Part shown: piece by piece, positions 1 through 23,549 of the stretch
How the letters are laid out: every line of letters begins with the position of its first letter
Numbering within the stretch: position 1 is the stretch's first letter
IMG/VR virus record: IMGVR_UViG_3300044640_000771
Length of the DNA stretch: 23,549 nucleotides
Strand: one strand, 5' to 3'
DNA from: a virus
Taxonomy: Duplodnaviria > Heunggongvirae > Uroviricota > Caudoviricetes
Made by a program: the position numbers and the translations under genes
The notes under the pieces: generated by a model
Told to the model about the DNA's origin: nothing
Databases searched by the model: none
What the model saw: only the letters and a program-made list of their open reading frames with translations

Positions 1-230
1 CTGTAGTTATCTAAGAGCATAGCAGCAGCGCGAAGTTTACCAGCTTCAGTAGCCTTTTCATTCTTCATAATCTTTGCTGCAGTAAGAATACTTTCCGCTA
101 CATGTGGCTTAATCTTACGTAGAAGCATTAGTAATTCACGTTCTTTCAGATCACGATTAGTGAGTTTGTCTCTCTTCTTATCGATTCTACCTTCACGGTT
201 GATATTTGGGTCACCAGCTACAAACGGCAT
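1..230 (-). CDS. Probable terminase small subunit (truncated by window edge)
   Basis: Hand translation MPFVAGDPNINREGRIDKKRDKLTNRDLKERELLMLLRKIKPHVAESILTAAKIMKNEKATEAGKLRAAAMLLDNY... The N-terminus resembles the basic G-x-P-x-GR motif of many TerS proteins. AGGA precedes the ATG. It lies downstream of the tRNA cluster. Confidence 0.45.
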   Translation of the reverse strand, partial: MPFVAGDPNINREGRIDKKRDKLTNRDLKERELLMLLRKIKPHVAESILTAAKIMKNEKATEAGKLRAAAMLLDNY

Positions 231-231
231 A

Positions 232-531
232 TCATTTCCTTATATAATTAACTTTTGCACCTTTAAGGGTATTCCACCCAATGAAAGGAGAAGGTCTAAG
301 CATTTCTTCAAGTACGAGAGCTTGAGATTCTGTTAGATTGGATACTAGTACGTCCTTTACTAAATTGTCCCAGCCGTAGTAGCTAATCATTTTAGTAAAA
401 GTTGTTATTCTCTTGTTTCTAGCGTGCTCATTCAACCTGCGTCTGAAATCTGTAGTGATTCCTATGTACCCCTCTGAGAAGATGCATCTGTGCCAGGGTG
501 ATCTGATCCAGTACAATGAGTAATTGCGCAT
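232..531 (-). CDS. Small GIY-YIG family endonuclease
   Basis: YSLYWI...GYIGIT...RRLNEH...E...N pattern of the GIY-YIG catalytic domain. 99 aa, no obvious DNA-binding extension. Confidence 0.7.
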   Translation of the reverse strand: MRNYSLYWIRSPWHRCIFSEGYIGITTDFRRRLNEHARNKRITTFTKMISYYGWDNLVKDVLVSNLTESQALVLEEMLRPSPFIGWNTLKGAKVNYIRK

Positions 532-549
532 ATCAGCATCGACTGATAT

Positions 550-744
550 TTAACCTAAATCATCATCGTAATATCGCACTGGTTCTGTCTTGGAGCCAGG
601 ATGCAAGATTTGATGAATCTCGTATTCTTCTTCTTCGTCAATCGTAGACTTAGGAAGGATATAAGCACAATCTTCACAATTGATATTATCTTTGTGAAAA
701 GAGGTCAGGCGATAGTACGCACCGCATGTTGCACAAGTTGACAT
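550..744 (-). CDS. Small Zn-ribbon protein
   Basis: CATC...CEDC (two CxxC motifs) followed by an acidic tail. Confidence 0.6.
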   Translation of the reverse strand: MSTCATCGAYYRLTSFHKDNINCEDCAYILPKSTIDEEEEYEIHQILHPGSKTEPVRYYDDDLG

Positions 745-770
745 TGATTTTAATTCCTAACTAGAAATAG

Positions 771-802
771 AAATAGCCGGATAACCCGAGGGTTTCCAGC
801 CT
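771..802 (-). terminator. Hairpin after the last tRNA (possible terminator or processing site)
   Basis: GGCTGGA-AACC-CTCG-GGTT-A-TCCGGCT followed by ATTTCTATTTC. The U-tract is weak. Confidence 0.3.
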
Positions 803-805
803 TGT

Positions 806-881
806 TGGTATCTCGTGAAGGATTCAAACCTCCGACCTCTTGATTCGTAGTCAAGTATTCTTTTCACTGAATTAACGAGAT
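806..881 (-). tRNA. tRNA-Arg(ACG)
   Basis: ATCTCGT/ACGAGAT acceptor, CTTGA-CT ACG AA-TCAAG anticodon arm, encoded CCA. Confidence 0.92.
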
Positions 882-890
882 ATTGTTTGA

Positions 891-973
891 TGGTGCCCCA
901 GGGGAGACTCGAACTCCCAAAAACCTCGCTTCTAAGGCGAGTAGCTGTGCCGATTTACATAAGTCACCGGGGC
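891..973 (-). tRNA. tRNA-Leu(TAG), atypical: short variable region, enlarged D region
   Basis: GCCCCGG/CTGGGGC, CTCGC-CT TAG AA-GCGAG, GGGAG-TTCGAGT-CTCCC, A73-CCA. Variable region is only GTTTTT. Confidence 0.85.
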
Positions 974-982
974 GAAAATAAA

Positions 983-1059
983 TTTCTCAATTGACGGAGT
1001 ACCTTACCGTTAAACGTCTTTTGGCTACCGGATATTTGCCAGGGTATGAAATTGAGAAA
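983..1059 (-). ncRNA. Candidate structured ncRNA between tRNA-Ala and tRNA-Leu
   Basis: Perfect 10-bp inverted repeat TTTCTCAATT/AATTGAGAAA enclosing small internal hairpins. Confidence 0.4.
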
Positions 1060-1062
1060 ACT

Positions 1063-1139
1063 TGGTGGATACACATGGGAATCGAACCCATAACCTTTTC
1101 CTTGCAAGGGAATTGCTCTCCCAATTGAGCTAGTGACCC
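1063..1139 (-). tRNA. tRNA-Ala(TGC)
   Basis: CT TGC AA loop and G3:U70-type pair. One extra nucleotide is bulged in the 3' acceptor strand (GTG-T-ATCC). A73-CCA. Confidence 0.85.
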
Positions 1140-1189
1140 GTATTAGTTGCAGACTTTCACTGCTCCCTCTGCTTCCGCGAGGGTATATT

Positions 1190-1278
1190 TGGTGGGTTTT
1201 GAAGGAATCGAACCATTTAGCATCCACCCTGCAAAACAATGCCCAGCGGGTTACAGCCGCCGACAGGGAACAAAACCC
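1190..1278 (-). tRNA. Non-canonical tRNA-Tyr(GTA)-like gene lacking a D arm
   Basis: 8-bp acceptor GGGTTTTG/CAAAACCC, 9-nt connector, GGCGG-CT GTA AC-CCGCT, long variable arm, TTCGATT T loop, A73-CCA. Confidence 0.75.
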
Positions 1279-1338
1279 AATATTTGGACAGGCTTCTCAC
1301 CTGATCGAGAGTTCAAACCTTATTCACTCTTAACGTCT

Positions 1339-1418
1339 TGGCGATGAATATGGGGATCGAACCCATCTGTTATCCGGCGTGACAAGCCGGTGACCACAAC
1401 CAAGCGGTCCCATTCACC
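1339..1418 (-). tRNA. tRNA-Asp(GTC)
   Basis: GGTGAAT/ATTCATC, CCGGC-TT GTC AC-GCCGG, G73-CCA. Confidence 0.92.
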
Positions 1419-1422
1419 ATTG

Positions 1423-1512
1423 TTAGTTTAACTTGATCCCGTAGAGAGCAAACATTAACTGTTCTCTAACGATCTTGTTTTTATAAGTATTTCCGTATCT
1501 CAGTAATCCCAT
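1423..1512 (-). CDS. Small hypothetical protein (29 aa)
   Basis: MGLLRYGNTYKNKIVREQLMFALYGIKLN, preceded by AAAGGAG. Below the ORF-track cutoff. Confidence 0.55.
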   Translation of the reverse strand: MGLLRYGNTYKNKIVREQLMFALYGIKLN

Positions 1513-1523
1513 GACTACTCCTT

Positions 1524-1892
1524 TCAGATACTCACAAAGTAGTTACCTTGTGCATCTGTTTGCAACTTCAAACCAAGTAGAAGTTTATCAACTTGTTCGA
1601 ACTTTGTCAATACCTTGTTTGGACCGAATTTAGCCTTAAGCCAAGCGTTGATCTTAGGGATCAAATATTCTCTGATGTAAACTAGCATATCTGTATATTG
1701 ACCTCCACGAGTATCAAAGGCATCATCAAGAGTAGCTACTGAAACCCAAGTTGAACCTTGCTTTTCTACAATCATGACAAACTGGATACCAGCTACGTCT
1801 CTGCACTTGATTCCCCAGGTTACACCGTCGATTGTAGCCTGAAAATCTGCAGCTGTCATTACGATTGAATCACCTGCTGTTTGTACTGTCAT
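1524..1892 (-). CDS. Hypothetical protein
   Basis: 122 aa ORF with AAGGAG SD that fills the gap between tRNA genes. Confidence 0.75.
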   Translation of the reverse strand: MTVQTAGDSIVMTAADFQATIDGVTWGIKCRDVAGIQFVMIVEKQGSTWVSVATLDDAFDTRGGQYTDMLVYIREYLIPKINAWLKAKFGPNKVLTKFEQVDKLLLGLKLQTDAQGNYFVSI

Positions 1893-1907
1893 GTTGTACT
1901 CCTTATT

Positions 1908-1982
1908 TGGCGTTCCCCCAAGGATTCGAACCCTGACCGCATGGGTTTGGAGCCCAGCATCATGCCGTTAGAACAGAGAAAC
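1908..1982 (-). tRNA. tRNA-Trp(CCA)
   Basis: GTTTCTC/GGGGAAC, TGGG-CT CCA AA-CCCA, G73-CCA. Confidence 0.9.
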
Positions 1983-1990
1983 ATTGTTTG

Positions 1991-2080
1991 TGGCGGGTAA
2001 TGTAGGATTCGAACCTACGGAACCATTGCTGATTCTAAAGGTTAGCAACCTTCTGCAATCGGCCTCTCTGCCAATTACCC
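1991..2080 (-). tRNA. tRNA-Ser(GCT)
   Basis: GGGTAAT/ATTACCC, GAAGG-TT GCT AA-CCTTT, long variable arm, G73-CCA. Confidence 0.93.
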
Positions 2081-2086
2081 TTATAG

Positions 2087-2173
2087 TTTTCCGTGTTCTA
2101 CCACTAAACTACCTACCAGCCCTTTTTATCGTTATGGTCATTGGGGAGGGGTCGAACCTCCGTCCGGAATTTG
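2087..2173 (-). pseudogene. Two tRNA halves in 3'-then-5' order
   Basis: 3' half GCAAA-TTCCG-GAC-GGAGG-TTCGACC-CCTCC-CCAATGA-CCA (2135-2174), then 5' half TGGTAGG-TA-GTTT-AGTGGTA-GAAC-A-CGGAA (2088-2118). Confidence 0.6.
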
Positions 2174-2212
2174 CTTCGGTGCTTTACCTAACTAGTAAAG
2201 CGAATTTGGTGC
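2173..2212. repeat. 40-bp spacer repeat, copy 1
   Basis: 38/40 identical to 3875-3914. Contains hairpin GCTTTAC-TAGTTAG-GTAAAGC on the minus strand. Confidence 0.9.
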
Positions 2213-2282
2213 CAAGAGAAGGATTTGAACCTCCCACGCAAACCTTTTCAGGGTTCCGCTCTACCAGATGAGCTATCTCGGC
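2207..2282 (-). tRNA. tRNA-Phe(GAA)
   Basis: GCCGAGA/TCTTGGC, GAACC-CT GAA AA-GGTTT, A73-CCA. Confidence 0.93.
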
Positions 2283-2294
2283 ATTTATTTGTTC

Positions 2295-2373
2295 TGGCAC
2301 CGTACCGAGGAATCGAACCCCGCTATCCATTGATTAACAGTCAAGCCCATGCGCCTTGCTCGGGTTCTACGGT
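2295..2373 (-). tRNA. tRNA-Asn(GTT)
   Basis: ACCGTA/TACGGT acceptor, TTGA-CT GTT AA-TCAA, G73-CCA. Confidence 0.88.
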
Positions 2374-2375
2374 AT

Positions 2376-2466
2376 TGCTTATGACAGGCAGTGCAACCAA
2401 TTACACTATCCAAAGATAAGATTTTTAGTTTTATCTAGGGCACGGTTTCGAACCGAATCTTCCTGT
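2376..2466 (-). pseudogene. Degenerate tRNA fragments (3'-half remnant followed by 5'-half remnant)
   Basis: CGG-TTCGAAA-CCG T-arm remnant at about 2435-2466. D-arm remnant TA-GTGT-AATTGGTT-GCAC-TGCCTGTCATAAGC at about 2377-2418. Confidence 0.45.
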
Positions 2467-2474
2467 ACTGAATT

Positions 2475-2550
2475 TGGTACCCTCATCGGGGATCGAACCC
2501 GACTCTTATCCTTGAAAGGGATGTGTTCTAACCTACTAAACTACAAGGGC
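2475..2550 (-). tRNA. tRNA-Glu(TTC)
   Basis: GCCCTTG/TGAGGGT, ATCC-CT TTC AA-GGAT, CCA. Confidence 0.92.
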
Positions 2551-2554
2551 ATTA

Positions 2555-2815
2555 TCACATCATCAGCGCGTAGTACCCAAGGGCACCTAAACCTACGCCG
2601 ACAAAAGAAACTACAATATCTTGTAAAGAGAATGTCCCTTTACCTAGGAGTCCATCATACACTACATCTTTCAATAGTGCAAGTGTAACTCCTGCAATTA
2701 CTCCATACAGGAGAACCTGTGAAAACGCAGCTACACCGAATGTAGCTACAAGACAACCAATTAGATGAAGGTTCTTATCCTTACCAATCCAACTGTCATT
2801 TGTTACGAATTTCAT
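2555..2815 (-). CDS. YfiM/DUF2279-like membrane protein
   Basis: NDSWIGKDKNLH...LLKDVVYD...GTFSLQDI..S..G matches my recollection of the YfiM pattern (NDSW-G-DK--H...KE--D...S--D). Hydrophobic helices. GGAG SD before MKFV. Confidence 0.65.
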   Translation of the reverse strand: MKFVTNDSWIGKDKNLHLIGCLVATFGVAAFSQVLLYGVIAGVTLALLKDVVYDGLLGKGTFSLQDIVVSFVGVGLGALGYYALMM

Positions 2816-2838
2816 ACAGTCTCCTGTTTGTAAAGCCA

Positions 2839-2957
2839 TTTTACAGGCTTTGTTTTGTAAAACGGTATCAAGGAGTGCATGCCCTGAATTTACTAACTTC
2901 CTCCTTGGAAGTTAACCTTAATCGCAGTCCGTAAGTCACTAATGTATGAGATTACGG
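2839..2957 (-). ncRNA. Candidate four-hairpin ncRNA in the tRNA array
   Basis: Stems at 2929-2957, 2894-2914, 2868-2887 and 2839-2862 fill the spacer between tRNA-fMet and the YfiM-like gene. Confidence 0.35.
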
Positions 2958-2962
2958 TCATT

Positions 2963-3040
2963 TGGTTGCGAAGGTCGGATTCGAACCGACGATGGGTGGG
3001 ATATGAGCCCACTGCTTTAGTCCACCTAAGCTACCTCGCA
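2963..3040 (-). tRNA. tRNA-Met(CAT), initiator-like
   Basis: CT CAT AT loop, three consecutive G-C pairs (GTGGG/CCCAC) in the anticodon stem, TGCGAGG/CTTCGCA acceptor with a weak U1-A72 pair. Confidence 0.88.
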
Positions 3041-3041
3041 T

Positions 3042-3164
3042 TTATTCTTGCGTAATCCTGCGCAAATCTCTTTCGAACTTACGCATGTTACGTCTTCCTC
3101 TGTATTTTGAGCTGAAATCGGCTTCATTCCAGATATCATTGTATTTTAGTCTGTTATCTTTCAT
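3042..3164 (-). CDS. Small basic hypothetical protein (40 aa)
   Basis: MKDNRLKYNDIWNEADFSSKYRGRRNMRKFERDLRRITQE with GGAG SD. Overlaps the stop of the upstream gene (ATGA). Confidence 0.6.
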   Translation of the reverse strand: MKDNRLKYNDIWNEADFSSKYRGRRNMRKFERDLRRITQE

Positions 3165-3439
3165 TTGTCAACTCCATCAAATAATCTTTCTCTGCTTAGA
3201 CAATAAGAGATTTCTTCTAAGTCGAAATCTTTCAAGTCTAATATTACACAGCAATGACAGGTTTTACCCATTACTGAAAACTTATCTTTGTAATGAATAA
3301 ACTGGTAAAGATCATAGTCAGTTTCAATTTGAAACGTTCTATTTCTTATAACCGGATTATGTTGTGTCAATTCTACTGTTGTTTGTTGAAACTTGTCAAC
3401 TAGAAGTTTTCGATCTTTTGCAACAACTAGAAAAATCAT
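3161..3439 (-). CDS. Hypothetical protein
   Basis: 92 aa ORF with AAGGAG SD. Confidence 0.7.
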   Translation of the reverse strand: MIFLVVAKDRKLLVDKFQQTTVELTQHNPVIRNRTFQIETDYDLYQFIHYKDKFSVMGKTCHCCVILDLKDFDLEEISYCLSRERLFDGVDK

Positions 3440-3454
3440 AAAACTCCTTTATTC

Positions 3455-3530
3455 TGGCAGGGGATGCTGGATTCGAACCAGCGACACCTGGAGTCAAAGT
3501 CCAGTGCTCTACCAACTGAGCTAACCCCCA
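3455..3530 (-). tRNA. tRNA-Gln(TTG)
   Basis: CTGGA-CT TTG AC-TCCAG, unpaired 1:72 position typical of Gln, G73-CCA. Confidence 0.93.
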
Positions 3531-3542
3531 ACTGAAACTGAA

Positions 3543-3616
3543 TTATACAACCTTTACTAAGTCAGCGCAAGGCTCTCCTGCAATTCGAAACGACTCAACT
3601 GTTTCTTGTTGTATAA
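3543..3616 (-). ncRNA. Candidate structured ncRNA between tRNA-Cys and tRNA-Gln
   Basis: 9-bp closing stem TTATACAAC/GTTGTATAA with internal hairpins GAAAC/GTTTC and GCAGG/CCTTGC. Confidence 0.4.
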
Positions 3617-3618
3617 AT

Positions 3619-3693
3619 TGGATACTTTAGTCGGAATCGAACCGACCTACGAGGATTTGCAATCCCCTGCCTAAACCACTCGACCATAAAGTA
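3619..3693 (-). tRNA. tRNA-Cys(GCA)
   Basis: TACTTTA/TAAAGTA, GGGGA-TT GCA AA-TCCTC, U73-CCA. Confidence 0.92.
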
Positions 3694-3696
3694 GTT

Positions 3697-3773
3697 TGGT
3701 AGTCAGTGAGGGATTTGAACCCACTATCTTCGCCTTATCAAGACGTTGCTTATGCCACTTAAGCTTCCCGACC
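3697..3773 (-). tRNA. tRNA-Ile(GAT)
   Basis: CGTC-TT GAT AA-GGCG. Several wobble or mismatch pairs in the acceptor and T stems. A73-CCA. Confidence 0.8.
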
Positions 3774-3785
3774 GTTGTAAATATT

Positions 3786-3876
3786 TGGTGCTCCCTGTAG
3801 GATTCGAACCTACGATGTTACTTTCGTTATTCCTGCTTACAAGGCAGGTGCAATCGACCAACTATGCGAAAAGAGC
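3786..3876 (-). tRNA. tRNA-Thr(TGT) with an 18-nt variable arm
   Basis: GCTCTTT/AGGGAGC, CCTGC-CT TGT AA-GCAGG, variable region AATAACGAAAGTAACATC, GTAGG-TTCGAAT-CCTAC. Confidence 0.85.
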
Positions 3877-3914
3877 TTCGGTGCTTTACCTAACTAGCAA
3901 AGCGAAATTGGTGC
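3875..3914. repeat. 40-bp spacer repeat, copy 2
   Basis: 38/40 identical to 2173-2212. Confidence 0.9.
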
Positions 3915-3984
3915 ATACTGTAGGATTCGAACCTACCTCGATCATCTTGTAAGGATGGTGACTAAACCAATCATCCAAGTATGC
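3909..3984 (-). tRNA. tRNA-Val(TAC)
   Basis: GCATACT/AGTATGC, CATC-CT TAC AA-GATG, A73-CCA. Confidence 0.92.
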
Positions 3985-3990
3985 TTTATC

Positions 3991-4021
3991 TGGAGCGTTT
4001 CGCAGAAACCTCTGCGAAAGC
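3991..4021 (-). ncRNA. CCA-terminated minihelix with a Gly-type end
   Basis: GC-TTTCGCAGA-GGTT-TCTGCGAAA-C-GC-T-CCA. Confidence 0.4.
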
Positions 4022-4030
4022 TTTGCTTTC

Positions 4031-4106
4031 TGGAGCGTCCAGAGGGAATCGAACCCTACCCTGCACGGCTTGGAAGGCCGGCGACACAACCCGTGTGCTT
4101 GGAAGC
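4031..4106 (-). tRNA. tRNA-Gly(TCC)
   Basis: CGGC-CT TCC AA-GCCG, U73-CCA, one acceptor mismatch. Confidence 0.88.
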
Positions 4107-4116
4107 ATTTGTATCT

Positions 4117-4144
4117 ATTATAGCATGACATTCTTAGTTGTCAA
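4117..4144 (-). promoter_or_regulatory. Sigma70-type promoter inside the tRNA array
   Basis: TTGACA-16 nt-TATAAT with TG extension, about 10 nt upstream of tRNA-Gly. Confidence 0.8.
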
Positions 4145-4149
4145 GCTAT

Positions 4150-4240
4150 ACATGCCTCGCCTGGAATTAAATTCCGTCCGCTGCTTGCTCGGCAATACCT
4201 GCAGTTGTTGCGACCCTTCTTCCTCTGCAGGATTGTATTC
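4150..4240 (-). ncRNA. Structured spacer, candidate ncRNA
   Basis: CCTGCAG/CTGCAGG stem (4198-4231), GGAAT/ATTCC hairpin (4163-4175), TTGCC/GGCGA closing pairs. Confidence 0.3.
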
Positions 4241-4241
4241 T

Positions 4242-4315
4242 TGGGGTGACTTCGGGGATCGAACCCTGTTCTTCTGATTCACAGTCAGGGGCATTACCAT
4301 ATATGCTAAAGTCAC
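4242..4315 (-). tRNA. tRNA-His(GTG), lacks encoded G-1
   Basis: GTGACTT/AAGTCAC, CTGA-CT GTG AA-TCAG, C73-CCA. Position -1 is A. The T arm is one nucleotide short. Confidence 0.8.
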
Positions 4316-4644
4316 TACTGAACATCGATGTACTCGATAGGCATCCCGTTCTCTTCAGCAAATCTAATCTCTGCTTGAACTCCACCTGACTCTTTCCATC
4401 CATCAAACTTAAGAACAACTAGTTTATCACATCGTTGCATAAACATCAAGCAGAAGTTTTTCCAGAAATCCCAATCTGTTCCTAGATTAGCGTGATGCTG
4501 ACACGCATAATGATGTACTAATCCTGTAATTGTATAACTACCAGGATTGTCTAGCATGTACCTTCCACAAATATTAGCAATTCTATCCATTAGTTCTGCT
4601 TTATTCTTTACATTTGAATAAGGTGCTGCTACATATACAATCAT
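4315..4644 (-). CDS. DUF1937 family protein (nucleoside deoxyribosyltransferase-like fold)
   Basis: YVAAPYS...W..FC...CDKLVVLKFDGWKESGGVQAEIRFAEENGMPI pattern. Confidence 0.7.
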   Translation of the reverse strand: MIVYVAAPYSNVKNKAELMDRIANICGRYMLDNPGSYTITGLVHHYACQHHANLGTDWDFWKNFCLMFMQRCDKLVVLKFDGWKESGGVQAEIRFAEENGMPIEYIDVQ

Positions 4645-4658
4645 TATACCTCCTGTTT

Positions 4659-4745
4659 TGGCGGGGCGTAAAGGAATCGAACCATCAGCTATCTCTAACT
4701 GCCCTAGCTTTCAAGGCTAGTTTGTACCCATTGTAGGTACACCCC
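4659..4745 (-). tRNA. tRNA-Ser(TGA) with 8/4-type acceptor/T geometry and an abnormal D region
   Basis: GGGGTGTA/TACGCCCC, CTAGC-CT TGA AA-GCTAG, CAGTTA-GAGA-TAGCTG variable arm, ATGG-TTCGATT-CCTT, G73-CCA. Confidence 0.8.
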
Positions 4746-4759
4746 ATCTTTTTATTCTT

Positions 4760-4849
4760 TGGTCTACCGGGTAGGATTCGAACCTACGAGATCCCTTCGG
4801 GCTTCTTGCTTCCAAAGCAAGCACTCTGACCAAGCTGAGTTACCGATAG
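4760..4849 (-). tRNA. tRNA-Pro(TGG) with a 17-nt variable arm
   Basis: CTATCGG/CCGGTAG, CTTGC-TT TGG AA-GCAAG, variable region AAGCCCGAAGGGATCTC, A73-CCA. Confidence 0.88.
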
Positions 4850-4860
4850 ATTGTTTTTAT

Positions 4861-5064
4861 AATTGTTAGCGCTGGTTACGTATCCAGCGTTGTCCAGGTG
4901 TCGAAAGGAGAGAGAAACTACACGAGTACAACCGATTTAATTGCATGCAGTCAGTTCATTATGCCTAACTACGACCAGCCTGTCAAGAGATTGATTCAAC
5001 CCTCTTTGGTTGTCTCTCAAGACCTTTAGTACTGAAGTTACGATGCAACTTTTACATACAACAG
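4861..5064 (-). ncRNA. About 200-nt structured leader or ncRNA at the head of the tRNA operon
   Basis: No convincing ORF between the promoter (5070-5097) and tRNA-Pro. Several stems and a pyrimidine-rich loop. Confidence 0.4.
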
Positions 5065-5069
5065 ATGTT

Positions 5070-5097
5070 ATTGTAGCACACAATCTCAGGAAGTCAA
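5070..5097 (-). promoter_or_regulatory. Sigma70-type promoter of the tRNA operon
   Basis: TTGACT-16 nt-TACAAT with TG extension. The -35 overlaps the HNH gene end. Confidence 0.7.
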
Positions 5098-5577
5098 TAC
5101 GTATGCACTAATAAATTTTATGTATCGAAGTTGCATCTTCAAGAGCTTCCTCTTCGCAACGGTGATATCCTGGATCACTTCCTTCTTGACTCTGCTATCT
5201 TGTCTGTACTCTAGAACATAGCTGAATGCATCCGTTGGATGTGGAATCAGTCGTAGAGCACCTGACAAGTTCTTCATTGCTTCCATTATCTTAGCTTTAG
5301 TCTTCTTAGGAAGCAAGCACAAGTTGTTGATCTTGTTGTTCTTTTCATCTAAATCCTTATGAAATACTACATGATCATCTGGTGGCACTTCCTTGTAGTA
5401 AGAGCACCAAACTAACTTGTCATATTTCATCTTAATCTTGGATTTATTGATGGTTACACTGACTGTATTCTCTTCGTCAGGTATCAGTTTACGTACTCTT
5501 TGGTTATTCTTTAGGATAAACACTTCTCCAGTAGTAGGAGAGCACTCTAAAGAGTTGAGCACATCTAAAGCTTGCAT
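5086..5577 (-). CDS. HNH endonuclease (homing-type)
   Basis: LVWCSYY..VPPDDHVVFHKDLDEKNNKINNL (HNH_3-like). Start placed at MQALDV after AAAGGAG. Confidence 0.7.
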   Translation of the reverse strand: MQALDVLNSLECSPTTGEVFILKNNQRVRKLIPDEENTVSVTINKSKIKMKYDKLVWCSYYKEVPPDDHVVFHKDLDEKNNKINNLCLLPKKTKAKIMEAMKNLSGALRLIPHPTDAFSYVLEYRQDSRVKKEVIQDITVAKRKLLKMQLRYIKFISAYVLTS

Positions 5578-5720
5578 ATCTTCTCCTTTGAAGTCTGTAA
5601 TAACAGAGAGCACAACTAAATTCTATTTGGTGTATACCGATGATGCAACCTGCGTTAGCAAGTTACAGGATCGGAGAGCACACAAGAAATTAGATAAGCT
5701 TTCAAGTGCAGCTTATACGA

Positions 5721-5953
5721 TCAAGCCGTTAAGGCTAACAGAAAGAAATAAGCTTTCATATATGGATGTATCCTACAGTGCATTCGTAGTAGAACGTTTG
5801 TGTCTACTGACTAAATTGACTTGATTTAAAGTAGGTTTCAACAGAGCTATCTAGTCTTAACCTACAGTGCATTCGTAGTTGAATGTCTAAATCAATCTAA
5901 CTGTATTGACTTGTTTGATCGTAGGTTTCAACGTAACTTAACCGACAATGCAT
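5721..5953 (-). repeat. Tandem 81-90 bp repeat units, each opening a short MHCR(L/I) ORF
   Basis: CCTACAGTGCATTCGTAGT at 5772 and 5861, GTAGGTTTCAAC at 5831 and 5921, ATTGACTTG at 5815 and 5905. ORFs at 5897-5953, 5804-5872 and 5721-5783. Confidence 0.75.
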
Positions 5954-6007
5954 CCACATATAAATTTCGCCGGTTTAACTTAAGGTATATCCGACAGAAT
6001 ATATCTT

Positions 6008-6036
6008 ATTCTAGCATATTTTTGTCGAAAAGTCAA
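6008..6036 (-). promoter_or_regulatory. Sigma70-type promoter (leftward)
   Basis: TTGACT-17 nt-TAGAAT with TG extension. Confidence 0.75.
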
Positions 6037-6095
6037 GGGAAGATTTCGGAATTCCAGCTAAAGAATTGAAAATAAATATGAATAGTACTTAAATA

Positions 6096-6124
6096 TTGAC
6101 TCTACATACAATCTATGATACAAT
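6096..6124 (+). promoter_or_regulatory. Sigma70-type promoter (rightward, divergent)
   Basis: TTGACT-17 nt-TACAAT preceded by an AT-rich UP-like tract. Confidence 0.8.
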
Positions 6125-6167
6125 ACATACATTGCTGCGATATTGCAGTGCAAGACAAGGAGGTTCC

Positions 6168-6416
6168 ATGACGAAACGAATCGACGCTTACAGCCTAGCT
6201 GAATTCATGAATAAAGTAGAAGAAGCCTACAACGAAGGCTACCGAGTGGATTTTACTACTAATGAAAACTATCCGCAAGCCTTTGGTAGTCACTACACGG
6301 TTGGTATGGTAAAGCAGGAAGTATCTGCGGAAGTACCAAAAGAAGTTCCTGAAGTTAAGACTGAGCCAGATACCAGTACAGAAGTACCTACTACAAAGCG
6401 TAAACGTAATACCTAA
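6168..6416 (+). CDS. Hypothetical protein with acidic/Pro-rich tail and basic C-terminus
   Basis: Start moved to MTKRID after AGGAGG. Confidence 0.75.
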   Translation: MTKRIDAYSLAEFMNKVEEAYNEGYRVDFTTNENYPQAFGSHYTVGMVKQEVSAEVPKEVPEVKTEPDTSTEVPTTKRKRNT

Positions 6417-6475
6417 TGCTGGCTAATTAGGTGTAACACCTAAGAATTGTTTATAATCTCATGTAAGGAGAGAAC

Positions 6476-7252
6476 ATGAAGAGAAATATGAAGACCAGGA
6501 TGGAAGTTGTAAAGAAAGAGAAGTTCACTAGAGTGCAGTTCCCTCAACTTCATCCAATGAATGACAAACAGAAAGAATTGCTAGATGCTCTCTTGCATGA
6601 ATCCCTGATTATCGCATCAGGTTCAGCCGGTACAGGTAAGACATTGCTATCCTGCTGGCATGCAGCTAAGAAGTTACATCACAGAGATATTGATAAAGTA
6701 GTGCTTCTGAGAGCTTACCAGCCTCTGGCTGGACGTAGCATCGGATTCCTACCGGGTGAGCTAGAGTCAAAGCTAATCCCATTCTATCAGCAAATGCTAG
6801 ATTACTTTGAAGATTACCTGGGTAAAGCAAGTACAGAGATTCACATCAAGAATAAGACGATTGAAATCTGCAGCCTAGAAACTATCCGAGGACGTAGCTG
6901 GGACAATGCTATCATCATCGTAGATGAAGCACAATCTCTATTCGTACCTGAAGTTCAAGCGCTGGTAACTCGCGTAGGAAAGAACTCACAATTGATCTTC
7001 TGTGGAGACGATTCAGGTGTACAGACAGACGTTAAGAATGGTATGGATGGTCTTACATATCTTAAGAAACTAATCGAGAAGTACAGAATCTCAGACACAA
7101 AGACAGTCACCTTTACTCGTGATCACATCGTTCGTAGTGGATTGACGAAAGAATTCGTTATCGCCTTCGAAGATGAAATGCAGGATGATGCTATTGGAAT
7201 GGCTATTGTTTCAACAAAGGAAATTAACAGTCAATTTAAGAAACCAAGATAA
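6476..7252 (+). CDS. phoH: PhoH family ATPase
   Basis: GSAGTGKT Walker A, GFLPGELESK, LETIRGRSW, IIVDEAQ, TRVG...CGD...Q.D. Confidence 0.93.
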   Translation: MKRNMKTRMEVVKKEKFTRVQFPQLHPMNDKQKELLDALLHESLIIASGSAGTGKTLLSCWHAAKKLHHRDIDKVVLLRAYQPLAGRSIGFLPGELESKLIPFYQQMLDYFEDYLGKASTEIHIKNKTIEICSLETIRGRSWDNAIIIVDEAQSLFVPEVQALVTRVGKNSQLIFCGDDSGVQTDVKNGMDGLTYLKKLIEKYRISDTKTVTFTRDHIVRSGLTKEFVIAFEDEMQDDAIGMAIVSTKEINSQFKKPR

Positions 7253-7255
7253 GGA

Positions 7256-7936
7256 GTGCCTATGAACTATAAAAACCGCCGAAGTGAAGATGACGAAGAT
7301 CAGACAGTAAGCACTGACAAATATCTAGGGTACTTTACCCGAAGTATCGTATCAAATTGTATTACCATTCCTATCGACGAAGGTGTACGTGAAGCACAAT
7401 ACTACAGACAAGTAACGAAAGCAATCGCTGAATCTACTGAACGTGATCAGATTGAGTTTGAAATCTCTTCTCCTGGAGGTTTACTCAACGGGTTGATTGC
7501 CTTGCTTACAGCTATGGAGAAGACTGAAGCTACTACCGTAGCACACATCAACGGTGAATGTCACTCTGCTGCCAGCATGCTTGCTCTGAGTTGTGATTCA
7601 ATTTACGTATCTCCTTATTCTACCATGCTAGTTCACTTTGTACAGTTTGGTGCAAGTGGTAAAGGTACAGACGTTCTCAGCCACGTAGAGCACATGTACA
7701 GCACATCAGAACAACTATTCCGGGATACATACAAGTATTTCCTTACAGAATCAGAAATTACTAGGTGTATCGAAGGTTTGGAGCTTTGGTTGTCTGCTGA
7801 TGATATCAGGAAACGACTAGAACGCAAGTTTGAATTGATGAATAAAGAGGTGAATAAAGCCAAGAAAGCACAGAAGAAAACGCAACCTAAGAAGGTAGCA
7901 GTCGAAGTCGAACAGGCTGAAGAAATCAAAGAATAA
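7256..7936 (+). CDS. ClpP-like protease (phage-type)
   Basis: ISSPGG, CHSAASML (nucleophile Ser) and STMLVH (His) motifs. Confidence 0.85.
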   Translation: MPMNYKNRRSEDDEDQTVSTDKYLGYFTRSIVSNCITIPIDEGVREAQYYRQVTKAIAESTERDQIEFEISSPGGLLNGLIALLTAMEKTEATTVAHINGECHSAASMLALSCDSIYVSPYSTMLVHFVQFGASGKGTDVLSHVEHMYSTSEQLFRDTYKYFLTESEITRCIEGLELWLSADDIRKRLERKFELMNKEVNKAKKAQKKTQPKKVAVEVEQAEEIKE

Positions 7937-7960
7937 ATATCCGGTGAAGTAAGCCGGCGC

Positions 7961-7995
7961 AACCCCCTCGGAGAAATCCCTGGGGGTTTTTCTTC
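7961..7995 (+). terminator. Rho-independent terminator
   Basis: AACCCCC-TC-GGA-GAAA-TCC-CT-GGGGGTT then TTTTCTT. Confidence 0.85.
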
Positions 7996-8169
7996 GTCTA
8001 TAGCTCAGTAGAATTTTATACTACTTTCAGCACAAAATGTAGTGTAATTTACTACCTGGGAGTGAAATCGGGGAATTGTTTTAATGAATCTTGTTGTTAA
8101 ATAGCAACATTGTAATCCTATTGCTAAATTTATAACAATTTTTTACAGCAAGTTAATCTGTAATTTCAA

Positions 8170-8575
8170 CTCGGTCGGTAGACGGATAATATCCAGCAGT
8201 ATGGAATATGTCCTAGATAAAGGCCCGTCCCCCCCACTCCATCCCTCATACAATCCTGAAATATCACTGGCGGGTAGTTTCGGCGGGTTTCATCCTGTCG
8301 GCTCTGTACTCGGCGGGCTTGTTGCGGTGGTTGTATGTCGTCGGTTTTCTGCTGGTGGATGCCATCGGGCTGGGTTGGTGGGGTTGGTTCGCTGTTGCTA
8401 CGGGGCGAGCATCGGGGGTTATATCGTCGGCAGGTGCTAACGGTTAAACCTGGGGGGCATCTATCCCCCGTTATGGTGGGGCATCCTTTCGGGGGATGCA
8501 TGGGGGGAGTAGTACCAACGAAAGAAGCCCAGCGGGTAAGCGCTAGGCGGTAGGTTTTCGGGGTTAGCTCCTGGG
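8170..8575. other. GC-rich, strand-skewed non-coding segment (candidate genome end or terminal-repeat boundary)
   Basis: Abrupt change from the AT-rich 8000-8165 segment to G-run-rich sequence. No credible ORF. Lies between convergent transcription units. Confidence 0.45.
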
Positions 8576-8692
8576 TTACGTCTGCATCTGCCATCGCGCA
8601 TACATCATCGCAAGCCATGCCAGCGATGTGCATACGATAGAAACTAACGCTAGGCTAGCGGCTGCTAGTAGTGCTGCCTGTATTAGAACAAT
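8576..8692 (-). CDS. Possible small membrane peptide with an ATT start
   Basis: AAGGAG + 8 nt + ATT, then IVLIQAALLAAASLALVSIVCTSLAWLAMMYARWQMQT. Confidence 0.3.
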   Translation of the reverse strand: MVLIQAALLAAASLALVSIVCTSLAWLAMMYARWQMQT

Positions 8693-8726
8693 AGGCGCTT
8701 CTCCTTCTTGAATTGGTTGCTTGGGG

Positions 8727-9392
8727 TTAGACAGTCGCGGGTTTAATCGTTATTACCTTTGCGGCTTTGTTCTTCCCGCTTCCGTGCACGGTAAAGCCTA
8801 CGATACTGCGCCGGTCTGCCTTCTGGCACAACATACAGTCAGCACAGGTTAGCGCTTCGATATGCTCTGCTGGGCACCTAACAATGCTGCGTCCTTCTGG
8901 CGTGCGGGTTACATTCGGCGATCCTTCAGGCAGTAGGGTAACCGTGGGAAGTCCCTGCGCTGCTGCTGCATCTGCTGCCTGGGCGTTATCGGTGGACACG
9001 TTCACGGTGAACCCTGCGGAGTTACTGCGCCGGATAGCGTCAAGCATTCCAGCGGCTGCGCTGTTGTGTGTGTAGGTCCAGCCTTTGAGGTGCCGCGCTG
9101 CCTGGGTGATAGCGTCCAGCGTTGCAGCGTTGGGAATGTCCCCGGCTACATTGTGGCGGAATGCTCGGCCTTTGGGGATAGCGCGGAGTGCCTGGGCGAA
9201 GGCTTCAAGGGTGAGCGCATCGGGGTTAGCGTCCAGCTTACGCCAGTGCAAGCCCACCATGCCATACTTGGCGTAACAGCCGCTGGTCTTGAGCGGGCAC
9301 GCATCCGGGCATGAGTCGCTGCTGGTCATACTGGTTACAATCGGGCCGGTCTTCCGGTTGCTGCTCTGCTGGGTGATTTGAAAGCGTGCCAT
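8727..9392 (-). CDS. Cys-rich phage protein (DUF7227/GP88-like)
   Basis: SSNRKTGP...SCPDACPL...GCYA, FRHNVAGD, WTYTH, VNVS and RCPA...TCADCMLC...IVGF.VHG motifs. Family name from recollection. Confidence 0.65.
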   Translation of the reverse strand: MARFQITQQSSNRKTGPIVTSMTSSDSCPDACPLKTSGCYAKYGMVGLHWRKLDANPDALTLEAFAQALRAIPKGRAFRHNVAGDIPNAATLDAITQAARHLKGWTYTHNSAAAGMLDAIRRSNSAGFTVNVSTDNAQAADAAAAQGLPTVTLLPEGSPNVTRTPEGRSIVRCPAEHIEALTCADCMLCQKADRRSIVGFTVHGSGKNKAAKVITIKPATV

Positions 9393-9410
9393 CGTGGGGA
9401 GTCCTTGCGT

Positions 9411-9698
9411 TTAAGCGAAAAAGCGAGGGGTTGCGCTGACAGGTACGAAAACATACCCGGCATCATTCAAGTCTGCCCGATGCCATTCGGTCCCCTTGTA
9501 AAAGGGGTGATTCTCCACAAGCCAAGCGGCTGCGAGTTGCGCGGCTATGTCGTGCGGGTCTTGCCCTGGTTTGCATTCGGCGCTATGCCATCCGACAGTA
9601 AAGCGTTTAGCGCCTTCGCTGTAAGTCTTGATTGTGGCCTGAACCCGTGCGGGCTTCGTGTTGGTGGGGCCGATAAATTTCGTGACAATGCAAAGCAT
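9411..9698 (-). CDS. Hypothetical early protein
   Basis: IVTKFIGPTNTKPARVQA N-terminus typical of a widespread phage hypothetical family. AGGAG SD. Confidence 0.75.
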   Translation of the reverse strand: MLCIVTKFIGPTNTKPARVQATIKTYSEGAKRFTVGWHSAECKPGQDPHDIAAQLAAAWLVENHPFYKGTEWHRADLNDAGYVFVPVSATPRFFA

Positions 9699-9781
9699 GA
9701 GTTAGCTCCTGGTGAAAAGTCTAAAGATAGCGCCAGCCTGGGGGACTACTGCTGACGCTAGGTTTTAGGCTTCTGCCTTAA

Positions 9782-10018
9782 TTACTTGCTACCGTAGCGC
9801 TTGGCGTATGCGCGCAAAGGCTTGTTAGCCTGTGCATCGCGCTTGCTGAAGGTGCGGCCGTCTGCCTGCTGCCAGCGGATCACAACAGAACCCGCGGCAG
9901 TGGTGCCCAGGTATTGCCCGCGCTGGTCGTCAATGCTAATCCACTGACCGACGCGAAGACCGGCAAAGTTGTAACCGACAATGCGACGGGTTGCGGTGTA
10001 TTGGGTGGCGTTGTTCAT
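9782..10018 (-). CDS. Hypothetical early protein
   Basis: 78 aa with AAGGAG SD. Confidence 0.75.
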   Translation of the reverse strand: MNNATQYTATRRIVGYNFAGLRVGQWISIDDQRGQYLGTTAAGSVVIRWQQADGRTFSKRDAQANKPLRAYAKRYGSK

Positions 10019-10054
10019 GGTGTAGGCTCCTTGGGTTGAATGCTTGGGGATTGC

Positions 10055-10288
10055 TTAGGCGTACAGCTTGCGGGTCTGGTGCGTAAGCTCTGCGGCTGCA
10101 GCATCGGCCATGCTTGCGGCTGTTGCTTGGGCATCCTGCAGATCATCGGTAAAATAATCCGCGCCTTGCTGGTCGGTCCCGTCGATATTGAGTCGAGCGC
10201 GGTATTCTTGCCACTCGGTAGACCATTGGATTTTAACGATCACGCGGGAATCTGCGCGGCGAACGGTGGAATGGGTACGATATGACAT
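10055..10288 (-). CDS. Hypothetical early protein
   Basis: WSTEWQEYRARL...DYFTDDLQDA. AAGGA SD. First gene after the promoter at 10327-10355. Confidence 0.75.
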   Translation of the reverse strand: MSYRTHSTVRRADSRVIVKIQWSTEWQEYRARLNIDGTDQQGADYFTDDLQDAQATAASMADAAAAELTHQTRKLYA

Positions 10289-10326
10289 GATGTTGTTTCC
10301 TTACAACGTTGAATTAATGAGGTTTC

Positions 10327-10355
10327 ATTATAGGGCTAAATAATAACCCCGTCAA
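10327..10355 (-). promoter_or_regulatory. Sigma70-type early promoter
   Basis: TTGACG-17 nt-TATAAT. Confidence 0.85.
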
Positions 10356-10365
10356 GTGTAGGGCT

Positions 10366-10491
10366 TTAGATACCCTGCGCGGCAAACCACGCAAGCATGA
10401 GACCCAGCGCAACAGCCGCAAACCAGTCGCTAGCCTTGCTGCCAGTGTAAGCGCAGATGATGCCGGCCAGATTCAAGAGGATATGTTTCAT
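10366..10491 (-). CDS. Small membrane peptide (41 aa)
   Basis: MKHILLNLAGIICAYTGSKASDWFAAVALGLMLAWFAAQGI, two hydrophobic segments. Confidence 0.55.
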   Translation of the reverse strand: MKHILLNLAGIICAYTGSKASDWFAAVALGLMLAWFAAQGI

Positions 10492-10509
10492 GTTGTTTTC
10501 TCGCAACAG

Positions 10510-10722
10510 TTAGCCGATGAAGGCAGGGTTAACAACTCGGACGATAAAACCATTACCAGAAACAAATGCTTGCTCTTCAAACTTGGCGCGGATTTTGCCG
10601 AAGCTATAATTCTCCGGCTTATCCCAATTAGACAAGTAATTGTCAGGATTGCGCAAATAGGCGCGAATCTCGCGCAATGCTGCGATCAGTTCGGCCCAGC
10701 TAGAGTAAGAGTAGTCAAGCAT
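10510..10722 (-). CDS. Hypothetical protein
   Basis: 70 aa, AAGG SD, in the same orientation as its neighbours. Confidence 0.65.
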   Translation of the reverse strand: MLDYSYSSWAELIAALREIRAYLRNPDNYLSNWDKPENYSFGKIRAKFEEQAFVSGNGFIVRVVNPAFIG

Positions 10723-10878
10723 GTTGTTTACCTTGTTTGTTTATCCGATGAAACAGATTTGAACAGAAAAAAGCCCCTTTTGCAAACAGGGTTAAAAGCC
10801 CTACTAAATCGGTCGGTTATCTCTTCGGCCTTCTCTTGTTTCTAGACCCGCGCACGAATAGCACTTTCCGTGCCAGCT

Positions 10879-10950
10879 TCATTCCACAATGCGCAATTGT
10901 AACAAGATATTTTTTGCGGCAGTCAATCTGCGCTTGTGGATAACTGCCAT
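10879..10950 (-). CDS. Possible 23-aa peptide
   Basis: MAVIHKRRLTAAKNILLQLRIVE preceded by AGGAG. Confidence 0.35.
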   Translation of the reverse strand: MAVIHKRRLTAAKNILLQLRIVE

Positions 10951-11120
10951 TTTCTCCTATGAAAACCCAGTGTGAACAACCTGTGAAGAGTCGCCAGTTC
11001 GCGGGAAAACTATGTTCTGAGGCAGGGCTAGCCTGAAGCAAATAATTGGTTTGTAGGCCCGATTAGACCCCTTGCCGGGCATTTAGCTTTTGGCTATTGT
11101 TCTGCGGTCTGGTGATAGGC

Positions 11121-11136
11121 TGGCACGCTTTCTGCT
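11121..11136 (+). promoter_or_regulatory. Sigma54-like -24/-12 site
   Basis: TGGCACG-CTTT-CTGCT with canonical GG-N10-GC spacing. Confidence 0.35.
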
Positions 11137-11165
11137 ATGGAATTCCACGCCAGGATACATCACTT

Positions 11166-11280
11166 GTGGCTTATATTTGCCATCGGTTATATTAGCGTTC
11201 ACTTATATGAGTCGTGGCTTATATTGGTATATGCAGATATAAGCATATTCATATATTCGAATATTGGTATATAAGCATAT
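11166..11280. repeat. Array of direct and inverted GCTTATAT motifs
   Basis: GTGGCTTATATT x2 (11166, 11214), ATATAAGCATAT x2 (11237, 11269), ATATTGGTATAT x2 (11221, 11261). Confidence 0.8.
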
Positions 11281-11368
11281 GCGGAAGAACGGATATTCGG
11301 CGCTAAACTCCCCTAGGTTAACGTCCATTCTCCCTTCCAATACTACCTCTCCACCCTGAATCAATTTA

Positions 11369-11411
11369 CCCCTAGAGGTTTTTTATTCAATTTTAGCCTA
11401 GGGGTTTTTTA
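11369..11411 (+). terminator. Hairpin plus T-run (terminator-like)
   Basis: CCCCTAG (11369-11375) / CTAGGGG (11398-11404) followed by TTTTTTT. The CCTAG(A/G)GGTTTTTT motif is itself duplicated. Confidence 0.4.
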
Positions 11412-11432
11412 TCTTCAGTTGAATCGCTGCAA

Positions 11433-11861
11433 TCAGGCAGTCAGGACATACCCCTTATCCCACTTACCAATATGAATACCACGGTAGAAACTGCAGTGGA
11501 AATAATCTGTCATACTATCCGACTCATCCCAATGCCCTTGGGAGATAACAGCATACACAGCCTGCATAAACTCCAGTGCAATACCATCAAACTGATCCTG
11601 CAGATAGTAATGATTGACTTGAATATTCTTTTTGTCTCGGATTTGATCTGCTAGCACAGATGCGGTAGAAGTATACCGTACATTCTCACGTACACCAATG
11701 CGGATATAGCTTTCAATCAAATCAATCTTACCCGATACAACAGTAGCAGTAACCTTGCTGGTATTGCTGCCACTCAGCGTAACCTTCATGCCGTACTTCT
11801 TGCAGATAGGCTTCAATGCTTCGCGCATTGCGTTGACTTCAGCCTTGGTGATGAAAGCCAT
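11433..11861 (-). CDS. Conserved phage early protein (LPD29-like C-terminal motif)
   Basis: C-terminal DESDSMTDYFHCSFY..IHIGKWDKGY. AAAGGA SD. Family name tentative. Confidence 0.7.
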   Translation of the reverse strand: MAFITKAEVNAMREALKPICKKYGMKVTLSGSNTSKVTATVVSGKIDLIESYIRIGVRENVRYTSTASVLADQIRDKKNIQVNHYYLQDQFDGIALEFMQAVYAVISQGHWDESDSMTDYFHCSFYRGIHIGKWDKGYVLTA

Positions 11862-11890
11862 GATGTTCCTTTGTCAGTTGGTATGGGAGA

Positions 11891-11918
11891 ATTATAGCTG
11901 AACTGTACTAATTGTCAA
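11891..11918 (-). promoter_or_regulatory. Sigma70-type promoter
   Basis: TTGACA-16 nt-TATAAT. Confidence 0.8.
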
Positions 11919-12031
11919 GAGTAGTCTCGTACAGGCAAACATTGTAGCTAGGTTCATAGTACTCAGCGCGGCAGTTCCGATACTCTTTCATCTGCCCTTC
12001 TTTGCTGTAAGTACTAACCATGTAAACCGTT

Positions 12032-12445
12032 TTATTGTTGTAGTTCACGATAACACTGTATAGTACTTTCACTGATTACTCCTTTATCTCGCTTCAACGT
12101 AATGTGACAGACAGAAGGATTATCCAGCAAAGACACAAGAATGTCAAATCCCTTCTGTGCGGTGATCTTCAGTTCCATGCTGGGGATCGCACTATCATGT
12201 GCATACACTGCAGCAATCATGGGTTTGAATGCTTCGGGTTGTTTTACTTCTTGAGGACTCGTACTGTTTACCGCAATGATTTCATCTGCGTATACGTGAG
12301 TGAAGGTAGTTTCTCCACTTCGGACCAATACTGAATGTGAATCTTGTCGAATCACCACAGCTTGTCGGCGCTGACTAAAACCAGCGAAACGATAATCGAT
12401 AACGTCACCATTTTGAATCGAATTAAACTCTTCTTTTGTAATCAT
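12032..12445 (-). CDS. Hypothetical protein
   Basis: Start moved to MITKEEF after AGGAG. SH3-like N-terminal half is a guess. Confidence 0.7.
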   Translation of the reverse strand: MITKEEFNSIQNGDVIDYRFAGFSQRRQAVVIRQDSHSVLVRSGETTFTHVYADEIIAVNSTSPQEVKQPEAFKPMIAAVYAHDSAIPSMELKITAQKGFDILVSLLDNPSVCHITLKRDKGVISESTIQCYRELQQ

Positions 12446-12502
12446 CAGTATTCTCCTATGTTTTCCAGGATATTTGGAATTCTCTGTCAAATTCTTACAG
12501 AA

Positions 12503-12751
12503 TTATTCGATGGTGATAGTAACGTCTACTTCAATGAAACCGAATTGACTATACCGAGAAGTCCAGCTGGAATAAACACCAGAAAGATCAATCCAGACAC
12601 CATACTCTGTATTGTATCCGGTAGCAAACAGCAGCTTTCCAATGTACAAATCATCGGGAGCAACTTTGCACACGTAGAACCGACCTTGTTTCAAGTCGTC
12701 ATGACCCAGCAGCTTTTCACCAGCAAGCTTATTCACAATCTTAACAGCCAT
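12503..12751 (-). CDS. Hypothetical protein
   Basis: 82 aa with AAGGAG SD. Confidence 0.75.
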   Translation of the reverse strand: MAVKIVNKLAGEKLLGHDDLKQGRFYVCKVAPDDLYIGKLLFATGYNTEYGVWIDLSGVYSSWTSRYSQFGFIEVDVTITIE

Positions 12752-12782
12752 TACTTACTCCTTAATTTGAAGAACAGGATGA

Positions 12783-12811
12783 ATTTTACAGAGAATTATT
12801 CAGGTTGTCAA
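12783..12811 (-). promoter_or_regulatory. Sigma70-type promoter
   Basis: TTGACA-17 nt-TAAAAT. The -35 overlaps the TGA stop of 12808-13116. Confidence 0.75.
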
Positions 12812-13116
12812 CTACTGAACTCTTCAATCATGTTGTCAACCCATGCAAAGCGATACGCTTGCTTTTCTTCTTCACGTTTCAGGTCAATACCATGCACAAT
12901 CCATAGCCAAGTAATCACGCTCAGACTACCATCGAGCCTTTGATCAATCAAATCGGTAAGTTTGTGGTCTTCAGTGCTACCGATGGCATCACAGATAGCG
13001 CAACAAACAAAGCTTGTTTCATCATCTGGCATTTCACCTTTGCCATCCCAAAGAAACTTCTTAGCTTCCTTCAGAATCTTGACAAATTCTTTCTTGTCCG
13101 CTTTAGTAATTTCCAT
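12808..13116 (-). CDS. Hypothetical protein, paralog family A
   Basis: LKEAKKFLWDG...VCCAI...RLDG...WL...YRFAWVDNMIEEFSS. Paralog of 14339-14656. Confidence 0.8.
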   Translation of the reverse strand: MEITKADKKEFVKILKEAKKFLWDGKGEMPDDETSFVCCAICDAIGSTEDHKLTDLIDQRLDGSLSVITWLWIVHGIDLKREEEKQAYRFAWVDNMIEEFSS

Positions 13117-13145
13117 GTTTTCTCCTATTCTGAACTGATGAATGA

Positions 13146-13174
13146 ATTCTAGATCAAATCTTTCATTTCGTCAA
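13146..13174 (-). promoter_or_regulatory. Sigma70-type promoter
   Basis: TTGACG-17 nt-TAGAAT followed by TCATTCATC. Confidence 0.75.
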
Positions 13175-13630
13175 CGCCTGGGTTGCAGCCACGATAGCTT
13201 GCTTGGCTAGCCACAGTTCAGGTTTGAACAGCTTGACCCACAACCAGATATTACAGAGCATAACTGTACTCAGTAGGATTCCAAACAACGCAGGAACATG
13301 CGATAGACCCCATCCGAATGCATCGAAAACACTGTAGGTTGTCCAATTCTTGGTTGCGAATTCGATCTGTGCGGATTCTTTTTCATAGCCAAACTTATCC
13401 TTTGCAACTGCTTTGGCTTGTGCAAAAGATTTTGCCTTTGAATTGCGGAGAAATCGGAGCAGCACAAAGGATGCTACAGCAATCAGCACAGCCCCTAGGA
13501 TGGTCTGCAGTGCATCAATCTGAATTGTCAGAAGGCCAATCTCATAGGCTTGCTTTGCGACAGGTACAGCAGCATCAATGAACTTGCCGAGATAGGCTTG
13601 AGCTTGAGTAAGGATTTGATTTGTATCCAA
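13163..13630 (-). CDS. Hypothetical membrane protein
   Basis: Two hydrophobic segments. TTG start after AGGAG. Confidence 0.75.
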   Translation of the reverse strand: MDTNQILTQAQAYLGKFIDAAVPVAKQAYEIGLLTIQIDALQTILGAVLIAVASFVLLRFLRNSKAKSFAQAKAVAKDKFGYEKESAQIEFATKNWTTYSVFDAFGWGLSHVPALFGILLSTVMLCNIWLWVKLFKPELWLAKQAIVAATQALTK

Positions 13631-13764
13631 GTTATTCTCCTGAAGTTTAAGTTTGTTTGTTTTGCCTAGCCTTTTGTAACTAGGAACTTTCCTTTAGTCC
13701 TGCGTCCAGGAGGAACGTTTTTACATTTAAACTACGAAACAGAACCAATTCTACTACAAATTTT

Positions 13765-13983
13765 TCAGAAAGAAAAGACCATACCTTGAGCAGAGACAGC
13801 CTTGAACTTCTTGGGAGTACGACCACGAGCAGGCTTCTCGCCTTCACCGGCATCTTCCAGCAGCTTATGCTTCGCCAGATTTGCCACAGTGATCTTGTCG
13901 AGTGCCTGACCGTTCAGCTTGACCTTCTTATCTTCAAAGTCCTTAGCTGTGCCAGTGAATTCGAATGCTGCGATTTGGTTCAT
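13765..13983 (-). CDS. Small basic hypothetical protein
   Basis: 72 aa with AAAGGAG SD and GEKPARGRTPKK motif. Confidence 0.75.
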   Translation of the reverse strand: MNQIAAFEFTGTAKDFEDKKVKLNGQALDKITVANLAKHKLLEDAGEGEKPARGRTPKKFKAVSAQGMVFSF

Positions 13984-14013
13984 GTTTAGCTCCTTTGTTG
14001 AATCGATGAAAGA

Positions 14014-14042
14014 ATTCTAATCTGTTTATTCTGCTGTGTCAA
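14014..14042 (-). promoter_or_regulatory. Sigma70-type promoter
   Basis: TTGACA-17 nt-TAGAAT followed by TCTTTCATCG. Confidence 0.8.
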
Positions 14043-14284
14043 GTAGGAAGCATGTAAGCCTTGACTTCAACCAATGGGTAGACATGAAAGTTACCGTTAG
14101 TTACTGCACTGTCATCAGATGCGATACCGTAGACTTTATCTTCTCCATTAGCCCCAGAAGTAACGATGTTTTGCGAAGTAACAATGACAATGTTATTCGA
14201 CAAGTCTTTGTACAGTCCCGGTTTTGCTACACAAATGCGATAGTCAGCTTTGTTTTTTGCTGTTTCAAAGGTAATCTTCGTCAT
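14039..14284 (-). CDS. Hypothetical protein
   Basis: 81 aa with AGGAG SD. Confidence 0.75.
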   Translation of the reverse strand: MTKITFETAKNKADYRICVAKPGLYKDLSNNIVIVTSQNIVTSGANGEDKVYGIASDDSAVTNGNFHVYPLVEVKAYMLPT

Positions 14285-14313
14285 GTGTTTCTCCTGTTTG
14301 TTACGATGAAAGA

Positions 14314-14342
14314 ATTCTAAGTGATTTCTAGTGCAATGTCAA
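14314..14342 (-). promoter_or_regulatory. Sigma70-type promoter
   Basis: TTGACA-17 nt-TAGAAT followed by TCTTTCATCG. Shares 16 identical bp with the 14014 promoter. Confidence 0.8.
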
Positions 14343-14656
14343 CTACTGAATTCTTCAATCAGCTTGTCTACCCAAGCGTGACGATGTTGCTGCAGTTGCT
14401 GACTAGTCACCAGAGACATGTTAACACCTTTTTCTTGCAACCAACACTGCAAAGTGTGGCAACCATTGAGGCGTTCACTAATGATAGTACGCATTTCAAA
14501 TGCGTCTACCCATGCAGCGGGATATTTGTTAGCAACATACCTCAAAGCAACGCAGATAAATTCTTCCTTGCCGGCTTCGTTGTCAGGATCTCCATCCCAT
14601 AGAACCTTCTTTGCTTCTTTCAGAGCAAATACCTTAACTTCATGATTATATTTCAT
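14339..14656 (-). CDS. Hypothetical protein, paralog family A
   Basis: LKEAKKVLWDG...ICVAL...RLNG...WL...HRHAWVDKLIEEFSS. Confidence 0.8.
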   Translation of the reverse strand: MKYNHEVKVFALKEAKKVLWDGDPDNEAGKEEFICVALRYVANKYPAAWVDAFEMRTIISERLNGCHTLQCWLQEKGVNMSLVTSQQLQQHRHAWVDKLIEEFSS

Positions 14657-14659
14657 AAA

Positions 14660-15064
14660 TTACTCCTTGATGTGAACGAGTCGAACTTCCAGCACTCCGC
14701 TGGACTTGCTGTATTCTAGCACAGCACCTTCTTCTTCTGCAACCATTGCTAGGAACATCAGCCAAGAGTAGCGATACTCTTGAACAACATCGTCCTTAAC
14801 ATCATTGAATGCACGGAAAGTGCCGCACAGCCCGTTTGTAAGGGTAGGTGCAAATGCTTCAATGTAGTCAATGACAGGATACTTCAGGACAGAAGGCAAT
14901 CCCCATTTGACTACATAATCATCGTAGAAGTCACCCAGCGCACGGAAGATAGCATCGCAGCTATAGACCGACTTATCCCAGGTATCATCGTCGTCATAGA
15001 TGCCTTCAAACAGATACTTGTTAGCAGCCAATTCAAAGACTTCACTCAGCTTGATTTGATTCAT
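14660..15064 (-). CDS. Hypothetical protein, distant member of family A
   Basis: ELAANKYLFEG...YSCDAI...QEYRYSWL resembles the family A motifs. Confidence 0.7.
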   Translation of the reverse strand: MNQIKLSEVFELAANKYLFEGIYDDDDTWDKSVYSCDAIFRALGDFYDDYVVKWGLPSVLKYPVIDYIEAFAPTLTNGLCGTFRAFNDVKDDVVQEYRYSWLMFLAMVAEEEGAVLEYSKSSGVLEVRLVHIKE

Positions 15065-15067
15065 CGA

Positions 15068-15205
15068 TTACTCCTGTTTGTTGGGATGCTTAGGATTGTA
15101 CTGCTCTTTCTTTTTCTTGTCTACATGCTTGCCTGCCTTCTTCCGTTGCAAAGGAACAACAGTAGGATTGCGAGGTTTAGTAGCAGGGAGAGTAACGCTT
15201 TGCAT
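15068..15205 (-). CDS. Small basic protein (45 aa)
   Basis: MQSVTLPATKPRNPTVVPLQRKKAGKHVDKKKKEQYNPKHPNKQE. The KPRNP...AGKH motif recurs in phage hypotheticals. TAATG coupling to the upstream gene. Confidence 0.6.
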   Translation of the reverse strand: MQSVTLPATKPRNPTVVPLQRKKAGKHVDKKKKEQYNPKHPNKQE

Positions 15206-15402
15206 TATCTAATCCTATATTCAACGTAGATCATTGGGGAAACGAATAGTACCACAGATACAATCGTTACAAAACCGTAACGAGAATCCTTAGACCACAG
15301 ACCTGGATCAATCTGCCAGTTATAGAATGCGAACAATCCGAAGATTGTAGCACATACCCAAGCAAGAAGGAAGATGAATTGTAGGGGTTTCATTTGTCCC
15401 AT
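15205..15402 (-). CDS. Small two-TM membrane protein
   Basis: Two hydrophobic helices around a WQIDPGLWSKDSR loop. Confidence 0.7.
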   Translation of the reverse strand: MGQMKPLQFIFLLAWVCATIFGLFAFYNWQIDPGLWSKDSRYGFVTIVSVVLFVSPMIYVEYRIR

Positions 15403-15608
15403 TCCTTTTTATTGTAGAAGCCGATGCGGGTAGAGTTGTCTTTACACAACACTTGAACTCGTCGAGAATCCTTGCGCATTGTTTCTTTTGCTTCAATAAA
15501 AGTCCAACCTTTACCGTCACAAAGATACTCTGCAAACTTCACATCGGTGTTTGCAATTTCACCACAAGCAGCAAGAAAAACAACAAGGGTTAGGATTAGA
15601 CGTTTCAT
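15390..15608 (-). CDS. Putative lipoprotein
   Basis: MKRLILTLVVFLAAC lipobox-type signal peptide, with two further Cys. Confidence 0.7.
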   Translation of the reverse strand: MKRLILTLVVFLAACGEIANTDVKFAEYLCDGKGWTFIEAKETMRKDSRRVQVLCKDNSTRIGFYNKKEWDK

Positions 15609-15610
15609 GT

Positions 15611-15934
15611 TTACTTCCTTTGAAACTTAGCCTTCAGACGCTGATATTCATCATATTCAGGGTCGGCTTTTTGATTGCACCACACATTGAATTCCAGGCG
15701 ACTGTCGCTATCGCGCCATTCAATAAACAATTTTGCAGCAGTTTCATACTCGTTCTTAGCGATAGGAACAATTTGGATAACCTTCTCGCGCCAGATAACC
15801 TTGTTGTCTGCACAAACATTATCAGCGCGAAGAGTCTCACAAAGGTTGATCCCAGTCGCAACGCATTCAAGGCAACTACTCTTATGTATTTCGGGAATAG
15901 TCTCATATGTCTTACCTTCAAAAGTCTTTTCCAT
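15611..15934 (-). CDS. Hypothetical Cys-containing protein
   Basis: CLEC...C...C cluster. Start moved to MEKTF after AAGGAG. Confidence 0.7.
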   Translation of the reverse strand: MEKTFEGKTYETIPEIHKSSCLECVATGINLCETLRADNVCADNKVIWREKVIQIVPIAKNEYETAAKLFIEWRDSDSRLEFNVWCNQKADPEYDEYQRLKAKFQRK

Positions 15935-15936
15935 AT

Positions 15937-16431
15937 TCACTCCTTGTAGAACAAATGATTACCTACGCTAGCAACTTTTACTTTGAATGCTGCCCACTTA
16001 GGTTTTACCTTGTGTGTATGGTAGAAGATTGTATTCTTGGGTAGCAACTTTGTCAACTCTTCCTGCTGCGTCGCTGCTATCTCTCGCGCCTGATGAAACT
16101 TCAGTTCATCTTTCTTCTGCATTCCTGTAACATCGGCATCGAGAACAGAAATTATTGTACTGTACTTTTGTTGGTGTGTCCAGCTGAACTGCTTTGGCTG
16201 AAAAACAACACTGCACATGTCAGCTGGGTACTTGCTGTGCTTCAATCGGTTGATTGTGACAGCAGCTACTGCTTTCATCCCTTTGATAGACTCACCCCTA
16301 GCCTCAAAGAAAATATTCGCCGCTAGACAATCCTCCGAAGAGAAATGCCTAACGGCGGAATGTTCTAGCGGTTTAGCCGGTGCTATGGTAAGCGTGAAAA
16401 GCAGCAACAGTTTGATTATAGTAGTCTTCAT
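15937..16431 (-). CDS. Cell wall hydrolase, SleB/Hydrolase_2 family
   Basis: CLAANIFFEARGES...AVAAVTINR...YP..MCSVVFQPKQFSW...FYHT...GNHLFY. Signal peptide MKTTIIKLLLLF. Confidence 0.9.
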   Translation of the reverse strand: MKTTIIKLLLLFTLTIAPAKPLEHSAVRHFSSEDCLAANIFFEARGESIKGMKAVAAVTINRLKHSKYPADMCSVVFQPKQFSWTHQQKYSTIISVLDADVTGMQKKDELKFHQAREIAATQQEELTKLLPKNTIFYHTHKVKPKWAAFKVKVASVGNHLFYKE

Positions 16432-16609
16432 CTTGTTTCTTTTCCTGTTCAGTGCGTGTATCTTGCCAGTAGGAGTTGCACTTGTCAAGACCCTCTTCAA
16501 CTTGAAAAGCAGAATAGGATTGTCGCATAACGCTCGGGCTTGCTGTAAAGCGGTAGCAAGTATCTTTGCTAGGGCAAGACTTGTTCATGCACATGGAGAT
16601 ATCGGGCAT
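16373..16609 (-). CDS. Cys-rich hypothetical protein
   Basis: MPDISMC...CPSKDTCYRFTA...C..YW. AAGGAG SD. Overlaps the start of the hydrolase gene by 59 nt. Confidence 0.7.
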   Translation of the reverse strand: MPDISMCMNKSCPSKDTCYRFTASPSVMRQSYSAFQVEEGLDKCNSYWQDTRTEQEKKQDEDYYNQTVAAFHAYHSTG

Positions 16610-16611
16610 GG

Positions 16612-16848
16612 TTACTCCTTGATGATTTCAATCAATTCAACGTCATTGATGTGCAAGCACCAACCTCTCACATCAAAACAACCAATCTGCTCTTCATCAT
16701 CAGGTTTAGATGGTGCAAACCATTCCGCTACATACTCCTGACCAACGATCAGAGAATTACCAGCTGTCATGTTGCGAGCTACATTATTCATACCATAGTG
16801 ACGCAACTCAACAATTTTAACGACAACTTTTTGACCTTCTTTAAGCAT
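16612..16848 (-). CDS. Hypothetical protein
   Basis: 78 aa with AAGGAG SD. Confidence 0.7.
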   Translation of the reverse strand: MLKEGQKVVVKIVELRHYGMNNVARNMTAGNSLIVGQEYVAEWFAPSKPDDEEQIGCFDVRGWCLHINDVELIEIIKE

Positions 16849-16857
16849 ATTTACTCC

Positions 16858-16992
16858 TTAAAACAACGCCTCTTCAGGCTCTGGTTCCTTGAACTTTGAC
16901 AAATCCTTCTGCAGTGGAATCCCTTTGTATGTAGGGAAGGGCCACTGCTCAGGAGGAATCTGCAGTGTATCTGGACTTTGATTAGGTGTCAA
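16858..16992 (-). CDS. Small hypothetical protein with WPFP motif
   Basis: A TTG start near the stop of the upstream gene gives 44 aa. The longer ORF-track start would overlap the upstream gene by 130 nt. Confidence 0.5.
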   Translation of the reverse strand: MTPNQSPDTLQIPPEQWPFPTYKGIPLQKDLSKFKEPEPEEALF

Positions 16993-17332
16993 GACCTTGA
17001 CCTTCAGTGTAGGTGACTTCGATGCAGGCGATTCGGCTGTCAGCAGCGCATCTGTCTGCTTCACTTTTTGATTGATAAATTTCACCACTGAGTTCATGGC
17101 AAGGGTAAACATTGATCCAACCAGTAACAGGAACAGACTTTACTCGCCAGTCAATGTGGTCTGCAGCTTCAACCAGATGCTTGAACAGTTCTTCCTGGAT
17201 GTAGCGTCCAGATTGAATGATAACAGAGGACAGATCAAGCCAAGCAGCACAACTGCCCATGCTCTTATTAAACCACTGAACCTCTTTACCTTCAGCGATA
17301 GCTTCAATGATGTGCGAAAAAGGATGCTTCAT
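16982..17332 (-). CDS. Hypothetical protein
   Basis: IIEAIAEGKEVQW...GWINVY...ADSRIACIEV. AGGAG SD. Confidence 0.75.
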   Translation of the reverse strand: MKHPFSHIIEAIAEGKEVQWFNKSMGSCAAWLDLSSVIIQSGRYIQEELFKHLVEAADHIDWRVKSVPVTGWINVYPCHELSGEIYQSKSEADRCAADSRIACIEVTYTEGQGLDT

Positions 17333-17554
17333 TTATTTCTCCTGTTGAATTTGAACCTTCAGTGTAACAGTCTTTTCGATGGCGTGCAAGTCTGAGCCTT
17401 TCACTTCGCACCAGACTCGGTTAGGCTTCTCAACCAGCGCAAATTGGTGCCACACACCTGACATATCAAAGTTAGTACCGAGATAGATCAGACGTTCAGG
17501 CTGATACTTCCAGTTGTACCGACCACCGACTTCAATGTTGTCTTCATTCACCAT
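17333..17554 (-). CDS. Conserved phage hypothetical protein
   Basis: GGRYNWKYQPERLIYLG...WHQFALVE...VWCEV. Confidence 0.75.
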   Translation of the reverse strand: MVNEDNIEVGGRYNWKYQPERLIYLGTNFDMSGVWHQFALVEKPNRVWCEVKGSDLHAIEKTVTLKVQIQQEK

Positions 17555-17705
17555 TGTTTTCCCCACGCTTCAGTCGTCGTGCTTCAGAGTAATTATCCTT
17601 CTTTTGGCGCTTTGGGTCAACCCTCTTGTACGGATTGGGTTCCTTCTTTTGGCGCTTCTCAAAGTTAGAGAATTCTTGCTCTTCGTCAACATAACGGAAT
17701 TTCAT
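17544..17705 (-). CDS. Small charged protein (53 aa) with an internal KRQKK repeat
   Basis: MKFRYVDEEQEFSNFEKRQKKEPNPYKRVDPKRQKKDNYSEARRLKRGENNGE. 17-bp direct repeat at 17596 and 17641. Confidence 0.6.
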   Translation of the reverse strand: MKFRYVDEEQEFSNFEKRQKKEPNPYKRVDPKRQKKDNYSEARRLKRGENNGE

Positions 17706-17917
17706 TAGTTACCTTCCTTTGCTTGGATAAAAGATACAGCGTTTTCGTAGGTCATTGCTTGAGCTTCAACTACATAATCGTACTCCCAATCATCTGGATC
17801 ATCTGAAGCATTGATTGTACCCCAAACTTTGTAAACGTCAAACAGTTGCTTGTTTGCACCATTTCGGTAGATACGATACTCTTTGGGACCAACGATTTTG
17901 TTTGTGATGTACTGCAT
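17705..17917 (-). CDS. Hypothetical protein
   Basis: Start moved to MQYITNK after AGGAG. Confidence 0.7.
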   Translation of the reverse strand: MQYITNKIVGPKEYRIYRNGANKQLFDVYKVWGTINASDDPDDWEYDYVVEAQAMTYENAVSFIQAKEGN

Positions 17918-17989
17918 TGTATTAGTTCTCCTGTAGGAAGTCAATCTCTAGGCTAGCGATCAGTTCTCTTTCGTCTTCATCTGTTACGA

Positions 17990-18019
17990 AGTATAGTTCA
18001 TCTTCTTCTAATTCGTCAA
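17990..18019 (-). promoter_or_regulatory. Possible sigma70-type promoter
   Basis: TTGACG-18 nt-TATACT. Confidence 0.45.
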
Positions 18020-18552
18020 GTGGGCTTAATTGCATTAATGATTTTTCCTTTCAACTTCTCAAACTCTCCGTTGCTATAGTCTTCGAAGAGTTCTTTGCAA
18101 GTCAGCCCAGGGTAGATCATACCATGCATATCTTCTTCGAAGATTGAATAGTTTGCATACCGAGGGTGAATTGATAGTGTACGATTGATACTTTCAAGGT
18201 AGAAAAGGAAGTGCAGGGTTATGGTACTTCGGGTGATAGTATCGATACTCAGATCGGTCTGACCCTGACCGAAGGCAATCAACCAGCGCAACTGATTCAG
18301 AGTAGTATCATGTACCTTGTCTTTCATTTCCAGGGAACATAGTTGCATGAATTCTTTGATATCTTCGTTGGACATAGCCAGGAAGAAGAATCCAGTGCAT
18401 ACATAGTTCTTGATCCAGAAATTTTCATGGCTCAGATGCCGGATGTAACTGTTATCCGTACCAGTATACAACTTATTTAGAACCAGTGGATTCTCCAGTT
18501 GGTAACCTTTGTTCCACCAGTTCTTGTCGTAGTTGTCCTGCACTTCTTGCAT
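18016..18552 (-). CDS. Hypothetical protein
   Basis: 178 aa. TAATG coupling to the HU-like gene. Confidence 0.75.
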   Translation of the reverse strand: MQEVQDNYDKNWWNKGYQLENPLVLNKLYTGTDNSYIRHLSHENFWIKNYVCTGFFFLAMSNEDIKEFMQLCSLEMKDKVHDTTLNQLRWLIAFGQGQTDLSIDTITRSTITLHFLFYLESINRTLSIHPRYANYSIFEEDMHGMIYPGLTCKELFEDYSNGEFEKLKGKIINAIKPT

Positions 18553-18890
18553 TATTCTTCCTCGTCTTCTTTTGCTGCGGTCTTAGGAGTGTACTTCAGG
18601 TCTACATCCTTTGCAAGTACCTGCTGCATGAATGGTCGAGCATGCCGTACACGAAGCTTCCTCACACCCTTACTCATCTTGAATGAGTTGGACTTATCAT
18701 CCCAGTACTGTCGCGGACGATTGTGCGGAGCAGATACGGTACAGATACCATCAAACCGAATCTCTTTACCGTCGATGATACTTTCCTTCATCACATCAAG
18801 GAAACCAAGGAAGATATCTTCGATTTCATACTGGTAGTATCCAGTCTTTTCTGCAATCTGTCGGTATAGTTCTTTACCTCTGATAATCAT
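18552..18890 (-). CDS. HU/IHF-like DNA-binding protein
   Basis: KELYRQIAEKTG...I.DI...F.DVMKESI..G.EIRFDGI.TV...R...arm...V pattern of the HU family. Confidence 0.75.
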   Translation of the reverse strand: MIIRGKELYRQIAEKTGYYQYEIEDIFLGFLDVMKESIIDGKEIRFDGICTVSAPHNRPRQYWDDKSNSFKMSKGVRKLRVRHARPFMQQVLAKDVDLKYTPKTAAKEDEEE

Positions 18891-18901
18891 TTAGTACCTC
18901 T

Positions 18902-19573
18902 TTACGTTGTAAACTTGAACTTTGTAGCCAGGACTTCAGCTACAGCTTTTGCCAACTCAACGTGTTCTAGCTGAGTACCATTTGCTGTTCGAACTTCAAT
19001 GTAATGAATGAAGCTTCGAATTGTACCTTGAACATATAGTCGAGACATTGTATTACCTTCAGGAAGGATGCTACGTGCCTGTTCCTTTGCGATACCAGTT
19101 TCGATTGCCCAGCGGTAGTGTTTATTTACAAGATCAATTACTTCTTGTTGGCGAGCATTCCATTCAGTCACGATTAGTTGAGAATCTGCGTCATTTTGCA
19201 TCTTCAAACTGTTCTGACGATTCTTTGCATCTTGTAGTCGTGCTTCACGCAAAACAAAACTCAAATCTTTAGTTGGGTCAGCATATCGTTGACTGAATTC
19301 TTGGAACGTAAAACTGCGGTGCCGTAGAAGTTGTCGCGCAATATCCCGAGTAGTTTCAACTTCAATAGTCATACTTGCCATTTCAAATGGGCTGAAGTGC
19401 TTATGTTTCAGCAAATAGGCGATTAGTTTAGCAGAAGTTTCTGTATTCAGTTGGTTGGATGGATTCGAAACTCTTGCGCAGAAAGCAATCATTTCGTCTA
19501 GTTCACTGAACTTCTCTTTCATTTCATCAGAGGGTTGTGTGTAACCGATTAGTTTTACTTTTGTATATTCCAT
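18902..19573 (-). CDS. thyX: Flavin-dependent thymidylate synthase
   Basis: HFSPFE, ARQLLRHRSFTFQEFSQRY and EQARSILP ThyX motifs. Confidence 0.95.
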   Translation of the reverse strand: MEYTKVKLIGYTQPSDEMKEKFSELDEMIAFCARVSNPSNQLNTETSAKLIAYLLKHKHFSPFEMASMTIEVETTRDIARQLLRHRSFTFQEFSQRYADPTKDLSFVLREARLQDAKNRQNSLKMQNDADSQLIVTEWNARQQEVIDLVNKHYRWAIETGIAKEQARSILPEGNTMSRLYVQGTIRSFIHYIEVRTANGTQLEHVELAKAVAEVLATKFKFTT

Positions 19574-19574
19574 A

Positions 19575-20060
19575 TTAAACTCCTAATATCCATTTTGCAA
19601 AAAGAACAAGTTGATCGTGTGACGCATTGTTCTTCATGCTGTTTGCTAAGTGACTGATTACTTGTACATTTCCTTTTATGTAGCCTAATTTTGGATCAAT
19701 TCTATCTAAACTTGGCGAATTTGCAGCCGGTCCCTTACTTGAAGGTTCTAGTTTGAACCCAAATACCGGGCAATGGGTAGGTACAATTATGTCATCGATT
19801 TCAATCGAAAACTCGACTCCTGTTCTTAAACATCTTCGTCTAACTCTTTCGAACATTGTTTCTTTTACATTTACCCTGCGTCTTTTATTTCGGTTTTCTT
19901 CGTTTACTTTAACTTTGTTTGGATTTTCTTCATACCATACACGGTAACTTTCTCTTTTACAAGTTTTACAGATACTGTATTTACCGTCTTTTGAGTGTTT
20001 ACTGTTATCGAATAACTCCAAGTTTTTAGTTACTTTACATCTATTACATTCTTTCATCAA
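19575..20060 (-). CDS. HNH-type endonuclease, free-standing
   Basis: N-terminal CNRC...CKTC zinc finger, CPVFG, SPSLDRIDPKLGYIKGNVQVIS..AN.MK. Confidence 0.8.
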   Translation of the reverse strand: MMKECNRCKVTKNLELFDNSKHSKDGKYSICKTCKRESYRVWYEENPNKVKVNEENRNKRRRVNVKETMFERVRRRCLRTGVEFSIEIDDIIVPTHCPVFGFKLEPSSKGPAANSPSLDRIDPKLGYIKGNVQVISHLANSMKNNASHDQLVLFAKWILGV

Positions 20061-20081
20061 TAGCCTTTTCTTATAATCTTG

Positions 20082-20336
20082 TCAAGCATTCTTATCGTTT
20101 AGATAAGCTTCGTGTGAAGTATCTACATAGATTCCGGTAGCACCCTCAACCTCACGCTCATCTACATAATAGTTTACGTCATAGTATTTCAAGCGAGGAT
20201 TTGTCTTGTCTTCAGCAATAGTCTCTAGTTTGGCTTTTTCAGCAGCTTCAGGAGTAGCGAACACACCAAGCACACAGTCATAATTTGACTCATGTTTGAT
20301 ATACTCATTCCGAATCAACAGAAATACTTTCATCAC
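20082..20336 (-). CDS. Hypothetical protein
   Basis: KVFLL...VLGVFATPEAA pattern common in phage hypotheticals. Confidence 0.7.
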   Translation of the reverse strand: MMKVFLLIRNEYIKHESNYDCVLGVFATPEAAEKAKLETIAEDKTNPRLKYYDVNYYVDEREVEGATGIYVDTSHEAYLNDKNA

Positions 20337-20917
20337 AAATCTCCTACTCGGTTTTCACGATGTGTATCAGCAATGTAGACTTCTCGCTTATCCATGTACT
20401 GCTTGATTTCATCAAAATTCAACAGACGATGTTCACCAAATAGATTGTACACGTTGTCGATACCAACGTCAAGAATCTTACCCTTGCCTTCTGTGTACAT
20501 TCCGTGGCTATGACCATGCAGATGCCAACTACCGCGATGCTGCTGGTGCCAACTAGCAATTGGAAAGTGAAACATTACAACTTTCTGACCATCGAACTGC
20601 TTCTCAAGGTAGTCATGAGTATATACACCGTTGACACCACGCGAATACTGCTTGAAGTTATCAGAGTAATCATGGTTACCCTTGATCATGTGGATTGTAC
20701 CATTTAGGCGTTCAATTACAGCCAATGTCTTCTTCGTATCCTTAGCAAAGGAGAAATCACCCAGGTGATAAACAGTATCACCTTTCTTGACTTGCTTGTT
20801 CCAGATTTCAATCAGCCATTCTGTGTGGTTGTCTGCGTCAGTAAACAAGTGACGATTTGTGAAAGTCACAATATTGCGATGAAACCAGTGCAGGTCGCTA
20901 GTAAACCAGATATTCAT
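20333..20917 (-). CDS. Calcineurin-like metallophosphoesterase
   Basis: FTSDLHWFH, YHLGDFS, KGNHD, FHFP, HLHGHSH, LDVGID. Start MNIWF after GGAGG. Confidence 0.92.
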   Translation of the reverse strand: MNIWFTSDLHWFHRNIVTFTNRHLFTDADNHTEWLIEIWNKQVKKGDTVYHLGDFSFAKDTKKTLAVIERLNGTIHMIKGNHDYSDNFKQYSRGVNGVYTHDYLEKQFDGQKVVMFHFPIASWHQQHRGSWHLHGHSHGMYTEGKGKILDVGIDNVYNLFGEHRLLNFDEIKQYMDKREVYIADTHRENRVGDL

Positions 20918-20918
20918 A

Positions 20919-21101
20919 TTATTCCTCCAAGAAACACAGATGCCGTTTTGGTACATTAAACTCATGTCCATCATCGGCTTTTACTTTATAAAGCCCACCC
21001 TTTAATTGTCGGATTACTTCTACTGCTTGCCCAGTATAGGAATAGTAATTCTTACGCTGGGGTACGTGATCCAGTTTAGGTAAGAACAATGCAAATTGCA
21101 T
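20919..21101 (-). CDS. Small hypothetical protein (SH3-like)
   Basis: 60 aa that fills the gap between the ligase and the phosphoesterase. Confidence 0.6.
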   Translation of the reverse strand: MQFALFLPKLDHVPQRKNYYSYTGQAVEVIRQLKGGLYKVKADDGHEFNVPKRHLCFLEE

Positions 21102-21102
21102 G

Positions 21103-21978
21103 TCATCCTTTCAGTTGTTCAAGAAACTTGCGTCGATCTTGCTCGTCAGTGTCAATCCAACCTTGAGCGTTGAATTCCTTAACGACTGCAGAGACTGCAT
21201 CTTCCCACATTTCAGGCAATCCGTCAACTACCCCTTTGTTGTACATCTTTAGGGTGTTGCTTTGGGATAGTCGCATCAGCTTCTTCTTACCTACATAGTA
21301 CGGAGTCTTCAACTTGCAGCATTGCATGTTGCTATCATACAACATGAAACCTTCGCCGCGATCAGTCTTCGCAAGTTTAATTGCAGCAGAAAGAGTCATA
21401 ACGTCAACGAAATGACCGACAGGAACATATTCTCCTGGTTCATAAAACTTCGAATTGAAAGGCCCTTGACGATAACCAAGGTAATGAGAACCGAATTTTT
21501 CCTGCACGATGTGAGGGTCTTGCGGCACACATATTTCGAATAGCCAAGTACGCCCGTCATCCCAATCATAATAATCTGGAAGGTCTCTCAGTAGGAGTTC
21601 CTTTGCCCACTCAGCGTAATCAGACTTTGTGCTACCAGTAGTACCTACAATAACTTTACCATTGCGGACAGCCAGCGTAGCCATGTAACCGTTGATCTTC
21701 TTGAATACCTTTACAGAAGTATCCAGCGGCTTATCCTTCCAGTATCCATCTTCAAGATAATTGAATGACTTCGTAGGGGCAGCAAGTACCAGTTCACCAG
21801 TGTGAATATCGTAGGTATGACCACGGCATTCCATTACTTCAGGATGCTTCTTCCACAGGTAATCGTACATAACCCGACGATGATACTTGAAGGTATCCAG
21901 ACCAAGTTCTTCGTTGCGAGAAACGGTAGCAAGCTTCTGCTTGACTAGGTTCAACTGTTGTTCGTATGTAAGCAGCAT
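21103..21978 (-). CDS. RNA ligase, T4 Rnl1-like
   Basis: ECRG, TKSFNY, KKINGYM (motif I), TWLFEI, EGFM, KLKTPYY. Start MLLTYE after AAAGGA. Confidence 0.88.
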   Translation of the reverse strand: MLLTYEQQLNLVKQKLATVSRNEELGLDTFKYHRRVMYDYLWKKHPEVMECRGHTYDIHTGELVLAAPTKSFNYLEDGYWKDKPLDTSVKVFKKINGYMATLAVRNGKVIVGTTGSTKSDYAEWAKELLLRDLPDYYDWDDGRTWLFEICVPQDPHIVQEKFGSHYLGYRQGPFNSKFYEPGEYVPVGHFVDVMTLSAAIKLAKTDRGEGFMLYDSNMQCCKLKTPYYVGKKKLMRLSQSNTLKMYNKGVVDGLPEMWEDAVSAVVKEFNAQGWIDTDEQDRRKFLEQLKG

Positions 21979-21979
21979 G

Positions 21980-22168
21980 TTAGTCCTTTGTTGGTCGCTT
22001 TTCCAGTGACAGTTCTTCATTTGATCCGGCGGATTTTGTTCTACCTGAATGGGCGTACCAAAGCCCTCCACTGAAGATGGGTCGATCTTCACACCACCAC
22101 CACATACCATCCTCGTCTTTAGCAATGTAGTTTGCCCATTCAGGTGCAAAATCCCAGGAAGGTTTCAT
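21980..22168 (-). CDS. Conserved phage hypothetical protein
   Basis: WDFAPEWANYIAKDEDG.WWW....P...SLEKRP. Confidence 0.75.
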   Translation of the reverse strand: MKPSWDFAPEWANYIAKDEDGMWWWCEDRPIFSGGLWYAHSGRTKSAGSNEELSLEKRPTKD

Positions 22169-22201
22169 TTCTTTCTCCTTTAACAACTCAAAGAAGCAAT
22201 T

Positions 22202-22384
22202 CTAGCACCAGATGACAGGCGGTGTCAACAATACTTGTCTTCCACAGCTTGGGCAGATATGCGTGTAGCTGTACCCTGGTGGAATGTACAGGTGACTTGG
22301 AGGCTCATGTTCTGGATCGGTACAGATGTCAAACAGCCATTTTAATGGGTGTAGTCCTGGTTGTGGTTCAAGGGGTTGCATCAT
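22202..22384 (-). CDS. Small Zn-binding hypothetical protein
   Basis: CTDPEHEPPSHLYIPPG..YTHICPSCG. Confidence 0.7.
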   Translation of the reverse strand: MMQPLEPQPGLHPLKWLFDICTDPEHEPPSHLYIPPGYSYTHICPSCGRQVLLTPPVIWC

Positions 22385-22611
22385 AGTTCCCTCATCAATT
22401 CATTCCATTCAGGTCCAGTCATCATACCGTCAAGAATGGCATCTACTTTTTCAGTATCAAATCCGCAAGTTGTTGTAGCCTCAGCTTCAATAATTGCTTC
22501 AGCCACCATCCTAGTATTTCCAAGGATAGCAAGAAAGACTCGCCATTCGTCTTCGGTTTCAAAGGTGACGGTCTTTGGACGGAAACTCTCAGAATCAGTA
22601 TGGACTTTCAT
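22381..22611 (-). CDS. Hypothetical protein
   Basis: 76 aa with AAGGAG SD and FRPKTVTFET motif. Confidence 0.7.
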   Translation of the reverse strand: MKVHTDSESFRPKTVTFETEDEWRVFLAILGNTRMVAEAIIEAEATTTCGFDTEKVDAILDGMMTGPEWNELMREL

Positions 22612-22621
22612 TTGTTTCTCC

Positions 22622-23023
22622 TTAAATTTTAATACTAAACCGATTTCGCATCTGTGTCAACTTGTCTTCAGGCACACCATGAATGTTCTTACCTTCGTGA
22701 CGATTTTCAACGATGATGCTTACGAACTTCGCATTGTACTGCTCTGCGATCTTCTTGTAAACAGCGACTTCCTTTTCGGAAGTGCTGGTATTGGAGACAC
22801 CTACGCTAGTGCCTTCAGCCAAAGCTGCAGCAGCGTTCAGTTGGCACATACGATGTGCAGAATGCAACTTATTAGCATCGAATTGATACTCACCAGTCTC
22901 TTCATTGATAAAGTAATCATCAGCTTCAACTGTGATATCGACAACACCCGCCTTCTCAAGTTCCCAAGCAAAGGTACTTTTCCCTGATCCCGGCAAACCC
23001 CTAATCAAATACAATGTAGGCAT
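22622..23023 (-). CDS. P-loop kinase (AAA_33, polynucleotide-kinase-like domain)
   Basis: LIRGLPGSGKST, EADDYF, AH..CQ, VSNT, NIHGVP...MR.RF. Confidence 0.88.
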   Translation of the reverse strand: MPTLYLIRGLPGSGKSTFAWELEKAGVVDITVEADDYFINEETGEYQFDANKLHSAHRMCQLNAAAALAEGTSVGVSNTSTSEKEVAVYKKIAEQYNAKFVSIIVENRHEGKNIHGVPEDKLTQMRNRFSIKI

Positions 23024-23032
23024 CTTATCTCC

Positions 23033-23549
23033 TTACTTATTAAACTTATCCCTGATATCAACAGGAATTACCAGCTTCCAGTCAAAGAACCTCTTCTTGA
23101 ATTTCTCAGCCCTTCGCATACTTCTGTCAAACTGCTTCTTGTCTTCACAATGTACAAGAGTGTACTCCTTCCGAGTCAAGTCGTCAACAAAGGCATCGGT
23201 GTAGCTCAGAGTCTTGCCATCGAACCAGCACTGACAGAAACCAAAGTCATACAGAGGGATTCTATCTGCAAGTGTCATACCCTTGGCTAACATGATGATC
23301 TGTACATCGTGATCAGTAGATACGGTAAGATGATACTCTGGAAGATCATATTCGTCAACGTTCTTGTTTGCAAGATGGACACTCCAAATACGAGTAACTT
23401 CCTGCTGAGACATGTAAGAAGCACTCTGCATTTCGTCAGCATCAATCTTAACCATAAAAGCTTCAATTACCTTGTCTTCAGTATGAGGAATGAAGATATC
23501 AATATCCTTGAATTGTACACCAACAATTGAGTCTCGGATAAACCCGCCT
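23033..23549 (-). CDS. CCA-adding/poly(A) polymerase-family nucleotidyltransferase (start outside window)
   Basis: Extending the ORF to the window edge gives GGFIRDSIVGVQFKDIDIF, the class II NTase signature. Also YDFGFCQ and a RSMRRAEKF motif near the C-terminus. Confidence 0.8.
   Translation of the reverse strand, partial: GGFIRDSIVGVQFKDIDIFIPHTEDKVIEAFMVKIDADEMQSASYMSQQEVTRIWSVHLANKNVDEYDLPEYHLTVSTDHDVQIIMLAKGMTLADRIPLYDFGFCQCWFDGKTLSYTDAFVDDLTRKEYTLVHCEDKKQFDRSMRRAEKFKKRFFDWKLVIPVDIRDKFNK

Follow-up and report, generated by a model that had tools for sequence, protein, structure and literature searches.

Atypical tRNA architectures in a near-complete phage tRNA array and a set of RNA repair genes in the same Caudoviricetes genome

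8/4 forms of tRNA-Ser and tRNA-His have already been published from phage clusters, allo-tRNAs carrying non-Ser anticodons exist, and Mukai et al. described irregular tRNAs that are charged yet unused in translation (PMC5389517). Defence nucleases are also known to be sensitive to the shape of tRNAs (PMC10264068, PMC13096335, PMC12445682, PMC12851939). Septu and retron Eco7 cleave tRNA-Tyr in its variable loop (PMC13096335), P2 OLD cleaves the anticodon stem of tRNA-Thr(UGU), to which phage tRNA-Thr is resistant (PMC12445682), and CCA tails are cut by Cas12a3 (PMC12851939). Nuclease resistance of published phage tRNA-Tyr and tRNA-Thr arises via changes in the variable loop or anticodon stem (PMC13096335, PMC12445682). 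Here, we analyzed a window of 23,549 nt, i.e., the whole stretch of DNA under study, from a virus of the Caudoviricetes (IMGVR_UViG_3300044640_000771). A preliminary description had read its tRNA genes and RNA end-repair genes as one anti-tRNase system, with the altered tRNA shape as the novel aspect. We confirmed the underlying observation and found partial support for the interpretation; the novelty of the shape change is partly anticipated by earlier work (PMC5389517, PMC13096335, PMC12445682).

The tRNA array and its atypical members

Positions 806 to 4849 of the minus strand hold 20 tRNA genes for 19 amino acids, exactly the number counted before. ARAGORN with default settings identified 15 tRNAs and Rfam model RF00005 at its gathering score 14, with a union of 16; relaxed ARAGORN contributed Leu-UAG, Tyr-GUA (miscalled as Pro-GGG), Asn-GUU, and Gly-UCC. 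CCA is encoded at the predicted 3' end of all 20 genes, although for Ala this requires a single bulged U to be allowed. U34 is found in every four-codon box present, with Arg-ACG in addition, and each codon box or pair is served by a single tRNA. No gene for tRNA-Lys, the classic target of PrrC and PARIS, was found in the array by default ARAGORN, relaxed ARAGORN, or RF00005. One T arm is common to four tRNAs of the window. The ordinary or mildly altered genes are:

4242..4315, minus strand: tRNA-His(GUG) (ARAGORN; RF00005, 49.8 bits)
3909..3984, minus strand: tRNA-Val(UAC), canonical (ARAGORN, RF00005; 100% identical in L006)
3697..3773, minus strand: tRNA-Ile(GAU) (RF00005, 40.2 bits; relaxed ARAGORN; 94-96% identity to the L006 copy)
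3619..3693, minus strand: tRNA-Cys(GCA) (ARAGORN, RF00005)
3455..3530, minus strand: tRNA-Gln(UUG), canonical (ARAGORN; RF00005, 66 bits)
2963..3040, minus strand: tRNA-Met(CAU) (ARAGORN, RF00005)
2475..2550, minus strand: tRNA-Glu(UUC) (ARAGORN, RF00005)
2207..2282, minus strand: tRNA-Phe(GAA), canonical (ARAGORN, RF00005)
1991..2080, minus strand: tRNA-Ser(GCU), ordinary class II (ARAGORN, RF00005)
1908..1982, minus strand: tRNA-Trp(CCA), many G.U pairs (ARAGORN; RF00005, 40 bits)
1063..1139, minus strand: tRNA-Ala(UGC), bulged acceptor (ARAGORN, RF00005)
806..881, minus strand: tRNA-Arg(ACG), T loop UUUGAAU with U56 (ARAGORN; RF00005, 61.3 bits)

The smaller lesions reported for Ala, His, and Ile were all recovered. 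tRNA-Ala, which counts as a real non-canonical form, has a single U bulging from the 3' strand of its acceptor, a reading that restores G3:U70, A73, and CCA; its copies are identical in the related phages L006, L007, and L014, and that of L009 has one deletion. tRNA-His has G1-C72, C73, and an A at position -1 (G-1 is not encoded), with either a T loop of 6 nt or a T stem of 3 bp, and tRNA-Ile has G.A at the seventh acceptor pair and a T-stem mismatch. In at least nine genes, about half of the array, the architecture lies beyond the bacterial norm. The atypical genes include:

4760..4849, minus strand: tRNA-Pro(UGG) (ARAGORN; RF00005, 57.7 bits)
4659..4745, minus strand: tRNA-Ser(UGA), 8/4 type (ARAGORN; sole model match tRNA-Sec, 33.7 bits)
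4031..4106, minus strand: tRNA-Gly(UCC), atypical (relaxed ARAGORN; RF00005, weak at 19.6 bits)
3786..3876, minus strand: tRNA-Thr(UGU) (ARAGORN; RF00005, 57.2 bits)
2295..2373, minus strand: tRNA-Asn(GUU), atypical (relaxed ARAGORN; RF00005, weak at 21.0 bits)
1339..1418, minus strand: tRNA-Asp(GUC), 7-nt variable loop (ARAGORN; 34.6 bits)
1190..1278, minus strand: tRNA-Tyr(GUA), D-armless (relaxed ARAGORN; sole model match tRNA-Sec, 21.9 bits)
891..973, minus strand: tRNA-Leu(UAG), class I shape (relaxed ARAGORN; RF00005, weak at 21.1 bits)

Reading of sequence and structure bore out each of the non-standard architectures assigned to Tyr, Ser-UGA, Thr, Pro, and Leu. tRNA-Ser(UGA) combines an 8-bp acceptor with a 4-bp T stem containing U.U, a 6-bp variable arm, and a small D arm. 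tRNA-Tyr likewise has an 8-bp acceptor and a 4-bp T stem, with a 9-nt connector replacing the D arm, a 28-nt variable region (4-5-bp stem, 15-nt loop), and A73. Variable hairpins are inserted into a canonical 7/5 cloverleaf in tRNA-Pro (17 nt, CCC-GAA-GGG) and into a canonical body in tRNA-Thr (18 nt, GAAA cap). In tRNA-Leu, the variable region is only 6 nt long and the D region is enlarged, with 25 nt separating the acceptor from the anticodon stem. tRNA-Gly shows U3.C70, C27.U43, a D stem of 4 bp bearing a loop of 5 nt, and a 4-bp T stem; tRNA-Asn has an acceptor of 6 bp plus G.G and a 3-bp D stem with a structured 13-nt loop. Read against textbook identity rules, the gene sequences indicate that most atypical tRNAs retain their cognate identity elements, which applies to Thr (G1-C72, C2-G71, G35U36), Pro (C1-G72, A73), Ala (G3:U70, A73), Ser (long arm, G73), Leu (A73), Asn (G73), and Gly (U73). 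Lesions that touch identity elements are U3.C70 in Gly and the missing G-1 in His.

Conservation in related phages and exchange at single slots

For the 8/4 tRNA-Ser(UGA), an alignment of six lineages had 92.6% of cells paired and both sides changed in 16 of 27 pairs; the eighth acceptor pair is GC in four lineages and AU in two. None of 500 shuffles matched the observed pairing and covariation, and slid controls paired at 39-49%. In the short-variable-region Leu form, which also occurs in L006, L009, and L015, the anticodon stem shows two independent compensatory changes; both this form and an 8/4 Ser are present in Pseudomonas putida phage NoPa as well. Covariation in acceptor, D, and anticodon stems was found for the Gly, Asn, and Asp forms. 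The Gly form recurs in L014 and L017 (compensatory changes read by eye), with U3.C70 in all three lineages, the Asn design in L006, L008, L016, and L017 (D stems CCC/GGG, UCC/GGG, and CGC/GCG), and the Asp form in five lineages, among which four different acceptor stems occur. L024 and the contig of 161 kb that lies behind L023/L026 both have homologues of the D-armless Tyr. These differ by three compensatory acceptor pairs and two compensatory variable-stem pairs, five in total, the T-stem mismatch is repaired in the 161-kb contig, and the connector and variable-loop motif are invariant. The Thr hairpin is kept with varying sequence in L006, L009 (CC-GUAAAA-GG), and L017 (AGG-GAAA-CCU). Since the Ser, Thr, Leu, Gly, Asn, Asp, and Tyr forms recur with compensatory changes, simple decay does not account for them, and the pattern argues that the odd shapes are maintained by selection. 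tRNA-Pro is a singleton form with no near-identical orthologue among the sampled relatives; its slot in L006 holds a 77-nt canonical tRNA-Pro.

Slot-wise identity to L006 is bimodal, with 100% for Val and Ala and 98% for Thr versus 65% for Pro and 64% for Gly. At the Tyr slot, the flanks are 100% identical in L010 and L006 and the enclosed gene is different. Neighbouring slots at 100% versus about 60% identity point to cassette exchange of single tRNA genes, and the sequences thus indicate that such arrays evolve by exchange among related phages. The gaps between array genes contain tRNA fragments, and nuclease genes (HNH or PD-(D/E)XK) lie beside or inside arrays. One of them is a candidate driver of the exchange:

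5086..5613, minus strand: HNH endonuclease (HNH_3, domain match), just upstream of the array

In L006, L009, L014-L016, and L022, the equivalent place is likewise taken by an HNH_3 gene.

RNA repair genes

About 15.5 kb from the array, in a different gene block, lie the four enzymes that had been described as an end-repair kit:

20333..20974, minus strand: metallophosphoesterase (Metallophos_2, 32.6 bits, above cut-off; phrog_547, 9e-55)
21103..22149, minus strand: Rnl1-like ATP-dependent RNA ligase (phrog_562, 2e-40)
22622..23023, minus strand: P-loop polynucleotide-kinase-like kinase, 133 aa (AAA_33, 1.4e-10; phrog_505 PNK, 3e-14)
23033..23548, minus strand: class II nucleotidyltransferase, C-terminal 171 aa, cut by the window end

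Family matches substantiate the first three, and the ligase is also backed by its fold. Its likely true start at 21978 gives 291 aa with the invariant motifs K-x-N-G, E-G, and K-x-K; the match to TIGR02308 (4e-7) is under that model's cut-off. The AF2 model (pLDDT 93) has the Rnl1 fold, with T4 Rnl1 structures 2c5u, 9do4, and 5tt6 as top PDB folds (E 5e-13). Among PDB sequences, the kinase matches the kinase domain of T4 Pnk best (E 0.03), and it aligns with the N-terminal domain of the fused protein P0241. The metallophosphoesterase is by sequence a candidate 3'-end healing enzyme. Other phages encode fusions of the homologues, either AAA_33-Metallophos-RNA_lig_T4_1 or kinase-ligase, which supports the three as a genuine heal-and-seal set, probably acting on cut RNA. 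The trio is syntenic in NoPa and in Limnohabitans phage DC31, which has seven tRNAs by Rfam, and is also kept in relatives whose tRNAs are few or more ordinary. Its presence in DC31 and NoPa suggests that it is older than the particular forms of this array.

The CCA-type assignment of the nucleotidyltransferase stands as far as the fold is concerned. The modelled structure (pLDDT 86) has the head-neck fold of class II CCA-adding enzymes; the 45 best-matching PDB folds belong to CCA-, CC-, or A-adding enzymes and to poly(A) polymerase, and the motifs GGFIRD...DID and CED...R are present. However, the full-length protein is half-size (200 aa, head and neck only) and lacks the body and tail domains which class II enzymes use for holding tRNA, and precomputed annotation files it under Pfam PF26128, Gad2 (anti-Gabija). 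CCA repair is therefore only one reading of its function.

Possible explanations

The explanation that we favor, and to which we give about an even chance, is that the array is a near-minimal decoding set whose shapes were selected under pressure from nucleases, with the repair enzymes as a parallel counter-measure. The main competitor, which we regard as unlikely, is tolerated drift with recombination. Phage tRNAs act briefly and at high dose, and constraint on their structure may be loose enough for class II bodies to be re-used with other anticodons; ordinary phage mosaicism would then spread odd forms without nuclease pressure. Gln-UUG of L021 is built on a tRNA-Leu-like D arm and variable hairpin, which indicates chassis re-use; the T arm shared by four tRNAs and the generality of mosaicism in phages fit as well, and conserved mismatches could hitch-hike on recent transfer, given that otherwise diverged phages have Ala and Leu genes with 97-100% identity. 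Against drift, six or more class I identities (Thr, Pro, Met, Lys, Gln, and Asn) carry inserted hairpins that are regular and always of NNN-GAAA-NNN type, and the persistence of the 8/4 and D-armless designs through many compensatory changes points to purifying selection on shape itself. Highly improbable is recoding, in which SerRS or LeuRS would charge long-armed Thr or Pro tRNAs, or another synthetase would charge the short-armed UAG tRNA, and codon meaning would change. SerRS relies mainly on the long variable arm, and allo-tRNAs set a precedent (PMC5389517), but Thr and Pro have A73 rather than G73 and intact acceptor and anticodon determinants of their own, and with canonical versions in the same slot of close relatives codon meaning cannot differ.

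It is rather improbable that Tyr, His, Gly, and perhaps Pro are weakly functional relics or non-decoding tRNA-like RNAs, such as processing signals, primers, or decoys meant for nucleases or synthetases. The missing D arm of Tyr, its invariant connector and variable-loop motif (as in a binding or pseudoknot site), the lack of G-1 in His, the U3.C70 of all Gly lineages, and the charged but untranslating tRNAs of Mukai et al. (PMC5389517) would suit such roles. Yet each gene occupies a slot where relatives have a tRNA with the same anticodon, the anticodon loops have the standard U33 and a purine at 37, CCA is retained together with the cognate discriminators, and the near-completeness of the set would be lost without them. 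Less probable still is self-marking, in which the phage destroys host tRNAs or lets them decay and altered shapes shield the phage set from the phage's own nucleases or from induced ones. Loss of host tRNAs is a driver of tRNA acquisition by viruses, the set is near-complete and minimal, and many ORFs of the window have no assigned function; on the other hand, we found no candidate tRNase within the window, and atypical members make up only about half of the set. Several points also weigh against the nuclease-driven explanation itself: the distant enzymes are conserved regardless of tRNA form, tRNA-Lys is absent, a long variable arm on Thr and Pro could invite mis-serylation, odd shapes and cassette exchange could persist without nuclease pressure, and the Pro singleton, the Gly and His lesions, and the truncated architecture of the nucleotidyltransferase fit it poorly. 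That array and enzymes form one integrated anti-tRNase system is a plausible hypothesis.

Under the nuclease-driven explanation, the array would be expressed and charged as a working, near-minimal decoding set, so that the phage could translate while drawing little on the host tRNA pool. Selection holds the unusual architectures, and single tRNA genes at fixed slots are swapped for unrelated versions. The most likely driver would be nucleases directed at tRNA and recognizing its shape or local sequence, from which differently shaped replacement tRNAs may escape. In parallel, kinase, metallophosphoesterase, and ligase may heal and reseal cut tRNA, and the nucleotidyltransferase may rebuild 3' ends or serve as a Gad2-type anti-defence protein. 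These would be parallel counter-measures within one genome rather than a single co-evolved device.

tRNA repertoire of the array and its phage context

The preliminary description had counted 20 tRNA genes for 19 amino acids, all with encoded CCA. ARAGORN with relaxed scoring returned the same set, located entirely on the minus strand at 806–4849, and CCA was present at the predicted 3' end in 20 of 20 genes. With default settings, ARAGORN reported 15 tRNAs in the window. The Rfam model RF00005 (gathering score 29 bits) recovered 14 in a scan of the window, and 15 of the 20 genes passed (five failed) when the genes were tested. Leu (21.1 bits), Asn (21.0 bits), and Gly (19.6 bits) scored below the gathering score, while Ser-UGA and Tyr had no RF00005 match at E ≤ 1, their sole match being the tRNA-Sec model. 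Since default finders miss a quarter of the array, counts of phage tRNA repertoires in metagenomes are probably too low.

The anticodon set is minimal. Each four-codon box present is read by a U34 tRNA (Leu UAG, Val UAC, Ser UGA, Pro UGG, Thr UGU, Ala UGC, and Gly UCC), and the remaining anticodons are Arg ACG and a single G34 or U34 tRNA for each two-codon box. No Lys tRNA gene was found in the window by ARAGORN or Rfam, or in a 42-kb IMG/VR sister contig that is 99.95% identical across window positions 1–4455. Sigma-70-like promoters lie upstream of the array on the minus strand, with a perfect consensus inside the array at 4144–4117. The leader between promoter-like sites and tRNA-Pro (4850–5085, minus strand, 236 nt) is 95% conserved in L006, an array-bearing relative in which the following Pro gene is replaced.

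Non-standard architectures, proposed in the preliminary description for some of these genes, were confirmed (see table).

Table. Atypical tRNAs of the window.
tRNA: architecture
Pro-UGG, Thr-UGU: perfect 7/5 cloverleaves with an additional variable hairpin of 17–18 nt
Ser-UGA, Tyr-GUA: 8-bp acceptors; common T arm AUGG-UUCGAUU-CCUU
Tyr-GUA: nine nt in the D-arm position; variable region of 28 nt
Leu-UAG: variable loop of 6 nt; 25 nt from acceptor stem to anticodon stem
Gly-UCC: compact D arm and two conserved mismatches
Asn-GUU: D stem of 3 bp, loop of 13 nt
Ala-UGC: G3:U70, A73, and CCA retained if one bulged U is accepted
His-GUG: A at −1; C73; defective T arm
Asp-GUC: variable loop of 7 nt

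Several alternative readings were rejected. ARAGORN called 1190–1278 as Pro(GGG); the GUA reading gives a clean 5-bp stem, U33, and A37, and relatives have Tyr in this slot. For Leu and Ala, the ARAGORN registers swallowed the CCA and were replaced by registers in which the acceptor has 7 bp and both A73 and CCA are retained. A G−1 reading of His was discarded because it would leave one surplus C at the 3' end. The D region of Leu has two alternative folds, with no informative variation between sequences.

Judged from its proteins, the source of the window is an uncultured tailed phage distantly related to the Pseudomonas Pakpunavirus/Otagovirus group and Limnohabitans phage DC31; protein searches gave 47.5% identity between the ligase and that of DC31, and 41–45% between DUF7227 and Pseudomonas phage proteins. 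Relatives were reached by two queries, a 122-aa ORF within the array and the terminase, and loci retrieved via the latter share 74–85% terminase identity with the window. The local gene order (DUF7227, ClpP-like, PhoH, HNH, tRNA array, terminase, portal) is common, wholly or in large part, to the array-bearing loci L006, L009, L014–L017, and L022. A nucleotide search of the phage collection returned generic tRNA similarity and nothing more specific, and queries with the ligase, DUF1937, or DUF7227 genes yielded no informative relative among the loci inspected (L002 and L004 are without tRNAs).

Some accompanying genes were also recorded. A DUF1937 (nucleoside deoxyribosyltransferase-like) gene lies within the window's array at 4315–4644 and another within the array of the related locus L021. 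Weak or faint Macro-domain matches occur in ORFs inside the arrays of L017 (5849–6313) and L021 (3337–3774). Two paralogous small ORFs of the window (12808–13116 and 14339–14656, minus strand) match phrog_8421, a family of unknown function.

Conservation and exchange of atypical tRNAs

Had the atypical genes arisen by decay, they should be absent from relatives. For seven of them, this explanation is rejected by recurrence in relatives together with compensatory changes in the stems. The most extensive comparison concerns Ser-UGA, for which six lineages were aligned to an 8/4 structure: 92.6% of cells are paired and 16 of 27 pairs have changed on both sides, a level reached by 0 of 500 shuffles, and slid controls pair at 39–49%. 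The 8-bp acceptor is paired in 100% of cells, and six of its eight pairs have changed on both sides, including the eighth (G-C in four lineages, A-U in two). Within the 4-bp T stem, pairs 1, 3, and 4 hold, and pair 2 is G.U in two of six lineages and unpaired (U.U or C.U) in the other four. The 6-bp V arm is 100% paired with covariation, and position 73 is G in four lineages and U in two.

For Gly, Asn, Asp, Leu, Thr, and Tyr, covariation was read from few sequences, by eye or with our own script. The stems covary by eye in the Gly form (window, L014, and L017), the Asn form (window, L006, L008, L016, and L017), and the Asp form (five lineages). The short-arm form of Leu is shared by the window, L006, L009, and L015, with two independent compensatory changes in the anticodon stem; a Leu probe matched a single, near-identical contig among viral contigs and none among metagenome contigs. 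The variable hairpin of Thr recurs with different sequences in the window and L006 (AC-GAAA-GU core), L009 (CC-GUAAAA-GG), and L017 (AGG-GAAA-CCU); Thr is ordinary, without the hairpin, in L014, L015, and L022. A pattern scan of metagenomes recovered the 89-nt Tyr design in a 34-kb contig with one change and in a 161-kb contig, where both sides have changed in three acceptor pairs and two V-stem pairs, and a T-stem U.U has become A-U. In Tyr, the connector and the V-loop motif GCAGGGUGG are both invariant in the homologues found. As the proposed Tyr pseudoknot CCCUG/CAGGG is itself invariant, covariation neither supports nor contradicts it. The window's Pro form had no orthologue among the relatives sampled and remains a singleton, since an exact-pattern scan of viral contigs for a long-armed Pro was empty. 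Part of the high identities may stem from recent transfer instead of long purifying selection.

Related and unrelated phages carry further odd tRNAs. GAAA-capped variable hairpins are found on Met in L014 and on Lys, Gln, and Asn in L021, and several unrelated Leu-UAG genes with short arms are present in L010, L016, L017, and L022. T loops AGCGUUA, AGCAUUA, AUCGUUA, or AUCGAUA replace UUCGAAU in many tRNAs of L009, L010, L014, L015, L016, L017, L023, and L027; by sequence, positions 54 and 58 look swapped in these loops, in combination with G55. None of the window's 20 tRNAs has such an exchanged T loop. In the cultured Pseudomonas putida phage NoPa, Ser-UGA is of the 8/4 type and shares the window's D arm, Leu-CAA and Leu-UAG are short-armed, and odd T loops occur. 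The unrelated 161-kb contig Ga0307928_10000003 (loci L023 and L026) holds at least 20 tRNA genes in 12 kb, among which are Tyr of the D-armless design, Leu-UAA and Leu-UAG with short arms, and genes with odd T loops. Occurrence of the Tyr design in this contig indicates that single tRNA cassettes move between phage lineages. At position 56, Arg-ACG has U in every sampled lineage carrying the window's form (the Arg-ACG of L021 differs), and Cys of relatives has A.

Among relatives, the order of anticodon slots is largely preserved, and identity per slot is bimodal, unrelated tRNAs scoring 55–70% on this measure. Compared with L006, identity is 100% for Val and Ala, 98% for Thr and Asn, 65% for Pro, and 64% for Gly; compared with L010, it is 100% for Ser-GCU and Trp, 64% for Ala, 66% for Leu, and 57% for Tyr. 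The Tyr slot has flanks 100% identical in L010 and L006 around a different gene, and at least five unrelated versions of it exist within the family. Fragments of tRNAs on the minus strand in the gaps 2081–2206 and 2374–2474 look like scars of cassette replacement. One of these gaps contains a T arm with a CCA-terminated 3' acceptor and, after it, a separate 5' half comprising acceptor and D arm; the other contains a lone T-arm-like piece. An HNH gene adjoins most arrays sampled, and HNH or PD-(D/E)XK genes lie inside some, which resembles the T-even tRNA region, rich in homing endonucleases (PMC13096335). Immediately beyond the high end of the window, at L018 8813–10011 (from this genome or one nearly identical to it), a dCMP deaminase gene upstream of the nucleotidyltransferase gene is apparently split by an HNH-AP2 endonuclease gene, which would make a second homing-type insertion in the genome.

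Three further structured elements were observed in the array:

2173–2206 and 3877–3908, minus strand: conserved element of ~34 nt with a 7-bp hairpin, directly 3' of the CCA of Phe and Val
3991–4021, minus strand: hairpin of 9–11 bp ending in ACGCTCCA, a duplicate of the neighbouring Gly gene's 3' end
974–1062, minus strand, Ala–Leu gap: possible 9-bp long-range stem of TTCTCAATT with AATTGAGAA, enclosing ~70 nt

The ~34-nt element (consensus AATTCGCTTT-R-CTAGTTAGGTAAAGCACCGAAGC) recurs after tRNAs in L006 (5865–5898 and 8097–8125), L010 (1573–1601), and L016 (7436–7464), and may be a processing or termination signal. The hairpin at 3991–4021 was taken for a CCA-ended minihelix in the preliminary description and received a terminator-like call on the plus strand. 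The element in 974–1062 is possibly a small structured RNA other than a tRNA.

Predicted RNA repair enzymes

Four genes on the minus strand were assigned to RNA repair in the preliminary description:

20333–20974, minus strand: metallophosphoesterase
21103–22149, minus strand: Rnl1-like ligase
22622–23023, minus strand: kinase
23033–23548, minus strand: nucleotidyltransferase, cut by the window end

The ligase assignment holds by a match to the T4 RnlA PHROG (2e-40), an Rnl1 fold, and ligase motifs. The protein lies below curated thresholds, with no hit to Pfam PF09511, which fused ligase homologues pass, and 29.4 bits for TIGR02308 against a cut-off of 242. Three blocks are invariant in 29 sequences (K94-x-N96-G97, E209-G210, and K222-x-K224), which we read as putative nucleotidyltransferase motifs I (KxxG), IV (EG), and V (KxK). 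Sequence searches of the PDB were empty for the ligase and gave no meaningful match for the nucleotidyltransferase, so that fold searches were needed. The ligase model (pLDDT 93) had T4 Rnl1 as its three best PDB folds (E 5e-13 to 5e-12, TMq 0.64–0.65), followed by Rnl3 and fungal Trl1. The protein has ~291 aa compared with 374 aa in T4 Rnl1, whose C-terminal helical domain gives tRNA specificity; the model of the window protein has helices at 226–289.

The kinase passes AAA_33 and matches phrog_505 PNK (3e-14); T4 Pnk is its best PDB sequence match, but only at E 0.03. It is a stand-alone protein of 133 aa without a fused DxDxT (HAD-type) 3'-phosphatase domain. The calcineurin-like esterase scores 32.6 bits for Metallophos_2 (cut-off 27). 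Among 1059 homologous ligase clusters, some are fusions of AAA_33 kinase, Metallophos, and RNA_lig_T4_1 domains (P0241 and P0266), and others join kinase and ligase. The window kinase aligns to the N-terminal domain of the three-part fusion (E 4e-4), and the esterase aligns weakly to the middle domain (E 0.054). DC31 and NoPa both have kinase, ligase, and esterase in synteny. A heal-and-seal pathway formed by these three predicted enzymes is well supported.

In phage T4, Pnkp and Rnl1 repair PrrC-cut tRNA-Lys, and the 3' phosphatase of Pnkp is a HAD-type domain. The window resembles T4 in combining an Rnl1-fold ligase and a PNK-like P-loop kinase in a genome with a tRNA cluster; however, 3' healing would be performed by a separate metallophosphoesterase, and there is neither a tRNA-Lys gene in the window nor a known PrrC context. 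The trio is expected to have the same three activities as Clostridium thermocellum Pnkp and the fungal and plant Trl1-type enzymes (PMC2190708, PMC10946426). Whereas those enzymes are fused, the three genes of the window are separate and interspersed with small ORFs, and its esterase is of the Metallophos_2 type.

The CCA-type nucleotidyltransferase stood only in part: the head-neck fold and motif A are present, whereas body and tail are lacking and PolyA_pol scores 21.8 bits, under the gathering score of 23. At full length, the protein has 200 aa with the motifs GGFIRD...DID and CED...R, and G30-G31-x-x-R34-D35 and D44-I-D46 are invariant in the alignment. The top 45 PDB folds for the model (pLDDT 86) are class II CCA-, CC-, or A-adding enzymes or poly(A) polymerase, and the match covers head and neck, about half of each target (TMt 0.27–0.35). 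In class II CCA-adding enzymes, the body and tail domains bind the tRNA elbow. PF26128 (Gad2) is listed as a precomputed Pfam match for P0125 and seven of seven homologues; a direct Pfam search did not return it. The anti-Gabija protein Gad2 (Yirmiya et al., bioRxiv 10.1101/2023.05.01.538930), of unknown mechanism, is predicted to contain a nucleotidyltransferase domain. The window enzyme is linked to Gad2 by the precomputed PF26128 match and to class II CCA-adding enzymes by GGxxRD...DxD and the head-neck fold, but Gad2 and the CCA-adding enzymes have ~400 aa each.

Relation to known systems and proposed role

Prior work has established tRNA arrays of phages and RNA repair enzymes, as well as phage 8/4 tRNA-Ser and individual phage tRNAs that resist nucleases. 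The window's Ser-UGA matches the (8/4) tRNA-Ser described, together with allo-tRNAs, from phage clusters (Mukai et al. 2017, PMC5389517) in its 8-bp acceptor, its long V arm, and G73/U73, and likewise lies one gene from tRNA-His. It differs from them in a small D arm (3–4 bp with a 3–5-nt loop) and in its T stem, nominally of 4 bp, which four of six lineages interrupt by a U.U or C.U. The 8/4 tRNA-His of the same study has A73/U73, whereas in the window's His position 73 is C and the T arm is defective. V-armed Thr or Pro, short-V Leu, and D-armless Tyr were not found in the searched text of PMC5389517. A limited literature search, which is not proof of novelty, returned no prior description of class I phage tRNAs with a variable hairpin, phage tRNA-Leu of class I shape, D-armless phage tRNA-Tyr, or slot-wise cassette exchange of reshaped tRNAs.

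Nuclease-resistant phage tRNAs include T5 tRNA-Lys against PARIS, T5 tRNA-Tyr against retron Eco7/Septu, and tRNA-Thr(UGU) against P2 OLD (PMC10264068, PMC11555353, PMC13096335, PMC12445682). They differ from host tRNAs at nuclease binding or cut sites, and the window, too, has an unusual Thr-UGU and Tyr-GUA. In contrast to these cases, its changes are architectural, with arms gained, lost, or re-proportioned in about half of a near-complete set, and resistance is putative.

The array would probably supply a self-sufficient decoder set. The atypical tRNAs are taken as chargeable since most of them retain the identity elements of their amino acid. Selection on shape is argued by the regularity, recurrence, and covariation of the new forms. 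Published defence nucleases read such tRNA features, namely the tRNA-Tyr variable loop in the case of Septu and retron Eco7 (PMC13096335), the tRNA-Thr(UGU) anticodon stem in the case of P2 OLD (PMC12445682), and CCA tails in the case of Cas12a3 (PMC12851939). On these grounds, evasion of tRNA-cutting nucleases would be the best single driver of the odd shapes, a view for and against which we see equal chances. The preliminary description had joined tRNAs and enzymes into one anti-tRNase system; as the trio is older than the array's forms and physically separate, we read array and enzymes as parallel measures and not as a single device.

A broader reading, which we regard as rather improbable, combines these elements. 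A phage lineage of ~75–90 kb and at least one unrelated 161-kb phage would keep a polymorphic pool of re-architected tRNAs, comprising V-hairpin class I tRNAs (Thr, Pro, Met, Lys, Gln, and Asn), arm-stripped Leu, D-armless Tyr (probably held by a connector/V-loop pseudoknot), 8/4 Ser, and 54/58-swapped T loops. Shuffled at fixed slots by homing-endonuclease-assisted cassette exchange, this pool would constitute a shape-level immune-evasion polymorphism against tRNA-cutting defences, with a miniature Gad2-type CCA-fold enzyme mending tRNA 3' ends. If the Gad2-type enzyme does so, Gabija/OLD-type Toprim nucleases would be linked to tRNA damage.

The cultured relatives NoPa and DC31 are available for testing. 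The conserved exceptions, for example D-armless Tyr, Leu of class I shape, and the forms of Thr, Pro, Lys, and Gln that have a class II shape, would broaden the known tolerance of the bacterial translation machinery, and reshaped phage tRNAs would offer ready scaffolds for orthogonal translation. Should the shapes prove to block defences that cut tRNA, the array and its relatives would be a natural library to map the recognition of each nuclease.

Follow-up and report, generated by a model that had tools for sequence, protein, structure and literature searches.

A family of phage tRNA-Tyr(GUA)-like genes with a putative pseudoknot in place of the D arm

A tRNA-like gene without a D hairpin in a lake-water phage

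The window analyzed here is the whole 23,549-nucleotide stretch of DNA from a lake-water phage (IMG/VR record IMGVR_UViG_3300044640_000771). It encodes PhoH, a ClpP-like protease, thymidylate synthase, and a cell-wall hydrolase, and a T4 Rnl1-like RNA ligase adjoins a metallophosphoesterase. A minus-strand tRNA cluster at positions 806-4849 comprises 15 tRNAs called by ARAGORN and one more by Rfam, with homing-endonuclease genes inside it. Within this cluster, the minus strand of positions 1190-1278 specifies an 89-nt RNA that resembles tRNA-Tyr(GUA). The minus-strand sequence given for these positions by the first-pass annotation was an exact match when re-read. The features of the gene and its leader, where H2 denotes the helix formed by CCCUGU and GCAGGG and H4 the variable-arm stem, are as follows.

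1190-1278, minus strand: whole gene, an 89-nt non-cloverleaf tRNA-Tyr(GUA) with encoded CCA, as read from the sequence and from covariance model R1 (91.5 bits, E = 3.4e-20)
1279-1308, minus strand: 30-nt 5' leader, which moves together with the gene (block shared with a second viral contig, L003; leader motif present once in the window)
1271-1278, minus strand: 5' strand of the acceptor stem, 8 nt, GGGUUUUG (all 8 pairs covary, 99.8% of alignment cells paired)
1269-1270, minus strand: UU connector from the acceptor stem to H2 (at least 90% T in each of the two alignment columns)
1263-1268, minus strand: 5' strand of H2, CCCUGU, with no spacer before the anticodon stem (partner 1227-1232)
1257-1262, minus strand: 5' strand of the 6-bp anticodon stem (99.2% of cells paired; 5 of 6 pairs change on both sides)
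1250-1256, minus strand: anticodon loop CUGUAAC, with GUA at 1252-1254 (CTGTAA invariant in the alignment)
1244-1249, minus strand: 3' strand of the anticodon stem (pair counts in the family alignment)
1239-1243, minus strand: 5' strand of H4, GGCAU, abutting the anticodon stem (partner 1219-1223)
1233-1238, minus strand: loop L2, UGUUUU, between the 5' strand of H4 and the 3' strand of H2 (sequence varies; 4-10 nt in the family, mostly 6-8)
1227-1232, minus strand: 3' strand of H2, GCAGGG, within the variable-arm loop (pair counts and RNAalifold)
1224-1226, minus strand: UGG, whose GG is a candidate equivalent of G18-G19 that would dock on the T loop (GG invariant in the alignment, although the search patterns partly required it)
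1219-1223, minus strand: 3' strand of H4, AUGCU (re-registered H4 analysis)
1202-1216, minus strand: T arm, a 4-bp stem AUGG/CCUU with a U-U mismatch and the loop UUCGAUU (pair counts)
1194-1201, minus strand: 3' strand of the acceptor stem, CAAAACCC (pair counts in the family alignment)
1190-1193, minus strand: discriminator A73 at 1193 and encoded CCA at 1190-1192 (A73 invariant; CCA encoded in most members)

The D hairpin is absent, and the acceptor and anticodon stems are separated by only 8 nt, UU plus CCCUGU. The acceptor stem, a 7-nt anticodon loop, a TTCRA-type T loop, the discriminator, and CCA are all present, and the stems covary. Within the T arm, AUGG occupies 1213-1216, the loop UUCGAUU 1206-1212, and CCUU 1202-1205; the dinucleotide AA sits between the AUGCU strand of H4 and this arm. 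The T stem had initially been described as bulged, but a 4-bp stem (A-U, U-U, G-C, G-C) with a U-U mismatch fits the family better. The 8-bp acceptor stem of the same description is borne out, with covariation at all eight pairs. As predicted from the aligned sequences, the acceptor/T branch is 8/4, not 7/5, and the usual 12 bp are kept. The copy in the window is an intact and typical family member, and its H4, at 5 bp, is the longest in the set.

Standard tRNA finders pass over the gene. ARAGORN makes no call on 1190-1278 by default, with a relaxed threshold, or in mitochondrial mode, and its relaxed, intron, and mitochondrial modes yield neither a sensible tRNA nor a D arm there. The Rfam tRNA model RF00005 (gathering threshold, 29 bits) has no match at 1190-1278, even in E-value mode, and Rfam 15 is without any model for such a pseudoknotted tRNA. 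The only Rfam match is to tRNA-Sec (RF01852), at 26.6 bits versus a gathering score of 47, and tRNA-Sec is ruled out by the anticodon, which is GUA and not UCA. An intron-containing or split tRNA was likewise considered and rejected, as no segment removal restores a canonical tRNA. Across the family, the default mode of ARAGORN overlaps the odd Tyr gene in 2 of 117 loci, among the matches listed.

In the minimum free energy fold of the window's RNA, CCCUGU pairs with GCAGGG in a helix continuous with the anticodon stem. This single-sequence fold is no more stable than those of shuffled sequences (z = -0.42), and one sequence alone could therefore be due to chance. Chance is ruled out because of the comparative evidence, in which 80 homologues are set against shuffled and slid controls.

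Homologues and covariation of the helices

Homologues were collected from at least 117 loci and amount to at least 80 distinct sequences of 86-92 nt; both final pattern scans gave at least 120 rows each, and these family totals are lower bounds. Among the matches listed, the loci are viral or metagenomic except for two contigs from bacterial genome bins. The first-pass annotation had supposed that related odd Tyr genes might already lie undescribed in other phages, and these loci, for which we found no publication, show that supposition to be sound. Near-identical copies of the window's gene occur in two viral contigs, one of which is L003; the L003 gene differs by a single A-to-G change that keeps the acceptor pair as U-G. 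The first diverged members, L146 and L151, came from scans anchored on the T arm and, in metagenomes, on the anticodon arm. Inspected by eye, their anticodon stem, CCCUGU/GCAGGG, and GGCAU/AUGCU all had changed in a compensatory way already. Many further members were recovered with two looser patterns, and one gapped pattern gave three longer ones. A covariance-model search added two bacterial copies, L452 and L453; the model used for these later bacterial copies was built without H2.

Most search patterns fixed GUA, and the constancy of CCCU, AGGG, and GG is in part a product of the patterns used. The pattern AGGGTGG..GGTTCGATTCC left both the anticodon and the 5' strand free, and all family members that it recovered (24 loci) still have CUGUAA and either CCCU or CCUU. 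Searches with the pattern GGGTTTTGTT..CTGTAA and with an 18-nt leader motif returned only chance matches and the near-identical copies. In 50,697 GenBank phage records, blastn found no match to the window's gene or to two family representatives, at a sensitivity that misses distant members.

A MAFFT alignment of the 80 distinct homologues (A1) provides the basis for the pair counts. Overall, 94.7% of cells are paired among these 80 listed homologues, versus 75.4% in shuffles, and the covariation score of 0.530, versus 0.153 in shuffles, is reached by none of 500 shuffled alignments. When partners are slid by one to three columns in the same alignment, pairing is only 38% to 58%. In the 8-bp acceptor stem, 99.8% of cells are paired and every one of the eight pairs changes on both sides; the eighth pair is G-C in 73 sequences, A-U in 4, U-G in 2, and C-G in 1. 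The 4-bp T stem has 85.9% of cells paired, with pair 68:80 being A-U in 43, U-A in 20, and U-U in 15, and pairs 69:79 and 70:78 formed in all 80 sequences.

The helix between the 5' connector and the variable-arm loop was the point on which covariation among homologues had been proposed as a check. H2 (CCCURY/RYAGGG, 6 bp) is 100% paired in the 80 listed homologues, and pairs 15:50 and 16:49 both covary. Pair 15:50 is A-U in 46, G-C in 29, U-A in 2, and C-G in 1, with two wobbles in addition, and pair 16:49 is C-G in 42, U-G in 31, and U-A in 7. The four inner pairs are nearly invariant, partly since the search patterns demanded them. The bacterial copy L453 has CCUUCC/GGAAGG, a compensatory change from C-G to U-A at 13:52. 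RNAalifold independently predicts both the 8-bp acceptor stem and an H2 joined to the anticodon stem.

As aligned, the three core pairs of H4 have 72.9% of cells paired, and all three change on both sides. This value understates H4: in about 30 rows, the sequences of which have a 3-nt linker before the T stem, H4 is out of register by one column, both in MAFFT and in a covariance model that includes H4. The register was therefore fitted for these roughly 30 sequences by a script with a permutation control. After re-registering, H4 forms 3-5 bp in every one of the 80 listed homologues. Its mean length is 3.55, versus 2.56 ± 0.09 when the 3' partners are permuted, a difference of about 11 standard deviations. 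The second pair of H4 occurs as all four Watson-Crick types (C-G in 44, G-C in 22, A-U in 6, and U-A in 6), with U-G in the remaining 2. In nested evaluations, the RNA of the window is stabilized by 7.0 kcal/mol through H2 and by 3.5 kcal/mol through H4.

By parsimony, pair 15:50 and the second pair of H4 have each changed state 18 times or more, counts that are rough, as the tree was built from the few remaining columns. The changes at these two pairs clearly do not go back to one inherited event.

The gene does not appear to follow the phage backbone. Among cultured phages, the freshwater Limnohabitans phage DC31 is nearest by PhoH (73% identity); it has an ordinary annotated tRNA-Tyr in its cluster, and three metagenomic PhoH relatives likewise have a canonical tRNA-Tyr and not the odd gene; therefore, the odd gene was not inherited with the backbone. 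A 121-nt block (window positions 1188-1308, the gene plus its 30-nt leader) is 96.7% identical to L003, and the only other match to this 34-kb contig is one weak stretch of 117 nt at 72% identity. These matches suggest that gene and leader together make up a small mobile cassette. Bacterial copies are sporadic, being present in 3 of 121 genomes related to one alphaproteobacterial bin. In that bin the odd gene lies among ordinary chromosomal genes, beside a tRNA-Arg, and a canonical tRNA-Tyr is encoded elsewhere.

A proposed core and probable decoding as tRNA-Tyr

Along the chain, the 5' strand of H2 is followed by the anticodon arm, the 5' strand of H4, the 3' strand of H2, and the 3' strand of H4. 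H2 and H4 thus interleave, and the helices cross, which is to say that they would make a pseudoknot. The first-pass annotation had read the single gene in this way, with no D hairpin and with the variable-arm loop pairing to the 5' connector as a pseudoknot, and the covariation now extends this reading to a large family. Taken together, the comparative data strongly suggest that a pseudoknot of H2 and H4 stands in place of the D arm. Whereas both helices covary, their simultaneous formation and their packing are features of a model.

The spacings fall in narrow ranges: L2 spans 4-10 nt, H2 and H4 are linked by 3-6 nt, and 2-3 nt lead on to the T stem. Because the H2-H4 link is only 3-6 nt, the three-dimensional arrangement is modeled as unlike a classical H-type pseudoknot. 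H2 can stack on the anticodon stem, since there is no spacer after CCCURY or before H4. In the proposed core, H2 would do so at the site of the D stem but with its strand connections swapped. CCCURY, coming from the acceptor stem, would replace nucleotides 22-26, while RYAGGG and the YGG that follows it, coming from the variable loop, would replace nucleotides 10-13 plus G18-G19, reaching the T loop and closing the elbow. The length from anticodon to elbow would be similar as well, at 6 + 6 bp plus Y-G-G here versus 5 + 1 + 4 bp plus core layers in a cloverleaf.

The YGG, with its unvarying GG, comes directly after the 3' strand of H2, and the GG site probably corresponds to the place where G18-G19 follow the 5' strand of the D stem in a cloverleaf. 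The Y before GG varies jointly with T-loop nucleotide 59, the two being U and U in 69 sequences, C and C in 10, and U and C in 1, with about five joint changes on the tree. The bacterial copies agree, L452 having U with U and L453 C with C. In canonical tRNAs, nucleotides 16, 17, 59, and 60 line one pocket beside the contacts between G18/G19 and the T loop. Covariation of Y with nucleotide 59 fits an elbow formed by GG and the T loop, in which UGG would have a tertiary role. A simple transposition of the D loop and the D 3' strand was also considered and does not account for the order of elements: in E. coli tRNA-Tyr, GG precedes GGGA, whereas GG here follows AGGG.

The features by which a tRNA-Tyr is recognized are retained, as the first-pass annotation had claimed. 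G1-C72 is present in 77 of the 80 listed homologues, the window's gene included, with C1-G72 in the other three, and A73 is present in all 80. GUA is kept in every member, including the 24 loci from the pattern without a fixed anticodon. The alignment shows no variation in the CUGUAA of the anticodon loop, in A73, or in the T loop. A stem of 3-5 bp starts right after the anticodon stem, although its loop is engaged in H2, and the C-terminal domain of TyrRS may or may not be able to bind such an arm.

The tRNA inventories point in the same direction. Other tRNAs lie nearby in 115 of 117 loci, within the stretches examined and among the matches listed. In the 37 loci with at least 20 tRNAs called by ARAGORN, Tyr is missing in 26 and is the sole missing amino acid in 12; Gly, the next most often missing, is absent in 10. 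The earlier remark that the window's gene is the only Tyr tRNA in its set holds, as no second tRNA-Tyr was found in the window by ARAGORN or Rfam, nor in the nearest record, G001, and the family-wide gap makes the point much more strongly. A separate canonical tRNA-Tyr is also present in 16 of 117 loci, among the matches listed, and in these loci, as in the one bacterial genome checked, decoding would not strictly depend on the odd tRNA.

We consider it likely that this lake-water phage gene encodes a functional elongator tRNA-Tyr(GUA) whose core is not a cloverleaf. The conserved sequence elements and the Tyr gap in large tRNA sets suggest that its product would decode as tRNA-Tyr. The RNA would be cut out of the tRNA-cluster transcript, charged by the host TyrRS by way of G1-C72, A73, G34-U35-A36, and the arm emerging after the anticodon stem, and, once charged, would read UAY codons. 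Expression was checked with the assembled contigs of four RNA-Seq-library runs (three recorded as metatranscriptomes, one probably DNA) against window positions 800-2100. One low-depth contig from a soil metatranscriptome spans 1187-1305 with foreign flanks on both sides; it could be DNA carry-over, and among the four runs this contig does not demonstrate transcription or processing. The window's sequence is present in lake-water DNA runs.

Defense, rival readings, and known systems

The nucleases of retron-Eco7 PtuAB and Septu deplete tRNA-Tyr by cleaving its variable arm (PMC13096335). Phage tRNA-Tyr genes counter PtuAB/Septu through high expression or a different variable loop, and over-expression of phage tRNA-Tyr weakens the defense (PMC11555353, PMC13096335). 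Because the variable arm of tRNA-Tyr is what PtuAB/Septu cuts (PMC13096335), escape by a phage tRNA with an altered arm is plausible. The rewired core may possibly serve counter-defense, a tentative reading that we hold to be doubtful as it stands: a buried variable-arm loop and the lack of a D hairpin would confer nuclease resistance, TyrRS, EF-Tu, and the ribosome would still accept the tRNA, and the gene would spread as a cassette. Our preferred guess for the design is that a variable-arm loop locked in a helix would shield the phage tRNA-Tyr from host nucleases that cut the arm. The adjoining RNA ligase and phosphoesterase are circumstantial hints that the phage meets RNA-cutting defenses.

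A host factor aimed at tRNA-Tyr, such as one of these nucleases, could be bound or distracted by a tRNA-Tyr mimic that does not itself decode, a decoy or sponge that spares the real tRNA-Tyr. Such a role agrees with the cutting of the variable arm by Septu and retron-Eco7 PtuAB and with the weakening of this defense by over-expressed phage tRNA-Tyr (PMC13096335, PMC11555353), and also with the canonical tRNA-Tyr found alongside the odd gene in 16 of 117 loci, among the matches listed, and in the one bacterial genome checked. We nevertheless judge it improbable, as a decoy needs no perfect anticodon loop, 12-bp acceptor branch, A73, or encoded CCA, all of which are conserved, and Tyr is the sole uncovered amino acid in 12 nearly complete phage tRNA sets. 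A decaying tRNA-Tyr pseudogene, in which the D arm has been lost and CCCUGU matches GCAGGG by chance, would account for rejection by tRNA finders and for a single-sequence fold no better than shuffles. This account is refuted by the covariation data and has next to no likelihood: each helix shows compensatory changes among the 80 distinct homologues, none of which has lost an H2 pair, the 121-nt block is 96.7% identical in an otherwise unrelated phage contig, and the gene fills the Tyr gap in large tRNA sets.

It is also conceivable that H2, as an extension of the anticodon hairpin, and H4, as a plain variable arm, are mutually exclusive states of one RNA that never forms both at once. Nested folds are possible with either helix, at -26.3 kcal/mol with H2 and -22.8 kcal/mol with H4, and the link between the 3' strands of H2 and H4 is short, at 3-6 nt. 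However, compensatory changes keep both helices in the same sequences, the junctions have no spacer nucleotides, and loop and linker lengths are tight, with a total of 86-92 nt, as for one defined fold; we regard such a two-state RNA as very unlikely. The reading that we favor remains a decoding tRNA-Tyr with H2 and H4 in a single core.

More than 100 viral contigs and a few bacterial genomes keep tRNA-Tyr identity while the D-stem position would be built from a variable-arm strand. If the RNA is charged and decodes, a tRNA core with another chain topology would be acceptable to TyrRS, RNase P, EF-Tu, and the ribosome; inventories of phage tRNAs would be systematically short of Tyr, because finders miss the odd gene; and genetic-code engineers would gain a natural scaffold unlike ordinary tRNAs. 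The family is, in addition, a concrete case in which to study the arms race of phage tRNAs with defense nucleases directed at tRNA-Tyr. Were the counter-defense reading true, selection by immunity would have given rise to a new tRNA architecture, fully functional although not a cloverleaf, which passes from phage to phage as a small cassette.

To our knowledge, a cloverleaf that includes a D hairpin is regarded as a universal property of tRNAs, those of animal mitochondria excepted. In the full-text literature, we found no account of a tRNA in which the variable arm contributes a strand to the D helix. The family has much in common with the canonical class II tRNA-Tyr(GUA) of E. coli tyrT/tyrU, T5, T6, and Limnohabitans phage DC31. 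The two kinds agree in sequence, with GUA in a CUGUAA loop, the pair G1-C72, the discriminator A73, and a T loop of the GTTCRANYC type; in layout, with an extra arm that emerges directly behind the anticodon stem; and in size and setting, being some 85-90 nt long and lying in phage tRNA clusters. It departs from the canonical tRNA-Tyr in having no D hairpin and an 8/4 branch instead of 7/5, in a variable-arm loop that is not free but would supply one strand of a D-stem-like helix, and in escaping both ARAGORN and RF00005.

The 12-bp branch split 8/4 is shared with the (8/4) tRNAs, or allo-tRNAs (Mukai et al. 2017, Nucleic Acids Res 45:2776, PMC5389517), as are the occurrence in phage tRNA clusters, the sporadic presence in proteobacteria, and a partial resemblance to tRNA-Sec. 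In those tRNAs, the fold is a cloverleaf, the D stem is long and comes with a tetraloop, and the identity is Ser, His, Cys, or Sec; the report on them mentions neither a tRNA-Tyr nor a pseudoknot (PMC5389517). The phage gene, in contrast, has no D hairpin and carries the anticodon GUA.

Lack of a D hairpin in an RNA that is still presumed to decode is likewise a property of D-armless mitochondrial tRNAs, such as animal mitochondrial tRNA-Ser(AGY). In these tRNAs, of about 55-65 nt, the helix is simply missing, and mitochondrial factors have co-evolved with them. The phage RNA differs in being full length, at 89 nt, in having a covarying 6-bp replacement helix made with a distant strand, and in its phage context, where a tRNA must work with ordinary bacterial factors. 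Mimicry of tRNA by means of a pseudoknot is known from the TYMV-type tRNA-like structures at the 3' ends of plant RNA virus genomes. Some of these are aminoacylated, but what the pseudoknot forms in them is the acceptor arm at the 3' end of a genome, and they do not act as adaptors in decoding. In the family described here, the tRNA gene is free-standing and belongs to a DNA phage, and it is the D arm that the pseudoknot would replace.

The tRNA-Tyr gene and its leader as a unit

Together with a 30-nt leader containing a small hairpin (CAGG..CCUG), the pseudoknotted tRNA-Tyr gene forms a block that is shared at 96.7% identity with L003, a viral contig carrying a near-identical copy of the gene.

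1188-1308, gene on minus strand: pseudoknotted tRNA-Tyr gene plus leader, 121 nt

The sole further match between the window and L003 outside this block is a weak one of 117 nt, with 72% identity. On these alignments, the block looks like a mobile tRNA cassette.

Among 121 related alphaproteobacterial genomes, three also carry the pseudoknotted tRNA-Tyr on the chromosome: G002 (loci L348/L449), G115 (L452), and G007 (L453). The G002 copy adjoins a tRNA-Arg(ACG), the genes around it are ordinary ones (for an oxidoreductase, a protein weakly matching histidine kinases, and a cytochrome c), and the same genome has a canonical tRNA-Tyr at another site. Canonical and pseudoknotted genes are found together in some phage contigs, where they form a tandem pair separated by 5 nt.

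L321, 2903-2988, minus strand: tRNA-Tyr gene in a canonical/pseudoknotted tandem
L323, 6082-6165, minus strand: tRNA-Tyr gene in a canonical/pseudoknotted tandem

The first base pair varies within the family, being C1-G72 rather than G1-C72 in three members (L245, L317, and L322). In tRNA-Tyr, C1-G72 is typical of archaea and eukaryotes, not of bacteria. A further RNA, on contig L209 (~7200-7310, plus strand), resembles the family in its CCCUUC..GGAAGGGUGG motif and also has a T arm and CCA. Its enlarged anticodon region differs from that of the pseudoknotted tRNA-Tyr family, and this RNA may represent a related family of tRNA-like RNAs that is not Tyr.

Unusual tRNAs in the window cluster

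A second tRNA-like gene in the cluster was missed by all finders, scoring 21.1 bits with the Rfam tRNA model, below the threshold of 29.

891-973, minus strand: tRNA-like gene

The 7-bp acceptor stem (GCCCCGG/CUGGGGC) is followed by ~25 nt lacking a clear D stem, and then by an anticodon hairpin with the loop CUUAGAA, giving the anticodon UAG (Leu). A variable region of just 6 nt and a regular T arm come next, and A73 and CCA are present.

Other members of the cluster are also odd.

1339-1418, minus strand: tRNA-Asp(GUC), 80 nt, drawn by ARAGORN with additional nucleotides at the acceptor/D junction
3700-3773, minus strand: tRNA-Ile(GAU), Rfam 40.2 bits, otherwise found by ARAGORN only at a lowered threshold
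3786-3876, minus strand: tRNA-Thr(UGU), 91 nt, long variable region
4760-4849, minus strand: tRNA-Pro(UGG), 90 nt, long, stem-forming variable region

Such long variable regions are unusual for Thr and Pro, which are class I amino acids.

Protein genes and base composition

The region 8001-11000 has a G+C content of 0.49-0.58 versus ~0.40-0.44 in the rest of the window, and may be recently acquired DNA. The ligase listed below matches PHROG 562 (E = 2.4e-40), with no Pfam match, and may constitute an RNA repair pair with the adjoining phosphoesterase.

8727-9392: DUF7227/GP88-like ORF, within the high-G+C stretch
20333-22149, minus strand: T4 Rnl1-like RNA ligase and calcineurin-like metallophosphoesterase
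232-531, minus strand: homing-endonuclease fragment
5086-5613, minus strand: HNH endonuclease gene

The two endonuclease genes flank the tRNA cluster or lie inside it, a placement resembling that of endonuclease genes in the tRNA regions of T4 and T5.
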